Positions 1 through 64,000 of a stretch of 64,000 bases of DNA are shown piece by piece. A program made the position numbers and the translations under genes. Source of the stretch: Gemmatimonadota bacterium (lineage in GTDB: Bacteria; Gemmatimonadota; Gemmatimonadetes; Palauibacterales; KS3-K002); NCBI GenBank assembly GCA_039586575.1, contig JBDHKD010000005.1:6062-70061 (forward strand). Direction: 5' to 3'. How positions within the stretch are numbered: the stretch's first letter is position 1; each line of letters opens with the position of its first letter. The notes beneath the pieces were generated by a model that had not been told where the DNA came from, ran no database searches, and saw nothing but the letters and a program-made list of their open reading frames with translations.

Positions 1-1081
1 AGGAGCTCCGCAACCGCCGTTCCTCGGAACGGTTGGAGAGATAGCCGACCTCGACCAGCACGGCCGGCATCGTCGCACCGACCAGCACCTTAAAGGGACC
101 CTGCTTGACGCCGAGATCAGGCGCGCTGACGGACTGGGCCATGCAGCGGTTGACCGTGGTCGCGAAGAGCCTGGACTCCTGTAGGTTGGCGGTCGACTGC
201 AGGTCGGAGAGCATGAAGAGCAGCGGATCGTCGCTCGATCCCTCCCTACCCTCCTCCAACTCAGCCGAGGCGTTCTCGCGCAGCGCCACCTGCAACGCCT
301 CGTCGGTCCGGGCGATGGCGAGGAAGTAGCTCTCGAACCCGTGTGTCGAGTTGGGCCGCCTGGGCATCGAGTTCGCGTGGACCGAGATGAACAGGTCGGG
401 CGGCGTTTGCTTCCCGCGCAGCTGGAGGACACGCGGTCGGTCGGCAAGGGCGATAAGCGTATCGGCGTCGCGCGTCAGGTGAACCTCGATACCGCGCTCG
501 CGCTGCAGCCGGTCCGCCAGCTGGCGGGCGATCGACAGCGTGATGTCCTTCTCCCGTGTACCGCCGAGCCCGAGCGTCCCGGGATCGCGGCCGCCGTGTC
601 CCGCATCGATCAGCACGACCCAGGAGTCCCGCGCCGCCGGCCGCATGGCGACCGGCGGACGCTCGACCAGGACGCCGTCACGGTACGCCCACCGTCGCGG
701 CCGCGCGGCCGGCAACCACTCCAGCGCCCAACTCACCGGCACCATCAGGTGGGAGCCGCTCGAGTAGACCGGGTTGGGCATCTGGTACACGCGCTCACCG
801 AGGGTGAAGAAGGGAGAGCCGGGGGTGAAGCGCGCCGTCTCGCCATCCACCTGGATCGTGCGGCCGGCGTGCCGATATCCCAGGGCCCCGGCGAGTGTGC
901 CGGCGCGCGCCGCGGGATAGCCCCTGGACCGCTCCAACGGGACCGCATGGGAAGACCCGTCCCTCACCACGGTCAGCGTCTCGGCCACCGGCAGAGCCCA
1001 GCCGAGCGCCCCGACCAGCACTGCCAGCAGCCCAACGCTAGCGATTCTTTCGCGCACGCCCGATCTCGCGTTCCGCCTCAC
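1..1081 (-). CDS. N-acetylmuramoyl-L-alanine amidase (Amidase_3, AmiC-like) with N-terminal signal peptide and AMIN-like region; C-terminus runs off the window start (partial)
   Basis: Own minus-strand translation; the frame is absent from the ORF track because no stop lies inside the window. It reads ...VVLIDAGHGGRDPGTLGLGGTREKDITLSIARQLADRLQRERGIEVHLTRDAD...PDLFISVHANS...MPAVLVEVGYLSNRSEE, the classic Amidase_3 catalytic motifs. The N-terminus RRNARSGVRERIASVGLLAVLVGALGWALPVA looks like a signal peptide. Putative GTG start at ~1081 or 1057, overlapping the smpB 3' end in another frame. Confidence 0.8.
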   Translation of the reverse strand, partial: MRRNARSGVRERIASVGLLAVLVGALGWALPVAETLTVVRDGSSHAVPLERSRGYPAARAGTLAGALGYRHAGRTIQVDGETARFTPGSPFFTLGERVYQMPNPVYSSGSHLMVPVSWALEWLPAARPRRWAYRDGVLVERPPVAMRPAARDSWVVLIDAGHGGRDPGTLGLGGTREKDITLSIARQLADRLQRERGIEVHLTRDADTLIALADRPRVLQLRGKQTPPDLFISVHANSMPRRPNSTHGFESYFLAIARTDEALQVALRENASAELEEGREGSSDDPLLFMLSDLQSTANLQESRLFATTVNRCMAQSVSAPDLGVKQGPFKVLVGATMPAVLVEVGYLSNRSEERRLRSS

Positions 1082-1496
1082 GTCGCTTGATGTCCTCACG
1101 CCGGTCCCTGAATCTCTTGCCCCTGGCCAGGGCGAGCTTGAGCTTGGCCACCCCATCGCGGAAGTAGACTTCCAGCGGTATCAACGTCAGCCCCGCCTGC
1201 TCGACCTTCCCGATCAGGCGCCTGATCTCCTGCTTGTGAAGCAACAGCTTGCGGCGCCGCTTGTATTCGTGGGCATCGGGGCCCGCCGGCCCGTACGGCC
1301 CGATATGCATGTTGTAGAGCCAGACTTCGCCGCCTTCCACGCGCGCGTAGGCGTCCGACAGGCTCGCATTCCCGTGGCGCAGCGCTTTCACCTCGCTGCC
1401 GATCAGCACCAATCCCGATTCCCATGTCTCCAGGATGTGATACTGGTGGTGAGCCTTCCGATTCCGGGCTACTAGCCTGATGCTTTCTTTGGACAT
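1038..1496 (-). CDS. smpB: SsrA-binding protein SmpB
   Basis: 152-aa ORF. Start ATG at 1494-1496 and stop TAG at 1038-1040 confirmed in sequence. Full-length similarity to SmpB (…HHQYHILETWESGLVLIGSEVKALR…GKRFRD…). Confidence 0.93.
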   Translation of the reverse strand: MSKESIRLVARNRKAHHQYHILETWESGLVLIGSEVKALRHGNASLSDAYARVEGGEVWLYNMHIGPYGPAGPDAHEYKRRRKLLLHKQEIRRLIGKVEQAGLTLIPLEVYFRDGVAKLKLALARGKRFRDRREDIKRREAEREIGRARKNR

Positions 1497-1569
1497 AGGG
1501 GATTACGGCCGGAGGCCGCTGGGGGGTGACCCTATTATCGCACTTGAGGCATAGGCGCGCAAGTCGTGC

Positions 1570-2544
1570 CTATTCCAGCACTTCGATCTGCTGGCGCCTC
1601 ACCCGGCGCAACTCGTATACCTGGGCGACCTCGGCGCCCAGCACGAAGACGATCGATAGGTAGTAGAACCAGACGACCACGACGACGAGAGTGGCAATCC
1701 CCCCGTAGATCGAGGTGAAGCTGGCGATCCGGGTCAAGTAGAAGGTGAAGCCCTGCTTGAGGAGTTCCCAACAGATGGCGGTGAAGGCGGCGGCGGTCAG
1801 GGCCATGCGCCAAGGCACGCGGCGTGCCGGCACGTACTTGTAGAGCAGCAGGAAGAGCAAGAAGATGAAGGCCAGCGCGGTGACCTGAGCGGATATCCGC
1901 TCCAGGATCCCGACGTGCTCGGGCGACAGTCCCAGGAACTCGAAGCCGCGGCTCTTGACCAGATTGAAGACGATGGTGATGCCGATATTTAGAATGACAA
2001 GCACACTGGAGACCAGAACCATCTCGGCATCGAAGATCTTGCCCTGGATCACACCGCGGCTCTGACGCAGGTCGAAGATCTCTCTGAGGATGGCCCTGAC
2101 GGAGCCGAACAGACGGGTCGACAACCAGACGAAGGCCACGAAGCTGATCACCCCGATCGCCTGGCCTCGCGTCACCACACCCTGGATGACTTCCTCGGGG
2201 AGGTTACGCTCCGCTCCGGCCGCTAGACCCTCACCGAGCACCGGAACGATGACATCGAGGTAGCGGCGCAGCTGCTCGATGGGCTCGAGACCGGCCGCCT
2301 CCGCCGCCGCTTCGAGCGTCAGGCTGATGAGGGCAACGACGATGAGGAGGAAGGGAACGGCGGCGGCGACGACGTTGAAGGTGAGGCCGCTGGCGAGCAC
2401 GAAGACGTTATCGTCGTCGGCCTTCTCGAAGACGCGGACCACGTAGTCCTTGAGGGCAGCCCAGGACTCAGCCGCAAAGCGCTGCGCCCTCCCCAGCAGC
2501 TCTTGCTTGCGGGAGGGCGCTACCGCCGGATCGTGGACTTCCAA
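1570..2544 (-). CDS. YihY/BrkB family inner membrane protein
   Basis: 324 aa with multiple TM helices; YihY-like pattern (…FNVVAAAVPFLLIVVALISL…YGGIATLVVVVVWFYYLSIVFVLGAEV…). Confidence 0.8.
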   Translation of the reverse strand: MEVHDPAVAPSRKQELLGRAQRFAAESWAALKDYVVRVFEKADDDNVFVLASGLTFNVVAAAVPFLLIVVALISLTLEAAAEAAGLEPIEQLRRYLDVIVPVLGEGLAAGAERNLPEEVIQGVVTRGQAIGVISFVAFVWLSTRLFGSVRAILREIFDLRQSRGVIQGKIFDAEMVLVSSVLVILNIGITIVFNLVKSRGFEFLGLSPEHVGILERISAQVTALAFIFLLFLLLYKYVPARRVPWRMALTAAAFTAICWELLKQGFTFYLTRIASFTSIYGGIATLVVVVVWFYYLSIVFVLGAEVAQVYELRRVRRQQIEVLE

Positions 2545-2582
2545 GATCGGGTGGCGTTTCGGCCTTCAGCCGCTAACCGTGG

Positions 2583-3026
2583 TCAGCTCTCTCCGGACTC
2601 GTCGCCGTCACCGCGCGACTCGCCCAGTCGATCCTCCATCTCGCTACGCGCCGCGCGCGCGGCCTTGCGCCCGGCGTCCAACGCCTGCCCGGCGCGCGCC
2701 CGGCCTTCCGCCACCTTGCCCTTCGCCACCTCGTACTTGTCCTCCACCTGGCGGCGGCCCTGCGAGAAGGCCTCTTGCAGTGTATCCTGCAGTTCGCCTG
2801 CTTTCTCTTCGGCACGCTCGCGCAGTTGCCTGGCCCGCTCCTTGAGTTCCTGTTGGGTCTCGGCGCCGGACTTCGGCGCGAGCAACAGGGCAGCGGCGGC
2901 GCCGAGGAGCGCGCCCCAGACGAACGGAATCAGACCGGAGCCAGTACGTTCGATCACCACGTAGGGGACGCCATCGTCATCGTAGTCACGCATCTGTCTG
3001 TCCTTTCGCCGATCTCGCTTATCCAC
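2583..3026 (-). CDS. YtxH domain-containing protein (N-terminal TM helix followed by a charged coiled coil)
   Basis: 147 aa; GALLGAAAALLLAPKSG then an E/K/R/A-rich helical region typical of the YtxH family. Confidence 0.65.
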   Translation of the reverse strand: MDKRDRRKDRQMRDYDDDGVPYVVIERTGSGLIPFVWGALLGAAAALLLAPKSGAETQQELKERARQLRERAEEKAGELQDTLQEAFSQGRRQVEDKYEVAKGKVAEGRARAGQALDAGRKAARAARSEMEDRLGESRGDGDESGES

Positions 3027-3038
3027 TCCGCGGCCCGG

Positions 3039-3302
3039 CTAGCTCTCACGCAGGACGCGGCGCAGCTCTTCCATGTTGACCGGTTTCGTCAGTGCGATCC
3101 AGCGGGCATCGCCCGGGGGTGCCGGCCCTGCTGCCAGCCCCTCCCTATATACTACGAAATCGGGGGTGATTTCGTTCACCCGGTCCGCTCGGCCCACCAC
3201 CCCCTCTACCCGCACCTGGTAGCCCTCGCATGAGAGAACCCGAGCTAGCGCGTCCCGGCACGGACCAGCTGCATCTATGAGGAGGATACGCCGGGGGGCC
3301 AT
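3039..3302 (-). CDS. Small CheY-like pseudo-receiver domain protein (lacks the canonical phospho-acceptor Asp)
   Basis: 87 aa; ILLIDAAG…IALTKPVNMEELRRVL resembles a truncated receiver fold with the K-P motif kept and the DD / D motifs degenerate. Confidence 0.45.
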   Translation of the reverse strand: MAPRRILLIDAAGPCRDALARVLSCEGYQVRVEGVVGRADRVNEITPDFVVYREGLAAGPAPPGDARWIALTKPVNMEELRRVLRES

Positions 3303-3393
3303 CGTTGACCTCGCGAAGCCAGGTCGGGGAACAACGAAACCGCGGTGTTCCTGAACTCAAGATAGATGAAGCGGGCCAGTCGAGCAATCGAGC

Positions 3394-4173
3394 TTACTCG
3401 ATATCGACGATCAGGCCGTCGTACGCCGGCTCCATCCCTTCGGGCAATCGCGCCCGCAAGTCGCCGTAGTCGAGCCGGTGGGTGAGGTGAGTCAGATAGG
3501 TCCGCCGTGCGCCGAGCGACTGTGCCGTCGCCACCGCCTCCTCGACGTTGAAGTGGGTGGGGTGCGGGTCGCCCCACCAGAGCGCGTTGATCACCAGGAC
3601 ATCGACACCTTGTAGGATGGCGCGTGCTTCATCGGGGACGGTCTTGCCGTCGACGATCACGCCAAGCTTGCCGCTGCGGAAACCGTACGAGTTCATCCGG
3701 CCATGGGGAAAAAGCAGCGGCCTCAAGTGGAAGCCGGCCAAGTCGAGCTCGCCGTTCGGGTCGAAGGTGCGCAGCGCGATCTCCGGTGCGCTGGTGCCCG
3801 GCTCGGGCTGGATCGAGTCGTCGAAGATGTAGTCGAAGCGGGCCCTCAGCACGTCGGCGAACTCCCGCGCCACGTACATGGGGAGCGGCGCCCTGTTCCG
3901 CAGGCTGAAGACGCGCAGGTCGTCGATCCCATGGAGGTGGTCGGCGTGCAGGTGCGTGAGAAAGACCGCGTCGACTCTCGCGATCGCAGCGCTCAGCAGC
4001 TGCCACCGGAGTTCCGGCGGCGTGTCGACCAGCAGGAGTCGACCCGCCGATTCCAGGGCCAGGCCGTGGCGCGAGCGCCGGTTACGCGGGTCGTCGGACC
4101 GGCATACCCCGCACCCGCACCCGACAACAGGCACACCGAAGCTGGTTCCGGTTCCCAGGAATCGTAGCCGCAC
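3394..4173 (-). CDS. MBL-fold metallo-hydrolase (PhnP/cyclic phosphodiesterase-like)
   Basis: 259 aa; LTHLHADHLHGIDDL metallo-beta-lactamase motif, GTGTSFGVP N-terminus. Confidence 0.85.
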   Translation of the reverse strand: MRLRFLGTGTSFGVPVVGCGCGVCRSDDPRNRRSRHGLALESAGRLLLVDTPPELRWQLLSAAIARVDAVFLTHLHADHLHGIDDLRVFSLRNRAPLPMYVAREFADVLRARFDYIFDDSIQPEPGTSAPEIALRTFDPNGELDLAGFHLRPLLFPHGRMNSYGFRSGKLGVIVDGKTVPDEARAILQGVDVLVINALWWGDPHPTHFNVEEAVATAQSLGARRTYLTHLTHRLDYGDLRARLPEGMEPAYDGLIVDIE

Positions 4174-4176
4174 GGA

Positions 4177-5610
4177 TCAGAGCGTCTCGATGCGGAGCAT
4201 GTTGGTGGTTCCGCGCACCTGGAAGGGGATGCCCGCGGTGACGACGATGCGATCCCCGGCTCGGGCCAACTTGCGGCGCAGGAGCTCCGCCCGCGCGACC
4301 TCCCACATGACCTCCTGTGTAGCCTCGCGGCGGCAGAGCACGGGAAGCACACCCCAGACCATGGCGAGCTGACGGAGAACGGTATTCGTGTCGGTGACCG
4401 CCAGGATGGGGACCGGGGGGCGTTTCGACGAAATCACCCGGGCGGTGTGACCGCTGCGGGTGTAGGTGACGATCGCCGGCGCGCCTATCGCGCGGATCGC
4501 CTCGAGCGAGGCGCAGGCCACCGCCAATTCGGTCGTCGCCGACTCGCCCGGCTGCGGTGGCAGGACATCGTAGGGCGGGCCGCCGGCCAGAATCGCGCTG
4601 CCCGCCTCGACCTCGGCGATGACCCGGGTCAACGCCCGTAGCGCTTCCAGCGGGTAGCGGCCGACGGCGGTCTCGGCGGAGAGCATCACGGCATCGGTGC
4701 CGTCGAGGATCGCGTTGGCTACATCGGAGACCTCGGCACGCGTGGGGCGAGGCCGTTCGATCATCGACTCGAGCATCTCTGTCGCGATGATCACCGGCCG
4801 ATAGCGGGCGTTGGCGCGACGTACGATACGTTTCTGAGCCAGCGGGACTTGTTCGAAGGGAAGCTCGGTTCCGAGATCGCCGCGGGCGACCATCACGGCG
4901 TCGCTCGCCTCCAGTATCGGCTCGATCTCCTGCAGCGCGACGTCCTTCTCGATCTTCGCCAGCAACAAGAGGTCTTCGGGGACCCGCGAGCGCAATTCAC
5001 GCAGATTATCGGCGGAGCGCACGAACGAGAGCGCCAGGTAGTCGGCACCGACCTCGAGGGCAAGCTCCACGTCCGCCAGGTCCTTCTCGGTCAGCGCCGG
5101 CGCACTGACTCGCACGCCCGGGAGGTTGATCCCCTTCCCGCTCGTGACCGCGCCGCCGATGACGACCTCGGCTTCAACGCGCGGTGCCGCCACCCGCCGG
5201 ACGCGGAGCTCGATCCTGCCATCGTCGATGAGAAGCCGATCGCCGACGGAGAGATCGTCGGCCAGCCCGGAGTAGGTCACCGGAAGCTCGCCCGGCGCGG
5301 CCGCGGCGGCGGCCACCAACACCACGCGACCCCCACGATCCAACGTCACGGGACCTTCCAGCCGACCGACCCGGATCTTCGGACCTTGCAGATCGACGAG
5401 TATGGCCAGCGGCTTGCCGGCCCGCTCCGCCGAGTCACGAATTCTGCGTACCGTCTCGCGGACGAACTCCGCCGTGCCGTGCGACATATTGAGCCGCGCC
5501 ACGTCCATCCCCGCGTTACAGAGCGCCTCCAGCGTCGCCGGGTCGGCGGAAGCCGGTCCGATCGTGCAGACGATCTTGGTCTTGAGGAAGCGTGAGGCGT
5601 GTGAGTTCAT
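4177..5610 (-). CDS. pyk: Pyruvate kinase
   Basis: 477 aa; KIVCTIGPAS…MDVARLNMSHG…LVDLQGPKIR…MVARGDLG…motifs; full-length pyruvate kinase architecture. Confidence 0.95.
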   Translation of the reverse strand: MNSHASRFLKTKIVCTIGPASADPATLEALCNAGMDVARLNMSHGTAEFVRETVRRIRDSAERAGKPLAILVDLQGPKIRVGRLEGPVTLDRGGRVVLVAAAAAAPGELPVTYSGLADDLSVGDRLLIDDGRIELRVRRVAAPRVEAEVVIGGAVTSGKGINLPGVRVSAPALTEKDLADVELALEVGADYLALSFVRSADNLRELRSRVPEDLLLLAKIEKDVALQEIEPILEASDAVMVARGDLGTELPFEQVPLAQKRIVRRANARYRPVIIATEMLESMIERPRPTRAEVSDVANAILDGTDAVMLSAETAVGRYPLEALRALTRVIAEVEAGSAILAGGPPYDVLPPQPGESATTELAVACASLEAIRAIGAPAIVTYTRSGHTARVISSKRPPVPILAVTDTNTVLRQLAMVWGVLPVLCRREATQEVMWEVARAELLRRKLARAGDRIVVTAGIPFQVRGTTNMLRIETL

Positions 5611-5654
5611 CGCTCACAAACTCGGGGCGGGTGGGGCGCCCGTCAAATTGCCGC

Positions 5655-7031
5655 TCAGGGCCGGTAGCGACTCCAGAGCTCGGGCACCTGGCCGGCGAGT
5701 TCCCGCAGCGCCCCGGCGATGTCGAGGATGGGGCGCGTCGGGTCGGTGGGGTCGCCTGCCGGCACCAGTGTCCCGGCAACGAAGGTGCCGGCGAGCGGCT
5801 CGGCGAAGGCTACGGCGAAGACCGCGACCACGCTGGCACCCGGGGCCAGCGTTATCGGGCCGTGGGTCTCGGTCAGCCGGTAGTCGGCGGGTTGATCCGA
5901 TACGTGACCGATCTCGGGCGCCGGGTGATCGCTCAGCGGGTCGCCGGCGCGCAAGCGACCGGCCAGCAGGCGCCAGGCGAACCCGAAGTCCTCGCTCTCA
6001 TCCCAGTCGCGAGAGCTGGGCCACAGGGTGAAGCGGCGCTCCGTCGCTCCGCCGGGCGGCTCGACGGCGACCAGCCCGACCAGCGCCGGGCGCTCGGAAA
6101 AGGCACCGAGCTCGGCGTCCTGGAAATCGGCATCGTACATGAAGGCCAGATCGAGGTCCGGATCGAAGGTGCCGAGGTCATCGGGGGCGGCCCCGACGTC
6201 CGTATCGAATCCGAACCCGACGTAGAGGTCGCGGAACGTGTAGCCGCCCTCAGGGATCCAGGGATACAGCGCCTGATAGCGCTCATCGGCACTGTTATTG
6301 GTGAGCACGTAGCGAATGAACACCACGTCACGCACGGTCGCGCTGTCCACCGCCACGATCGTCTGGCTCACCGACAAGCCGTACGGAGCGGCGCCGGGGC
6401 CGCGGCCGGTCGACCAGTACTCCAGATCGATGATCCGTCGCACGACGCCCGAGGCGAGCACCGCTGGCGAGCGGCCGGTCCAGGACTGGTCGTACACCTG
6501 CGTTGCCACGGTGTCACCCGCCAGGTCACCCGCGTCAGCGCCGAGAACCGCCGCGACGAGCAGTCGGCCGCCGGCTCCATAGTCTCCGCCGTTCGTCGGC
6601 GGCCACTGGAGTCCCGGCTCCGCACTGTGGAACGCGCTGGCACAGGTATCCCCGTTACTGGTCGACCGGCAGCGTACGCGTCCGCGATCCGTCACAAACG
6701 CGCAGTCGATGACACAGCCGCCCTCCAACGCCGCGTCGATCGTGTCCGACACGTTGTCGAGCACGGAGATCACGCCGGACCAGGTGAACGTCTGTGCGAG
6801 CGGGGCCGTCAGAACGAGCTCGAGTCTATGCGGGCCGGTCGGCACATCGGTGAGCATCGCCGGCGTCGTGACGCCGAGGGGTCGATCATCGAGGAGGACC
6901 TCGGCTCCGCTGGGGTCCGAGAGGACGACCAGCTCGCCGAATGTCGGGATGGTCGGTCGCTTGCGTTCATCGCACCCCGCAAGCAGCGCTGCGAGCAAGG
7001 CGACCCCCAGAAGCGGGTGAGCTCCCTTCAC
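5655..7031 (-). CDS. PEGA domain-containing secreted lipoprotein, function unknown
   Basis: The ORF-track start (7256) would overlap the cobB gene. An in-frame GTG at 7029-7031 gives VKGAHPLLGVALLAALLAGC (a lipoprotein signal). It is followed by a PEGA-like segment (LVVLSDPSGAEVLLDDRPLGVTTP) and an Asp/Gly-rich secreted domain. Confidence 0.7.
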   Translation of the reverse strand: MKGAHPLLGVALLAALLAGCDERKRPTIPTFGELVVLSDPSGAEVLLDDRPLGVTTPAMLTDVPTGPHRLELVLTAPLAQTFTWSGVISVLDNVSDTIDAALEGGCVIDCAFVTDRGRVRCRSTSNGDTCASAFHSAEPGLQWPPTNGGDYGAGGRLLVAAVLGADAGDLAGDTVATQVYDQSWTGRSPAVLASGVVRRIIDLEYWSTGRGPGAAPYGLSVSQTIVAVDSATVRDVVFIRYVLTNNSADERYQALYPWIPEGGYTFRDLYVGFGFDTDVGAAPDDLGTFDPDLDLAFMYDADFQDAELGAFSERPALVGLVAVEPPGGATERRFTLWPSSRDWDESEDFGFAWRLLAGRLRAGDPLSDHPAPEIGHVSDQPADYRLTETHGPITLAPGASVVAVFAVAFAEPLAGTFVAGTLVPAGDPTDPTRPILDIAGALRELAGQVPELWSRYRP

Positions 7032-7048
7032 CCCTACGCCTCGAGCTC

Positions 7049-7810
7049 TCACAACCGGAGCGCCTCGACGCCCGCCAGCAGCTGGGGCAAGACGTTGCCC
7101 GCCGATCCTTGCAGGAAGAGGTCCATGTAAGGCGTGAGCTGCGATGGCTCGGTGTTGATCTCGATGACCGTGGCACCGGCGGCCCGGGCGGCGAGCGGCA
7201 GGCTGGCCGCCGGTTGCACGATGCCCGATGTCCCAACAACGAGCATCACGTCGCAAGCCCGGCCCAGCGCGTCCGCCTTCTCGAACACGCCCGCAGGCAA
7301 CATCTCACCGAACCAGACCACATCGGGCCGGATCGGTGAGCCGCAGCGTTCACACTTCGGTGGCTCGACTTCGCCGTCGGCTTCGGCCAGCGGCACCTCG
7401 ATCTGCACGGGGTGATCCTGCTCGAAGCACTTGAACCGGTTGATGTTGCCGTGCAGTTCCAAGACGGTGCTGGAGCCCGCCCGGCTGTGCAGGCCATCGA
7501 TGTTCTGCGTAACCAAGACGACCTGCGGCACGAGCCGCTCGAGCTCGGCCAGCGCGTGATGCCCCGCATGCGGCGTGCGCGCCGCGATGAGCCCGCGCCG
7601 GTAATTGTACCAGCCCCAAACGCGAGCCGGGTTTCCCCTGAAGCCTTCGCGGCTGGCCAGCTCTTGCGGGTCGTAGCGAGCCCAAAGGCCTTCCTGGGCA
7701 TCTCGAAACGTTGGGATGCCGCTCTCCTTCGACATCCCGGCGCCCGTCGCGGCGACGACAAGATCCGCCGCCGCGACAGCTGCCACGGCTCGTTGAAGCT
7801 CCTGCATCAT
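7049..7810 (-). CDS. cobB: NAD-dependent protein deacylase (Sir2/CobB family)
   Basis: Start relocated to MMQELQ (ATG ATG at 7805-7810; the upstream 114 codons are an Arg-rich non-coding-looking extension). GAGMSKESGIPTFRD…VTQNIDGLH…KCERCGSPIRPDVVWFGE (zinc ribbon)…VVGTSG are Sir2 motifs. Confidence 0.88.
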   Translation of the reverse strand: MMQELQRAVAAVAAADLVVAATGAGMSKESGIPTFRDAQEGLWARYDPQELASREGFRGNPARVWGWYNYRRGLIAARTPHAGHHALAELERLVPQVVLVTQNIDGLHSRAGSSTVLELHGNINRFKCFEQDHPVQIEVPLAEADGEVEPPKCERCGSPIRPDVVWFGEMLPAGVFEKADALGRACDVMLVVGTSGIVQPAASLPLAARAAGATVIEINTEPSQLTPYMDLFLQGSAGNVLPQLLAGVEALRL

Positions 7811-7841
7811 CGATCCCGCCGTCAGTACGCTTCTGACTCCG

Positions 7842-9422
7842 TCACTCGTGGTACACCAGTTCGCCGCCCACCACCGTGGCGACGGTACCAGCCGAAAGCA
7901 GCTCTTCCGGCTCCGCTCGAACCGGATCGACCTGCCAGGCGGTGAAATCGGCCCGGAAACCGGGAGAGAGGCGGCCCTGGCCGTCGGCCTGGCCGGCCGC
8001 CAGCGCCGGCCCCTCGGTATAAGCACGCAGCGCCTCGTGTCCGTCGAGCCGCTCCTCCGGATACCAACCGCCCTCCGGATGGCCAGCGCGCTGACGCCGC
8101 GCCATCGCCCCAAACAGCCCCTCGCGCGGGTCAGCTTGCTCGACCGGCGCATCGGACCCGAACGCCAGTACGGTCCCTGCGTCGAGCAGGCTGCGCAGCG
8201 CCATCGTCCATCGACATCGCTCCGGGCCCCACCGCTCCTCCGCCAGCGGTATGTCGGTCAGCAGGTGCGAGGGCTGCATCGACGCGACGATCCCGGCCCG
8301 CGCCGCCCGCCCCAGGTCGTCCGGGTGGACGCACTGGAGATGCTCGATCCGGTGCGGGATCGCCAGCCCGGCAGAACCCGCCTGCTCCAGGACATCGAGC
8401 ACCATCCGCACCGCCGCGTCGCCGATCGCGTGGACGGTGGCGGCGAGCCCCGCCCGCCGCGCCCGGCCGACGTCCGCCGCTAACTCGTCGGGCTGCACGC
8501 GCAACAGGCCGCGTTCCTCACCGTCTTCGTAGGGTTCGAGCATCCAGGCCGTGCGCGAGCCCAGCGCACCGTCGCTGAAGTACTTGATCCCGCCCACACG
8601 TAACCACTCGCTGCCAAACCCGCTCGCGATACCGCACTCGATCAACGAGTCCAGGAACCGCTGCGGGAAGTGATGCAGGATGCGCAGCCGCAGATCCCCG
8701 GAACGCTCGACCTCCTCCACGACCTGGAACGATTCCGGCGCCTCCACCGAATGGACCGCTGTCACCCCGAGCCGGTGAAGCGCCGCTTGACCCTCCAGTA
8801 ACGCCGCCCGCCGCTCCGCCGCAGCCGGGCGCGGCCGGCCCTCGTAGTAACAATCGAGCGCCCGCTCAAACAGCACACCGGTCGGCCGCCCCGCAGCATC
8901 CCGCTCCACCCTGCCGCCCGCTGGATCGTCTCGTCCGCCAGCGAACCCCAGCCGGATCATCGCCTCGCTGTTCAGCCAGCCCGAATGCAGGTCGTGACCC
9001 ACCAGCACCACCGCCCGACCCTGCGACGCCTCGTCCAGATCGGTGAGATCCGCCTGCCTGCGCCAGGCCGGATCCCAGCCCTTGAACTCCAACCACCCTG
9101 CCGCCGGCGCCGAACTCGCCGCGCGCCTCACCCGCCTCAGCACCTCCACCATCGAGCCCGAGTCCCCGAGGTCCGGCGTCCGCCGGCCCAGCGCCCACTC
9201 GATCAGATGGATGTGCGCGTCGCAGAAACCGGGGACCACCGTCGCCGGGCGCACGTCCAGCCACTCATCCGGATCGCCGACCTCCGCTCGAACTTCCTCC
9301 AGCGACCCGATCGCCGCCACCCGCCCCGCCCGCACCGCCAGGCACTCCACCTCCGGACGCACCGCGTCCAGCGTCCGGATCCGGCCCGCACGCAGCGCCA
9401 GTACACGCTCAACTTCCATCAC
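7842..9422 (-). CDS. Amidohydrolase family protein (Amidohydro_3/YtcJ-like metal-dependent hydrolase)
   Basis: 526 aa; PGFCDAHIHLIEW metal-binding start and GSDAPVE near the C-terminus are typical of Amidohydro_3. Confidence 0.8.
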   Translation of the reverse strand: MMEVERVLALRAGRIRTLDAVRPEVECLAVRAGRVAAIGSLEEVRAEVGDPDEWLDVRPATVVPGFCDAHIHLIEWALGRRTPDLGDSGSMVEVLRRVRRAASSAPAAGWLEFKGWDPAWRRQADLTDLDEASQGRAVVLVGHDLHSGWLNSEAMIRLGFAGGRDDPAGGRVERDAAGRPTGVLFERALDCYYEGRPRPAAAERRAALLEGQAALHRLGVTAVHSVEAPESFQVVEEVERSGDLRLRILHHFPQRFLDSLIECGIASGFGSEWLRVGGIKYFSDGALGSRTAWMLEPYEDGEERGLLRVQPDELAADVGRARRAGLAATVHAIGDAAVRMVLDVLEQAGSAGLAIPHRIEHLQCVHPDDLGRAARAGIVASMQPSHLLTDIPLAEERWGPERCRWTMALRSLLDAGTVLAFGSDAPVEQADPREGLFGAMARRQRAGHPEGGWYPEERLDGHEALRAYTEGPALAAGQADGQGRLSPGFRADFTAWQVDPVRAEPEELLSAGTVATVVGGELVYHE

Positions 9423-9444
9423 TCGGATACGATAGGGAGAGAAT

Positions 9445-9487
9445 TCAGGAGAGAACAGATCGGCCGGGCGCGAAACCCACGCCGGCC
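9445..9487 (-). terminator. Possible intrinsic terminator: GC hairpin (GGCCGGCGtgggtttcgCGCCCGGCC) followed by a T-rich run on the minus strand
   Basis: Seen in the intergenic region downstream of the 9535-9867 gene. The T-tract is weak and the hairpin lies close to the next start. Confidence 0.3.
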
Positions 9488-9534
9488 CCGCACCGCCAGG
9501 GCCACCCGTCCGCTTTCCAGCCCGCGCAGCGCCG

Positions 9535-9867
9535 CTAGTCCAACACTACGTCCAGGTCCGCAACCAACTCCGGACGGTGACGCGCGATCCACGAATGCAA
9601 CGCCCGAACCTGATTCATCGACAGCTTCTGCAGCACCTGCAACGGTAGACCCGGAATGATCGCCGCCAGCGATCGCCGCATCAGATAGTCCCGCTGCTTA
9701 CGCCGCAACGCCGACGACATCGCCGGCCCGCTCGGCGTGTCCGGTATCGGCTCCAGCAGCGTCCGGAAACTGTGGACCTGTCGATCGGAGAACTCCTCGG
9801 GGATCTGGTGACGACGGTTACCGACGAGGAAGGAACCGTCAGAGGCGACCATCAACGATCTAGCCAT
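9535..9867 (-). CDS. Hypothetical protein (110 aa)
   Basis: Single ORF with good codon usage and an upstream AT-containing regulatory region; no recognisable motifs. Confidence 0.5.
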   Translation of the reverse strand: MARSLMVASDGSFLVGNRRHQIPEEFSDRQVHSFRTLLEPIPDTPSGPAMSSALRRKQRDYLMRRSLAAIIPGLPLQVLQKLSMNQVRALHSWIARHRPELVADLDVVLD

Positions 9868-9925
9868 CCGCCTTCCTTGTGCTCACATGTGTCGAAGAGA
9901 CTCGTACCCGCCCCCGCAAAGGGCA

Positions 9926-9967
9926 GGTAGATTACAGTTTTTGTGGGTGCAACTGTAGAAATCTACC
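9926..9967. promoter_or_regulatory. Imperfect palindrome GGTAGATTACAG-N18-CTGTAGAAATCTACC, a candidate operator or hairpin upstream of the 9535-9867 gene
   Basis: Read directly from the sequence. It lies in a 140-bp intergenic region of unusually low GC for this genome. Confidence 0.35.
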
Positions 9968-10007
9968 AAAGAGCCACCAGACTGGCAACAAACTGGAAGG
10001 CCAGCAA

Positions 10008-10427
10008 CTAAGCGAGTTCTGACCGGGGGCGGGCGTCGGGGGCCTGCATGACGTACAGCGGCACACTTTTCATGTGGCGCTCGTCCACCAAGATCTCGAA
10101 GGAGTAGTCGCCGGGCTTGTGGAAGGTGATGCCGCTGAGGCCCATGATGACGTGGGGCTTGACGGGGCGGCCGGGTTCGCCGCCCGGGACCTTGAGGGGG
10201 CCTCCGGCCTTGAAGAGCTGGCCGCCATCGGCGTCCATCAGGCGGACAACGAGCTGGTGGAGGCCCTGGTCGGTGAAGTCGGCGCGGACGCGGAGCACGA
10301 AGACCATGGAGGCGTGGCGGAAGGGGAAGTCCCGAGCCCAGATGGTGTCAAAGACACCGAGGATGTTGAGCTTGCCCTCCTGGCTGACGTTGGCGGCGTC
10401 GGCGACGACGGCGAGGTCCACTTCCAT
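10008..10427 (-). CDS. Hypothetical protein (139 aa), predicted all-beta; co-transcribed downstream of the giant regulator (8-bp gap)
   Basis: ORF with good codon bias; no known motif recognised (…KLNILGVFDTIWARDFPFRH…GDYSFEILVDERHMKSVPLYV…). Confidence 0.55.
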   Translation of the reverse strand: MEVDLAVVADAANVSQEGKLNILGVFDTIWARDFPFRHASMVFVLRVRADFTDQGLHQLVVRLMDADGGQLFKAGGPLKVPGGEPGRPVKPHVIMGLSGITFHKPGDYSFEILVDERHMKSVPLYVMQAPDARPRSELA

Positions 10428-10435
10428 GCGGCTGG

Positions 10436-13400
10436 CTACTCTTGGAGTGACGCGACGAGCGAGTCGACGTTGGGCAGCGAGCCGCGATAGCCGAGGTAGC
10501 GGGCGAGACGCCGGAGCTCTGGCCAGTCGTAGGGATCGATGGTGTAGGCCACCTGAAGGTTCCCTTCACCACCGCCGCGGACGCCGATCATGCGCTGCAT
10601 GAGCGCTTGGCTGCGGAGCGCGCCGGCATCATCTCGGTACTTGTAGAACAGGTCATCGTAAGTGAGGGCGGCCTCGGACAACCGGTCGTCCCAGGCATGC
10701 CGGTCACCCAGCAGACGCAGGCGCTCGCGCTCTGTGAGGCGCTCGGCGAAGCGCCAGGCGTTCTCGAGGGCGCTGCGAGCGGACCGACGCTGGCCGTTCA
10801 TAGCATGGGCCTCGGCGAGCAGGCGGTGAGCCATGGCAAAGGTGGAGTCGATGGAAGCGGCGCGACGGGCCGCGGTGACCGCCTCGGTGTAGCGCCCGGC
10901 GAGGTAATGGATGCGCGCCTCTGCATAAGCGGTGAGGGCATCGTCCGAGGTGGACAGCACCTGGGTCGGGGGCAGGGTCGCTGCGATGTCGTCACCGGGC
11001 TCACCGAGGCGGCGACGCACCGCGCGTGTCAGGCCGGAGAGCGTCTCCAGCGTATTGGCCTCACCCGACACGGCGGCGGCAACGCCGTACAGCGTGTCGC
11101 CGACAGCATTGAACACCTGGAGTCGGACGCTGTCGACACCTTCGTGGAGGGTGACCCGGCCGGCGACCACGGCGGCGTATCCGTTGGCGGCGGCCAAGGC
11201 GAGGGCCTCTTCCATGGGCAGCGTCTCCAGCCTCCTGCCGAGTTCGCGCCGCAGCGCCACGAGCGCCCGCTCGTGCGGCACGACGTAGAAGAACCGGGCC
11301 TGGCGGAGATCGGCCTCCAACGCCAGCGACAACGCCTGGGCCGGCACGCCGTCGCTGGCCGCGCTCCGGCTCTCGCCCTCGGGGCCTTCGACTCGTACGT
11401 CGGCCACCAGCAACCACTCGCCGGACTCTTCGAGCAGCGGTCCGGAGAACATCCCGGCGATCCTCGAGACGCCGGTCTCGACAAAAGATGGCGTGCGGAT
11501 CGTCACACGGGGCAGCGAGACCCGAGGCAGCGAAGGCGTCTGCACATCGGGCAGCCGCGACGGCAGATCCTCCGTCAGCCCACGCACCATACCGATGGCG
11601 CGCGGGCCGTACACCACCGCGAGCCCGACGACGGCGAGGCCGACGGGAGCCCACCAGAAGCGCCGCAACGCGGGTCCGATGGACGGCGCTCGGCGACGAA
11701 CCCGCTTCTTACGAGGTGGCGTGACCTCAACCAGCGGGACCTCGGCGGCCGCCGCCGCGTAATCGACGGCAGGTGCTTCTTCTACCGGCGGCTCCACGAA
11801 GACCGGCGATTCGACGGGGGAGGTCGCGGGCCTGGGCGCGGGCTTGCGAGTCGGCGGCGGCCGAGCGGGCTCCTCCCAGGGCGGCGAAGCCGGCTCGAGC
11901 GGCTCGGCCTTGCCCTTTCTCTTGGCTTGCTTGGCCTCCTTGGCCCTCTCGGCTCTCTTGGCTTTCTCGCTCTGCCGGGCTGCCTTGGCTGCCGCCTTCC
12001 GGGCTCGTGTGTCGGCCTTCGCCTGCGTCTTGGCGCGTGCCTTGTCGGCACGCGACACGGCCGCCCGCTTCTTGGCCGCTCTGGCCGACCCGACCGCCGA
12101 GCGACTGCGGCCTGCCAGAGCCTTGAGCCCGCGACCTGCCAGCTGCAGGCCGATCACGGTCGCGCCGGCCAGCAGCTTGACCGCGGCGACGACCGCCTGC
12201 AGCACCGCGGTGCGCACCGGCTCCAGGTCGCTCCACCACTGCCGGAGCTGGGGTCCCCACGGCTTGCGCACCGAAGTGACCTCGTGGCGGACCCCGGTCG
12301 GGCCGACGTCGGAGTAGGCGGCCGCCGCTTTCCGCGCCTCCTTCAGCCACTCGTCGTCCTTGAGGGAGCGCTTGCGCTTCGGGGTGGTCGTCGGCCCCGG
12401 CTTGTCGGCGAGAACCGATCCGGCGGCCGGGCCGCCCGGTTTGGGCGGCGGCGGACCCGGCTTCGACGCAGGCGTTATGTCGAATTCGTCGGTCGAGGCG
12501 ATATCGACGATTTCTTTCCACGCCTCTTCCCGCTTCCCCGGTGTGTCGGGCACCGTCTTGTCCATCGGCACAGCCGAACCGGCCTGGAAACCGTCGATGG
12601 TCCCGGCGCTCGGCTTCGCCGGCTCGATGGGTGTCGGCTCTATATCGAAATCGGGAACGCTGGGGTCCGCCGGTGGTGGTGGCGGCGGTGGTGATGCGAC
12701 CCGGCGCTTGACCCCCGGCGGTAGTGGCGGCGGCTTGATCTTACCGTCGGCGATATCGCGCAGCACCTTGTGCTTCGCGACCATCTCCTTCACGAGGTCC
12801 GCCGGTTGTCCGATCCCCGACTCCTTGAGCCGCTCGATATAGTCGGCGTAGGCGCGGGCGGCATCATCGTTTTGTCCCGAATCGGCGAGCGCCCCCAGTA
12901 GGCCTGCCACCGCCTCCGGCCGCATCGGTGCTCGCGCCACCAGTACGCGCCACCAGTCCGCAGCCGACTCCCATCTTCGGCGGCGTTCCGCATCGTGAGC
13001 TGCGGCGAGCATGGCGTGGCTCCAGGCGCGCTTCAAGCGGCCGCGCTCCTTCGCCGCCCACTCGTCGAACGCTGGCGCTCCCGACTGGAATCCCTCCAAG
13101 AACTCGCCGTTGTAGAGCTCGGCCACCTGACGCGCGTGGCCGCCATCGATGGCGGTATCGACTTCCCGCGTGTCTATAGTGACGCCGCCAAACGCCTCGA
13201 TCGTTTCGGCGGTCAGCCGGACGTTGGTCCCAGGAACGTTCTCGCGCAGCCAAGTAACGGCCCGCGTCAGCGCCTCCATCTCCTTTCCATCATCCTGGCC
13301 CCGGCCCAAGAGCTCGATGACCTCGGACGGATGCATCGGGCGACGTTCGTGGAAGAGATAGATCAGGAGGGCGAGGTGTTTCGGCCCCAGCTTCGACGTC

Positions 13401-13612
13401 TCGTCAACGCCCTGGCGCACGAGCTGCACGCCACCCAGCGTGATCAGCTCGGTGGCCTTACCGCCGCCCGCGCGCGCCTTGCCGCCGCGACCGGCTTCAG
13501 ACGGTCCGCGCCCGGGGCTGTTCATGGCCGATGGTGCACAATTCTGCCTGTCTGCGGGGGAAGTCCGTGGACCCGGGGTGGCACCCCCCGTGGGGGCTCG
13601 GAAGTCCCCCAA
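10436..13612 (-). CDS. Membrane-anchored transcriptional regulator: N-terminal wHTH + BTAD (SARP-like) module, long K/A/P-rich charged linker, single TM helix, periplasmic TolB-N-like/TPR domain
   Basis: 1058 aa. N-terminus LITLGGVQLVRQG…LGPKHLALLIYLFHERRPMHPSEVIELL…AELYNGEFLEGF…FDEWAAKERGRL matches the SARP/BTAD pattern. Residues ~300-600 are low-complexity (PPPPPPP, AKKRAAVSRADKARAKTQAKAD…). TM segment FWWAPVGLAVVGLAVVYG. C-terminal helical repeats (…YLAGRYTEAVTAARRAASIDSTFAMAHRLLAEAHAMNG…). Start may be the internal Met at 13525. Confidence 0.75.
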   Translation of the reverse strand: MGDFRAPTGGATPGPRTSPADRQNCAPSAMNSPGRGPSEAGRGGKARAGGGKATELITLGGVQLVRQGVDETSKLGPKHLALLIYLFHERRPMHPSEVIELLGRGQDDGKEMEALTRAVTWLRENVPGTNVRLTAETIEAFGGVTIDTREVDTAIDGGHARQVAELYNGEFLEGFQSGAPAFDEWAAKERGRLKRAWSHAMLAAAHDAERRRRWESAADWWRVLVARAPMRPEAVAGLLGALADSGQNDDAARAYADYIERLKESGIGQPADLVKEMVAKHKVLRDIADGKIKPPPLPPGVKRRVASPPPPPPPADPSVPDFDIEPTPIEPAKPSAGTIDGFQAGSAVPMDKTVPDTPGKREEAWKEIVDIASTDEFDITPASKPGPPPPKPGGPAAGSVLADKPGPTTTPKRKRSLKDDEWLKEARKAAAAYSDVGPTGVRHEVTSVRKPWGPQLRQWWSDLEPVRTAVLQAVVAAVKLLAGATVIGLQLAGRGLKALAGRSRSAVGSARAAKKRAAVSRADKARAKTQAKADTRARKAAAKAARQSEKAKRAERAKEAKQAKRKGKAEPLEPASPPWEEPARPPPTRKPAPRPATSPVESPVFVEPPVEEAPAVDYAAAAAEVPLVEVTPPRKKRVRRRAPSIGPALRRFWWAPVGLAVVGLAVVYGPRAIGMVRGLTEDLPSRLPDVQTPSLPRVSLPRVTIRTPSFVETGVSRIAGMFSGPLLEESGEWLLVADVRVEGPEGESRSAASDGVPAQALSLALEADLRQARFFYVVPHERALVALRRELGRRLETLPMEEALALAAANGYAAVVAGRVTLHEGVDSVRLQVFNAVGDTLYGVAAAVSGEANTLETLSGLTRAVRRRLGEPGDDIAATLPPTQVLSTSDDALTAYAEARIHYLAGRYTEAVTAARRAASIDSTFAMAHRLLAEAHAMNGQRRSARSALENAWRFAERLTERERLRLLGDRHAWDDRLSEAALTYDDLFYKYRDDAGALRSQALMQRMIGVRGGGEGNLQVAYTIDPYDWPELRRLARYLGYRGSLPNVDSLVASLQE

Positions 13613-13845
13613 GTATAAGCAATCAAACCCGTTCTCGCTATCGTGCGGACCGCCCCGGCGCCGACTTCGGCCGCACCCGGGCTCCCGACCGGTCTCCCGG
13701 AACTTGAAGCCAGGCGCGCGGTTCCGCCGCCCTCTTGGAGAAGCGTCAAGACTTTCTTACCATAACCTGGTGCGTCTGTTCCGGTTAGAGCGCAGCGGCC
13801 CGGTGCCGCGCCCCGACTCTACACACATAAGCCAGCCGAGACATC

Positions 13846-14409
13846 ATGCAAACCCTGACACGCGAGCGATTCGAGAGCGGCTTGACCTACGCCGAGTACT
13901 GTCAGTCAGTCGAGAAACACCAGGGTCTGTGGAACGGCGTCTACGAGCAAACCACGATCCCCGAGGATGCCGCGTCGCGCTTGCATGAGTTGCCCGGCCG
14001 ACGCCTGGTCGCCGTGCTGGCCGAGGACTGGTGCGGCGACGCGGCGTCGCTCGTTCCCATCCTGGCGAAGCTGGCCGACTCCGCGCCTGAGATGGTCAAG
14101 CTCCGCGTGCTCGAGCGCGACGAGAACCACGACATCATGGACCGCTATCTGAGCCATGGAGGCCGCTCGATCCCCATCGCGATCGTGATGGACGAGCAAT
14201 TGAATCTACTCGGCTGGTGGGGTCCGCGACCGGCGCCCGCTCAGGCGATCTTCAGGCAGAAGATCAGGGAGTTTCGGGCCGGCAGGCTCAAAGACAAGAA
14301 GGAAGAGGTGAACAAGCCGGTACTGCGCTGGTACCGTAAGGACCGCGGACGCCACACGATCGACGAGTTTCTGATGGTGCTGGAGCGAGGTGGCGAGCTG
14401 CGCGCTTAG
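13846..14409 (+). CDS. Thioredoxin-family protein
   Basis: 187 aa; LAEDWCGDAASLVPILAKLA thioredoxin-fold motif with a single Cys. Confidence 0.7.
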   Translation: MQTLTRERFESGLTYAEYCQSVEKHQGLWNGVYEQTTIPEDAASRLHELPGRRLVAVLAEDWCGDAASLVPILAKLADSAPEMVKLRVLERDENHDIMDRYLSHGGRSIPIAIVMDEQLNLLGWWGPRPAPAQAIFRQKIREFRAGRLKDKKEEVNKPVLRWYRKDRGRHTIDEFLMVLERGGELRA

Positions 14410-14439
14410 CGGGAAGGCACGGCGCTGGGCCGCGAGCGT

Positions 14440-15567
14440 TCAACGCACCGCCGCCTCCGCGTCCGCCAAGACGCGGAGTATGTTGCCACCCAAGATCTTC
14501 TCCACTTCCGCATCGCCGTAACCGCGGCGTAGCAGCTCCTCGGTGATCGCCGGGTACTTCGAGACATCTTCCAGACCCTCGGGCGTCAGCGGCACACCGT
14601 CGAAGTCGGAACCGAGCCCGACGTGATCCGCCCCCACCGTCCGAACGATATGGTCGATGTGATCGACCAGGTGGGCCACGGTCCCGCGCGGTATCGGACT
14701 GCTCGCCCACCACTCCTTCCAAGCTCGCTCCACCGCAGCGTCGTCGTCCCCGAACTTGGCGCGCAGCTCGTGCTCCAGCTGGAACATGTTGCGGACGACG
14801 GGTGCCGCCTCCGGCACGACGAAGCCCGAGAAGAAGTTCACCATCACCATGCCGCCGCCCGCCGCGATCTCTCGCAGTGTCCCGTCCGCTATGTTCCGAG
14901 CATGATCGTTGACAGCGCGCGCCCCACTGTGCGAAGCGATAATCGGCGCCCGGCTCACACGCAGCACATGCATCATCGCCGCGTCAGACACGTGCGAGAT
15001 GTCGACCAGCATGCCCTGCCGGTTCATCTCGCGCACCACCTCTTCGCCGAACCCGCTCAGTCCCCCGTGCCGGGGCTCATCGGTCGCCGAGTCCGCCCAG
15101 GCGTTGGTGGTGGAGTGCGTCAGGGTCATGTAGCGCACGCCCAGCTCGCGGAACCTGCGCAGCGTGTCGAGTGAGTTCTCGATCGCGTGCCCGCCCTCGA
15201 CCGCCATCAGGATGGCGACCTTCCCCGTTCCGGCGATCCGACGGACATCCGCCGCCGTGACGGCCAGCTCCAGCTCCGCGTAGGTCCTTATCGCCTGTTG
15301 GATAACGTCGATCAGCTCGAGGGCGACGCGATCGGCACCACGACCTTCATACGATGAGGGCACGTAGGCGGCCAGGAACTGGGCATCGATTCCGCCCTCA
15401 CGCAACCGGGGGATGTCGGTGTGGCCGCTCTCCTGGCGCGTCGCGAGATCGAATCGCCCGAGGTCGGAATCGAACTCGGCGCGCAGCCGCCACGGGAGGT
15501 CGTTGTGGCCGTCGATCACCAGCGCCCGTTCGTGCAGCGCCGCTGCTCTCTCGCTGATTGTCGGCAC
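14440..15567 (-). CDS. Membrane dipeptidase (peptidase family M19)
   Basis: 375 aa; LVIDGHNDLPW…MTLTHSTTNAWADS…VDISHVSD…SHSGARAV…LGSDFDG motifs diagnostic of renal-type dipeptidase. Confidence 0.9.
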   Translation of the reverse strand: MPTISERAAALHERALVIDGHNDLPWRLRAEFDSDLGRFDLATRQESGHTDIPRLREGGIDAQFLAAYVPSSYEGRGADRVALELIDVIQQAIRTYAELELAVTAADVRRIAGTGKVAILMAVEGGHAIENSLDTLRRFRELGVRYMTLTHSTTNAWADSATDEPRHGGLSGFGEEVVREMNRQGMLVDISHVSDAAMMHVLRVSRAPIIASHSGARAVNDHARNIADGTLREIAAGGGMVMVNFFSGFVVPEAAPVVRNMFQLEHELRAKFGDDDAAVERAWKEWWASSPIPRGTVAHLVDHIDHIVRTVGADHVGLGSDFDGVPLTPEGLEDVSKYPAITEELLRRGYGDAEVEKILGGNILRVLADAEAAVR

Positions 15568-16895
15568 TACTCTCCGATCGCCTTTCTAATCAGCTCATCC
15601 AATTCCTCCGGCTCAGCCGGTGCGAGGTCGTAGGTGACGCGCACCGTCGGCTTGTCGATATCGATGAGTCGGGCCAGATCGATGGGTGTGCCGATGACGA
15701 CGACTTCGGCGTCCGAGTTGCGGATCGTCTCCGCCAGTTCGTCGATCTGCTCGTCGCTATAGCCCATCGCCGGCAGCACGGGTCCGGTGGCCGAGTACTT
15801 CTCGAACGTCTCGACGATCGAGCCGACGGCGAAGGGCCGCGGGTCGACCAGCTCCTTGGCGCCGTGCGCCTGTGCAGCGAGGCTCGCCGCGCCTAGCCGC
15901 AACTCGCCGTGCGTGAGGCTCGGCCCGTCTTCAACCGCCAGCACCCGCTTCCCCTTCAGAGCCTCGGGGTCCGCCACGCTCAGCGGCGAGCGTGCGGCGA
16001 AGACGCGCGCTCTCGGGTTGGCCATCGCGATGTTGCGGCGCACGGTCTCGACGTCCTCGGCGGAGGCCGACCCGACTTTGTTGATGATGACCGCATCCGC
16101 CATGCGCAGGTTGGCCTCGCCCGGGTGATAATTCAACTCGTGCCCGGGCCGAAACGGATCGGCGACGACGATGTGCAGGTTCGGGCGATAGAACGGCAAG
16201 TCATTGTTGCCGCCGTCCCAGAGAACGACATCTCCATCGTTTTCCGCCGCGCGCAGGATGGCCTCGTAGTCTACACCGGCGTAGACGATCGTACCGCTCT
16301 TCAGGTGCGACTCATACTCCTCGCGCTCCTCGATGGTCGCATCGTGGCGCTCCAGGTCGGCGTACGTTTCGTACCGCTGCACGCGCTGCTTCGCCAGATC
16401 ACCGTACGGCATCGGGTGACGAACCACGACCGGCTTGCGACCCAGCCGGCGCAGCCGCTCGACCACGTAACGCGTCGTCTGGCTCTTGCCGGCGCCGGTC
16501 CGCACGGCGCAGACGGCGATCACCGGGTGCTTCGAATCCAGTTGCGTCTGCCGCGGCCCGAGCAGCATGAAACCGGCTCCCGCGGCGAGGCAGCGGCTGG
16601 CCAGGTGCATGACATGCTGGTGCGATACGTCGGAGTACGAGAAGGTGCAGAAATCGACGGACTCATCTCTGACTATCTCTTCCAACTCTTCTTCCGACAG
16701 GATCGGCACGCCGTCAGGGTAGTCGGCGCCGGCGATGGCCGCCGGGTAGAGCCGATCCTCGATGTTCGGTATCTGGGTCGCCGTGAAGGCGACGACCTTA
16801 TAGTCGGGGTTGCCCCGGAAATAGGTGTTGAAATCATGGAAATCGCGCCCGGCGGCGCCCAGGATGATGACTCGTGGTCGTCCTTTGTCTGGCAT
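15567..16895 (-). CDS. P-loop NTPase, cyclic 2,3-diphosphoglycerate synthetase-like (CPGS family) protein
   Basis: 442 aa; Walker A AVRTGAGKSQTT; overall size and layout resemble archaeal/bacterial CPGS-family proteins. The family assignment is from memory only. Confidence 0.55.
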   Translation of the reverse strand: MPDKGRPRVIILGAAGRDFHDFNTYFRGNPDYKVVAFTATQIPNIEDRLYPAAIAGADYPDGVPILSEEELEEIVRDESVDFCTFSYSDVSHQHVMHLASRCLAAGAGFMLLGPRQTQLDSKHPVIAVCAVRTGAGKSQTTRYVVERLRRLGRKPVVVRHPMPYGDLAKQRVQRYETYADLERHDATIEEREEYESHLKSGTIVYAGVDYEAILRAAENDGDVVLWDGGNNDLPFYRPNLHIVVADPFRPGHELNYHPGEANLRMADAVIINKVGSASAEDVETVRRNIAMANPRARVFAARSPLSVADPEALKGKRVLAVEDGPSLTHGELRLGAASLAAQAHGAKELVDPRPFAVGSIVETFEKYSATGPVLPAMGYSDEQIDELAETIRNSDAEVVVIGTPIDLARLIDIDKPTVRVTYDLAPAEPEELDELIRKAIGE

Positions 16896-16952
16896 AACTC
16901 CTCTTTCGCGGTTTGTCTGCCCTGCCGGGCAGGATGTGATCTTTGCTGACCG

Positions 16953-17618
16953 CTAGACTCCCAGCCATTCCGCCAACTCTGCCAAGTCGGCGACTACCCG
17001 CACCGGCTTCAACCCCTCCGCCAGCTCCTCCCCCTTCCGGTTCACCCACACGGCGTCGATGCCCAGTTCACTCGCCGGGCGGATGTCGTGAAACTGACTC
17101 TGCGCGGCATGTAGGAGGCGCTCGCGATCTCCATCCACTCGCCCGAGCGCCGAGTGGAAGTGCGCGTGCCCCGGTTTGTAGCTCCGGACCTCTTGGGCGG
17201 TGACGGTCCAGTCGAATGCGACGCCGATCCGAGCGATCGTCGCCTGCAACAGGTCGTCGTCGATGTTCGAGAGGATCGCCACCTTGAAGCGCGACTTCAG
17301 CCGCTCGAGCGCCGGGCGTGTATCAGCGAAGAGCGGCCAATCGGGCAACGCTTCGACGAGAAAGCCGGTCTGCTCCCGAGTCAGCGGCCAACCGAGTCGC
17401 TCGGCCACCCCGCGCTCGACGGCGGCGAGCACTTCTCGGTAGGAACGGTAGGTGGCCGACTGCACCTGCGGCTCCACCTCGTGGTAGGCGGCGATCATAT
17501 CGGCCGGCTCGAGCGTCACGCCGGCGCCGCTCGCCGCTCCCCCGAATGCCCCGGCGATCCCAGCCTCCCAGTCGACCAGCGTCCCATAGCAATCGAAGCT
17601 CAGCGTGTCCCAGCTCAT
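16953..17618 (-). CDS. HAD-superfamily hydrolase (haloacid dehalogenase type II-like)
   Basis: Start moved to MSWDTLSFDCYGTLVDW (HAD motif I DxYGT; ATG at 17616-17618). Motifs …AILSNID… and …SYKPGHAHF… present. Confidence 0.8.
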   Translation of the reverse strand: MSWDTLSFDCYGTLVDWEAGIAGAFGGAASGAGVTLEPADMIAAYHEVEPQVQSATYRSYREVLAAVERGVAERLGWPLTREQTGFLVEALPDWPLFADTRPALERLKSRFKVAILSNIDDDLLQATIARIGVAFDWTVTAQEVRSYKPGHAHFHSALGRVDGDRERLLHAAQSQFHDIRPASELGIDAVWVNRKGEELAEGLKPVRVVADLAELAEWLGV

Positions 17619-17631
17619 CGGATCCCGGTGA

Positions 17632-18837
17632 CTAGGCCCCGAACTTAGCGAGGCGCTCGGCATGCGCGAGCGCTAACGGCATCAAGTCCTCCGATCGGCA
17701 CAATCCGCCCTCGCCGGTCCGGCACCAGCGCTCGCCGAACTTCTCTGCCGCATCGCGTCGGCAGAGGGGCGACCACAGCAAGAAGGGCACCGGGTGCCAG
17801 CTGTGGCTTCTGAGGGCGGCCGGAGTGGAGTGGTCGCCGGTGACGAGGATGACGTCGGGAACCAGGCCAGCGACACGGGGCACATACCCGTCGATCATTT
17901 CGATCACCGCGACCTTCTTGTCGAAATCGCCGTCCTCACCGGCCTTGTCGGTCTCCTTCACGTGGACGAAGGCGAAGTCGTAGTTGAGCCAGACGCGCTC
18001 GAGCGCAGCGAAAAGGTCGTCGCGCTGGGGACCGACCTCGACCGCATCCATGCCGAGGAGCTTCGCCACGCCCCGGTACATGGGATACTGCGCTAGCGCC
18101 ACCGAGCGCAGGCCGAAGACCTCCGGGAAGAGCGGCCAATCAGGCTTCCGGGCGAAGCCACGCAACGTCACCATGTTTGCCGGCTCTTCGCCAGCCAGTC
18201 GCTTGCGCGCCTCTTCCACGAACCGGCGAACCAGCGCGGCGGTCGGCTCGGCCTGCGGTGCGCTGGCGGTGGCGTCGAGCGGCGGCACGCCGGTATGGCC
18301 GGGATCGGTGTCCGTCACACCTTCGGTCAGCCCCTCGCCACGCAGAACCAGCAGGAAGCGGTGCTCGCGGACCGGCTCGACGAAAAGCTCCACACCTGGC
18401 AGCTCGATCTCGCCGAGCTCGGCGCAGAGCTCGGCACAGCGCTCGGTGGGGATGCGGCCGGCGCGCCGGTCCGTGATGCTCCCGGCGGCATCCACCGTGC
18501 AGAAGTTGCCTCGCGCGGCCAGGTCGTTCGGCCCCAACTCGAAGTCGATGCCCAGCGCCTCGAGCACGCCGCGCCCGATCTGGTAGCGCAGTGAGTCATA
18601 GCCGAACAGCCCGATGTGCCCCGGCCCGCTGCCCGGCGTGATCCCCGGGCCCACCGGTTGATGCAGCCCGACGATGCCCTCGGCGGCCAGTCGATCGAGA
18701 TTCGGCGTGTCGGCCGCTTCCAGCTCGGTCGGTCCACCGGGCTCGATCGGCAGGCCGCCCAGCCCGTCGAGGACGAGCAGCAGGATCTTGGTCTCAGCAG
18801 GCGTCAGTAATCCGTGTATCAGTTCCAAGTCTGCCAT
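17632..18837 (-). CDS. apgM: 2,3-bisphosphoglycerate-independent phosphoglycerate mutase, archaeal type
   Basis: 401 aa; LLVLDGLGG…HIGLFGYD…VTGDHSTP…typical of cofactor-independent ApgM-type PGAM. Confidence 0.88.
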   Translation of the reverse strand: MADLELIHGLLTPAETKILLLVLDGLGGLPIEPGGPTELEAADTPNLDRLAAEGIVGLHQPVGPGITPGSGPGHIGLFGYDSLRYQIGRGVLEALGIDFELGPNDLAARGNFCTVDAAGSITDRRAGRIPTERCAELCAELGEIELPGVELFVEPVREHRFLLVLRGEGLTEGVTDTDPGHTGVPPLDATASAPQAEPTAALVRRFVEEARKRLAGEEPANMVTLRGFARKPDWPLFPEVFGLRSVALAQYPMYRGVAKLLGMDAVEVGPQRDDLFAALERVWLNYDFAFVHVKETDKAGEDGDFDKKVAVIEMIDGYVPRVAGLVPDVILVTGDHSTPAALRSHSWHPVPFLLWSPLCRRDAAEKFGERWCRTGEGGLCRSEDLMPLALAHAERLAKFGA

Positions 18838-18858
18838 CGGTCTCGACCCTTCGATTGT

Positions 18859-20388
18859 TCAGCGCACCATCATCGCTGCGGCGAGCGTCTCGATCGCCGA
18901 CCAGAAGTTGCCCAGCCGGAGGTTTTCGTTCGGGCTGTGCTGGTTGTTGTCGTGGTTCACCGTCGGAATGCCCACCGTGGGCACGCCCAGCACATCCGTG
19001 AAGTTGTAGAGCGGCACACTGCCTCCCAGCGTCGGCAGCTTCACCGCCCTCTGCCCCGTATGCCCCTCAACCGCCTCGATCAGCGCCCGCGCGACCGGCA
19101 GGTCCATTGACGTTCTGAACGCCGGATAGCCGTCCGAGGTCACGACCCGGGCCAGCCGGGGGTGACGGCGCCGGGTCTCGGCGTCCGGTTCATCCCTTAC
19201 CACGTGGTAGCCTTGCTTCTTGATGTGCGCGATCAGCCGCCCGACCTGTTCCGCTGGGTCGATCGCCTTAACAAGGCGCATGTCGATGCTGGCGATGGCG
19301 CGGTCGGGAACGATCGTGCGCGCCTCGTCCCCCACCCAGCCGCTGCGCAGCCCCCGTACGTTGAGCGACGGCCGGTGGATGAGCTCCAGGCGTCGACCCT
19401 CGCTCTCCGGGGCCGCCAGCGCGTACGCCTGAAGCTGCTGCTCGTCGTCGTTCGGCGCTTCGGCGATCGCCGCCCGTTCATAGCCGCTCAGCTCCACGAC
19501 ATCGTCGTAGAAACCCTCGATCAACACCCGGCCCGTCTCCGGGTCTTTCATCGTAGCCAGGAGCTGAGCCAGCCGCATCGCCGGGTTGGGCGCCCAATTG
19601 CCGTAGTGGCCGCTGTGCAGCGAGCGTAGCGGCCCGTAAACGGTAATCTCGGCACTGACGATACCCCGGGCGCCGAAGTACAGGGTCGGCCGGCCCGACG
19701 GATCTGCCGGACCATCGGCGGCGACGACGAGGTCGGCAGCGAGCAGATCGCCGTGTTCGCGAATCAGCCGTCCCAGGTTCGGGGACCCGGCTTCCTCGTC
19801 GCCTTCGAAGATGAACTTGAGGTTCGCCGCGGGCCGCAGCAGTCCAACCTCCAACCCATCCATGGCCACCAGCAGCGCCACGATGGGCGACTTGTCGTCG
19901 GCAGCCGAGCGCGCGTAGATCCGCCAGTCCCGCTCGTACGGGTAGCCACGGGGCGGGAACTCGATCAGCTGGCCACCGGCTTCCAGCGCCCCGTCGCGCA
20001 GCACCGGCTCGTAGGGCTCGTGACCGACCCAGCGGCTGGGGTCCACCGGCTGGCCGTCATAGTGGGCATAGAAGAGGACCGTCCGGGTAGCCTCGGGCAC
20101 ATTGTACTCGCCGTAAACATAGGGCGGCCCGTCGGTCTCGAGCAGCCGCGCCTCGATGCCCCTGCGCCTCATCATCTCGAGCAACGCTTCGGCGTTCCGC
20201 CGAACGGCCGGGAGATCGGAGGCCACGTTGGGCAGCCTGAGGAACTCCACCAACTCGGCAACGATCTCGGCCCCATGCGAGGCGCGATAGCTGCGCACGG
20301 CGTGCACTTGAACGGACTGGCCGTGGGCGTTGCCGGCCAACAAGACGGCAACCGCGCCGATCCACCAGCCTGGCGGGCGTATCCTCAT
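18859..20388 (-). CDS. Secreted M20-family dipeptidase/peptidase
   Basis: 509 aa; signal peptide; LFYAHYDGQPV…SAADDKSPIVALL…FEGDEEAGSP… are M20/M25/M40 motifs. Confidence 0.85.
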   Translation of the reverse strand: MRIRPPGWWIGAVAVLLAGNAHGQSVQVHAVRSYRASHGAEIVAELVEFLRLPNVASDLPAVRRNAEALLEMMRRRGIEARLLETDGPPYVYGEYNVPEATRTVLFYAHYDGQPVDPSRWVGHEPYEPVLRDGALEAGGQLIEFPPRGYPYERDWRIYARSAADDKSPIVALLVAMDGLEVGLLRPAANLKFIFEGDEEAGSPNLGRLIREHGDLLAADLVVAADGPADPSGRPTLYFGARGIVSAEITVYGPLRSLHSGHYGNWAPNPAMRLAQLLATMKDPETGRVLIEGFYDDVVELSGYERAAIAEAPNDDEQQLQAYALAAPESEGRRLELIHRPSLNVRGLRSGWVGDEARTIVPDRAIASIDMRLVKAIDPAEQVGRLIAHIKKQGYHVVRDEPDAETRRRHPRLARVVTSDGYPAFRTSMDLPVARALIEAVEGHTGQRAVKLPTLGGSVPLYNFTDVLGVPTVGIPTVNHDNNQHSPNENLRLGNFWSAIETLAAAMMVR

Positions 20389-20394
20389 CTGAGC

Positions 20395-20781
20395 CTACCT
20401 CTCGTCTTCTACTACGACACGGATGGCGTCGCCGACCCTGACCTCGCCGCCTCTCTTCACCCAGGCCAGCACACCGCCCCGGCCACGCAGCTCCTTCTGC
20501 AGGCCGTCGCGGATCTCGTCCATGAGATCGCAGGGATGACACGGCCCGGTGACCCATAGCTCGACCTCGTCGCCCAGTCGCAGACGCGCGTCCAAAGGCA
20601 ACGACGTGAGATCGATGCCACGCGTGGTCACGTTCTCTTTGAGCAACCGCGGCTCGAGACCCAGCGTGTCCAGCGTCTCTTGCTCGAGCAGCAGGATTTG
20701 CCGCCGGCTCTTCGGCCTGGCGTGCCGGCAGCCCTCGATCCCGCAATCGACGACGAAGACTGCCGGATCGACAGGCCGCAT
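20395..20781 (-). CDS. MOSC domain-containing protein (YiiM-like)
   Basis: C-terminal 129 aa from MRPVD… (ATG at 20779-20781) carries the MOSC beta-barrel with a conserved Cys (…TGPCHPCDLMDE…GGVLAWVKRGGEVRVGDAI). The ORF is open to 21009, so a longer N-terminus overlapping the nrdJ 3' end is possible. Confidence 0.65.
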   Translation of the reverse strand: MRPVDPAVFVVDCGIEGCRHARPKSRRQILLLEQETLDTLGLEPRLLKENVTTRGIDLTSLPLDARLRLGDEVELWVTGPCHPCDLMDEIRDGLQKELRGRGGVLAWVKRGGEVRVGDAIRVVVEDER

Positions 20782-20986
20782 GGGAAGTCCATGTTCCGGG
20801 CAAATCTGCAGTGCGGTAATGATTCCCGAGATAGCGCTCAAGACCGCCTCCCAACCCGTCGGTTCCAAAGGATCGTGATGGTGCGGCCCTAAACTAGTCA
20901 GCTGAAGTATGGAAAGGCCAGATATGGGAAGGGCGCCCAGGAGGGGCGCCCTTATTGGCCGGACAACGGTGGGGGACTGCTTTCCG

Positions 20987-23647
20987 TCAGCCGCACTCCG
21001 AGTAGCCACAGGCGGTGCACTTCATGCACCCCTCGGCGAACTGGAGCGAGAAGCCGCAGTCGGGGCAGGTTTCGATGAATGCCTTGATGTCCCGGCCGAA
21101 GTGCTTGGTCGGGTCGTCGAAGAGCCCGCGGGTGATGTGGGGTTTCTCGGCGCTCTGAGTGCCCCCGTTGCCCTTCGAGCCCGTCTGTGGGTCTTTGAGC
21201 GGCAGCACCTGCTGCTCGCCTTCTTTCTCGGCCAGGTACTCTTCGATCGCCAGTGCCACGGCGTCCGGCACCGAGAGGATCTTCTTGGCGCCGAAGCCGA
21301 CCGCCCGATCGCACGAGATGCCGCGCAACTGCTTGCAGATGGTGCCGAGCGGAATTCCGCTGCGCAGCCCCAGCGAGATCAGCCGGCTGATCGCCTCGGC
21401 GTCGGCCATCGCCGCGCCGCCCGCCTTGCCCAGCGTGGTGAAGACTTCGAAGGGTCGGCCCTTCTCGTCCTCGTTGATAGTCACATAGAGCGTGCCGAGC
21501 GGCGAGAGCATCTTGCGAGTGATGCCGCGCAAGGCATCCGGCCGCTCGCGCACGAACGGCTTGCCCTGGAGCTCGCCCTGTTTGGCGGAGAGCTCGCGTT
21601 TGAGCCGCTCATTTTCTCTGGCCAGTTTGTCGAGTTCGGCACGCAGCTCGCGATTCTCGGCCGCGAGCTCGGCACTGGCGAGCTCGGCCTCGGAGGCGAC
21701 TCCAGCATCCCCTGCCACGTCTTCGCCCTTCCGCCCAACCTCCGAGACCGAGCTCATAGCGTTATCACCCTCGTACGACTTCACGACCGCCTCTGCCGTC
21801 TTTCCGGTGGATAGCACCTGCCCCTCCCGAGAGCCGTCGCGATAGACCGTCACGCCCTTGCAGCCGAGCTCGAAGGCGAGCTCGTAGATCGCGCGGACGT
21901 AGCCGGGGCTCGCCTCAGCCGGGAAGTTGCAGGTCTTCGAGATGGCGCTGTCTACGTACTGCTGAAACGCCGCCTGCATCCGTACATGCTGTTCCGGAGT
22001 AACATCGTGAGCGGTGACGAACGTGCGCTGCACTTCCTCCGGAACTTCGTCGAAATGAATGTGGCCCTCGCACGCGATCCGCTCCATTAATTGATCCGAG
22101 TACCACCCCTGCCGACGTGCGAGGGCCACAAAGTCCGCATTGACATCGGGCATCAGCGTGCCCGCCTGATTCCGCATGAAAGCCACCGCGAACAGCGGTT
22201 CGATACCACCCGCGCAGTTCGCGATGATCGAGATCGTCCCCGTCGGGGCAACGGTCGTCAGATTGCAGTTGCGCAGCCGGCGCTCGGGGCGTACCCGGTT
22301 GCCGCCCGCGTCGCGCGCGCAACTCGCGTCCGGACCCCAGATCGAGCGCTCCCATTCGGGGAAAACGCCGCGCCTCGTCGCCAGTTGCTCCGACTTGACC
22401 TTCGCCTCCTCGTCTACGAAGTGCATCACCCGCCCGGCCAGCTCCAGCGATTCCTGGGAGCCGTAGGGGATACCGAGCCGCACTAGCATGTCGGCCCAAC
22501 CCATCACGCCCAGCCCGATCCGTCGGATCCGCTGCGCCAGGTCGGTGATCTCCGGGAGCGGGTAGCGGTTCGCGTCGATTACGTTATCGAGGAAGTGCGT
22601 CGCCGTATGGACCGCTTCCCGCAGACCGTCCCAGTCGATGATCCCGTCCTCGACGAACGCTCCCAGGTTGATCGAACCGAGGTTGCAGACGTCGAAGGGC
22701 AAGAGCGGCTGCTCGCCGCACGGGTTCGTAGCCTCGTAGGAGCCGAGATGCGGGACCGGGTTGTACTGGTTCGCCCGATCGACGAAGAACACACCGGGCT
22801 CGCCGTTCTGCCAGGCGCCCTCGACAATCATGTCGAAGACCTCGCGCGCCCGCAGTCGATCGACCACCCGGCCGTTCCGCGGGCTGACCAGCTCGTACTC
22901 CTCATCAGCCTGCACGGCCCGCATGAACTCGTCGGTCACCGCCACCGAGATGTTGAAGTTGGTGACCCTGTTGTTGTCACGCTTGCAGTCGATGAACTGC
23001 AAGATGTCCGGGTGATCGACCCGCAGGATCCCCATGTTCGCGCCGCGCCGTGTGCCGCCTTGCTTCACCGCCTCCGTCGACGCGTCGTAAACCTCCATGA
23101 ACGAGACCGGACCGGAGGCGACACCCATCGTCGACCGCACCACATCCCCGCTGGGCCGGAGCCGCGAAAATCCGAACCCGGTGCCGCCCCCGGACTGATG
23201 TATCAAGGCCATGTTCCGCAGCGTCGTGTAGATCCCTTCCAAGGAATCCTGCACCGGCAACACGAAACACGCCGACAACTGGCCCAACGGACGACCCGCG
23301 TTCATCAACGTCGGGGAGTTCGGCATGAACTGCCCGGCGGCCAACATGTGGTAGAATCGCTCCGCTGTGCCTAACGCTTCCGCTCCGCTAGTCCCGTAGC
23401 TCTGGTCGACCGCCCCGATCGTCCGCGCCACCCGCCAGAACAGCTCCCGCGGCGTCTCCACCGGACGCAACTCGTCGTCCTTCACCAAGTAGCGCCGCTC
23501 CAGCACCGTGATGGCGTTGTCGGTGAGGTCTGGGTCAGGCAGGTCCACCGGCGGCCTTGCCGGCAGCTCGACCTCCCTTCCCCGCTGAGCGGTCGTCGCG
23601 GTCATCGACCGATAACTCTCCGTCCTGTTGAGGTCCTGTCTCTGCAA
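20987..23647 (-). CDS. nrdJ: Adenosylcobalamin-dependent ribonucleoside-diphosphate reductase (class II)
   Basis: 886 aa; …VLERRYL…PNSPTLMNAG…CFVLP…SRLRPSGDVV…NPCGEQPL…TVAPTGTISI… are canonical class II RNR motifs. Residues ~600-700 form a low-complexity coiled-coil linker. Confidence 0.95.
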   Translation of the reverse strand: MQRQDLNRTESYRSMTATTAQRGREVELPARPPVDLPDPDLTDNAITVLERRYLVKDDELRPVETPRELFWRVARTIGAVDQSYGTSGAEALGTAERFYHMLAAGQFMPNSPTLMNAGRPLGQLSACFVLPVQDSLEGIYTTLRNMALIHQSGGGTGFGFSRLRPSGDVVRSTMGVASGPVSFMEVYDASTEAVKQGGTRRGANMGILRVDHPDILQFIDCKRDNNRVTNFNISVAVTDEFMRAVQADEEYELVSPRNGRVVDRLRAREVFDMIVEGAWQNGEPGVFFVDRANQYNPVPHLGSYEATNPCGEQPLLPFDVCNLGSINLGAFVEDGIIDWDGLREAVHTATHFLDNVIDANRYPLPEITDLAQRIRRIGLGVMGWADMLVRLGIPYGSQESLELAGRVMHFVDEEAKVKSEQLATRRGVFPEWERSIWGPDASCARDAGGNRVRPERRLRNCNLTTVAPTGTISIIANCAGGIEPLFAVAFMRNQAGTLMPDVNADFVALARRQGWYSDQLMERIACEGHIHFDEVPEEVQRTFVTAHDVTPEQHVRMQAAFQQYVDSAISKTCNFPAEASPGYVRAIYELAFELGCKGVTVYRDGSREGQVLSTGKTAEAVVKSYEGDNAMSSVSEVGRKGEDVAGDAGVASEAELASAELAAENRELRAELDKLARENERLKRELSAKQGELQGKPFVRERPDALRGITRKMLSPLGTLYVTINEDEKGRPFEVFTTLGKAGGAAMADAEAISRLISLGLRSGIPLGTICKQLRGISCDRAVGFGAKKILSVPDAVALAIEEYLAEKEGEQQVLPLKDPQTGSKGNGGTQSAEKPHITRGLFDDPTKHFGRDIKAFIETCPDCGFSLQFAEGCMKCTACGYSECG

Positions 23648-23816
23648 GGCTCTGCGAAGTTCTAGAGAATAAAAGGCTAATGCACGCGCCCGCGCGCTTT
23701 CGACTCCCGGATGACTCTATCTTTTGGTTTGAGCCTGTTCCCCGTTCGGGCCTCCTGGCTGGTGGCGGGGGGAGGAGGCCTCAGACTGCCAGGTTACGGG
23801 TGCTGCACACAATATG

Positions 23817-23863
23817 TTGTGCTCCGTCCAGCCGGCGACCCCAAATATAGGGTGATCTCCCCC
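23817..23863 (-). promoter_or_regulatory. Tandem NrdR boxes in the nrdJ leader (nrdJ-sense: ACCCTATATTTGGGGT and GCACAACATATTGTGT, 31 bp start-to-start)
   Basis: The downstream box matches the published NrdR palindrome acaCwAtATaTwGtgt at 14/16 positions; the upstream box matches at about 11/16. The spacing of three helical turns is typical of NrdR operators. NrdR is a known regulator of nrd genes. Confidence 0.6.
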
Positions 23864-23881
23864 CGTGTCAAGCTTTTCTTC
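23854..23881 (-). promoter_or_regulatory. Sigma70-like promoter of nrdJ: -35 TTGACA, 16-bp spacer, -10 TATATT (overlapped by the upstream NrdR box)
   Basis: Read on the minus strand: cTTGACAcggggggagatcacccTATATTtgggg. Confidence 0.55.
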
Positions 23882-23930
23882 ACCGGGAGTCTCGACAGCC
23901 CGCCGCACTCTACAAGTCTCTACCCTGTAA

Positions 23931-24455
23931 CTACTTATACCCCTGGGCGGGCCGAAAGTGGCCGGCTCTGTGAGAGCGGGCCAATTCGAGGTAGTCGCGC
24001 CAGGTGAGTTCGATGCGGGCGCGCAATTCGTCGTCCACCGATCGAACGAGTTTGGCGGGCCGGCCCATAACGAGGGAGCCGGCGGGAACGTGGGTGCCTT
24101 CGGTGATCAACGAACCGGCAGCGATGACGGAGCCGGTTTCGATGACGGCGCCGGAAAGCACGATGCTGCCCATGCCGACGAGGCAATCGTCCTCGATGAC
24201 GCAGCCGTGCAAGAGGGAGCGGTGCCCGACGCCGACGCGGGCACCGACACGCGTCGGGAAACCGGGGTCGATGTGGATGACGGTGTTATCCTGGATGTTG
24301 GTCTGCTCGCCAATGGTGATGGGCTCGATGTCACCACGCAGCACGCAGCCGAACCAAACGCTCGCCTCGCGTTCCAGGGTGACGCGACCGATGACCGTCG
24401 CACCTTCCGCGATGAAAGCGGAAGGGTGGATGGTGGGCGTGTGGTGTTTGGCCAT
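23931..24455 (-). CDS. Gamma-class carbonic anhydrase family protein (hexapeptide repeat, YrdA-like)
   Basis: 174 aa; left-handed beta-helix hexapeptide repeats with conserved His (…VIHIDPG…GHRSLLHGCVIEDDCLVGMGSIVL…). Confidence 0.9.
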   Translation of the reverse strand: MAKHHTPTIHPSAFIAEGATVIGRVTLEREASVWFGCVLRGDIEPITIGEQTNIQDNTVIHIDPGFPTRVGARVGVGHRSLLHGCVIEDDCLVGMGSIVLSGAVIETGSVIAAGSLITEGTHVPAGSLVMGRPAKLVRSVDDELRARIELTWRDYLELARSHRAGHFRPAQGYK

Positions 24456-24504
24456 TCAGACTCCTTAATGAACGGTGACCTCCGAGCCGAATACTGATCT
24501 CTGA

Positions 24505-26586
24505 TCACTGATGACTTGCGGCACGTTGGGCAAAGAACTCGCGAATACCGAGCAGCACACCGCGCGCGTACGCTTCCTGCCAAACCGGGTTCCGCAGGCC
24601 TGCTTCCTGGTCGGGCATCATCATGAAGGCACCCTCGGTGAGCGCGGCGGGCATCCAGGTGGGCCGCACGAGGGCGAGGCTGGCGCGGCCGAAGCCGAGA
24701 TCGCGGAGTCCCATCGTCACCAGCAGGTTGCGCTGTAGGGCGCGGGTCAGGTCGAGTGAGTGGCGCTGGAAGTAATAGGTGCTCGTGCCGTGGCGCTCGA
24801 ACGGGTTCACGCCATCCGGGAGCGCGTTGTTGTGGATGGAGATGAGCAATTCGGCGTCCAGCAGTTCTGCCAGGTACGTGCGGTCGTAGAGCCGCACGAC
24901 GCGGCGGTCGGCGCGGGTCAGGATTACCCGGGCGCCTTCCGCTTCCAATAGGCGCTTGAGCTTGAAGGCGATGGCGAGGTTGGTCTCTCCTTCGTAGAAG
25001 CGTGTCGGTCCGGTGGCGCCCGCCGGCGGGTGGCCGGGATCGACGACGATGGTGCGGCCCGCCAGCGGTTGCCCCGAATCGATGGGCGGCGGTTTGCGGA
25101 TCTCCAAGACGAGGCCGCCCGGCCGGGGACGGACGCGATAGCCCCAAGGCTCGGCCGCCAGATCGATGAGCAGCTGGTAGCGATCGGAAGTGACCTGCTC
25201 CCACCGGGCCGCGCTTAGGAACTCGTCGGCGGGGCCATACTGGAGCCAATCGGTATTCGAGTAGGCGCCGTACAATATGAGCGTCACACGCTTGCCATCG
25301 ACCTCGACCTTGTGGGGCACCGGCTCGCTGACCGACACGTTGACGTGCAGTCGATCGGGCGCGCCACTGAACCGCACGGTGCCGACCCGGGCGCGATCCG
25401 GCTGCCTGACGCCGGGCAACCAGCCGAGCTCGTCCGCGGCGACCCAGGCCTCGGTCTCCTGATCGAGGGCGAGGCGCACGGCTCCGTTGCGCCGGCCGCT
25501 GACGCGCGCCCGTACGCCGTCAGTCCACTGCCAGAAGGTCGTAGCGCCGATCCCGGCACGGCCGATGACGAAGCCGTCGCGGCCCACGCCGGAAGGTTCC
25601 TCGCGCAGCTCGACGACCGGCCCGCTACCTTCGAGGATCCACAGATCGAGCGGTAGCGGAGTGCGCGCCGTGTCGCCCGCGACGATGACCTCGAATCGGG
25701 CACACTCCTCCGCCACGACCCAATCGGGGACATCCAGTTCGCCGGCAGGCGCGGGACCCTCACCTTCAGGCAGCTCGGGGATCGAATCGGCTGCGACGTC
25801 CAGCATGTCCGTCGCGGCGCTATCCAGTGGCTGCGCTGGCGGTGGCGGCGCGCAGTAGTGGATGAGATCCGGGAGCCCCGCCGGCAGCGGCGGCAGCGCC
25901 GGGCTCAGCCTCCCCCGGCCCACCGGCGACCGCGCCACGAGTTCCCCCTCGTAGATCCCCGTCCCGAGCGAGGCGGAGCCCGTACCCATCGGGATCCGAC
26001 CGAAGATCCAGTTCGCCGCCGCGCTCGTCCCCTCGACATTGCCGCTCTCCGCCAGCGGCACCCACTCGCCATCCGGCAGGACGAGCCGCACCCGGGCACC
26101 CGGCGCGGCACGCACGCGCAGCGGGATCGTCTCACCTTCGCGCACCCACCAGGCACCGGCTGGCGATGCGCTTTCCGGATCGACCGCAGCCGAGTCGGAC
26201 GGCAGCGGCGCCAGCGGTCGCGGCAGGAATACCGCGTGAAGCTTACTCACCCGCTGTGAGCCGGCGGCCGCCAGCAACTCGTAGTACGCCACGGTGTCGT
26301 TCGCCGCCGCCGGAACCGGCAGCCAGGCGATGAATGCGCCGTTCGGCTCGACGCGTACGCCGTAGCCGTTGATGGTCAGCCGGGCGTTCCCGTTGCCGAC
26401 CGAGCCGAAGATGAAGTTGGAGTCGCGGGCGGTGATGAAGCTCGAGTCCCGCGGGTAAACGACATCGATGGCTAGCGGGCCATCGTGGAATGGAACCGGT
26501 GGCGGGCCGGTCACCTCGGGTGCGCGGGCAGCGCAGCCGGTGCACGCAAGTGCAAGGCAGGCGAGCCTCGCGACGTCTCGCCCCAT
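24505..26586 (-). CDS. Periplasmic lipoprotein with C-terminal N-acetylmuramoyl-L-alanine amidase (Amidase_3) domain and a large N-terminal domain of unknown function
   Basis: Start set at MGRDVARLACLALACTGC (lipobox; ATG at 26584-26586). C-terminus IVVDPGHPPAGATGP…LISIHNNALPDG…LTEGAFMMMPDQE are Amidase_3 motifs. Confidence 0.85.
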   Translation of the reverse strand: MGRDVARLACLALACTGCAARAPEVTGPPPVPFHDGPLAIDVVYPRDSSFITARDSNFIFGSVGNGNARLTINGYGVRVEPNGAFIAWLPVPAAANDTVAYYELLAAAGSQRVSKLHAVFLPRPLAPLPSDSAAVDPESASPAGAWWVREGETIPLRVRAAPGARVRLVLPDGEWVPLAESGNVEGTSAAANWIFGRIPMGTGSASLGTGIYEGELVARSPVGRGRLSPALPPLPAGLPDLIHYCAPPPPAQPLDSAATDMLDVAADSIPELPEGEGPAPAGELDVPDWVVAEECARFEVIVAGDTARTPLPLDLWILEGSGPVVELREEPSGVGRDGFVIGRAGIGATTFWQWTDGVRARVSGRRNGAVRLALDQETEAWVAADELGWLPGVRQPDRARVGTVRFSGAPDRLHVNVSVSEPVPHKVEVDGKRVTLILYGAYSNTDWLQYGPADEFLSAARWEQVTSDRYQLLIDLAAEPWGYRVRPRPGGLVLEIRKPPPIDSGQPLAGRTIVVDPGHPPAGATGPTRFYEGETNLAIAFKLKRLLEAEGARVILTRADRRVVRLYDRTYLAELLDAELLISIHNNALPDGVNPFERHGTSTYYFQRHSLDLTRALQRNLLVTMGLRDLGFGRASLALVRPTWMPAALTEGAFMMMPDQEAGLRNPVWQEAYARGVLLGIREFFAQRAASHQ

Positions 26587-26711
26587 CGTCACAGCTCGCT
26601 CCTCTGCGACCGCCCCAAGAAACTCTCGCTCATCACGGTCCGGCAATGTACGACCCCCGTTCCCCACCGGTCAAAGCGGCGAGCGGGCCGGGGCACGGCC
26701 ATCCCTGTGAC

Positions 26712-28442
26712 CTATGCCGACCGAGCGCGGGCGGAGGATCGGCCGAGGAGCACGTATGCCACCACCGCCGCAGTCAGCGCGGCGCCAGCGCGTCCCCATG
26801 CACCGAGGACCAACCACCCCACGCCGAACAGCAGGGCGAAGAGCAGCACGATCCCCAGAATGCCGGACCGGACGTCGGCGCCGAGATCCTGGAGCGGGGC
26901 GAGACCCGTCGCCTCACGCTGCCGCCGCCAGCCGGGGCCGCCCGGTCGAGTACGACGGTAGAACTCGGCCAGCGTTTTCTCCGACTCGGGCCGGGTGAGC
27001 AGCATGGTGGGCAGCCAGACCGCCAGCGAGCCGAACGCCGTCACCGCCAGCCGTACGCCGAAGTCGACCTCGCCGACGGCGGGCAAGTAGGACAGGACCG
27101 CGATGAGCATACCGGCGACCATCGCCGCCAGCTCGGCCCAAGCGTTCACCCGCCACCAGAACCACCTCAGGATGAGCACCGCGCCCGGCCCCGTCCCGAT
27201 GGCGATCATGAAGCGGAACACGGTGCCGATATCCTGGGCGAAGAAGGCGGCCATCGCCGCCAGGGCCACGATGACGACGGAAGCCAGGCGGCCGACCAGC
27301 ACCTTCTCCTTGTCGTTGGCCTCAGGGTGTGCCCAGCGGACGTAGAGGTCGTTCACGACGTAGGAGGCGCCCCAGTTGATGAGCGTCGAGACCGTCGACA
27401 TGAAGGCGGCGAGGAACGAGGCGATCACCAGCCCGAGGAGGCCCGCTGGCAGGTAGTCGAGCATCAGCTGGATGTAGCCGATCTCGGGATCGGCGAGCGT
27501 CGGGTAGAGGATGAGCGCGACGAGCGCGACGACGAGCCACGGCCAGGTGCGCACCACGTAGTGCATCAGGTTGAACAGCCAGGCCGCTTTCTGCGCATCC
27601 GCTTCCGTCTTGGAGGCGATGAAGCGCTGGATGAACTGGCCGCCGCCATCGGTGTTCCTGAACGCCCACCACTGGATGCCGATATAGGCGAGGAACGTGG
27701 TCATCGACAGCTGGGCGACGTCGGACCAGGGCATGAAGTCCAGCCGGTCGCTCAAGCCCCGCTCCCCCAGCGTTGCCTTGATGCCGGCGATGCCGCCGAC
27801 ATCGGGCAGGGCGAAGGCGACGACGATGAGCGCGCCGACCAAGGCGAGCACGAACTGGATGAAGTCGGTGGCGACCACGCCCCAGAGGCCGGCGAGCCCG
27901 GCGTAGACCAGCACGAAGACCGAGAGAGCGACGACGATCCACAGCCGCGGCTCGCCGGGCAGATCGATGGCGAGTGCATCCCAGAGGCCCAGCGCCTCGA
28001 TCACCTTGCGCATCGCCAGCATCGCGTAGCCCATGCCGATGCAGTTGATCGGGACGGCGAAGATGAAGGCGCGGAAGCCGCGCAGCAGCGCCGCCGGCTT
28101 GCCGCCGTAGCGCAGCTCGCAGAGTTCGACGTCGGTGACCACCTCGCTGCGCCGCCATAGGCGGGCGAACAGGTAGATCATCAGGACGTGGGTGATGGCG
28201 AACGCCCACCACTCCCAATTGCCGGCGATGCCGCGGCGGGCGACGAGCCCGGTGACGTAGAGCGGTGTGTCGACGCTAAAGGTGGTGGCGGCCATCGAGG
28301 TGCCGGCAAGCCACCAAGGCAGCGCGCGGCCGCCGACGAAGAACTCGGCGAAGCTGCGGGCGCCGCGGCGCGAGAACCAGAGGCCGAGGCCCAAGGTGCC
28401 GACGAGGTAGGCCCCGATGACGAGCCAGTCGAGCGCGGTCAT
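26712..28442 (-). CDS. Sodium:solute symporter family (SSF) transporter; MurT-like candidate (anhydro-)MurNAc/muropeptide importer
   Basis: 576 aa, ~13 TM helices, SSF signature regions. Embedded between the amidase and nagZ with 4-bp overlaps. The functional inference rests on context and on the known SSF-family MurNAc transporter MurT of Tannerella. Confidence 0.8.
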   Translation of the reverse strand: MTALDWLVIGAYLVGTLGLGLWFSRRGARSFAEFFVGGRALPWWLAGTSMAATTFSVDTPLYVTGLVARRGIAGNWEWWAFAITHVLMIYLFARLWRRSEVVTDVELCELRYGGKPAALLRGFRAFIFAVPINCIGMGYAMLAMRKVIEALGLWDALAIDLPGEPRLWIVVALSVFVLVYAGLAGLWGVVATDFIQFVLALVGALIVVAFALPDVGGIAGIKATLGERGLSDRLDFMPWSDVAQLSMTTFLAYIGIQWWAFRNTDGGGQFIQRFIASKTEADAQKAAWLFNLMHYVVRTWPWLVVALVALILYPTLADPEIGYIQLMLDYLPAGLLGLVIASFLAAFMSTVSTLINWGASYVVNDLYVRWAHPEANDKEKVLVGRLASVVIVALAAMAAFFAQDIGTVFRFMIAIGTGPGAVLILRWFWWRVNAWAELAAMVAGMLIAVLSYLPAVGEVDFGVRLAVTAFGSLAVWLPTMLLTRPESEKTLAEFYRRTRPGGPGWRRQREATGLAPLQDLGADVRSGILGIVLLFALLFGVGWLVLGAWGRAGAALTAAVVAYVLLGRSSARARSA

Positions 28443-29902
28443 CGGGTCGGGCCGGGGATCAGATGCTCGGCCACTGCCTCCTGCATGAGCGGGTCACCGC
28501 CCCAGGCGCAGAGGACATTCAACGCGGCGGGAAACTGAGCGGCGAGCCGCGGGTGGCCGAACAGCACGACGGTCGCAGCGGGCCGTTCCTCGAGGACGCA
28601 GTTCACCTCACGCGCCTTATCGGCCGCCAGCCACGACCGTCGCTTCCAGCCCCTTACATCCGAGAAGATGGCGAGCAGGTCGATGGCTGGGTCGAGCGAC
28701 CGGGGCTGAAGCAGCCGGGCGCCGCGCTCCTCGAGGCCGAGTCTTAGGCGGCTGCGGTCCAGCACCGCCGTGCCCGGTCCGGCCAGCGCCTCAGGCAGCT
28801 CCACGACATCGTCATCGATCACATGCAGGCGAAAGGCCTGCCGGGGGAGCGGGTGCGGGGGCGAGCCGCGCAGCGTTCGGATCGACGCGGCAGCCAGCTC
28901 CAGCGCCCGGGCGTAGCTCGGCACCGGTGCCCAGTCCTCAACCGCCAAGTCCGCGGTACGGGCGGCGATCTCGACGCGCTCCATGGACCTGGCGACCTGA
29001 CGTCCGTCGAGATGCTTCGACTCGAGCGCGGCCTTGAGCGCGGCGATGGTGTCGCCGGGCGATGACGGGTAGAGCAGGACATCGCAGCCGGCTCGCACCG
29101 CCTCGACCGCGGCGCCCGTCTCGGTGAGCCCCGTGGCCGTCAGGCCCGCCATGATCAGAGCGTCGCTGGCGACCAGGCCGTCGAACTTCAGCTCATTACG
29201 CAAGAGGCGGACGATCTTCCGCGAGAGGCTGGCCGGCTTACCCGACGGGTCGAGCGCCGGATAGGCGACGTGAGCGAGCATGACCGAGCTGACCTCCGCC
29301 TCGATCGCGGCGCGGAAGGGTGCGAGATCGGCTTCCAACGTCTCGCGCGTCCATCGGACAACGGGCAGCTCGGTGTGGGAGTCGGTCGTCGTACGCCCGT
29401 GGCCGGGGAAGTGTTTGGCGCAGGCGTGAATGCCCTCGTCCTGGACGGCCGTCACCCAGGCGCGCACGCGATCGGACACCGACGCCGCATCGGACCCGAA
29501 GCTCCGGGTCCCGATGATCGGGTTCAGCGGCTCGGCGTCCAGGTCGGCGACCGGACCGAGCACCCAGCCGACGCCGGCCGCCGCCGCCTCCTGCGCCGTC
29601 AGCCGCCCGGCCTCGGCCACCGCCTGATCGCCGATCCTCGCCAGCGCCGCCGCTGGCGGCAACGGCGTCGCCTCCTCGAACTGCTGGCCCGCCCCGCGCT
29701 CCAGGTCGGCAGCGAAGAGGAGCGGTCGGTTCTCACGCTCCAGCGCGCGAGCCACCAGCTCACGCATCCCGCTAACGCCGCCACCGAAGACGACGAAGCC
29801 ACCCACGCCTTGGTCGAGCGCGTGCCGCACCTCGGGCCACACTCTGTCGACGCTGCGCTCACCCCAGCGGATCACCGGGAAGACGAGGCGAGCCGGGTTC
29901 AT
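28439..29902 (-). CDS. nagZ: Glycoside hydrolase family 3 beta-N-acetylhexosaminidase (NagZ-like) with C-terminal extension
   Basis: 487 aa; KHFPGHG…D motif region typical of NagZ (…IHACAKHFPGHGRTTTDSHTELPVV…SDALIMAG…). Confidence 0.85.
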   Translation of the reverse strand: MNPARLVFPVIRWGERSVDRVWPEVRHALDQGVGGFVVFGGGVSGMRELVARALERENRPLLFAADLERGAGQQFEEATPLPPAAALARIGDQAVAEAGRLTAQEAAAAGVGWVLGPVADLDAEPLNPIIGTRSFGSDAASVSDRVRAWVTAVQDEGIHACAKHFPGHGRTTTDSHTELPVVRWTRETLEADLAPFRAAIEAEVSSVMLAHVAYPALDPSGKPASLSRKIVRLLRNELKFDGLVASDALIMAGLTATGLTETGAAVEAVRAGCDVLLYPSSPGDTIAALKAALESKHLDGRQVARSMERVEIAARTADLAVEDWAPVPSYARALELAAASIRTLRGSPPHPLPRQAFRLHVIDDDVVELPEALAGPGTAVLDRSRLRLGLEERGARLLQPRSLDPAIDLLAIFSDVRGWKRRSWLAADKAREVNCVLEERPAATVVLFGHPRLAAQFPAALNVLCAWGGDPLMQEAVAEHLIPGPTR

Positions 29903-31041
29903 GGCGGGGTCAGCTTGCCCAATAGGCGGGGCCCGCGGGCGCCGGTGACGGACGGCAGGTTACCCGGCCTCCCGGTCTGGAACAGGTGAGCGAGGATGGC
30001 GAAGGCGGCCGCCTCCTTGGCGTCGGGGTCCCAGCCCAGCGCCGAGAGATCGGTCACGGGGATCGCCGCCAGCGATTCCGCCAGCATCTGCATGAGCGCC
30101 GGGTTACGGGCGCCTCCACCCGAGACGATGCATTCGGCCGGCTGCGCATCGCCGCTGAACAATTCGGCGAACGCGCCGGCGATGGTCAGGGCGGTGAGCG
30201 CCGTCGCGTTGGCGACGAGATCGTCATCGGAGAGCCCCAGCTCTCGCCCCTGCCGTACCAACTCCCTGGCGTAGGCCATGCCGTAGCGCTCGCGGCCCGT
30301 CGACTTGGGCGGCTGCCGCCGGAAGTACTCGTCATCGAGCAGTCGGGCCAGTAGGTCATCGCTGACCCGGCCACGTGCGGCGCGCCGACCGTCCTCGTCG
30401 TAGCGCTCCGCCCCATCGCTCACGATCTCCACCACCGCATCGATCACCGCCACGCCGGGGCCGCTGTCGAACGCCAAGACGGGCGCGCCGCTCCCCTCCG
30501 GCGGCAGCAGCGTCACGTTGGCCATCCCACCGATATTCTGGAGCGCACGCCAGGCGTCGGGGATCGAGAAGAGCAGTTGATCGATCAGCGGCACGAGTGG
30601 CGCACCGTGCCCGCCCGCCGCCACATCGCGAGCCCGGAAGTCGGAAATCACCGGTACACCCAGCCGCTCGGCGATCACTGCGGCGTCACCCAGCTGCAGC
30701 GTTGCACCCAGCGCCTCTGCCGTCGGCGGCTCGTGCCAGAGCGTCTGGCCGTGCGAGCCTACGGCGGCCAGCTCATCCGGCGACAGGCCGGCGCCTTCCA
30801 GCAAGGCCAGCGCCGCGTCGGCGAACCAGCCACCCAGCTCGACGTTCAGGCGACACAGCTCGCGCGCTCCACCGTCGAGCGCCCGCTTGATAGTGGCGCG
30901 CTGCTCCGGCGTATAGGGTATGGAGACGAACGACTCGACGAACGCGCCCAGCCCGCCGTCCCGCTCCTCCACCTGAACCAGCGCCACATCGACGCCGTCC
31001 AGGGAAGTCCCCGACATGAGTCCCAGGTATCGGAAGGTCAA
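29899..31041 (-). CDS. anmK: Anhydro-N-acetylmuramic acid kinase
   Basis: 380 aa; N-terminal YLGLMSGTSLDGVDVALV motif diagnostic of AnmK. Confidence 0.9.
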   Translation of the reverse strand: MTFRYLGLMSGTSLDGVDVALVQVEERDGGLGAFVESFVSIPYTPEQRATIKRALDGGARELCRLNVELGGWFADAALALLEGAGLSPDELAAVGSHGQTLWHEPPTAEALGATLQLGDAAVIAERLGVPVISDFRARDVAAGGHGAPLVPLIDQLLFSIPDAWRALQNIGGMANVTLLPPEGSGAPVLAFDSGPGVAVIDAVVEIVSDGAERYDEDGRRAARGRVSDDLLARLLDDEYFRRQPPKSTGRERYGMAYARELVRQGRELGLSDDDLVANATALTALTIAGAFAELFSGDAQPAECIVSGGGARNPALMQMLAESLAAIPVTDLSALGWDPDAKEAAAFAILAHLFQTGRPGNLPSVTGARGPRLLGKLTPP

Positions 31042-31045
31042 CGCG

Positions 31046-32485
31046 CTATGGGTTGACGAGACGCCGAATCGCCTCGAGGTGAAAGTGATCGTGATCCACG
31101 ACGTGCCGCATCAGCTGGTAGATCGAGATCGGCCCGAAAGCCTCGTGCCGGCCCCGGTGCTCCCACGCGGTGGCGGCGGCGCGCTCCAGCCGGGCGGCCA
31201 GCGCGGCGCGGCTCGCCGCCCAGCGCTCGAGCAGCTCGGCGACCGGCGTCTCCCGCGCACCACCCTCGAGAATCTTGCGGTTCTCTACGTCGTCGTCGCG
31301 ATCGGCCAGGGTCGGCTCGTCCAGGGAGAGCATCGCCACGAGACGCTCAGCGAAGAACGCGTCGCCCTCGATTAGGTGCTGAATCTGTTCTTTCACGCAC
31401 CAGGAGTCCGCGCTCGGCCGGTGGCTCAGCGCATCGTCCGATAAGCCGGCGACCACGGCCGCGAGCCGGCCCGGCGACTCGCGGACCGCCTTGCTGACCA
31501 GCCCACGCGACTCGCCGTCCGGCGGCGCCGCCGGGTAGACCGCGTAGGGGTTCTTCGCCTTGCCGATCGCCTCGGCGTGCTCCAGCGCCAGGCGGACGAA
31601 GCCGCCCGACTCCGCCAGGTAGAGCGCGGCAAGCTCGCTGCTCGAGCCGGCCAGCTCCATCACCACTGCCAGCTTTACCGAGCCGCCAGCCGCCTCGATC
31701 AATGGCAGCGCCTGCTCACGGCTGCAGCCCGTCGCCGCCATCACGATGCGCGCGCTGCGATCGATCAGCTTGTCGCTCATCGCCTGCAGGTCGACCATCA
31801 GGTTCCCGTAGACTTTGCCCAGCCGGATCATCGCCCCGGTGGTCAGCGTGTTGAGGACGAGCTTGGTCGCTGTGCCCGCCTTCATGCGAGTCGAGCCGGC
31901 AACGACCTCGGGCCCGACCAGCGGGACCACGCACACATCGACCAGCTCACGCATCTCCGCGCCGGGCTCGGTGCAACACAGGAAGCCGGTGCGGGCCTCG
32001 CGCTCCGCCGCCCGCGCCAGCGCGGCACGCACGTACGGTGTAGTACTCGACGTCGCGATGCCGAAGACGAAGTCGTCGGGGCCGACCCCCGCTTCGTCGA
32101 TCGCCGCCGCGCCATCCTCGATCCGGTCCTCGGCACCCTCCTGGCTGCGGGTAAGAGCCGGCAGACCGCCGGCGATGATACCCTGGACCATCTCGGGATC
32201 GGAGCCGAAGGTGGGCGGACACTCGGTGGCATCGAGCACGCCCAGACGCCCACTCGTCCCCGCACCTATATAGATGAGGCGGCCGCCGCGTTTGAAGCAG
32301 TCGACCGCGATCTCGATAGCTTCTGCGATTCGCTCGCGCTCCGCCTGCACCGCCTTCGGCACATCGCGGTCTTCCGCGTTGATCAGGTCGACTATCCCCA
32401 GCGGCAGCGCGAGGTCGATGTCCCTGGTCCGCGGGTTACGCTGTTCGGTCAGCCGGGAATCGAAGAGGTCGTCGCTCATAAGCAC
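31046..32485 (-). CDS. murQ: N-acetylmuramic acid 6-phosphate etherase (MurQ, SIS domain) fused to a C-terminal DinB_2-like domain
   Basis: The first ~300 aa are MurQ-like (…IYIGAGTSGRLGVLDATECPPTF…GSTRMKAGTATKLVLN…). The last ~170 aa carry DinB/YfiT-like His motifs (HRPSADSWCVKEQIQHLIE… HVVDHDHFHLEAI). Confidence 0.85.
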   Translation of the reverse strand: MLMSDDLFDSRLTEQRNPRTRDIDLALPLGIVDLINAEDRDVPKAVQAERERIAEAIEIAVDCFKRGGRLIYIGAGTSGRLGVLDATECPPTFGSDPEMVQGIIAGGLPALTRSQEGAEDRIEDGAAAIDEAGVGPDDFVFGIATSSTTPYVRAALARAAEREARTGFLCCTEPGAEMRELVDVCVVPLVGPEVVAGSTRMKAGTATKLVLNTLTTGAMIRLGKVYGNLMVDLQAMSDKLIDRSARIVMAATGCSREQALPLIEAAGGSVKLAVVMELAGSSSELAALYLAESGGFVRLALEHAEAIGKAKNPYAVYPAAPPDGESRGLVSKAVRESPGRLAAVVAGLSDDALSHRPSADSWCVKEQIQHLIEGDAFFAERLVAMLSLDEPTLADRDDDVENRKILEGGARETPVAELLERWAASRAALAARLERAAATAWEHRGRHEAFGPISIYQLMRHVVDHDHFHLEAIRRLVNP

Positions 32486-32594
32486 ATCGGAATGCCTCGA
32501 GGCCGAAGGCCCGCACTCGTGGGCCGCCGTTGCCGAAGTCTCCCCGGCAACCTAACCTTCGCGGGTTCGCACAAAAAGAACCCCAGAGAGGAAG

Positions 32595-33782
32595 ATGGAG
32601 CTACTCTCCCGAGCCAACGAGCTCGCTACCGAGCTCACCGAGATCCGGCGCGACATCCACGCGCACCCCGAGCTCTCGTTCCAAGAGACCCGCACCGCCG
32701 CACTGGTCGCCGAGCGACTCAAGAGCCTGGGCTACGCGGTGCGGACCGGCGTCGGCCTCACCGGTGTGATCGGCGAGCTGGGGAGCGGCGAGGGACGCCG
32801 GGTCGCGCTGCGCGCCGACATGGACGCGCTGCCGATACAGGAGGCCAACGACGTTGCCTACCGCTCGCAGCGGGACGGCGTCATGCACGCCTGCGGACAC
32901 GACGCCCACGTCGCCTGCCTGCTGGGGGCGGCCAAGCTGCTGGCGGAAAGTGCGGAGCGCGGCATGCTACCAGCGGGTCGGGTGCGGCTGATCTTCCAGC
33001 CGTCGGAGGAGACGACCGACGTCGAGAACATGAGCGGCGCGCAGCGGATGATTGCCGATGGCGCAATGGAGGGCGTCGATACGGTCCTCGGTCTACACGT
33101 CGCCGCCGAATCGCCGGCCGGTACGGTGCTTTTCCGCAGCGGCCGACTGATGGCCGGCAACGATACTCTCTTCGGCACCGTCGGCGGCGCCAGCGCGCAC
33201 GCCGCCCTACCCCACGAGGGTCAGGACGCCGTGTTGCTCGCTAGCCATGTCGTGCTCGCCGTGCAGGCGATCGTCGCCCGTCGTATCGATCCGCTACTAC
33301 CGGCGGTCATCACCTTCGGTAAGATCGCAGGCGGGACCGCCGAGAACATCGTGTCGAGCGAGGTCCGGCTCGAGGGCACACTCCGCTACTTCGACAACCA
33401 TGTTCGCGACAAGCTCCACGAGGAGCTGCGACGCGCCTTCGCCGTAGCCGACGCCATGGGCGGCGCCGGCACCGTCGAGATCCGGCCCGGCTACCCGCCG
33501 GTCATCAACGACGCCCGGCTCACTGAGATGGTTCGGGCCGCGGCGCGCTCGCTGGTCGGCGAAGCGGATGTGGCAACCGCCGACCTGATCATGGGCGCCG
33601 AGGACTTCGCCTTCCTGGCCCGCGAAGCGCCCGGCTGCTTCTTCTGGCTAGGCGCCGGCATCGAGGGTGATCGGCGCCACCACCACTCCCCCCGCTTCGA
33701 TATCGATGAGAGCTGCCTGACCCGCGGCGCCGCCGTGCTGGCGGCGGCGGCTCAGACGGTGCTGGCCGAATGGTACCGGTGA
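32595..33782 (+). CDS. M20D-family amidohydrolase (N-acyl-L-amino acid amidohydrolase/hippurate hydrolase-like)
   Basis: 395 aa; …HPELSFQE…MHACGHDAH…GGTAENI… are motifs of peptidase M20D. Confidence 0.88.
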   Translation: MELLSRANELATELTEIRRDIHAHPELSFQETRTAALVAERLKSLGYAVRTGVGLTGVIGELGSGEGRRVALRADMDALPIQEANDVAYRSQRDGVMHACGHDAHVACLLGAAKLLAESAERGMLPAGRVRLIFQPSEETTDVENMSGAQRMIADGAMEGVDTVLGLHVAAESPAGTVLFRSGRLMAGNDTLFGTVGGASAHAALPHEGQDAVLLASHVVLAVQAIVARRIDPLLPAVITFGKIAGGTAENIVSSEVRLEGTLRYFDNHVRDKLHEELRRAFAVADAMGGAGTVEIRPGYPPVINDARLTEMVRAAARSLVGEADVATADLIMGAEDFAFLAREAPGCFFWLGAGIEGDRRHHHSPRFDIDESCLTRGAAVLAAAAQTVLAEWYR

Positions 33783-34453
33783 AGGCGCCGCCCCAATCGA
33801 CGCGCCGGCGCGTACGAGCCTTGAATCGCCGGCTCGAGCGTGAGTACGGACGGCCCCGGAAGCAGCGACTCGACCCCTTGGACGAGTTGATGTTGACGAT
33901 CCTCAGCCAAAACACGTCCGACACGAATCGCGACCGGGCCTACGAGTCGTTGCGCGAGCGCTTCCGCGACTGGGAAGAGGTACGCCTAGCCGCCAGAAGC
34001 GAGGTGGAAGACGCGATCCGCTCCGCCGGCCTCTGGAAGCAGAAAGCCCGGACGCTGCAGGAAGCACTCGACGCCATCCACGCCGAGCAGGGTGACCTCG
34101 ACCTGTCGCACCTGCACCGGATGTCCGACGCCGAGGTGATCGAGTACCTGACGCGCTTCCGCGGTGTCGGCGTCAAGACCGCGGCGTGCGTGCTCTGCTT
34201 CGCCATGGGCCGGCCTTACATGCCGGTGGACACGCACGTCCACCGGGTGACACGCCGGCTCGGCTTGATCCCGGCAGACATCACCGCCGACCAGGCTCAC
34301 TGGCTCCTGAACCACGACAGCTCGGTCCCGGCCGAGCTGCGCTTCTCCTTTCATATCCAGTTGATCAGGCACGGTCGCGCCGTTTGCCGGGCGAGCCGTC
34401 CGGCGTGCAGGTCTTGCGTGCTGGAGGGTCTTTGCCCAAGAATCGGCATCTAG
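33770..34453 (+). CDS. nth: Endonuclease III-like HhH-GPD base-excision repair glycosylase with a [4Fe-4S] cluster
   Basis: 227 aa; HhH-GPD (…FRGVGVKTAACVLCFAMGRPYMPVDTHVHRV…) and C-X6-C-X2-C-X5-C (CRASRPACRSCVLEGLC). Confidence 0.8.
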   Translation: MVPVKAPPQSTRRRVRALNRRLEREYGRPRKQRLDPLDELMLTILSQNTSDTNRDRAYESLRERFRDWEEVRLAARSEVEDAIRSAGLWKQKARTLQEALDAIHAEQGDLDLSHLHRMSDAEVIEYLTRFRGVGVKTAACVLCFAMGRPYMPVDTHVHRVTRRLGLIPADITADQAHWLLNHDSSVPAELRFSFHIQLIRHGRAVCRASRPACRSCVLEGLCPRIGI

Positions 34454-34486
34454 TCGCCAGCCGAACCTGAGAGAAAGGATCGACCT

Positions 34487-36232
34487 ATGCGGCGCCTCAG
34501 CCTCCTCCTCGCCCTCATCACCGTGGCGGCCTGCGCCCCGCCGCCAGGGCCCGGTGCGGGCGGAGCGCCCGGTGTGGTCTTCCCGTTCGACTGGGAGTTC
34601 CGGGGGCTCGACCCCACCGGCACCGGGACCCAGGGGATGGTGGCCACCACCGACGTGCGGGCCACACGCGTCGGTGTGGAGATCCTGCAGGCCGGCGGTA
34701 ACGCCGCCGATGCGGCGATCGCCGTGGCCTTCGCGCTCGCCGTGGTACACCCAGCGGCCGGCAACATCGGCGGCGGTGGTTTCGCCGTGGTCCGGCTGAC
34801 CGACGGCGAAACGGCGGCCCTCGATTTCCGCGAGATGGCGCCGCTGTTGGCGATGCCCGAACGGTTCCTGGACGAGACGGGCAAGCCCACCGACGCCTCG
34901 GTGCTCGGCCATCTGGCCTCCGGTGTACCGGGCTCGGTAGCAGGGCTCTGGGAGCTGCACAAGCGTTTCGGCTCGCTCCCCTGGGCCGACCTCATCGCTC
35001 CGGCCATCGACCTGGCGGAGAACGGCTTCACCGTCAGCGAGCGGTTCCATAACGGGCTCGCCGGCAAGCGGACGGCGTTCGCCGACTTCGAGACCACCCA
35101 GCAGATCTTCTACCCCGGCGGCGAAGCACCCCGCGTCGGTTCCACCTTCCGGCAACCGATGCTCGCGCGCACGCTCCGGTTGATCGCCAACGAGGGCAAG
35201 GCGGTGTTCTACAGCGGGGTCATCGCCGACATGATCGTCGACGAGATGCGCCGGAACGGCGGCCTGATCACTCACGAGGACCTGCGACGCTACAGCGCGC
35301 GCTGGCGTGACCCGATCACCTTCGAGTACCGCGGCCACACCATCATATCGATGCCACCGTCCTCGTCGGGCGGCGTGACGATCGCCGAGGCCCTGAACAT
35401 CCTCGAGGGCTACAACCTGCGCGAGCTGGGGTTCGGCTCGGCAGACGCCATCCATCTTATCGCCGAGGCCTTCCGTCGCGCCTTCGCCGACCGCAACTAC
35501 TACCTGGGCGACCCCGACTTCGTGGAGATGCCGGTCGAGCGCCTGATCAGCGACGAGTACGCCGCGGAACTGCGCGCCGGCATCTCACGCAGCCGCGCTT
35601 CGCCATCCGAACAGTTCAACCGCGTCCCCGTACTGAACGAGGGGTCGAATACCACGCACTTCTCGGTGGTCGACGGGCAGGGTAACGCGGTATCACTGAC
35701 CACCACGATCAACTCGGGCTACGGTTCCGGAGTCGTCGTGGCGCGGGCCGGCTTCTTCCTCAACAACGAGATGGACGACTTCACGTTGCGCCCCGGCTAC
35801 GCGAACCAGTTCGGGCTCGTGCAGAGCGAGGCGAACCTGGTGGGCCCCGAGCGACGGATGCTCTCCGCCATGACCCCGACGATCATACTCGACCCGCAAG
35901 GCGAGCTGCGGATCGTCGTCGGCTCGCCGGGCGGCCCACGGATTATCACCGCGGTCGCGCAGGCGATCATCAACGTCATCGACTTCGGGATGGACGTGCG
36001 CTACGCTGTCGACGCGCCGCGCATTCACCATCAGCTGCTGCCGGACGAGATCCAGTACGAGAAGAACGGCATCGACGACAGAACCGTTTCGCTGCTGCAA
36101 GGCTTTAGGCATTCGCTCTCGCACAAGCAGTATTACTTCGGCGACGTTCAGATGATCGTCCGGGCGCCAGACGGAACGCTGTACGGAGCGTCCGACCCGA
36201 GAAGCGAGGGCGGTCGGGCGATCGGCTACTGA
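34487..36232 (+). CDS. ggt: Gamma-glutamyltransferase (secreted)
   Basis: 581 aa; signal peptide; …GGNAADAAIA…GNIGGGGF…TTHFSVVD (catalytic Thr)…GSPGG… are GGT motifs. Confidence 0.93.
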   Translation: MRRLSLLLALITVAACAPPPGPGAGGAPGVVFPFDWEFRGLDPTGTGTQGMVATTDVRATRVGVEILQAGGNAADAAIAVAFALAVVHPAAGNIGGGGFAVVRLTDGETAALDFREMAPLLAMPERFLDETGKPTDASVLGHLASGVPGSVAGLWELHKRFGSLPWADLIAPAIDLAENGFTVSERFHNGLAGKRTAFADFETTQQIFYPGGEAPRVGSTFRQPMLARTLRLIANEGKAVFYSGVIADMIVDEMRRNGGLITHEDLRRYSARWRDPITFEYRGHTIISMPPSSSGGVTIAEALNILEGYNLRELGFGSADAIHLIAEAFRRAFADRNYYLGDPDFVEMPVERLISDEYAAELRAGISRSRASPSEQFNRVPVLNEGSNTTHFSVVDGQGNAVSLTTTINSGYGSGVVVARAGFFLNNEMDDFTLRPGYANQFGLVQSEANLVGPERRMLSAMTPTIILDPQGELRIVVGSPGGPRIITAVAQAIINVIDFGMDVRYAVDAPRIHHQLLPDEIQYEKNGIDDRTVSLLQGFRHSLSHKQYYFGDVQMIVRAPDGTLYGASDPRSEGGRAIGY

Positions 36233-36233
36233 G

Positions 36234-37994
36234 GTGCTGAAGCAGCTCGCGCCGCTACTTCCCTACGCGCGCCGCTACCGGAGGCGCATCGCTGCCGGGC
36301 TTGCCCTGGTGGTGGTGAGCAACCTGTTCGCCCTCACCTGGCCCTACCTGCTGAAGCTGGCCATCGACGCGTTGGATGAGGGGATCACGCCGCGCGGGCT
36401 CGCCGCCTACGCGGGGGCGATCGTCGGGTTCTCCCTGCTGGGCGGCATCGGCAGGTACTTGATGCGCGAGCTGCTCAACGGGATGAGTCGCCATGTCGAG
36501 ACCGATCTGCGCGACGACTACTTCGGCCACCTACTGAGGCTGGCGCCGGACTTTTATGGGCGCGTCCCCACCGGCGAGCTGATGAGCCGGGCCACCAACG
36601 ACATCCCGGCGGTACGCATGGTGATCGGTCCGGCGATCATGTACCTGGTGAACACCGCCGTGGTCTCGGTCATCGCGCTCACGATGCTCATACTGATCGA
36701 CCTGCGGCTCACCATTCTCTCCATCCTGCCGCTCGCTCTGGTCCCGCTGGTCACCATCTATTTCGGTCGCGAGATCCACAAGCGCTTCGAGGCGATCCAG
36801 GCGCAGTTCGGTCGCATCTCCACCATGGCCCAGGAGAACCTGGCGGGCGCCCGCATCGTGCGCGCCTACGTGCAGGAGGACTCGCAGGCCGGCCGCTTCG
36901 CCGAGCTCAACCGCGACTACATGGTGCGGAATATCCGATTGGCGAAGATCTGGGGTCTCTTCCACCCCGCACTGATGACGCTCACCGGGCTGGGTGCTGT
37001 CATCGTGCTCGGTGTCGGCGGCCGCGACGTGATCATGGGTCGCATCACCATCGGCGACTTCGTCGCCTTCGCCTTCTACCTGTTGCAGCTCATCTGGCCG
37101 ATGATCGCTCTGGGCTGGGTAATCAACCTGTTCGAGCGTGGCGCCGCATCGATGGGGCGGATCCAGGAGATCATGAGCGCCGAGCCCTCGATCCGCGACG
37201 CGCCGGACCCGTTGGAGGTCGCGGCGCCACGAGGCGCCATCGAGTTCAGAGACGTCTCGTTCCGCTACCCCGGCACCGACCGCTACGTGTTGCGGAACCT
37301 CTCGTTCACTATCGCGGCCGGCCAGACCGTGGCCATCGTCGGCCGCACCGGCTCCGGCAAGAGCTCGATCGTCAAGCTGATCCCGCGCTTCTACGATCCC
37401 GACCACGGCGCGATCCTCCTCGACGGCGTCCCGATCCAGCGCGTCCGCATCGAGCAGCTACGCCGCCTCATCGCCATGGTGCCACAGGAGCCCTTCCTGT
37501 TCTCCGAACGGCTGGACGCTAACATCGGCTTCGGATTGCAGAACGGTGACGACCGGGAACGCATCGAGCTAGCGGCCGAGATCGCCCAGCTGGCCGAGAC
37601 GATCCAGGACTTCCCGAAGGGCTACGATACCCAGCTGGGCGAGCGCGGCATCAACCTGTCGGGCGGCCAAAAGCAGCGAGCGACACTGGCCCGGGCGCTG
37701 ACTCGCGACGCCCCGGTACTGATCCTGGACGACGCCCTCTCATCGGTCGACACCCACACCGAGGCCGCCATACTCGCCGGCCTGAAGGACGTGTTCGTAG
37801 GGCGCACCAGCCTGATCGTCTCGCACCGGGTGAGCGCCGTGAAGGACGCCGACCTCATACTGGTCGTGGAAGACGGCGAGATCGTGGAGTGCGGTGTCCA
37901 CTCGCAGCTCTTGGAAGCGGATGGCGTGTACGCCCGATTGCTCAGGCGCCAGTTGCTGGAGGAGAGCCTCGAGGTCGATGCCGGCGCCGCTTAG
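36234..37994 (+). CDS. ABC transporter ATP-binding/permease fusion (MsbA-like exporter)
   Basis: 586 aa; 6 TM helices + NBD with Walker A GRTGSGKSS, signature LSGGQKQR, Walker B ILILDDALS. Confidence 0.93.
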   Translation: MLKQLAPLLPYARRYRRRIAAGLALVVVSNLFALTWPYLLKLAIDALDEGITPRGLAAYAGAIVGFSLLGGIGRYLMRELLNGMSRHVETDLRDDYFGHLLRLAPDFYGRVPTGELMSRATNDIPAVRMVIGPAIMYLVNTAVVSVIALTMLILIDLRLTILSILPLALVPLVTIYFGREIHKRFEAIQAQFGRISTMAQENLAGARIVRAYVQEDSQAGRFAELNRDYMVRNIRLAKIWGLFHPALMTLTGLGAVIVLGVGGRDVIMGRITIGDFVAFAFYLLQLIWPMIALGWVINLFERGAASMGRIQEIMSAEPSIRDAPDPLEVAAPRGAIEFRDVSFRYPGTDRYVLRNLSFTIAAGQTVAIVGRTGSGKSSIVKLIPRFYDPDHGAILLDGVPIQRVRIEQLRRLIAMVPQEPFLFSERLDANIGFGLQNGDDRERIELAAEIAQLAETIQDFPKGYDTQLGERGINLSGGQKQRATLARALTRDAPVLILDDALSSVDTHTEAAILAGLKDVFVGRTSLIVSHRVSAVKDADLILVVEDGEIVECGVHSQLLEADGVYARLLRRQLLEESLEVDAGAA

Positions 37995-38172
37995 CTCGGT
38001 CACCCAGGCATCCTCGACTTCAACCAGACCCAACATCGACCCGCCCTCGATGCGGGTGTGGACGTACACGCGCCGGCGCTCTCGGTCGAGCTGGTAGGTC
38101 GTGGCACCCGGTTTGAAGGGAAGCGCCGAATAGTGGAACTTGGCTGCACACGAACCGAGCGGAGGAGAGTGG

Positions 38173-38619
38173 ATGCCCAAGTACGAATCCAGTGTCACGA
38201 TCAAGAGCCCCGTACAGACGGTCTTCGACTATATGCAGGACATCGACCGCGAGCGCGAGTGGCAGCCGAGTCTGCGTGAGGCTTCCCAGTCGCCGGAGGG
38301 CGAACCCGGCGTCGGCACCGAACGGCGGTACGTGAGCGAGTTCTTGGGCCGGCGATTCGAGAACGTCTACGTCAACACGAGCTACGAGCCGCCACACAAG
38401 GTCGTCTATCGGAGCACCCCGGAGTCCGACACGCAGGCGACCGGCGAGATTACCTGGGAGGCCGTGGACGGCGGCACCAAGGTCACGATGCGGGTGGAGG
38501 CAAAGATCGGAGGTCTGCTCAGGCTGGTCCCCAAAGCGGTGATCGAATCGGTCGGCCGCAAGGAGCTGAACGAGGCGCTGGCCCGCGTCAAGAAGCTCCT
38601 GGAAGCGCAGGGCGCCTGA
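38173..38619 (+). CDS. SRPBCC family protein (polyketide cyclase/dehydrase-like)
   Basis: Start taken at MPKYESSVTIKSPVQTVFDYM (a typical SRPBCC N-terminus); the ORF track starts at 38140. Confidence 0.75.
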   Translation: MPKYESSVTIKSPVQTVFDYMQDIDREREWQPSLREASQSPEGEPGVGTERRYVSEFLGRRFENVYVNTSYEPPHKVVYRSTPESDTQATGEITWEAVDGGTKVTMRVEAKIGGLLRLVPKAVIESVGRKELNEALARVKKLLEAQGA

Positions 38620-38653
38620 GACCGGCGGACGACCTGACGGTCGCCCGGCGTCA

Positions 38654-39133
38654 TTACGGCAGTGGACAGAAGAACGGGGCAGGCAGCGGCAGCGGTTCGC
38701 GCGTTCCGGCGCCAACGCAGGAAAACTCGCCGCCGTCAAAGGTGCTGGTCTTTGTGAAGTGCTGGTCGTCGCTGAATACCCACTCGCCGCTCTCGTCGTT
38801 ACCGGGATCGATCGCCTCCCAGGTGAAGGTGTTGCCGCATAGCTCACCCCGGAAGATCGATCCGGAGTCGCCGGGCAAGGTGGAAGCGACGATCGTTGCC
38901 GTGACCTGGGTCAGGTCGGTCAGGCTCTGGGCGACCTCGAAGCGGTCGTCGCCGGTGATGCAGGACCCGTTCTCGCACTTGAAGGTACCGTTCCAAGACC
39001 CGGCCACGAGCAGGGTGGTCGAGCAGCTCGCGGTAACGGCCATGCTTTCCGACTGCTGGCAGCCGAGGCACAAGGCACTCGCAGCCGCCAGCACCAGGGT
39101 CGGCGCAATCGACCGCGCGGGCGTGGATTTCAT
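38654..39133 (-). CDS. Cys-rich secreted lipoprotein, function unknown
   Basis: 159 aa; signal peptide with lipobox (ALCLGC), about 12 Cys, beta-rich. Confidence 0.55.
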   Translation of the reverse strand: MKSTPARSIAPTLVLAAASALCLGCQQSESMAVTASCSTTLLVAGSWNGTFKCENGSCITGDDRFEVAQSLTDLTQVTATIVASTLPGDSGSIFRGELCGNTFTWEAIDPGNDESGEWVFSDDQHFTKTSTFDGGEFSCVGAGTREPLPLPAPFFCPLP

Positions 39134-39220
39134 CGGAACCCTCCGGCGTCACGAGTAAAGAACCGACGAGCAAGCTTTGATTGGGCAGCAGGTCTCACAA
39201 GTCTGGTGGCTCAGTCACAC

Positions 39221-39961
39221 CTAGATCCGTTCCAACAGGAAGTCGGGCGTGAACTGGATCAGGTAGCCAGCCAGCACCGTGAACTTGCCCGTGACCAGCA
39301 GCAGCCCCACCAGGATGAGCAGGATCCCCGCCACCCATTCCACGTAGCGGACGTAGCGGCGGAATCGCTGGAACCAAGAGAGGAAGGCGGTGAGGGCTAC
39401 CGCGCTCAGCACGAAGGGGATCGCCAGGCCCAGCGAATAGACGAAGAGCAGCCCCACACCCTCCGCGACGTTCGCACGGGTCGCCGCCAGCGTCAGTATG
39501 GAACCGAGGATCGGGCCAATGCATGGGACCCAGCCAGCGCCGAAGGCGACGCCGACCGCTACCGTACCTACGTAGCCGACCGGCTTGTTCTGGAACTGGT
39601 AGCGCTTCTCGCGGCTCAGCGCCGGTACCGGTATCACGCCCAGCAGCAGGACACCGAAGAGTATGATGATGACGCCACCCACGCGTGCGATGATGTCTTG
39701 ATACGAACGCAAGAGCTGCCCGATATAGGTCGCCGAGGCGCCCATTAGCAGAAAGATCAACGTGAAGCCGGCGACGAAGAGCAGCGAGTGAACGAGCGTC
39801 ACCCGCTTCACTTCCCCGCCGCCCTGCTCCAGCTCCTCCAGCCCTAGGCCGGTGACGAACGAGACGTAGGAGGGCACCAGCGGGAGAACGCAGGGGCTGA
39901 GGAAAGAGAGCAGCCCGGCGAGCAGTGCTACGACTATGCCGATCGAGGTGCCTTCTTGCAT
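39221..39961 (-). CDS. ccdA: Cytochrome c-type biogenesis protein CcdA (DsbD-family thiol-disulfide transporter)
   Basis: 246 aa; 6 TM helices with conserved Cys in TM1 and TM4 (…FLSPCVLPLVP… …GAGWVPCIGPILG…). Confidence 0.9.
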   Translation of the reverse strand: MQEGTSIGIVVALLAGLLSFLSPCVLPLVPSYVSFVTGLGLEELEQGGGEVKRVTLVHSLLFVAGFTLIFLLMGASATYIGQLLRSYQDIIARVGGVIIILFGVLLLGVIPVPALSREKRYQFQNKPVGYVGTVAVGVAFGAGWVPCIGPILGSILTLAATRANVAEGVGLLFVYSLGLAIPFVLSAVALTAFLSWFQRFRRYVRYVEWVAGILLILVGLLLVTGKFTVLAGYLIQFTPDFLLERI

Positions 39962-39972
39962 GTGTCCAGCCT

Positions 39973-40112
39973 GACAGTGGGTCTGTGGTTCGGGGGAAGT
40001 GGGTCAGTGGGTCAGTGGGTCAGTGGGTCAGTGGGTGTCAGTAACCTAAGTGCCGATCTACTGACTTTCTGACTACTGACTTACTGACCTACTGATCTCC
40101 TGGCCTACTGAT
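39973..40112. repeat. Intergenic double array of 8-bp tandem repeats in inverted orientation: about 5x AGTGGGTC then about 7x (C)TACTGAC, sharing the 6-bp core GTCAGT/ACTGAC
   Basis: Read directly: aagtgggtcagtgggtcagtgggtcagtgggtcagtgggtgtcagt … ctactgactttctgactactgacttactgacctactgatctcctggcctactgatctactgg. It lies between the speB stop and the ccdA start. Confidence 0.85.
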
Positions 40113-41015
40113 CTACTGGCCCACCGACCTACCTCCCCTCCCCTCTTCCCAATACCCGATCATCTTGTAGACCAGCTTGGCCACCAAAAAGTCCGGGGCC
40201 ACGAGCCCCGCTATGGGCGCCAGCTCGACGACGTCGGCGGCGACGACGTTACGCTCGGCGAACACACGTCGGAGCAACGCCAGCGCCTGCACCCAGGTTC
40301 CGCCACCCGGCTCGGGCGTTCCGGTGGAAGGGACGTAGGCGGGGTCGAAGAAGTCGACGTCGAAGCTGATGTAGACATTCTCACCCAACGCCCCCATCGC
40401 GCGATCCATCCAGCCCGGCCCCTCCAGCTCCTCGCCATATATCATGGTGAGGCCGAGATCGTCGATCAGCTTTTTCTCCTCGCTGTCGATGGCGCGAATA
40501 CCGACGCCCACAGGCTTCACCCGATCTACCACCCTGCGCATGACGCAGGCATGGCTCCAGCGGGTGCCGTGGAAGCTATCACGCAGATCGGCGTGGGCAT
40601 CGAACTGCAGGATCGTCAGATCGTCGCCCAAGCGGTCGGCCCAGTACAGCACCGGCACCTGGGTGAGGGTGTGCTCGCCGCCCAGCATGATGACGAATTG
40701 ACCCTGGTCGCAAACCTCCGCGTAGCGCTGGCCGAACTCCGCCAGCGCCGACTCCGGGCCGGCGGCACTCAACTCCAACAGCGGGTAGGTGTGGATGCCG
40801 GCCCGATACGGCTCGCTGTTCAGCTCGTGGTCATAAAGCTCAACGTGCCGAGAGGCGCGGAGGATCGCCTCGGGTCCGCGGCGCGCCCCCTCCATGTAGG
40901 AGGTCGTCGCCTCGTAGGGTACCGGGAGTAGCGCGACCTTGGCGCGGTCGCGGGCGCTGTACTCTTCCCCCAACCCGAGGAACGCGTAAGGATCTTCCCA
41001 AGAGAAATCGGACAT
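40113..41015 (-). CDS. speB: Agmatinase (ureohydrolase family)
   Basis: Start at MSDFSWEDP (ATG at 41013-41015). Mn-binding arginase-fold motifs …GGEHTLT…DAHADL…SFDVDFFDP…. Confidence 0.9.
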   Translation of the reverse strand: MSDFSWEDPYAFLGLGEEYSARDRAKVALLPVPYEATTSYMEGARRGPEAILRASRHVELYDHELNSEPYRAGIHTYPLLELSAAGPESALAEFGQRYAEVCDQGQFVIMLGGEHTLTQVPVLYWADRLGDDLTILQFDAHADLRDSFHGTRWSHACVMRRVVDRVKPVGVGIRAIDSEEKKLIDDLGLTMIYGEELEGPGWMDRAMGALGENVYISFDVDFFDPAYVPSTGTPEPGGGTWVQALALLRRVFAERNVVAADVVELAPIAGLVAPDFLVAKLVYKMIGYWEEGRGGRSVGQ

Positions 41016-41023
41016 CGATCCGG

Positions 41024-41581
41024 CTAGCGCAGCAGCACGGCAGCGGTGACGACGCTCACCCACTTGCCGTCGTCAGGCCCCTCGGCCGTCTGCGTGACGT
41101 TCGTCGTGTGCACGATCTTGCCGGAGACCTGCCACTGGGCACGCTGCGCGTCCCACGCCGTGTCCGAGTCGAACGGCACGCCAAGAATCGTCGCCAGCAT
41201 GCTGGCCGCCAGATCCTCGGCGTAGTCGCCCGCCGTCCTCTCGCTCTGGCCGTACTCGTGGTGTTCCGACAGGTAGCCGAATTGCTGCCGATCTTTGGGG
41301 ATCGCCACGCCGATGCTGGCGGCGATGAGCCGGCTCGGCTCGTTCGTTTCGAGCCTCGACATCACGGCGAAGACGATCTGTCCCGGCGTCAGCAGCTCGA
41401 GCCCCTCCTCTCGCTCGATCAGCTCGCAGTGCGGCGGGAAGATCGACGAGACGCTGACCAGGTTATAGCGAGCGATGCGGGCATCGCGCAGCGCCATCTC
41501 AAAGGCTGAGAGACGCTCGCGATGTACACCGACCCCCTTGGTCAGGAAGATCTTGCTCGGTACAAAAGAGTTACCGGGCAC
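41024..41581 (-). CDS. pdaD: Pyruvoyl-dependent arginine decarboxylase
   Basis: 185 aa; …[41 protein letters not shown]… matches the PdaD family including the SS processing site. The ORF begins with GTG. Confidence 0.88.
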
Positions 41582-41595
41582 GGCTCATCCCTCAC

Positions 41596-41616
41596 AACAA
41601 AAACGCGGATCCGCGT
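41596..41616 (-). terminator. Rho-independent terminator after fur: palindrome CGCGGATCCGCG followed by TTTTTGTTGTG (minus strand)
   Basis: Read directly. Two further GC hairpins (CGGGCCGCGGCCCG, GCGCGGGCCGCGC) lie just upstream. Confidence 0.6.
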
Positions 41617-41697
41617 GGCGCGGCCCGCGCAAATGGAAGCCTACACCCGGGCCGCGGCCCGAGTACTAGTGTAAGGGTTGTCGCACAACTCGGTAGA

Positions 41698-42135
41698 CTA
41701 GTTCCGGCACTTCGGGCAGTAGCCGATCAACTCCAGCCGATAATCGAGAATCTCGAAACCGTCGTCGCTGCGAATCCCCTCTATCAGGTCCGTGTCGTGC
41801 GTGCCGACGACGTCCCGCACCACACCGCACTTCAGACAGCGAACGTGATCGTGGTCATCCGTACGGCCATCGTAGCGCGCCGGACCACCGCCCAGTGCAA
41901 GCTTGCGGGCCACGCCCGCCTCGACGAACGCCTCCAACGCCTTGTACACCGTCGCCAGACTGATGTCCGGCAGCACCTCACGCACCTGCGTGAAGATCTC
42001 GTCGGCCGTGGGATGCGACGTCACCTTGCGCAGGTAGCGGTAGATCGCCGCTCGCTGCGTCGTGTGCCGGTGGCCGGCCGTCTCCAGCGCCGACCTCAGC
42101 CTGTCCTCCGAGCTACCGCTTGGCGTGACTTCCAT
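41698..42135 (-). CDS. fur: Fur-family transcriptional regulator (Fur/Zur/PerR type not resolvable)
   Basis: 145 aa; wHTH (…HRHTTQRAAIYRYL…HPTADEIF…) and metal sites HDHVRCLKCG … CPKC. Confidence 0.88.
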   Translation of the reverse strand: MEVTPSGSSEDRLRSALETAGHRHTTQRAAIYRYLRKVTSHPTADEIFTQVREVLPDISLATVYKALEAFVEAGVARKLALGGGPARYDGRTDDHDHVRCLKCGVVRDVVGTHDTDLIEGIRSDDGFEILDYRLELIGYCPKCRN

Positions 42136-42141
42136 GGTTCT

Positions 42142-42750
42142 CTAATCCGATTCTCTGGGCCGCTCGTCCCGAGGAATGACCGTTTCAATAATAGTACTAA
42201 AAGTTACTTCTGGTAGCACGCTGCTGTCAATGAAAATTGCTTTATGTTTGGCGCCCGAGCCGTTCCCGTTGCCGGAGCCGTTTCCGTTGGCGAAACGAGA
42301 GACCGCCTCGTCCCAAGCCTCGGACTTGCCGCCGACCTGGACGACCTCGGGGACTCCGGCATCGGCGAGTCGATTCAACAGGCGGTCCGGTATGTCGGCC
42401 ACCCACCGCTGTGGCGCCGTGCCTTGCTCACGGATCCGCTGAACCCACTCGAACTCGTCGCTCTCCGGGTCGTCGAACTGGGCGTCGACGTGAGACGTCA
42501 GGATCCGCCGACGATCGTCACCGCCGTCGAAGCAAACGAGAACGATGAAATGGCAGGCGTGCTCGCGGTTGGGGAGCGGTGGGAAGACCCACAGCTCATC
42601 GATCGACGAGGCGGGAATGTTGTCGGCAATGGCTCGCAGCCGTCGGTCAAGCGGCAGTGCCCGATCCGGCTTGGTCGGACCGCGCACACCCTTTAGAAGC
42701 ATTCGACGCCTGGGTCCATTTCCACTGCTGTGCTTTCGATGCCAGCTCAC
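42142..42750 (-). CDS. Hypothetical protein with an NGNGSGNGNGSG repeat, co-transcribed upstream of fur (7-bp gap)
   Basis: 202 aa; no recognised domain; acidic C-terminal half. Confidence 0.5.
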   Translation of the reverse strand: MSWHRKHSSGNGPRRRMLLKGVRGPTKPDRALPLDRRLRAIADNIPASSIDELWVFPPLPNREHACHFIVLVCFDGGDDRRRILTSHVDAQFDDPESDEFEWVQRIREQGTAPQRWVADIPDRLLNRLADAGVPEVVQVGGKSEAWDEAVSRFANGNGSGNGNGSGAKHKAIFIDSSVLPEVTFSTIIETVIPRDERPRESD

Positions 42751-42926
42751 CAGCCTCCACCTCCCTCACCCGACACCATCAGGCTGCTGCACCTAGACCG
42801 GTTCGCCCGGGGATGCCCTCATCCCGCAGAGCGCGAATACCGCAGCGACAGGCCGACTTACGGCCTTTGTTCACCCCGCTGACTGTCCCAAGATACGGCC
42901 AGCGGCGCTGTCACTCAAGACCGAGC

Positions 42927-43937
42927 CTAGCCAGGCCGCCTAAGGGCGGCTCGGCAAGCCGCCAAGACCCGTTTGGTGACCTCGCCCACGCTACCTTCGA
43001 CCACCGCCCCGGCCGCCTTCTCGTGGCCGCCGCCGCCGAAGGAGCGGGCCACGGCCGCGACGTCGGTGGCACCCGTTGAGCGAAGCGAGATCTTCACCTC
43101 TCCGCCCTCCAGCTCGCGGAGAAGGACTGCTACCTCGGTCCCCTGCAAGTTGCGCAGCTGGTCTATTACGCCCTCGTACTCCTGCAGTGGACCGATGCGG
43201 TGCGAGAGTTCCAGGTCGAGGACGCACCAGGTGATGCCGCTCTGCTCGTCGCGCCGCATGGCGGCAAGCGCCGAACCCAGCGTCTCCAGCTCCGCCGGCG
43301 TGAGGTTACCGAAAAGCGGCCGATACAGCGCCTCCGGGTCGACCCCGGCCTCGATGAGCGCTGCGGCGAGCCGGTGGGCCTGCGGTGTGGCGTTAGAATA
43401 ACGGAACGACCCGGTGTCGGTGACGAGACCCACGTAGAGGGACTGCGCCGTCGCTAGCTCGATCGGGATCCCGGTCTGCAGTAGCACGTCGTAGATCAGC
43501 TCCGCGGTCGCCGCCGCCCGCGGATCGATGAGCCGGAGCGCCGCGCCGATCTCGCGCGCCGCGACCGCGTGGTGATCGATGACGATCGTACGGTCTCGCT
43601 CGTAGCCCGGCGCGAATTCGCCGAGGCGGCTCGGCTCCGAGGCATCCACCACCAGCTGCAGATCGGCGGTCCGCAGCGCTTCCAGCCCCGGCCCGCCGGG
43701 AGCCAGCGGCGCGGCCTCATCCGGTAACAGGAAACGGAAACGGTCGGGCAGCGGGCTGGCGGCGAGCAACCTCACATCGCAGCCACGGGGACCGAAGTGA
43801 TGAGCGATAGCGCAGGCGGAGCCCCAGCCGTCGCCATCGCCGTTGACGTGGGTGGAGACGGCGATCGAGGTTGCCGCCTTCAGCTTACCCGCGATGCGCT
43901 TCGCCAGGTCGAGACGGTGGGAGGGTGTCGAGATCAC
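42927..43937 (-). CDS. DHH/DHHA1 family phosphoesterase (NrnA-like oligoribonuclease/pAp phosphatase)
   Basis: 336 aa; DHH motif (IDHH) and DHHA1 GGGH (SFGGGGHEKAAG). Confidence 0.8.
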   Translation of the reverse strand: MISTPSHRLDLAKRIAGKLKAATSIAVSTHVNGDGDGWGSACAIAHHFGPRGCDVRLLAASPLPDRFRFLLPDEAAPLAPGGPGLEALRTADLQLVVDASEPSRLGEFAPGYERDRTIVIDHHAVAAREIGAALRLIDPRAAATAELIYDVLLQTGIPIELATAQSLYVGLVTDTGSFRYSNATPQAHRLAAALIEAGVDPEALYRPLFGNLTPAELETLGSALAAMRRDEQSGITWCVLDLELSHRIGPLQEYEGVIDQLRNLQGTEVAVLLRELEGGEVKISLRSTGATDVAAVARSFGGGGHEKAAGAVVEGSVGEVTKRVLAACRAALRRPG

Positions 43938-43938
43938 A

Positions 43939-45681
43939 CTATAGCGCTTTGTACCTTTGCTGTGCCTTCCAGCGCCGATGCGCCTCGCGATTATCGACCC
44001 ACGGCTTCCGCTCGAAATAGCTCAGCGTCAACTCCCGCACCTTGCCCGACAAGAGCAGCAGGGCCAGCAGGTTTGGAAGGATCACGATACCCAAGAACAC
44101 ATCGCCCAGCGTCCAAGCGACCGACAGGGTCAGGATCGCCCCGATGAAGTGCATGGTGACGAAGGCGAACTTATACGGCAGCACGGCCCGGTGACCCAAG
44201 AGGTAGTTGGCGCAACGATCGCCGTAGTAGCTCCAGGAGATCGCCGTCGAGATCGCGAACAGGAAGACGCTGATCACCACGATGTAGAGACCCAGGTTGC
44301 CCGGTAGCCCGCGTTGAAAGGCGATCATCGTGAGCGGCGCGCCGCTCTCCGCTGCATCGCCGTACAGCGAGGACAGCTCGCGGCCGTCGGCGGACAGCGC
44401 GATCCCGCGATCGGTATCGATGGTGCCCGTGAAGAGCAAGGTCTGCTCTTCATCCAGGTAGAGCGGCTCGACCCGTACTTCGTGCCAGGTCAGGACGCCG
44501 ACACTCGGCGCCACGTAGCGGCCGCTTTCCACCGGGATCGCCACATCGCCGTCGAAATCGTCGTAGCCGCCACCCGGCTGCTCCGCGACGAACGAGATGT
44601 CGCCCTTGTCCAGAGTGATCTCGGTGGGCACCCGGATGTTCCATACGCCGGTCATTATTATGACGAGGCCGGTCATCGTGCAGATGACGATCGTGTCGAT
44701 GAACGGCTCGACGAGGGCGACGACGCCTTCGGAAACCGGCTCATCGGTCTTGGCGGCGGCGTGAGCGATGGGCGCCGAACCCTGGCCCGCCTCGTTCGAG
44801 AACAGGCCGCGCTTCACACCCCAGATCATCGTCAGCAGGAACACGCCGACCCCCGACCCGGCGATGCTCGCCGTGGGGTGGAAGGCCTCGCGGAAGATCA
44901 CCCCGAAGGTAGGTATCACCTGGTCGTAGTGCAGCGCGATGATCGTGAGCGCGCCGGCCACGTAGATCGCCGCCATCGTCGGCGCCAGCACGCCGGTCAC
45001 CTTGCCGATCCGCGTGATCCCACCGATCACCACCATGGCCACTATGCTCGCCGTCACCAAGCCGCTCGCCCAGACGGGAAAGCCGAGCGTCGTGTTGAGC
45101 GTGTCGGCCACCGTGTTGGCCTGGATCGCGTTACCCGTCAGGAACGCCGTTGTCCCCAGCATGGCCGCGAAGAAGACCGCCAGCGGCTTCCAGCTCGGTC
45201 CCAGGCCACGCTCGATGTAATACATGGGGCCGCCGGAGACCGTGCCTTCCCATTTGTAAGGGTCGAGGTCCTCGCGCTCTATCTCACGGTAGCGCTGCGC
45301 CAGCGTGACCTCCGAGTACTTGGTCGCCATCCCCAGCAGCGCGGTGACCCACATCCAGAACAGCGCGCCGGGCCCACCCCAGTGAATGGCGAGGGCAACG
45401 CCGGCGATGTTGCCGATGCCCACCGTCGCCGACAGTGCCGTGGTCAGCGCCTGGAAGTGGGAGACGTCGCCTGGCTCGTTCGGATCGTCGTAGATGCCCG
45501 AGGTGACGGCGAAGCCGTGCCCCAACTTCCTGAGCTGCAGGAACCCGAGCCGGATGGTCAGGAACACTCCGGTCCCCAACAGCGCTACAACCACCCAGGG
45601 GATCTCCTGACCCTGGAACGGGATGCCTTTGTCCCAGATGTACTCGGACAGTTTGTTGACGATGTTCTCCAGAAGTTCCAT
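43939..45681 (-). CDS. Alanine/glycine:cation symporter (AGCS family) with a large internal soluble insert
   Basis: 580 aa; …ALSATVGIGNIAGVA…FWMWVTALLGMATKYSE… are AGCS motifs. An insert of ~130 aa lies between TM helices. Confidence 0.85.
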   Translation of the reverse strand: MELLENIVNKLSEYIWDKGIPFQGQEIPWVVVALLGTGVFLTIRLGFLQLRKLGHGFAVTSGIYDDPNEPGDVSHFQALTTALSATVGIGNIAGVALAIHWGGPGALFWMWVTALLGMATKYSEVTLAQRYREIEREDLDPYKWEGTVSGGPMYYIERGLGPSWKPLAVFFAAMLGTTAFLTGNAIQANTVADTLNTTLGFPVWASGLVTASIVAMVVIGGITRIGKVTGVLAPTMAAIYVAGALTIIALHYDQVIPTFGVIFREAFHPTASIAGSGVGVFLLTMIWGVKRGLFSNEAGQGSAPIAHAAAKTDEPVSEGVVALVEPFIDTIVICTMTGLVIIMTGVWNIRVPTEITLDKGDISFVAEQPGGGYDDFDGDVAIPVESGRYVAPSVGVLTWHEVRVEPLYLDEEQTLLFTGTIDTDRGIALSADGRELSSLYGDAAESGAPLTMIAFQRGLPGNLGLYIVVISVFLFAISTAISWSYYGDRCANYLLGHRAVLPYKFAFVTMHFIGAILTLSVAWTLGDVFLGIVILPNLLALLLLSGKVRELTLSYFERKPWVDNREAHRRWKAQQRYKAL

Positions 45682-45748
45682 GACGCTTCCGCAGTTTGAT
45701 GGAACGGCCGCTAGGGTCGCGCTACTCTAGAAGCCGCCACCGGCGGTG

Positions 45749-46390
45749 TCAACCGACAAGCTTCGCCCAGCTGGAGGCCAGGTGAACCAGGTAGCTGGAA
45801 TAGCGCCCAACGACACGGCCGACGCGCAGTGCTTCGAGGAAGCCCACCTGGCCCTCGAAGGCCGGCACCTCGATGACCCCGCGCCCGATCTCACGCAGTG
45901 TGTGGGCATCGGAGCCGGCACCGCCCGGTAGGCTGCGCGCCTCGGCCCAGCGCGTGGCTCGCTCGTTGAGCGCCGGTTTGTGGATGCGCGCGTTGAAGAT
46001 CTCGACCACATCGACGTAGGGCTCGATCGTCGCCAGCACTTCCTGCCCGAGGCCCTTGCCGCCGGCGAACGGGTGGGGGACGTAGACGAGGCCCCCTTGG
46101 GCGCGGATCGCCTGGGCCGTCTCGAGTGCCGGTGTGCCCTTGGGGATCTTCTCGGAGATGAAGAGGCCGGTTAGATCAAAGCCTTCCGCCGTCTTCACTT
46201 CCTCGCCGACGATGACCAGCTCGGGCGCTCGCTCGCGGGCCCGCAGCGCGCCTTCGATCTCGTTGTGGTCGGTGATGGCGATGCGATCGAGGTCGCGCGC
46301 GCGAGCCGTAGAGATGACGTCGTCGTAGTCGCTGAGGCAGTCGTGGGAGGCGCGCGTGTGTATGTGTAGGTCGAGTCTCAGCACGCTCAT
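45749..46390 (-). CDS. PHP domain-containing phosphoesterase
   Basis: Start at MSVLRLDLHIHTRASHDC (PHP motif I; ATG at 46388-46390, 4-bp overlap with coaE). Confidence 0.8.
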   Translation of the reverse strand: MSVLRLDLHIHTRASHDCLSDYDDVISTARARDLDRIAITDHNEIEGALRARERAPELVIVGEEVKTAEGFDLTGLFISEKIPKGTPALETAQAIRAQGGLVYVPHPFAGGKGLGQEVLATIEPYVDVVEIFNARIHKPALNERATRWAEARSLPGGAGSDAHTLREIGRGVIEVPAFEGQVGFLEALRVGRVVGRYSSYLVHLASSWAKLVG

Positions 46391-46995
46391 CCCGCCCGGC
46401 TCAACTTCTCGATCTCTTTCCACGTCTCCCAAGCCCGGCGTTCCAGCGTCGGGATGTCAGAATCATTGTCGATGATCAGGTCGGCGCGTGCGCGTTTCTG
46501 TTCAGCCGGTACCTGAGCCGCCGCGACGGCATGAGCATCCTCGACGCTCAGACCACGCTTGTTGACCAACCGTTCGATTCGCAGATCGAGCGGCGCGTCG
46601 ACGAGCAAGACGACATCGAACTCCTCGTCCATCTTCTTTTCATAGAGCAGCGGGACGACGCCGATGATGATGCGGTCACCTCGTGCTTCCGCCTCGATGA
46701 ACAGCTCGCGGAATCGGGCGCGGATCGCCGGGTGGAGGATCGCCTCGAGCTGCTCACGCGCGCCCGCGTCGGCGAAGACGATGCGGCGCATCGCCTCGCG
46801 ATCGAGCCGGCCGTTCTCGGCGATGACGTGCTCGCCGAAGATCTCAGCGACCAGCTTCAACACAGCTCCGCCGGGCTCGACGACCTCGCGCGCCAGCACA
46901 TCGGCATCGATCACCGTGGCACCCCAACCGGCGAACAGGCTGACCAGCGTCGACTTGCCAGCGCCGACATTCCCGGTGAGACCGACACGCAGCAC
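46387..46995 (-). CDS. coaE: Dephospho-CoA kinase
   Basis: 202 aa; GLTGNVGAGKST P-loop and overall CoaE layout. Confidence 0.9.
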   Translation of the reverse strand: MLRVGLTGNVGAGKSTLVSLFAGWGATVIDADVLAREVVEPGGAVLKLVAEIFGEHVIAENGRLDREAMRRIVFADAGAREQLEAILHPAIRARFRELFIEAEARGDRIIIGVVPLLYEKKMDEEFDVVLLVDAPLDLRIERLVNKRGLSVEDAHAVAAAQVPAEQKRARADLIIDNDSDIPTLERRAWETWKEIEKLSRAG

Positions 46996-47006
46996 GGTTT
47001 CCAGCT

Positions 47007-48110
47007 TTAGGGTCCGCCGGCGGCGGTCGAGTCGAGCAGGCCGCCGCCCGTCTCGTCCTCCACCCCCAGCTCTTTGATGAAGCGATTCACCAGCTCCTCG
47101 CTCTTGAGCCGGACGTCTTCGGCGGAGAGGTCGCCGACCGGGACGCGGGCGCCGGCCATCATGCCGTGACCGCCGGCGCTACCGTCCTTGCCTATGACCC
47201 GGCGTAAGAGGTCACCCGCCGCCGCCTCGCGAAGCGATGTGCGTATCGAGATGACGATATCGTCCTCGAAACGGCCGATGCAGAACGACCAGCGGGCGCC
47301 CTCGAAGCGCAGGTAGAAGTCGGCCAGCTCCGCCACCAGGTCGGGATAGTCGAGCATGCCGAGATAAGAGACGATCACCGGCCCGCGCGTCCGCGCCCGC
47401 TCGAGCGAGCGGTGCAGCGACTTGAAATAGGGACGCGGCAGCGACGGGTAGCGTATCTTCGAGATCAACTCACGATCGGCACCGGGGTAGAGGGCAAGGC
47501 TGGCCGCGAGGTCGGCCGCCTCCGCCTCGCGTCCCAGGTCCTGCGTCTCCGACTGGATGCCATAGAAGAGCGCCGTGGCCAGGGATCCCACCAGCGGAAA
47601 GCCGGCCGCCTGCAGGTATTGCGTCATGATCGTACAGGTCGATCCGCAACCCTCCCTCACATCCTTGAACCTCGCTTTCTTCGTCTGCGGCCGTAGCGCA
47701 TGGTGGTCGATGACGATCGCCGCTTTTTCAACGTCCGGCAGAGAGTTGTTCTTCGTCCCCGGCTGCGTATCGACGAGGGCGATGAGATCCACGTCTTCGA
47801 AGCTGACGTAGCGCGTCGGTGTGACGGGCAGACTCAGCTCCCGTATCATCGTGCGATTCTCGGCACGACCGACCAGGCCGCCGAAGGCGATACGCCCCGA
47901 GACGCCATCGAACGATTCTGCCAGCTTCAGCAGGGCGAAGGCACTGGCCAACGCATCGGGGTCGGGGTTGTCGTGGGTCAGGATGAGAAGGTTGCCACCG
48001 CCCTTCAGCACCGCCTTCAAATCGGCCAGTCGCGGCTCGCCGCAGCCGCGCCCGGCCCGCTGCTTTTGCTTCTTGTTCACGCTACCTCTCGAACCGTGAT
48101 TCCGCGCCAC
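47007..48110 (-). CDS. DHH/DHHA1 family phosphoesterase (second NrnA-like paralogue)
   Basis: 367 aa; LLILTHDNPDPDALAS (DHH motifs) … SAGGHGMMAG (DHHA1). Confidence 0.8.
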   Translation of the reverse strand: MARNHGSRGSVNKKQKQRAGRGCGEPRLADLKAVLKGGGNLLILTHDNPDPDALASAFALLKLAESFDGVSGRIAFGGLVGRAENRTMIRELSLPVTPTRYVSFEDVDLIALVDTQPGTKNNSLPDVEKAAIVIDHHALRPQTKKARFKDVREGCGSTCTIMTQYLQAAGFPLVGSLATALFYGIQSETQDLGREAEAADLAASLALYPGADRELISKIRYPSLPRPYFKSLHRSLERARTRGPVIVSYLGMLDYPDLVAELADFYLRFEGARWSFCIGRFEDDIVISIRTSLREAAAGDLLRRVIGKDGSAGGHGMMAGARVPVGDLSAEDVRLKSEELVNRFIKELGVEDETGGGLLDSTAAGGP

Positions 48111-48175
48111 TCAGTCGGAACAATCGCCCGGCGGGCCGGCGGCGTCACTGTCGAATCGCCGCGGCTCGCCCGCGC

Positions 48176-48826
48176 TCAACCGCTCCAACCGAACACCCCC
48201 GTCAGGAATGGGTTGACTTGCCGCTCGCGCCCCACAGTCGTCGCCGGTCCGTGCCCCGAGTAGAGAATCGTCTCGTCGGGAAGGGTGAGGAGTTCTTTCT
48301 TAATCGACTCCATCAGCGCCCGGTAGTCACCGCCCGGTAGATCGGTGCGACCGATCGAGCCGGCGAACACACAATCGCCTACGAGGGCGAAGCCATCGCC
48401 GATCAGGCAGACGTGTCCCGGCGAGTGGCCGGGCGTATGGCGCACCTCGAGCGTGCCGCGACCGATCTCGACGATCTGGCCGTCCTCGAGCTCGCCGTCG
48501 GGGTCCGGCGGCGTTTCGATCTGCAGCCCGAACGCCTGCGCCTGAGACGAGGCCGCCCCGTAGAGCCTTTGATCGGCCGCATGCAAGTAGACGGGCGCAC
48601 CGGTCTCGCGCTTCGCCGCGGCCACGCCGCCGACATGGTCCAGGTGCGCGTGCGTCAGCAGGATCAACTCGACGTTAGCCTTCTCGTCCGCCGCCGCCTT
48701 CACCAAGCGCTCCGCCTCGGCGCCGGGGTCGACCAGCGCGCACGAGCCCGTCTCCTCACATATGGCGAGGTAGGCGTTGGCCTGCAACGGCCCGACGGGA
48801 AACCCGACAATCTTCATTGGCCTCAA
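48176..48826 (-). CDS. MBL-fold metallo-hydrolase (hydroxyacylglutathione hydrolase/GloB-like)
   Basis: 216 aa; LLTHAHLDHVGG … HTPGHSPGH motifs. Confidence 0.85.
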   Translation of the reverse strand: MRPMKIVGFPVGPLQANAYLAICEETGSCALVDPGAEAERLVKAAADEKANVELILLTHAHLDHVGGVAAAKRETGAPVYLHAADQRLYGAASSQAQAFGLQIETPPDPDGELEDGQIVEIGRGTLEVRHTPGHSPGHVCLIGDGFALVGDCVFAGSIGRTDLPGGDYRALMESIKKELLTLPDETILYSGHGPATTVGRERQVNPFLTGVFGWSG

Positions 48827-48899
48827 GATAATCCCTGGTCAGGTACACAAAAAGGAAGGCCCGCTCGCGCGGGCCCCGCTCTCCCGATTCGCTCTTCGC

Positions 48900-49244
48900 T
48901 CAGACGGCGAAAGACGATCCACAGCCGCAGCCGCCCGCCGCGTTCGGATTGCTGAACGTGAACCCGGAACCCTGGAACGAGCTGTAGTAGCCGATCACCG
49001 TGCCCTTCAGATACTGAGAGCTGAACGGATCGACGAATATCCGGATACCGTGTGACTCGATGACCGCGTCATCCGCCCGCGGCGCTTCCTCGATGCTCAG
49101 TCCATACTGAAAGCCCGAACAACCACCGGGCAGCACCGCCACTCGCAAGCCCGCCGACTCCGGCGTCAGCTCTTCCGCCGCCATGAACTCACGGGCCTTC
49201 TCGGCGGCCTCGGCGCTGAGCGAGATCGTTTCCACAGTCTGCAT
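48900..49244 (-). CDS. Iron-sulfur cluster insertion protein (HesB/IscA/ErpA family)
   Basis: Start at MQTVETI (ATG at 49242-49244, giving 114 aa); GGCSGFQY … CGCGSSF are conserved Cys motifs. Confidence 0.88.
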   Translation of the reverse strand: MQTVETISLSAEAAEKAREFMAAEELTPESAGLRVAVLPGGCSGFQYGLSIEEAPRADDAVIESHGIRIFVDPFSSQYLKGTVIGYYSSFQGSGFTFSNPNAAGGCGCGSSFAV

Positions 49245-49390
49245 TGTACCGCCCTCTATATGTGACGTATGTGACATGTCTGACCCTTGCTTCGGCTGAG
49301 TTCCGCCGCGTCTGGCGGTTACTATTGATAACCAGGAACCGGCCCCGAGATCAATACTGATTACTGGTTAGCGGATGGGGGGGCCACCGC

Positions 49391-50359
49391 TCAGCGACTC
49401 GCCGTCGCCTTCGCCTCCTTCAACTCCGTCAAATACTTCTCCGCAGCGATGGTCGCGGTCGTCGCGTCGCCGACGGCGGTGGTGATCTGGCGAGTGAGTT
49501 GGGCGCGGACATCGCCGGCGACGAAGAGACCGGGGATCGAAGCCCGCATGTCGCGGTCGCTGATCAGGTAGCCACCGGCGTCGTGCTCGGCGTGATCCTC
49601 GAGCAGGCCGGTGTTGGGCCGGAAGCCGATAAAGACGAAGAGGCCGGTTGCCTCGAGGAGGCTCTCTTCGGCGGTCTTGACGTTTTGGAGGCGGAGCCCG
49701 GTCATGCCCTGGGCGTCACCCACCACCTCGTTGATCACGGTATCCCAGATGATCTCGATCTTCGGGTTATCGAATACCCGCTTCTGGAGGATCTTCTGGG
49801 CGCGTAGCTCGTCGCGCCGGTGGATGAGGTAGAGCTTGTCGACGTAGCGGGTCAGGAACTCGGCCTCTTCCGTGGCTGCGTCGCCGCCACCGGCTACGGC
49901 GATCGTCTCGCCTTTGAAGAAGGCGCCGTCACAGATGGCGCAGTAGCTGACACCGCGGCCGGCGTATTCCGCTTCGCCGGGGACCTCGAGCTTGTACGGC
50001 GTGCCTCCGGCGGTGAGGATGACGGCCTGCGCGTAATAGAGCGGGCCCTCTTCGGTGCTGACGCGGAAGTCGCCGTCCTCGAGTTTCTTGATGCCTTTGA
50101 CCGTGACGGTGTCGATCTGCAGACCGAACTTGGTGGCGTGCGCAGTCATCCGTTCCGCCAGATCCCGGCCTTCAATCTCCGGTAGGCCGGGATAGTCGTC
50201 GATCAGATCGGTGTTGAGCAGCTGCCCTCCGGTCAGACCGCGCTCGAGGACCACCGCCTTCAGCTCCGACCGCTTGGCGTACAGACCGGCCGTGAGACCC
50301 GCAGGCCCGCCGCCGACGATCACCAGCTCGTAGTTCTTCTCTTTCGTTTCGTTCGACAT
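49391..50359 (-). CDS. trxB: Thioredoxin-disulfide reductase
   Basis: 322 aa; GGGPAG FAD site, redox-active CAICDG, NADPH site GGGDAA. Confidence 0.93.
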   Translation of the reverse strand: MSNETKEKNYELVIVGGGPAGLTAGLYAKRSELKAVVLERGLTGGQLLNTDLIDDYPGLPEIEGRDLAERMTAHATKFGLQIDTVTVKGIKKLEDGDFRVSTEEGPLYYAQAVILTAGGTPYKLEVPGEAEYAGRGVSYCAICDGAFFKGETIAVAGGGDAATEEAEFLTRYVDKLYLIHRRDELRAQKILQKRVFDNPKIEIIWDTVINEVVGDAQGMTGLRLQNVKTAEESLLEATGLFVFIGFRPNTGLLEDHAEHDAGGYLISDRDMRASIPGLFVAGDVRAQLTRQITTAVGDATTATIAAEKYLTELKEAKATASR

Positions 50360-50395
50360 ACCTGACTTGCCTCTCTCCCAACGCCGGCGCGCGGG

Positions 50396-51271
50396 TCACC
50401 CCCCGGCGCGCGCTATGGCTGCCTCGCGCAGTCGAATGTACCACTCGTAGGGAACCGGCTGTGAGGCCAGCTGCCCGCGGCGCGTTTCGCGGGGGCCGTG
50501 CCAGTCCGAGCCGCCGGTCTCCAGCAGATCCAGCTCGGCGACGAGCCGCCGCAGCCGTCTCACCTCGTAAGGGCCGTGCTCGGGGTGCAGCGTCTCCAAC
50601 CCGTCCAGTCCGGCCTCGGCCAGCGCCCGGATGGCCGATTCGCTGTGGCTCTTGCCGCCATGCGCCAGAATCGCCAGCCCTCCGGCTTCCTGAATACGCC
50701 CGATGCCGTCGGCCGGACTCATGCGCCAGGTGGGCACGTAGGCCGGCTGGCCGGCGGCGAGGAAGCGAGCGAACGCCCGGTTGTAGCTCTCCACCCAACC
50801 GCCCGAGACCAGTGCACGGGCCACGTGCGGCCGGGCGATCAGCCCGTCTTCCGACGCCTGAGCCTTCACCTCGTCCAGCGTCAGCTCCACACCCAGCCGC
50901 TTGAGCTTTTCCAACATCCTCTCCGCCCGCAGTACGCGGCGCTGACGTGCGTCCTCCAGATACTCGAGCAGGCGGGCGTGGCCCGGATCAATGTAGTAAC
51001 CGAGCAAGTGTGTCGACCCACTGTCGTCGTAACACGAGAACTCGATGCCGGGAACGAACGGCACCCCCAAAGACGCTGCCGCTTGCTGCGCCTCGTCCAG
51101 CCCGCCCACGGTGTCGTGGTCGGTCAGGGCTACCGCCTTCAGCCCTTCCTCGTGCGCCGCGGCGATCACTTCCGCCGGTCTCAGCAGCCCGTCCGATGCG
51201 TCGGAATGCAGGTGAAGATCTACCCGGTCGACGACGTCGGGCGGGGCATCAAATCGGTCCTCGGTCAGCAC
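50396..51271 (-). CDS. PHP domain-containing protein (second paralogue)
   Basis: 291 aa; VDLHLHSDASDG … ALTDHDTV … ILAHGG motifs. Confidence 0.8.
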   Translation of the reverse strand: MLTEDRFDAPPDVVDRVDLHLHSDASDGLLRPAEVIAAAHEEGLKAVALTDHDTVGGLDEAQQAAASLGVPFVPGIEFSCYDDSGSTHLLGYYIDPGHARLLEYLEDARQRRVLRAERMLEKLKRLGVELTLDEVKAQASEDGLIARPHVARALVSGGWVESYNRAFARFLAAGQPAYVPTWRMSPADGIGRIQEAGGLAILAHGGKSHSESAIRALAEAGLDGLETLHPEHGPYEVRRLRRLVAELDLLETGGSDWHGPRETRRGQLASQPVPYEWYIRLREAAIARAGG

Positions 51272-51437
51272 TCAGGGCTCCATGTCTAGAAACAGATTAG
51301 GGTTCCCATTACAGAAATGGCCGCGAGTCGGTGGGGCCCACGGCCGGCGGCCGAAACCTACCCGCGCAGAGCAGAGCGGTCAACGGAGCCGGATTGACAG
51401 GCCCGGGGCGCCCGCCGAGTTTTAGCCCGGACGAAAA

Positions 51438-52160
51438 ATGATGACTACTGCGCAGGGCGGAGATCGTTCGCACGCCGTCGAGGACTATCTGAAGGCGATC
51501 CGGTACCTCCAGCAGGAGAGCACGCCGGTGAGCACTTCCGCCCTCGCTCAGTTGCTCGACCGCTCGCCGGCCTCGGTCACCAACATGATCAAGAGTCTGG
51601 CCGAGCGGGGGCTCGTCGAGCACGAGCCCTACCATGGGGTGCGCCTGAGCGAGGCGGGTGAACGGGAAGCCTTGCGGATCATCCGGCGTCATCGAGTCAT
51701 CGAGGCGTATCTGATCGAGAAATTGGGATACTCCTGGGACCAGGTGCACGCCGAGGCGGAGCGGCTCGAGCACGCTGCCTCGGACGAACTGGTGGAGCGG
51801 CTGGCTGATGCTCTGGGACATCCGGCGGCGGACCCGCACGGTTCGCCGATCCCGACGGCGGAAGGTGAGGTCGCGGAGTGGCAGCATCCGGCGCTCTCGC
51901 GTGTCGCGGCGGGCGCGCGTGTGATTGTGCGCGAGGTGAGCGATGCGGATGAAGGACGACTGCGCTACCTGGCGGAGCTGGGTCTTTATCCGGGTACGCG
52001 GGTCGAGGTCATGGAGCACGAACCGTTCGAGGGCCCGATCCGCGTGCGGGTGGCCGGCGCGGAGCGATCGGTGAGTCGCGCCCTGGCCGATATCGTGAGA
52101 GTAGAGTTGCAAGGTGATGGACCCGGTGGTGGAGCGGATTGCAACGCCATCGACAGCTGA
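51438..52160 (+). CDS. Metal-dependent transcriptional regulator, DtxR/IdeR/MntR family with C-terminal SH3-like (FeoA) domain
   Basis: 240 aa; HTH + metal-binding helix (…VEDYLKAIRYL… PASVTNMIKSLAERGLV … RHRVIEAYL…) and a FeoA-like C-terminus. Confidence 0.88.
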   Translation: MMTTAQGGDRSHAVEDYLKAIRYLQQESTPVSTSALAQLLDRSPASVTNMIKSLAERGLVEHEPYHGVRLSEAGEREALRIIRRHRVIEAYLIEKLGYSWDQVHAEAERLEHAASDELVERLADALGHPAADPHGSPIPTAEGEVAEWQHPALSRVAAGARVIVREVSDADEGRLRYLAELGLYPGTRVEVMEHEPFEGPIRVRVAGAERSVSRALADIVRVELQGDGPGGGADCNAIDS

Positions 52161-52172
52161 GATCCGGAGAAC

Positions 52173-52442
52173 ATGACCAGTATCAAGATCGACGGTGACG
52201 TCTGGAAGGTACGTTTGGGCGAGGAGCGTCCGCGCCCCGGTGTCCGCTTAGTCCTTTTCCTCAGCCAGCCCACGGGCCAGCGGCCCTATCGAGTTGTCGA
52301 AGTGCCAGAGGATCGGTTCGCCTCGCAGGACGATGTTCGGAAGACCTCGAAGAAAGACCTGGTCGAACTCTTCCAGCGTAGCACGTCGATGGACGTGCCG
52401 GTCTATCGGTCGGATGAGCTGAACGACGTACGGCGGAAATGA
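52173..52442 (+). CDS. Hypothetical small protein (89 aa) immediately downstream of the DtxR-family regulator
   Basis: 12-bp gap after the regulator; no recognised motif. Confidence 0.45.
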   Translation: MTSIKIDGDVWKVRLGEERPRPGVRLVLFLSQPTGQRPYRVVEVPEDRFASQDDVRKTSKKDLVELFQRSTSMDVPVYRSDELNDVRRK

Positions 52443-52590
52443 CGGCGTGAGCGGCGACTCCATGAGTGATTGAGTAATAGATCGACAGAGTATTTGAATT
52501 CAGAGAGAGCGCGCCTCCGTTACACTCCGAGTTCGAGCATTCAATTGATCTATCAGTCAATCGGGCATGGAGTCTCGCATTCCCGACAAA

Positions 52591-53658
52591 TCATCCCGGC
52601 ACGAAGTCTTCGTCGGCAGACAGGCTGCGCACCGTAGCGGCGATGAGTTCCGCTGCCCGATCCACGTCATCCAGAGCTACCATTTCGTTCGGCGAGTGCA
52701 TGTAACGGTTGGGCACCGAGACCAGGGCGGTGGCGATACCCATCCGCGATGTCACGATGCTGTCCGCATCGGTTCTCGTGCGGCTCGGTGCCGCCTCGAT
52801 CGAGAACGGTATCTGCTCGCGTTCCGCCACTTCGACGACGCGCTCGAACAGCACGGGGTTGACTGCCGAGCCGCGGCTGAGGACCGGGCCGCCGCCCAGC
52901 CGGTGATCACCGTGCCCTTTCTTCTCGGCGCCGGGATAATCGGTGGCGTGGGTCACATCGATCACGATGGCGACGTGTGGGTCGAGGCCGAACGCGCCCG
53001 GCCGCGCACCACCACCGCCCAGCCCGATCTCTTCCTGTGTCGTCGCCACGGCGAAGGCTGCCGCCGAAGGCCGCTCGGCCGCGAGCCGGCGCGCCGCCTC
53101 CAACGCCACCAAGGCGCCCACCCGGTTGTCGATGCTCCGTGATGCCAGTCGTCCGTGCGGTAGCTCAACGATCTCGGCAGCCAGCACGGCCGCATCGCCG
53201 ACGCGAACACGCTGGCGCGCGTCTTCTCCGTCCGCGGCGCCGATGTCGATCCACAGATCCTTGATCTTCGAGGCGCGGTCGCGGTCGGCCTGTTCCAGGA
53301 GGTGGATCGCCTTCTTGCCGACCACGCCGGCGACCAGTCCGTCCCGGGTGATGACCTCGACGCGTTGGCCGACGATGATCTCCGGATCCCAGCCACCGAT
53401 CGCCGAGAAGTAGAGGAAGCCGTCGTCATCGATGTGATTGACCATGACGCCGATCTCGTCGATGTGCCCTGCAAGCATGACGCGCGGCGCTCCATCCGGG
53501 TTGACCACGGCGAAGCTGTTGCCCGCCACATCGCCCCAGACGCGATCGGCAAAGGTCTCGGCTTCGGCGCGCCAGGCTCGCGCCGGCGCGCCTTCGAACC
53601 CGGAAGGGCCGGGCAGCGCCAGCAGGCGCTTGAAGAACTCCACTGAGCTCGCCTTCAT
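52591..53658 (-). CDS. M42-family aminopeptidase (FrvX/CelM-like)
   Basis: Start at MKASSVEFFKRLL (ATG at 53656-53658); …PGPSGFE … AGHIDEIG … motifs of M42 peptidases. Confidence 0.85.
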   Translation of the reverse strand: MKASSVEFFKRLLALPGPSGFEGAPARAWRAEAETFADRVWGDVAGNSFAVVNPDGAPRVMLAGHIDEIGVMVNHIDDDGFLYFSAIGGWDPEIIVGQRVEVITRDGLVAGVVGKKAIHLLEQADRDRASKIKDLWIDIGAADGEDARQRVRVGDAAVLAAEIVELPHGRLASRSIDNRVGALVALEAARRLAAERPSAAAFAVATTQEEIGLGGGGARPGAFGLDPHVAIVIDVTHATDYPGAEKKGHGDHRLGGGPVLSRGSAVNPVLFERVVEVAEREQIPFSIEAAPSRTRTDADSIVTSRMGIATALVSVPNRYMHSPNEMVALDDVDRAAELIAATVRSLSADEDFVPG

Positions 53659-53686
53659 CCTCGGTCCTCGTTGTCGGTTCAGCGGG

Positions 53687-54871
53687 CTATCGATCAAACG
53701 GTGCCGGGCCCGGGTAGCTCGACTCCGGCCACTCCCCGTACACACCCTCGACCACGGTCCCCGAGCCGGGCATCGCCGCTCGGCTGGCCAATGCCGCCTC
53801 GGCCGCCGACTCGACTTCCGCGGTCACTTCCGCTTCCAGCTCCGCAAGAACGGAACGATTCGAGTCGGCCGCCGCACCGGCAGTCACCTCCGCGCTCGTG
53901 GCCAAATCGAGCGTCCCCTCGATCAGCCATGCCTCGTAGCAGCCGATGGGATCACGGCGTCCCCAGTAGGCGAAGGTCTCGGGGCCGAACAGGTCGCGCG
54001 CCTCCTGCTCGTCGTGCGTCGCGTGGCCGCCCATGCGGAACGTCTCCGCCGTGAGAAAGACCGGGCCCGCGCCGGCACGGCATCGTTCCACCGCCCAGCG
54101 CGTGGCCGCGTAGGCGTCCAGAACGTTGTTTCCGTCGAATTGCGCGCCCGTGACACCGTAGATGCCGGCCCAACCGGCGAAGCCGTCAGCCGCATGGTGC
54201 TCCGCGAGCGGGGTGCCCAGCGCCACCTGGTTGTTCTGGATGATGTAGACGACAGGCAGGCGCTGCGCCGCCGCGAGATTGAACGCCTCGTGCACCTCAC
54301 CCGTCTTCGTCGCGCCGTCGCCTACCCAGGTCAACGCCACCCGTTTCGATGCCTGGAGACGGAAGGCGAGCCCGAGGCCGGCGATCACCGGGGCCAACGT
54401 GCCCACCATACTGATGGGAGCGATCAACCCGTACTCGCGACCCCCGATATGCAAGTCGCGACCCCGGTTCGGCGAGTCGGCCGTCGCCAGATAGCCACGC
54501 AACATGTCGGCGACCGGCATGCCCATCTCGTGGCAGGCACCCGCGTTACGGATCATCGGGGCGACCACATCGCCAGTCGCTCCACTCCGATCGATGGCGT
54601 GTACCGGCCCAACCGTGACCGCCTCCTCGCCGGTGCCCAGCCACGCTTTCGTAATGATGCCCTGCCGTACCCACCGCTTCAGGGTGATGTCGTGCAGCCG
54701 GAAGCGAAGGAGTCCGGCGTAAAGCGCCAGTCGCCGCTCCACCGTCAATCCATCGATGGTGTTTCGCCGCTCGATGTCTGCCTCGATCGTCTCGCGGTAG
54801 CGCTCCATCACTTCGCGGTCGGGCGAGAAGTCGACGTATTCCGGCGGTTCGAACGCGGGATAGCGCCTCAT
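53687..54871 (-). CDS. Thiamine-diphosphate-dependent 2-oxoacid dehydrogenase E1 component, alpha subunit (no adjacent beta subunit)
   Basis: 394 aa; TPP-binding GDG…NN motif (VGDGATKTGEVHEAFNLAAAQRLPVVYIIQNNQVA). Confidence 0.8.
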   Translation of the reverse strand: MRRYPAFEPPEYVDFSPDREVMERYRETIEADIERRNTIDGLTVERRLALYAGLLRFRLHDITLKRWVRQGIITKAWLGTGEEAVTVGPVHAIDRSGATGDVVAPMIRNAGACHEMGMPVADMLRGYLATADSPNRGRDLHIGGREYGLIAPISMVGTLAPVIAGLGLAFRLQASKRVALTWVGDGATKTGEVHEAFNLAAAQRLPVVYIIQNNQVALGTPLAEHHAADGFAGWAGIYGVTGAQFDGNNVLDAYAATRWAVERCRAGAGPVFLTAETFRMGGHATHDEQEARDLFGPETFAYWGRRDPIGCYEAWLIEGTLDLATSAEVTAGAAADSNRSVLAELEAEVTAEVESAAEAALASRAAMPGSGTVVEGVYGEWPESSYPGPAPFDR

Positions 54872-55056
54872 CCGCTCCCTTCCCTGATCTCGATCAGATC
54901 ACCCGACTCGGCAATACTGTCACCGAAGCGATCGCCGGCTGCGAACAGAGCTTCGCGCAGGTTCTCCGCCTCGACCTCGAAGACTTCGTACTGCGGCACC
55001 TTGCGCTGGTAGCGGATCGTCACGAGGTATACGCGCTGGTCGCTCATAGCTGTCAA
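54868..55056 (-). CDS. Small hypothetical protein (62 aa) translationally coupled (ATGA overlap) to the E1-alpha gene
   Basis: ORF with coding-like composition; no motif. Confidence 0.4.
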   Translation of the reverse strand: MTAMSDQRVYLVTIRYQRKVPQYEVFEVEAENLREALFAAGDRFGDSIAESGDLIEIREGSG

Positions 55057-55153
55057 CCGGTCTGCCTGGTTGCTGTCCTACGGCCCACTCTTGCGTGAGC
55101 GGCTCCTGGTGAGTGAGACGGGAAGCGTGGCGGGAGAGTGGCGGCGCTCGGGA

Positions 55154-55441
55154 TCAGGGGCGGCTCTCCTCCTCCAAAATGGCCTCGAAGATCTTACGCC
55201 TGAGCTCCGGCGGCGCGCTGACCCGACCCTGATCGGCCACAAAGCGCAGGAACGCCTGCTCGAAGTCCAGACGCGGGTAGCACCGCTTGCACACCTCGAG
55301 GTGCTCGCGGATCTTCTCTACCGTCTCCTCGTCCAGCTCCTCGTCGATGTATTCGTAGAGCTGCGCCAAGACGCCATTGCAGTCGATACTTCCCTGCCCC
55401 GGCATCATCTTCCCCATCATGTCCCTGAAGAACCCCGTCAT
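55154..55441 (-). CDS. Zinc-associated anti-sigma factor (ZAS family, RsrA-like)
   Basis: 95 aa; HLEVCKRC (HxxxCxxC) plus an upstream Cys (DCNGV); 4-bp overlap with the ECF sigma gene. Confidence 0.8.
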   Translation of the reverse strand: MTGFFRDMMGKMMPGQGSIDCNGVLAQLYEYIDEELDEETVEKIREHLEVCKRCYPRLDFEQAFLRFVADQGRVSAPPELRRKIFEAILEEESRP

Positions 55442-55992
55442 CTGATGTACCCCATCTCCTTGGCGTATTCGTAGAGGCGTCGCTGTAAGCGACGCCGGCC
55501 GCGGAACAGGCGGGACTTGACCGTGCCCACAGGCAGCTCGAGTATCTCAGCGACCTCCGCGTAACTCAGACCTTCAACATCGCTCAGGATCACCGGAATC
55601 CTGAACTCCTCCGGCAATTCCTGGATCGCCTGTTTCACTTCATCATCGACGATGAAACGGAAAAACGAGCCCGACGGATCCCGATCCTGCACTTGCTCGA
55701 AGACGTTGATGTCCTCAACGGCGTCGAACTGCACCGAGCTGGGCCGCCTGCTATCTCGCCGGAATTGATTGATGAACGTGTTGCGCATGATCGTCACCAA
55801 CCAAGCTCGACAGTTCGTGCCACGCTGATACTTGTCCCAGGCCCGATAGGCCCTCAACACCGTGTCTTGGACCAGGTCGTCCGCGTCCGACGCGCTACCG
55901 GTCAGCCGCAACGCCACGCTGTAGAGCGTGTCGAGGTGAACCAACGCCTCTTGCTCGAATTCCTGCCGTCTCGTGCTCGCGTTCTCTCCCAT
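55438..55992 (-). CDS. RNA polymerase sigma-70 factor, ECF subfamily
   Basis: 184 aa; sigma2 region (…DLVQDTVLRAYRAW…) and sigma4 region (…LSYAEVAEILELPVGTVKSRLFRGR…). Confidence 0.92.
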   Translation of the reverse strand: MGENASTRRQEFEQEALVHLDTLYSVALRLTGSASDADDLVQDTVLRAYRAWDKYQRGTNCRAWLVTIMRNTFINQFRRDSRRPSSVQFDAVEDINVFEQVQDRDPSGSFFRFIVDDEVKQAIQELPEEFRIPVILSDVEGLSYAEVAEILELPVGTVKSRLFRGRRRLQRRLYEYAKEMGYIR

Positions 55993-56246
55993 CGTCCTAT
56001 TAGATGGTTGGGGTCAGGGCCGTGCTCATCTAATTAAACGCCCAGCCCCTAGTGTGCAACGCCAGCGGCGGCCAAAAGGTTCGCCACGGCCGCCGGGTCC
56101 CCGGGAACCGCCCGAGTGGTGGCTGGTCTGGCGCCGACCTGGTCGAGTATATTGTAGGAGACCCTACCGTCCCCGTTGCCGAGGGCCCGGGCCGGCACTA
56201 GGATAGGAGCGCCGTCCCAGCGACCTCATCAGAGAAGGAGTCGATC

Positions 56247-56951
56247 ATGCGATTCGGCCAACGGCCGATGGCAGTCCTAAAGAGTCTCAACCCCTCGGCT
56301 CTGGAAGCGCTGCGCTCCCTTGGCTCGGTGCGCAACTACCGCAAGAACGAGGGGATCTACGAGGTGGACCAGCCGGCCGACGCTCTGTACGTGGTGCTCC
56401 GGGGCCGCGCCCGGCTCCGGGACCGCGATTGGGAGGGCCGCGATATCACGGTCAGCTTCGCCGCCGAGGGCGAGCCGTTCGGGCTGGAGGCGCTTGCCGG
56501 TCTGACGCGTCGCACGCTGACGGCGATAGCCGCCGAGAGCAGTGAGCTACTCAGCATCGACGCGGAGGCGCTCCGGGGCTTGCTGGAGCGGGATCCGTCC
56601 CTGGCCCGGGCACTGCTTCGTTACACTGCCGAGGTCATGACCCATATGGACGAGCGGATCAAGATGCTCGCCTTCCTCGATGTGCCGTCGCGGCTTGCGG
56701 GCACGATCCTCTGGCTGGCCGATCGTTACGGCAGCGAGAGCGAGCGGGGTGTCGAGGTGCCTTACTGGTTCACGCACCAGGAGATGGCCGACCTGATCGG
56801 CTCGACGCGCGAGACGGTCACCACGGTTCTGGCCGAGTTCAAGCGCCAAGGGCTGGTGGACAGCCGTAACCACCACTTTGTGGTGATGGATCGGCGGGCG
56901 CTCACCGAGCGCATCCGGTTGCCGCACTTCGGCGAGGCTGTTGCAGGGTAG
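56247..56951 (+). CDS. Crp/Fnr family transcriptional regulator
   Basis: 234 aa; cNMP-binding-like beta-roll + C-terminal HTH (…HQEMADLIGSTRETVTTVLAEFKRQGLV…). Confidence 0.88.
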   Translation: MRFGQRPMAVLKSLNPSALEALRSLGSVRNYRKNEGIYEVDQPADALYVVLRGRARLRDRDWEGRDITVSFAAEGEPFGLEALAGLTRRTLTAIAAESSELLSIDAEALRGLLERDPSLARALLRYTAEVMTHMDERIKMLAFLDVPSRLAGTILWLADRYGSESERGVEVPYWFTHQEMADLIGSTRETVTTVLAEFKRQGLVDSRNHHFVVMDRRALTERIRLPHFGEAVAG

Positions 56952-57101
56952 CAAGCCCGCCGGGCATGCCCTGCGCAGCTCGGTCGCCCGGCACTCCGAT
57001 TCGCTGGCGACGAGCCACCCCGTACCGCTCAGCAACAGCTCGTCTAGCATCTAGCCAAACGCGCCAACATCGCTGAGGGCGACCGCGTCGCCGTCAAACC
57101 C

Positions 57102-57542
57102 CTAGGGCAGGCCGCGATGGCGCCCCTGGTAGACCCGGGCGCCGGTCGTTCGATCGTATAGATCGAGGCGCACGACGACACCATCGTAGGCGAGGCTGCC
57201 TCGGTACGCGGTCCCGCAACGCAGCGTCAGGCGAAGCGTAACGGGGGATTCCTCGCGCTGGCGCTGGTAGTAGTTGCGCAGCTTGACGAGTCCCAGCAGA
57301 GCCAGAGCTTTGCACTCACCCTCGGCCACCTCGGAAGCGCCGTAGCGCAGCTCACCCTCGACACCGCCGACCCACGTGCGCAGGCCCGTCCACTGGACCA
57401 ACGTGGTATCGATCGCCGACACGTCCTCTGGAGTGATATCGAAGGGTAGTTGAGCAGCCGCAGGCTCGCGCGGACAGATCGCCAGGGTTGCGACGAGTGC
57501 GGTCGTCTTGATCCAGGATCCTATCGTCACCCTTACCGCCAC
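57102..57542 (-). CDS. Hypothetical secreted protein (146 aa)
   Basis: N-terminal signal peptide (IKTTALVATLAICPREPAAAQ); no motif. Confidence 0.5.
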   Translation of the reverse strand: MAVRVTIGSWIKTTALVATLAICPREPAAAQLPFDITPEDVSAIDTTLVQWTGLRTWVGGVEGELRYGASEVAEGECKALALLGLVKLRNYYQRQREESPVTLRLTLRCGTAYRGSLAYDGVVVRLDLYDRTTGARVYQGRHRGLP

Positions 57543-57627
57543 CGTTTGCCGAGTCGTATGGGGACAGCCGAGAACAGGAGAGAACCTAGCTGATTCCCTC
57601 TACGGATGGCAGGGGGGACGGCTCGGG

Positions 57628-57837
57628 TCAGCCGACGGTTTTCGCCGTGCCTCTGAGCTCGGTGATCACGGCCTCGAGCAGGTCGCCGGCGCGTACCATG
57701 CTCTCACCGTTCGCACTCTTGCTTCTCACGAACGCCGCTTCCGCAGCAGCGGCGTTCAACTCACGGTAGGCCGCGAGCGTTTGGCGGGCCAGCTCACGTA
57801 AGCGCTTCCACTCTGCTTTCGCTTTGTTCTCCGCCAT
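57628..57837 (-). CDS. Possible small protein (69 aa)
   Basis: Only an ORF with helical, charged composition; could be non-coding. Confidence 0.25.
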   Translation of the reverse strand: MAENKAKAEWKRLRELARQTLAAYRELNAAAAEAAFVRSKSANGESMVRAGDLLEAVITELRGTAKTVG

Positions 57838-57860
57838 CGAACTTCATCTCCTCTTCGGGC

Positions 57861-58820
57861 TCAACTCGCACCCCAGGCCGCGGCTACCTGGGCAGCTCCT
57901 ACGGTACTTGCCTGGTTCAGTGCCCTCAGGGCCGCTGCCAAGAGCAGCTCGGGACTGGCCTCGATCTGGCCGTTGCGGCCTTCGGCGCCGGCAACGCCGG
58001 CACTGAAGGTGACCGGGTACTCGCCGTCCACACGCTTCGACAGGGACAGCGAGGTGAAACGTGCAGCGAGTTGAAGGCCGCCCCTCGGTGGCGTGTTCGG
58101 TGCCAGCACGATGAACTTCAGTAGCTCCAGGTGGCCCACCACATCCGAGTTGCGCGTGCCGTGGTGCAGAGCGAGCGAGAACTTCATCTCGAGATCCAGC
58201 GCATGCTCAGCCGATACGCCCGCTTCGGCGGGCGTGCCATCGGCAGCGAATACGATGCACGTCAGCGGCGTTTGAGTTCGCCGAGCCAACGCGACCAGTT
58301 CCCTCAGCCTGCGCTTGATCCCCAACGACGTATAGTGGCCGGTCTTAACGTCGAGCAGCATGCCGGACTGAATCCCATCCACGTCCCGCTTGAGCCAGAT
58401 CCAAGTGCCCAGCTTCGCCGCCAGCTCGACCGATTGGCCGGGCAACTCGATCACGTCCCAAAAACCGTCGCCCAAGGCTGCGGTCCGTCCCTCGTAGCTC
58501 AGCCGCTCATCGCAGATACCGATCAGCGGGATCGTCGGTCGCCGACCCCCGGCACGTAGCTGTCGGCCGATCTCGATGCGTGTGCTCACCGGCAGCCGCC
58601 TGAGATCGAGTAGCACCGCATCGCTGCGACGGTCGCCGAGGTAGCTGCTCAATGGGTCGGGCCGCGGCCGCGGCTCGAGCCGGTAACGATCGTCATGAAG
58701 GATACCCGACAGCGCTTCCAACAGCGCATCGTCGGTCGTGATCACCGTAACGGTCGCGGGCCCATGCGGGGATGTCGTCGTGCCTGCATCCAGCGGGAAC
58801 CGCTCCTGGACCATCGCCAT
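57861..58820 (-). CDS. Response-regulator receiver domain fused to a degenerate GGDEF-like domain
   Basis: Start at MAMVQERF (ATG at 58818-58820). Receiver-like (…DAVLLDLRRLPVS…IPLIGIC…) then a GGDEF-like fold (…DVKTGHYTSLGIKRRLRELVALARR…LTCIVFAADG…) with the GG(D/E)EF signature replaced (…HLELLKF…). Confidence 0.6.
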   Translation of the reverse strand: MAMVQERFPLDAGTTTSPHGPATVTVITTDDALLEALSGILHDDRYRLEPRPRPDPLSSYLGDRRSDAVLLDLRRLPVSTRIEIGRQLRAGGRRPTIPLIGICDERLSYEGRTAALGDGFWDVIELPGQSVELAAKLGTWIWLKRDVDGIQSGMLLDVKTGHYTSLGIKRRLRELVALARRTQTPLTCIVFAADGTPAEAGVSAEHALDLEMKFSLALHHGTRNSDVVGHLELLKFIVLAPNTPPRGGLQLAARFTSLSLSKRVDGEYPVTFSAGVAGAEGRNGQIEASPELLLAAALRALNQASTVGAAQVAAAWGAS

Positions 58821-59098
58821 TTGCTGATCGCCTCCGTCTTCCAACTGAGCCCAGGGCCTTTGCGCGACCAGGTTGCAAGAGGTGAGCCGCGTCGGGTGCC
58901 CGATGCGGCGTGCTCTGTAACCCAAGGACAATGAATGATTTAGGCCGACAGATGCCTGGCGGCCGCGGCTGGCGGGAGACGATTGCGGCAGGCAAGCCCT
59001 ACCCGCTGCGTGCAAACATTTCCGGGTCCGGAGGGCGGTGTGCGAGGGGGCCGGCTACCGGGGCCTGGTAACCGGCCGGCGGGCTGGGTGCCGTCGAA

Positions 59099-59383
59099 TC
59101 AGAGCAAGTCGTCGGTCGCTTTGGCGTGCTCGAAGATCGGCCGCAGCGTCTCCTCCCAGCGGGCGGCGGCCTCCGGGTCTGCGGTATCGTTGAGGTAGGC
59201 CTCCACGACGTCGGCGGCCAGTTCGGCGTGCGCGATGGGGCGCGAGTGGATCCGCAGCCGCCAGTGGTCGGGCGGCGCGTCCCCCTGGCCCGGCGGGGTC
59301 GGCGACACGTTCCAGTAGCCACCCCAGTCGCGGAAGGTCTGCATCAACTGATCGCGCAGCTGTCGGCGACGGTCTTCACTCAT
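59099..59383 (-). CDS. Hypothetical small protein (94 aa), last gene of the ApbE-associated cluster
   Basis: ORF with coding-like composition; no motif. Confidence 0.45.
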   Translation of the reverse strand: MSEDRRRQLRDQLMQTFRDWGGYWNVSPTPPGQGDAPPDHWRLRIHSRPIAHAELAADVVEAYLNDTADPEAAARWEETLRPIFEHAKATDDLL

Positions 59384-59403
59384 GAAATCCCTGTCCTCTC
59401 TGA

Positions 59404-59910
59404 TCAGTCTCCCGGGGCGACAGCCGGGTGCTGCGCGGCACCCGGTCGACGCTCGCGCGTGGCGGCGCTCGGCACGTCATGCCGCGCACCGGACTGCGAC
59501 TTCGCGACGAGCCGATGCCACGTCAGGCCCGCCGAGAAGATAAGGCCGAGTACTATGTGGGCTACCGCCATGGCGCGCAACCAGCCGATGTGAGTGATGA
59601 CTTGTATCAGATATCCGCTGAGGACCAGTGGCGCGACCGCCAGCACCATGACCAACCCGCTCTGCCGGCCCCGCTCCAGCCCCGCTCGGTAGTGGTTCCA
59701 GACATGGCGTGTGGCGACGAGTCCCAGGGCAAAGATGAATAGCGGCGACACTATGATGTGCGCTTTGAGGAAAGCGGGCTGCAGCGGGTGATTGATCACC
59801 GCCCAGGGGTCGGCGCTCGTTAGGAAGTACTTGGTGTAAAGAAGACCGATGCCGGTGAGCGTCGTCGCCGCCGCCGTGAGCCAGACGCTCCACCTCTCGA
59901 AACGGTTCAT
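59404..59910 (-). CDS. His-rich 4-TM membrane protein (DUF4405-like; possible b-type haem-binding electron-transfer subunit)
   Basis: 168 aa; four predicted TM helices with His inside or near them (INHPL, KAHII, TRHVWNHY, ITHIGW, VAHIVLG, TWHRL); 4-bp overlap with the FMN-binding protein gene. Confidence 0.65.
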   Translation of the reverse strand: MNRFERWSVWLTAAATTLTGIGLLYTKYFLTSADPWAVINHPLQPAFLKAHIIVSPLFIFALGLVATRHVWNHYRAGLERGRQSGLVMVLAVAPLVLSGYLIQVITHIGWLRAMAVAHIVLGLIFSAGLTWHRLVAKSQSGARHDVPSAATRERRPGAAQHPAVAPGD

Positions 59911-60503
59911 CGCCGGCTCGCGCCGCCCACGCCGGCCAGCGGCCCGATCACCTCGTGCAACGCCAGCGCACGGCGCGCCGCATCGGTGACGGTTCGCGAC
60001 GTCAACGTCGCACCGCTCATGAACCGGATGGAGCCCTTGCCCGAGAGCTCAGCAGTGAGCGCCTGCCCTGCAAACTGTTCCAGCCATCCGTCGGGCGCTC
60101 GGTACTCGGGCGGTTCCGAGAACTTGAGTACCTCGATGCGCGCGATACGGGAGTCGGGCGTCACGACGATCATCAACACTTCCGGCAGAGTGCGGACGCG
60201 ATGGGCATCGAAGTAAGCGACACCGAGGGGCGCATCGCCCTGCCGTCCCATGTAGTAGGTGATCACGCGCTGTTCCAGCGCCACTTCGCTGCCGGCCAGT
60301 TCCCGTGCACGCGCCAGGTCGTCATCATCGAGAAACGCCGTCTGCCGCTCGATGACCGCCGGCTCGGGAAAGACCAGGCGTAGCGCCTCATCCTGCGTCA
60401 GGCGGACCTGTGCCAGCGCTGCTGAACCGGAGACCGCCAAGCAGAGCGGCGTCACGGCCAGCCCCGCTTGGAGCAGCTTAGAAGATGTAGCCGAACGCGA
60501 CAT
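59907..60503 (-). CDS. Secreted FMN-binding domain protein (FMN_bind; NqrC/RnfG-type) with SGAT flavinylation motif
   Basis: 198 aa; signal peptide; C-terminal …GSIRFMSGATLTSRTVTDAARRAL… contains the [S/T]GAT motif that ApbE flavinylates. Confidence 0.75.
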   Translation of the reverse strand: MSRSATSSKLLQAGLAVTPLCLAVSGSAALAQVRLTQDEALRLVFPEPAVIERQTAFLDDDDLARARELAGSEVALEQRVITYYMGRQGDAPLGVAYFDAHRVRTLPEVLMIVVTPDSRIARIEVLKFSEPPEYRAPDGWLEQFAGQALTAELSGKGSIRFMSGATLTSRTVTDAARRALALHEVIGPLAGVGGASRR

Positions 60504-61884
60504 TGAACCGGTCGATTCCCGTATTGGCCTCGTTTCCGTGGCTCTGGTGGTCGGCCTTCACCACGATGTGGGTGACCGGCTTCCAGGCCAGGCCGAGCGT
60601 GACGATCCGCCTGTCGTAGGCCGGGTCCGCCACGAAGCCGTTCGGCACCCGGTCCTGGGTGTCGATCTCCTCGTACCGCAGGTAGGGGATCAACTGCTGA
60701 CGCGTGCGCACCCGGTTAAGCACATCGTATCCCAGCTGGACGTACCAGCCGCTCAGCCGCTCACCCACCGACTCCGAGACGCTCAGGTTCTTGGCGGCGT
60801 TGATATGCTCCACGTCATCGATGTGGGCACGCGCGTACAGTGCGCGCAGGTCGAAGCCGCGGGCCCGGTACTCGGCGTGGCCCTCCCAGATCAGGGTCGT
60901 CGCAGCGATCGTCGTACCGTCGAGCGGCGATTCGGCGCCCTGGCCCGACCGTCCGACGTAGAGCGAGGTTCCCAGGACGAGCCCCAGAAGGCCCACGTAG
61001 TCGACGCGGCCGACGCCGCCGAAGTCTTCCGCCACCGCCTTCGAGCCCTTCTGCCGACCGCCACGCAGGCCGGCGGCGCTGAAGCCCGAAGCGTTCGAGC
61101 TACCACCCCCGACGGCGTCGAGGCCGTTCACCAGGTAGGCCCGGTAGGCGAAGCCGGCGGCGTCACCGAAGACGCCGATCCCGTTCTCGCGCCAAGTCGT
61201 AGGTATGATCTGCCGTTCCGTCTCGGGGCGCGTGGTTCCCAGGAAGGTCGTCGGCTCGTGCAGCTCGTTGATGAAGCCCATGGGCACGAGGACCAGACCA
61301 CCACGTACTCCCAGATAGTCGGACGCCAGGTAGTCGATGTAGGCGAACTCGACGGACACCGACCCGGCCTGCCCCGTCGATGCATGCTCCAACTCGATCT
61401 CCGAGTTGAATACGAAGCGGTCGTTGAACTTGTAGCCGAAGTAGAACACGGCGCGCAGGAAGTCGATTTGATCGCTGCGGGCCGCCGCCGCCCCGTCCTC
61501 GCGCTCGTTCGCGAAGTTCTCGTAAAGGAGTTCCCCGTAACCACCGATGGAAACCCCCTGGTTGAGCTGGTAGACCTTAGAAGCCGCCGGGCCGAAACCG
61601 TAGACCCCCGTGTCCGCCTCCACGACGACCTCCTGGCCGAGCCGGAGCTCCTCGATCTCCCGGGTCAACGCTTCGACCTGCCGCTCGAGCCGGGCCAGCT
61701 CCGTGCTGTCACGGCTGGCCAGCTGCTGGCGCAACCACTCCACCTGACGCTCGAGCTCGGCCAGCCGCTCCTGCAACTCCGCCTCCTGGCCGTGCGCCGC
61801 CGACGCCGAGACCGCCAGCGCCAGCCCCACGGCGACCGCTAGAACGCAACGGGGTCGAGTCTTCACCGACATAACATGCTTCAT
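60478..61884 (-). CDS. Outer-membrane beta-barrel porin with N-terminal periplasmic coiled coil (DcaP-like)
   Basis: Start at MKHVM (the ATG shares its A with the apbE TGA at 61884). Signal peptide, coiled coil (ELQERLAELERQVEWLRQQL…LERQVEALTREIEELR), alternating amphipathic beta-strands, C-terminal …NVAFGYIF (terminal Phe). Confidence 0.75.
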   Translation of the reverse strand: MKHVMSVKTRPRCVLAVAVGLALAVSASAAHGQEAELQERLAELERQVEWLRQQLASRDSTELARLERQVEALTREIEELRLGQEVVVEADTGVYGFGPAASKVYQLNQGVSIGGYGELLYENFANEREDGAAAARSDQIDFLRAVFYFGYKFNDRFVFNSEIELEHASTGQAGSVSVEFAYIDYLASDYLGVRGGLVLVPMGFINELHEPTTFLGTTRPETERQIIPTTWRENGIGVFGDAAGFAYRAYLVNGLDAVGGGSSNASGFSAAGLRGGRQKGSKAVAEDFGGVGRVDYVGLLGLVLGTSLYVGRSGQGAESPLDGTTIAATTLIWEGHAEYRARGFDLRALYARAHIDDVEHINAAKNLSVSESVGERLSGWYVQLGYDVLNRVRTRQQLIPYLRYEEIDTQDRVPNGFVADPAYDRRIVTLGLAWKPVTHIVVKADHQSHGNEANTGIDRFNVAFGYIF

Positions 61885-62933
61885 CACACCTCGCCCACGA
61901 GTAGCCACGGTTCCAACGCTCGATTCCAAGTCGCCCTGATCTCCTCACCTTCTTGCTCGAGGAACAGCACGCCCACCTCAACCCGCGGTGCCGCCCACTC
62001 CATCCCTCGCTCGGGACCCAGCACGAAGAGCGCGGTCGCTGCCAGATCGGCCACCAGCGGATCTTCGGCCACGACCGTCACGCTCCCCCAGGCCGGCATG
62101 GGTCGACCGCTCCGCGGATCGAGGATATGGCCGTGCCGCTCACCTTCGATCTCGACGAAGCGCTCCGCTGCGCCGCTCGTCGCCGCCGAGCGATCGGCGA
62201 GCCGAATCCGAAACGCCGGCTCCGTCCGCCGCGCCGGATGCGCGATCGCCACCACCCAGGCCTGGCCTTCCGCCGGACCGCCGATCGCCAGGAGCTGGCC
62301 GCCGAAGTCGAGCAGTCCCGACTCGATCCCTGCCGCCCGCAGCACCCGACCGGCCGCTCGCAGCGCGGCGCCCTTGCCGAAGCCGCCCGCCGTCATCCAG
62401 CTCCCCTCGGCTCTCCGCGTCACCCTCGACCGCCCCTCGTCGAGCACGAAGGCGTCCGCTCCGCTCAAAGCCCGCGCCCGCGCGAGCTCCGCCGGCCCCG
62501 GTCGCCGACCTCCGTCCCGCAGCCCCCAAGCATCGATCAACGCGCCCACCGCCGGCTCGAATGCACCACCGAAGCCCGCACCCCACTCCTCCACCTCGAC
62601 CAGCAAGCCGAACAGCTCGCCAGACAGCGGCGTCGGCACGCCGGGCGGCGTACGGTTGAGGCGCGACAACTCCGAGTCCTCGCGCCAGCTGCTCAATACA
62701 CCCTCCAAGCGGCCCACCTCGCGGAACGCCCGCTCGATCGCCTCCGCCCCCTCGCCAGCGCCGGCCGCTGTCACCTGCACCCTGAGCCGCGTCCCCATGA
62801 GGTAGGCTTCCCGCTCCACGAGCACGCCCGACGCCGCCGGGACCGCAGCCGAAGGGGGTAGGACGGCCACGACCCCGGCGAGCATCAGGGCGACCCAGGC
62901 TAGGAGGGGTCGGAATGCAGTCATACGGTTCAT
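61884..62933 (-). CDS. apbE: FAD:protein FMN transferase (ApbE family), periplasmic
   Basis: Signal peptide; …EAYLMGTRLRV… and …ERHGHILDPRSGRP… are conserved ApbE motifs. Start at M18 (62931-62933) or M21. Confidence 0.88.
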   Translation of the reverse strand: MNRMTAFRPLLAWVALMLAGVVAVLPPSAAVPAASGVLVEREAYLMGTRLRVQVTAAGAGEGAEAIERAFREVGRLEGVLSSWREDSELSRLNRTPPGVPTPLSGELFGLLVEVEEWGAGFGGAFEPAVGALIDAWGLRDGGRRPGPAELARARALSGADAFVLDEGRSRVTRRAEGSWMTAGGFGKGAALRAAGRVLRAAGIESGLLDFGGQLLAIGGPAEGQAWVVAIAHPARRTEPAFRIRLADRSAATSGAAERFVEIEGERHGHILDPRSGRPMPAWGSVTVVAEDPLVADLAATALFVLGPERGMEWAAPRVEVGVLFLEQEGEEIRATWNRALEPWLLVGEV

Positions 62934-63114
62934 CCGTCGGGTCGAGCCGGGGGGCGGAGTTATGAGATTGAAACCCATTCTCATTCACCGCGCCAAACTA
63001 GCCCGGACTTTCCACCCCGTCAAGTCGCACGCCGCCATGAGAAATGACAGCAGAAGCGGCGAGCGAGCTGAAGCCCGCCCCCGCCACTCGCGGTCGGTCG
63101 CGCTGAGCCGTGGC

Positions 63115-64000
63115 TCAGCGGGTCCAGACGTTGTTCGAGCGGTCGACGTCGGGAAAGGCTTGAGCGGCGTCGATCTCCACCCGGGCAACCGGAGCGCCGG
63201 GTGGCAGGAGGATGGCCGCGCGGGCGGCGCCAGCGAGCCAGGTGTCCACGGGGATGGTCTCCTCGATCACCTGTCCGCCTTCACGGGTGATGGTCAAGCG
63301 GACGGGCATCGGGACGAGGCCGCGGTCTTCGACGATGATGCGTGTGCCCTCGCTTGTTTCCTCGACGCCGGCCACCGCCTGGTCGAGGGTCCAATTCTCG
63401 AAGTACCAGCTGCGCCAGAACCAACCGAGGTCACGGCCGCTGACGCGCTCGAAGGTGCTGAACATGTCCCACGGGTAGGGGTGCTTGAAGGCCCACTCCC
63501 CGATGTAGGTGCGATAGGCACGCAAGAACGTCTCTTCCCCCAGCAGCCCTCTGAGGACGGCCAGCAGGGTAGCGGGCTTCTGGTATGAGGTTACGCCGTA
63601 GACGTTGACGTCGAGCTGATCGGACCAGCGCATGACCTCGCCACAAGAGTCGAGGCATGCCTTGGTCACGTACTCCTGCATGTCGAGGGCCTCATTGTTA
63701 CGACCGGGGAACAGGTCTTCGGCGGCCTGGCTCTCGATGAACGAGGCGGCCCCTTCATCCATCCACGCGTAGCGGCGCTCATCCGAGTTCACGATCATCG
63801 GCAACCACATGTGGGCCAACTCATGAGCGGTCACGTGATAGAAGGCGGTATCGTCCGACGCGTTGTAGTGTCCGATGCGCGTCATCATCGGGTACTCCAT
63901 GCCGCTCCTGTTGTAGCCCGACTCGACGGCGGTCATATGCGGCCACGGGTAGGCGAGTCCAGTGTACTCGGACTCGAAGGTGATGGAGTGCTGTTCGTAC
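63115..64000 (-). CDS. Zinc metallopeptidase, M1-like (HExxH…E gluzincin); N-terminus beyond window end (partial)
   Basis: …VTAHELAHMWLPMIVNSDERRYAWMDEGAASF… = HExxH(x18)E; the frame stays open past 64000. Confidence 0.75.
   Translation of the reverse strand, partial: YEQHSITFESEYTGLAYPWPHMTAVESGYNRSGMEYPMMTRIGHYNASDDTAFYHVTAHELAHMWLPMIVNSDERRYAWMDEGAASFIESQAAEDLFPGRNNEALDMQEYVTKACLDSCGEVMRWSDQLDVNVYGVTSYQKPATLLAVLRGLLGEETFLRAYRTYIGEWAFKHPYPWDMFSTFERVSGRDLGWFWRSWYFENWTLDQAVAGVEETSEGTRIIVEDRGLVPMPVRLTITREGGQVIEETIPVDTWLAGAARAAILLPPGAPVARVEIDAAQAFPDVDRSNNVWTR

Follow-up and report, generated by a model that had tools for sequence, protein, structure and literature searches.

Flavinylated proteins accompanied by small cytochromes and iron transporters have precedents (PMC8238504, PMC11334425). 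In the PepSY-like (FoxB-type) systems with TonB-dependent receptors, an inner-membrane di-haem cytochrome, an ApbE-flavinylated periplasmic FMN_bind domain and an outer-membrane transporter are clustered, and periplasmic iron reduction for assimilation has been proposed (PMC8238504, PMC11334425). P19/FTR1-associated clusters link ApbE and a flavinylated protein to an FTR1-family permease (PMC8238504). DUF4405 cytochromes are small, His-rich membrane proteins co-localised with apbE, and their centrally placed conserved histidines have been shown experimentally to bind haem b (PMC11334425). In the Listeria monocytogenes system (FmnB, PplA), a transferase of the ApbE type attaches flavin to a secreted FMN_bind protein, which passes membrane electrons on to Fe(III).

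The locus analysed here probably encodes a previously undescribed version of such flavinylation-associated electron-transfer systems. It resembles the PepSY-like clusters in its parts, but its four-transmembrane (4-TM) protein is unrelated by sequence, with no PepSY_TM match. The TonB-dependent receptor is replaced by a passive porin, which has a 16-strand barrel of OprP fold and a coiled-coil stalk, and a TGAGA-N5-TCTCA box would provide the control. Two related loci (L085 and L045) are linked to FTR1, as in the P19/FTR1 clusters, but among about 90 loci these are the only 2 with this linkage, whereas the porin and 4-TM protein are constant partners. The Listeria system, in contrast, is Gram-positive, without outer membrane or porin, uses the carriers Ndh2, DMK and EetA/B, and is respiratory and not metal-repressed. 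We put the probability at about 0.5 that the four genes form a self-contained envelope module under metal repression, which would reduce ferric iron in the periplasm and possess a channel of its own.

Operon layout and gene identities

Coordinates are positions within the window, the whole 64-kb stretch of DNA analysed, and the whole operon is on the minus strand.

61884..62933 (-), ApbE, FAD:protein FMN transferase; probable start 62933, ORF finder start 62984
60478..61884 (-), outer-membrane porin, 468 aa; signal peptide residues 1-32, C-terminal GYIF; ORF list 60478-61929, public annotation with ATG at 61884
59907..60503 (-), secreted FMN_bind protein (RnfG/NqrC-type), 198 aa; predicted ApbE substrate
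60006..60017 (-), flavinylation motif S163-G-A-T166, read from the translation
59404..59910 (-), 4-TM membrane protein of an unnamed family; predicted di-haem b-type cytochrome
59099..59383 (-), 94-aa protein, no signal peptide; subclade accessory outside the conserved core
57861..58820 (-), REC-like/degenerate GGDEF-like neighbour, 319 aa from Met66 of a long ORF; subclade accessory

An ORF check of the window re-located all five minus-strand genes of the preliminary description at the coordinates it gave. Their proposed tight coupling by overlaps of 1 to 26 bp holds at three junctions: the ApbE stop and porin ATG have 1 base in common, and the overlaps are 26 bp for porin/FMN_bind and 4 bp for FMN_bind/4-TM. 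The 4-TM and 94-aa genes do not overlap and are separated by a 20-bp gap.

The ApbE identity was borne out by a match to the PF02424 profile (E=4.1e-62), and solved ApbE structures were matched at E=1.9e-32. The FMN_bind assignment likewise stands on a PF04205 match (E=4.6e-8), whose 34 bits exceed the cut-off of 22; matches to RnfG were weak. The exact SGAT motif claimed for this protein is present at residues 163-166, and FMN attachment is predicted at Thr166. Of 85 orthologues, 80 keep the [ST]GA[ST] motif as defined previously (PMC8238504); another four have A/I-GAT, and the remaining gene (L004) is frameshifted.

Conservation of a four-gene core

About 80 species-level genomes of the Gemmatimonadota and Thermoanaerobaculia share the order ApbE>porin>FMN_bind>4-TM, which places the arrangement far beyond chance. 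The FMN_bind gene directly precedes the 4-TM gene in 80 of 81 loci, and the porin is adjacent in 72 of 73. ApbE lies upstream in 61 of 70 loci and downstream in 2 more. The gene set persists through rearrangement and 4-TM::ApbE fusion, as in the alternative order porin>FMN_bind>4-TM::ApbE. Synteny beyond this genome, which had been proposed as a test, thus spans two phyla and survives reordering. The module is flanked by variable housekeeping genes, which marks it as autonomous. The conserved unit lacks a dedicated NADH dehydrogenase, and it contains neither quinone-biosynthesis genes nor multi-haem cytochromes. The core unit of ApbE, porin, FMN_bind and 4-TM genes is real and widely conserved; of the five-gene unit and response-regulator neighbour first described, these four remain, and the other two genes are subclade accessories.

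Porin structure

60478..61884 (-), residues 110-468, 16-strand barrel
61639-61788 (-), residues 33-82, periplasmic coiled-coil-like helix
61192..61287 (-), residues 200-231, loop L3, VPMGFINELHEPTTFLGTTRPETERQIIPTTW; predicted constriction loop, most conserved segment
61024..61125 (-), residues 254-287, loop L4, including GLRGGRQKGSKAVAE; second hyper-conserved loop

The AlphaFold model of the porin has 16 strands and an N-terminal helix (residues 12-82), in keeping with the N-terminal coiled coil noted earlier. Its description as DcaP-like was not upheld, as the barrel is closer to OprP than to DcaP. A Pfam search gave no match even at E<=10, Porin_O_P included, and there is no detectable sequence relationship to the phosphate-selective porins OprP and OprO or to DcaP of A. 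baumannii. Mean column conservation is 0.85 in L3 (invariant E207, H209, E210, R219 and E223) versus 0.77 in the strands, and 0.84 in L4 (invariant R274, R277, Q278 and G280). L3 is Glu/His-rich and not just an Arg ladder, and unlike these porins the present one sits inside a redox operon.

The 4-TM protein

59788-59790 (-), His41 codon
59758-59760 (-), His51 codon
59704-59706 (-), His69 codon
59557-59559 (-), His118 codon
59515-59517 (-), His132 codon

The predicted structure has four helices (pLDDT 89.8), and the protein belongs to a family of small four-helix membrane proteins that had no name before. Of its nine histidines, the five listed above are invariant or nearly so, H73 is conserved among close relatives only, and H107 is not conserved. 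Conservation of histidines in homologues had been set as a test, and the transmembrane histidines proved near-invariant over 236 family members. With the kept flavinylation motif and the conserved synteny, all three tests set for the preliminary interpretation thus came out in its favour. The four transmembrane histidines lie two on each of two helices, with unequal spacing (18 residues on TM2, 14 on TM4), and the protein is predicted to hold two b-type haems.

The best structural neighbours of the model include HyaC, CybB, FdnI and cytochrome b. Like the prokaryotic cytochrome b561/Ni_hydr_CYTB proteins (HyaC, FdnI, CybB), the 4-TM protein is a four-helix transmembrane bundle in the range of about 170-220 aa with two (here predicted) b haems, and H118/H132 correspond to their H-x13-H pair on the last helix. 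However, sequence similarity is below the family threshold: no Pfam cytochrome family was reached at threshold, and one member scored 27.3 bits for Ni_hydr_CYTB against a cut-off of 30.1. The other two histidines are both on TM2 here, whereas those of FdnI are on TM1 and TM2, and the predicted partner is a flavinylated protein rather than a hydrogenase or formate dehydrogenase. The earlier label "DUF4405-like" lacks HMM support, since only one fusion member matched PF14358 (E=0.007, below cut-off). DUF4405 proteins are six-TM and have been reported mainly in Proteobacteria and Firmicutes (PMC11334425), whereas the present family occurs in Gemmatimonadota and Thermoanaerobaculia. In the 4-TM::ApbE fusions, a fifth TM precedes the ApbE domain, which fixes an N-in/C-in topology for the 4-TM protein, and the fusions tie the family to flavinylation.

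Promoter, operator and associated metal genes

62995..63023 (-), promoter-like element read from the sequence: -35 TTGACG 63023-63018, 17-nt spacer, -10 TAGTTT 63000-62995
62963..62983 (-), AT-rich operator TGAGAATGGGTTTCAATCTCA, core TGAGA-N5-TCTCA, with the 7-1-7 shape of a Fur-family box

The promoter was missed by a consensus scanner because its -10 matches at only 3 of 6 positions, but the CTTGAC[AG]-N17-TA(G/A)GxT arrangement is kept upstream of the module in close relatives. Beside it lies a conserved AT-rich palindrome, newly recognised here, of the type TGAGAAT-N-ATTCTCA (family consensus aGTTGAGAATGrnTCTCAAt). The window has a single match, which departs from the palindromic consensus at 3 positions. 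A scan of related loci (900,835 bp) with TGAGAATnATTCTCA, allowing <=3 mismatches, gave 72 matches, all but about 4 of them at the module 5' end. The operator is on the module promoter in 59 of 69 loci having upstream sequence, precedes whichever module gene comes first, and has a GC content of 36%, the background being 67%.

For ApbE, 62933 (Met18) or 62924 is a likelier start than 62984, because the ATG at 62984 overlaps this conserved promoter-proximal operator. The 51 nt upstream of Met18 would then be operator and not coding sequence. Met18 is followed by a hydrophobic signal or anchor with no lipobox Cys.

The module is also found with metal regulators and transporters. L085 has the order box>fur>FTR1/EfeU>ApbE>porin>FMN_bind>4-TM, L045 has an FTR1/EfeU gene downstream, and in two lineages (L087 and L091) a DtxR-family repressor gene heads the operon instead; fur was linked in only 1 of about 90 loci. 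On unrelated high-GC contigs, the same box, as the identical 17-mer, lies upstream of FTR1-like genes, of mntH (E=2e-107) and of a gene for a TroA-type metal-ABC binding protein (E=1e-26).

Proposed pathway and alternatives

With the unit behind an iron/manganese-type control site, iron reduction in the cell envelope for uptake is the most likely function. Periplasmic ApbE would take FMN from FAD and attach it to Thr166 of the secreted FMN_bind protein. Two b-type haems would lie between TM2 and TM4, held by H51/H118 on the periplasmic side and H69/H132 on the cytoplasmic side. We infer that the 4-TM protein draws electrons from quinol or from the cytoplasmic side and delivers them to the flavoprotein, which would reduce Fe(III), as ions or small chelates, in the periplasm. 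Fe(III) would probably enter by the dedicated trimeric OprP-fold porin, where conserved L3 and L4 may form a specific constriction. The operon encodes no permease for the proposed product, and no FTR1 was seen beside the module in this window; Fe(II) would be taken in by a separate inner-membrane permease, FTR1/EfeU where linked and one encoded elsewhere in this genome. A Fur-family repressor would bind the box over the transcription start and keep the operon off at metal sufficiency. Ferric reduction, one of the candidate roles first suggested, gains independent support from the Fur-family-type operator and the linked fur, DtxR-family and FTR1/EfeU genes.

The metal could instead be manganese, with Mn(III) complexes or Mn(IV) oxides reduced, or Mn2+ simply admitted, for Mn(II) uptake under a Mur-type Fur homologue or MntR. 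The L087 and L091 regulators score best against MntR models, and in other contigs the identical box precedes mntH, TroA/MntC-type ABC binding-protein genes and Mn/Zn/Fe-type ABC genes. However, the physically linked permease genes in L085 and L045 are of the iron type, the L085 fur-family gene scores best against Fur models, and Fe2+ is also a substrate of MntH and TroA-type systems. None of the regulator scores reaches its curated cut-off, so they do not fix metal specificity. We regard manganese as unlikely.

A dissimilatory role appears improbable. Here the quinol pool would feed the cytochrome and flavoprotein, which would reduce soluble shuttles (free flavins, quinones or metal chelates); these would use the porin to pass the outer membrane and would hand their electrons to external acceptors, giving flavin-based respiration of the Listeria kind. 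The logic of ApbE, flavinylated extracytosolic protein and membrane electron carrier is shared (PMC8238504), and phosphorylated flavins could be suitable cargo for an anion channel of the OprP type. Yet the metal-uptake-type operator and linked metal genes argue for assimilation, the respiratory components listed above are missing from the conserved unit, and its flanks are housekeeping genes. Of the broader redox-system proposal, ferric reduction is retained, and an assimilatory, metal-repressed system is more likely than respiratory extracellular electron transfer.

It is similarly improbable that the 4-TM protein is a His-lined, CopD-like metal permease, making the module a channel, reductase and importer with flavoprotein electrons from another source. 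Weak CopD matches occur in 5 of 118 members (best E=2.7e-5), the periplasmic NHPLQP loop, which is conserved and contains His41, could capture metal, and the module would gain its own importer. Such a permease would, however, leave an otherwise autonomous unit without an electron donor. The paired histidines, one pair per leaflet, are arranged as is classic for two haems, cytochromes b are among the nearest folds, and the Ni_hydr_CYTB near-match is about as strong as those to CopD. The direct ApbE fusion also resembles other flavinylation-associated cytochromes (PMC11334425).

By analogy with MsrPQ or CybB, the module could be a peroxide- or oxidative-stress system under PerR-type control that provides the periplasm with electrons for repair or detoxification; we consider this very doubtful. 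The window has just one Fur-family gene, which resembles PerR (E=1.2e-33) more than Fur (6e-25), the 7-1-7 shape is also found in PerR boxes, and CybB is among the 4-TM structural neighbours. But an MsrP-like or other catalytic partner is absent, the dedicated, highly conserved porin would go unexplained, and the box is tied to FTR1, mntH, metal-ABC genes and the Fur-like gene in L085.

A chance neighbourhood, of the porin or of the whole arrangement, found no support and is rejected as extremely improbable, given the recurrence of the order across two phyla, the retention of all four parts after reordering or fusion, and the shared operator before the first gene.

Accessory genes

The 94-aa protein had no match in Pfam, NCBIfam or PDB; it has 67% identity to its counterpart in L006 and was detected in only 8 distinct loci of 83. 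The REC/degenerate-GGDEF protein had no Pfam match, an NCBIfam DgcR match far below cut-off (E=5.5e-6) and a match to PDB 6zxm, a GGDEF/response-regulator protein (E=1.4e-6). It is 78% identical in L006, and about 14 loci carry the gene.

Organization and distribution of the module

The preliminary description proposed an operon of five minus-strand genes, and open reading frames were found exactly where it had placed them:

61884-62984, minus strand: ApbE (extent from the ORF finder)
60478-61884/61929, minus strand: porin, a 468/483-aa secreted protein
59907-60503, minus strand: FMN_bind protein
59404-59910, minus strand: 4-TM protein, 168 aa
59099-59383, minus strand: 94-aa protein

Coupling is as tight as had been claimed from ApbE to the 4-TM gene: the ApbE and porin genes share one base, porin and FMN_bind overlap by 26 bp, and FMN_bind and 4-TM by 4 bp. 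The last claimed overlap, between the 4-TM and 94-aa genes, is instead a 20-bp gap. GC content across the module region is 65-74%. The sources of homologues assign them to Gemmatimonadota/Gemmatimonadetes; they annotate the 4-TM and 94-aa proteins as "hypothetical," as they do a single porin copy nearly identical to this one, and an FMN_bind protein that is shorter but otherwise nearly identical carries the name "RnfG subunit."

We scanned one genome per species, found a relative in 151 genomes, and kept 80 loci, mostly from Gemmatimonadota (Gemmatimonadales, Longimicrobiales, and others), with about nine from Thermoanaerobaculia/Acidobacteriota. Synteny had been suggested as a check on the operon, and tblastn with the window proteins showed that it extends beyond this genome: ApbE, porin, FMN_bind, and 4-TM genes follow in that order on one strand almost everywhere. 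Among loci with enough sequence present, the FMN_bind gene is adjacent in 80 of 81 and the porin gene in 72 of 73, while ApbE lies upstream in 61 of 70 and downstream in 2 more. Other lineages have the same four parts ordered as porin, FMN_bind, and a 4-TM::ApbE fusion. Clustering of flanking ORFs gave no conserved neighbors beyond the four module genes; the flanks vary, and the frequent ones are housekeeping genes (GTPase, Clp protease, trigger factor, IMPDH, and ECF sigma factor). The 94-aa gene, a REC-like gene, and a 146-aa gene join the module only in the window's own subclade. One metagenome-assembled genome (MAG), MFD09212.bin.1.36, has three near-identical module copies on three contigs (L020, L022, and L024), which may be strain variants or assembly redundancy.

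The regulator downstream had been called a degenerate GGDEF protein; it matches DgcR, a REC-GGDEF protein of Leptospira, weakly but consistently, which supports that call. A Crp/Fnr-family regulator gene (56247-56951, plus strand) is convergent with the accessory genes that follow the module; its position is kept in the window's subclade (13 loci), and it has no association with the module elsewhere. After the 94-aa gene, a hairpin with an 11-bp stem (-25.8 kcal/mol) folds no better than shuffled sequences (z = -1.56) and is therefore not claimed as a terminator.

Promoter and proposed operator

Two overlapping elements, of which the preliminary description makes no mention, lie at the 5' end of the module:

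62963-63023, minus strand: promoter-like TTGACG-N17-TAGTTT followed by the AT-rich inverted repeat TGAGAATGGGTTTCAATCTCA, upstream of ApbE
62983-62963, minus strand: the box TGAGAATGGGTTTCAATCTCA itself, an AT-rich island overlapping the ORF finder's ApbE ATG

Because the AT-rich island overlaps that ATG, the ApbE start is probably Met18, at 62933. In the translation, the residues after Met18 form a hydrophobic N-terminal segment, with no lipobox Cys.

Relatives keep both the promoter and the box. Searching the 900,835 bp of loci with TGAGAATnATTCTCA at up to 3 mismatches gave 72 matches, all but about four of them at the 5' end of a module. The box directly follows the -10 element and precedes whichever gene comes first, ApbE or, where ApbE is absent or downstream, the porin; it is carried by 59 of the 69 loci with upstream sequence. 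The consensus from 63 sites, aGTTGAGAATGrnTCTCAAt, has 36% GC against a 67% GC background. Its 7-1-7 shape (TGA-N9-TCA) is typical of Fur-family boxes. The classical Fur box, GATAATGATAATCATTATC, is absent from the window at up to 3 mismatches. The promoter/terminator scanner returned nothing in 56900-63400, and a literature search on the box sequence was uninformative. Rfam gave no match at E<=1 in 58900-63300, and on that basis a structured RNA or riboswitch was rejected as the conserved upstream element.

ApbE and its predicted substrate

HMM searches bore out both flavin-related assignments. The window ApbE matches PF02424 at E=4.1e-62 (210.5 bits; cut-off, 25.6) over profile positions 1-258 of 266, and solved ApbE structures match it at E=1.9e-32. 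The FMN_bind protein matches PF04205 with 34 bits (cut-off, 22; E=4.6e-8) and resembles RnfG weakly. The claimed SGAT motif is present as S163-G-A-T166, and [ST]GA[ST] occurs in 80 of 85 orthologues taken from related loci; the remainder have A/I-GAT (4) or a frameshifted gene (1). This ApbE flavinylation motif was established by experiment (PMC8238504), and Thr166 is the predicted site at which FMN would be attached. On one JGI contig (L004:1746-3132), the porin gene is split across three called ORFs in different frames, probably through frameshifts or assembly errors, and the FMN_bind gene is likewise truncated, ahead of the motif.

A four-helix membrane protein with conserved histidines

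The 4-TM protein had been described as DUF4405-like, and this label did not hold. The window protein matches no Pfam family at E<=10, PF14358 (DUF4405) included, and its model has four helices (pLDDT 89.8), whereas DUF4405 proteins are six-TM (PMC11334425). Nor does PF14358 appear in the top 25 families by number of matches from the 118 aligned 4-TM members; one 4-TM::ApbE fusion matches it at E=0.0073 (17.2 bits; cut-off, 26.7). Recurring matches in a Pfam scan of all 118 were hydrophobic noise only, beside a few weak matches to CopD (5 members) and Ni_hydr_CYTB (4 members; best, 4.7e-4). One family representative reached 27.3 bits against Ni_hydr_CYTB (PF01292; cut-off, 30.1), a family that the window protein does not match. 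An exhaustive profile search returned 1066 representative clusters, 176 of them at E<=1e-30, and the 4-TM family is therefore sizeable.

Conserved histidines, also claimed earlier, are borne out. Across 236 sequences, H51 is found in 231/235, H69 in 229/230, H118 in 219/223, and H132 in 219/222, so that each is conserved in 98% or more of the sequences (222-235 per position). The periplasmic NHPLQP loop holds a further essentially invariant residue, H41 (224/233), and H73 and H107 lack conservation. The family thus has the arrangement expected of cytochrome b561/Ni_hydr_CYTB proteins, a four-helix transmembrane bundle with four conserved His placed pairwise near the membrane faces, and the top structural neighbors of the model include HyaC, CybB, and FdnI.

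Natural 4-TM::ApbE fusions make up at least nine representative clusters (members P0309, P0318, P0324, P0325, P0342, P0347, P0350, P0353, P0370, and P0377; loci L087-L089), with a fifth hydrophobic segment or TM between the two domains. Since ApbE enzymes act outside the cytoplasm, this fifth TM implies that the 4-TM unit is N-in/C-in, which would put H51 and H118 near the periplasmic face and H69 and H132 near the cytoplasmic face. From the near-match to Ni_hydr_CYTB, the conserved His, and the fusions, we read the 4-TM protein as a putative new, distant branch of small di-heme cytochromes b, in which those His would bind heme. It would work much as the PepSY-like, MsrQ-like, and DUF4405 proteins do (PMC11334425), but is a member of none of these groups.

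Two unusual occurrences were seen. At L090:2262-3599, the usual porin and FMN_bind genes are followed by an ORF (P0352) that joins a 4-TM domain to an outer-membrane barrel domain of the Phenol_MetA_deg type, either as a true fusion or as an artefact of gene calling. MAG BHB10-2_Bin_329 (L034 and L060) has a second 4-TM paralogue (L060) that is solitary, with no porin, FMN_bind, or ApbE gene nearby.

The outer membrane porin

The porin had been called DcaP-like with an N-terminal coiled coil. The architecture stands: an AlphaFold model (60 homologues, pLDDT 81.6) has a long N-terminal helix (residues 12-82), of which the signal peptide is a part, and then 16 strands, consistent with a periplasmic coiled coil and a 16-strand barrel, and the protein ends in GYIF. 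The family name does not: at E<=10 the searches hit no porin family of Pfam or NCBIfam, and nothing among PDB sequences except coiled-coil noise at residues about 45-100. With zero matches, assignment by sequence to any named porin family, DcaP included, was rejected.

Conservation is unusually high for an outer-membrane protein. Identity is 58-73% among the 120 homologues listed, and an alignment of 60 of these has 76 invariant columns. The porin (alignment A3) is conserved as well as, or better than, its inner-membrane and periplasmic partners, with a tblastn identity of 42-73% versus 37-59% for the 4-TM protein. The most conserved parts are two predicted extracellular loops, L3 (residues 200-231; 0.85) and L4 (residues 254-287; 0.84), against 0.77 for the strands, the opposite of the usual porin pattern. 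This is as expected for a substrate-specific constriction, and such conservation on the surface side raises the question of which small species are selected.

The MtrB barrel, which houses MtrA, is much larger than a 16-strand barrel. Since the latter is too narrow to hold a redox protein in that manner, we take the porin to be a selective channel that may double as a docking stalk, and not an electron conduit. Another candidate, a flavinylated barrel of the DUF3570 type (PMC8238504), was rejected because [S/T]GA[S/T] is not conserved, being absent from 45 of 60 porin homologues and at scattered positions in the others; a DUF3570 Pfam match was absent as well.

Links to metal homeostasis

Several loci place the module beside metal-homeostasis genes. 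In a Thermoanaerobaculia locus (L085), a TTGACC-N17-TATATT promoter and the box precede a fur-family gene (PF01475, E=1.4e-32; best NCBIfam models, Fur), followed on one strand by an FTR1/EfeU iron permease gene (PF03239, E=1.7e-28), ApbE, porin, FMN_bind, and 4-TM. A second locus, L045, has an FTR1/EfeU gene in the same orientation, 1.5 kb beyond the module. L087 carries a gene for a DtxR-family repressor directly upstream of the module, and L091 has one that overlaps ApbE by 4 bp.

A metagenome scan with one exact 17-mer box variant, TTGAGAATGGTTCTCAA, returned many unrelated high-GC contigs without the module. It is found no more than 250 bp upstream of mntH in three contigs (L097, L126, and L158; PDB MntH, E=1.8e-107), of genes for TroA/ZnuA/MntC-type metal-binding proteins in four (L094, L130, L165, and L166; E=1.3e-26), and of FTR1-like permease genes in two (L105 and L112). 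Small ORFs at the same distance after TTGAGAATGGTTCTCAA in L104, L108, and L144 were considered as FeoA, but the matches (E=0.08-0.27) were too weak. Judged by the genes that follow it, the box acts like an operator for a regulon of divalent-metal uptake, and its spread suggests that TTGAGAATGGTTCTCAA is a widely used Fur/Mur-type operator. Two marks of a Fur-regulated operon are thus present: a 7-1-7-type repeat over the promoter, and the same operator before metal-uptake or fur genes.

Two metalloregulator genes lie elsewhere in the window, and the box was not found within 3 mismatches upstream of either:

41698-42135, minus strand: Fur-family protein, the window's only one (best score, PerR, E=1.2e-33)
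51438-52160, plus strand: DtxR-family protein with an FeoA domain (best score, MntR, E=9e-63)

Proposed function

A metal-repressed reductive uptake pathway is the most economical reading of the module. Electrons from quinol, or from a cytoplasmic donor, would pass to the two b hemes of the 4-TM protein and then to covalent FMN on the secreted FMN_bind protein, which would reduce Fe(III) species let in by the dedicated porin; a separate permease would take up the resulting Fe(II). We infer both this direction of electron flow and the identity of the porin substrate.

Two features favor iron as the metal: linkage to FTR1/EfeU genes and, in L085, to a Fur-like gene. These same features count against manganese, which we consider unlikely, although the linked DtxR-family genes have MntR models as their best matches (every score below cut-off) and the box is common to mntH and Mn/Zn/Fe-type ABC systems. 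A peroxide or oxidative-stress system under PerR-type control is more improbable still, and draws on the more PerR-like appearance of the window's only Fur-family gene. The MntR-like scores, the shared box, and the PerR-like gene keep some weight on these two readings.

A fuller form of the reductive iron uptake reading is tentative, with a probability of about 0.3: that Gemmatimonadota and Thermoanaerobaculia have an undescribed, TonB- and siderophore-independent route of reductive iron acquisition, in which the periplasmic coiled-coil stalk of an OprP-fold porin docks a covalently flavinylated reductase fed by new four-helix di-heme cytochromes b, as a single Fur-controlled assembly from inner to outer membrane.

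Relation to described flavinylation systems

Overall, the redox module of the preliminary description is real, and its interpretation holds with the corrections made here. Systems already described are NapH-like, MsrQ-like, PepSY-like, DsbD, Nqr/Rnf-like, and DUF4405 (Meheust et al., PMC8238504; Huang et al., PMC11334425), and links to iron assimilation are described for P19/FTR1 and for TonB receptors with PepSY (PMC8238504, PMC11334425). The main texts of both papers leave a porin partner unmentioned. A full-text literature search gave no paper combining flavinylation, ApbE, porin, and outer membrane, and we found no description of a flavinylation-associated system with its own outer-membrane channel, of the 4-TM family, or of a defined metal-responsive operator in such a system. 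Three features are new, a family resembling membrane cytochromes, an OprP-fold channel dedicated to the module, and a defined operator of metal type, but the system itself is not new in kind. If the reading is true, the 4-TM family would be a fifth kind of flavinylation-associated membrane cytochrome, and the module a candidate means by which two phyla that are abundant in soil and sediment, but poorly cultured, acquire iron (or manganese). Its four genes would then also form a compact unit for heterologous testing, with the operator as a clear handle on regulation. The eLife supplement does contain a Gemmatimonadota cluster, but that is a dehalogenase cluster, unrelated to this module.
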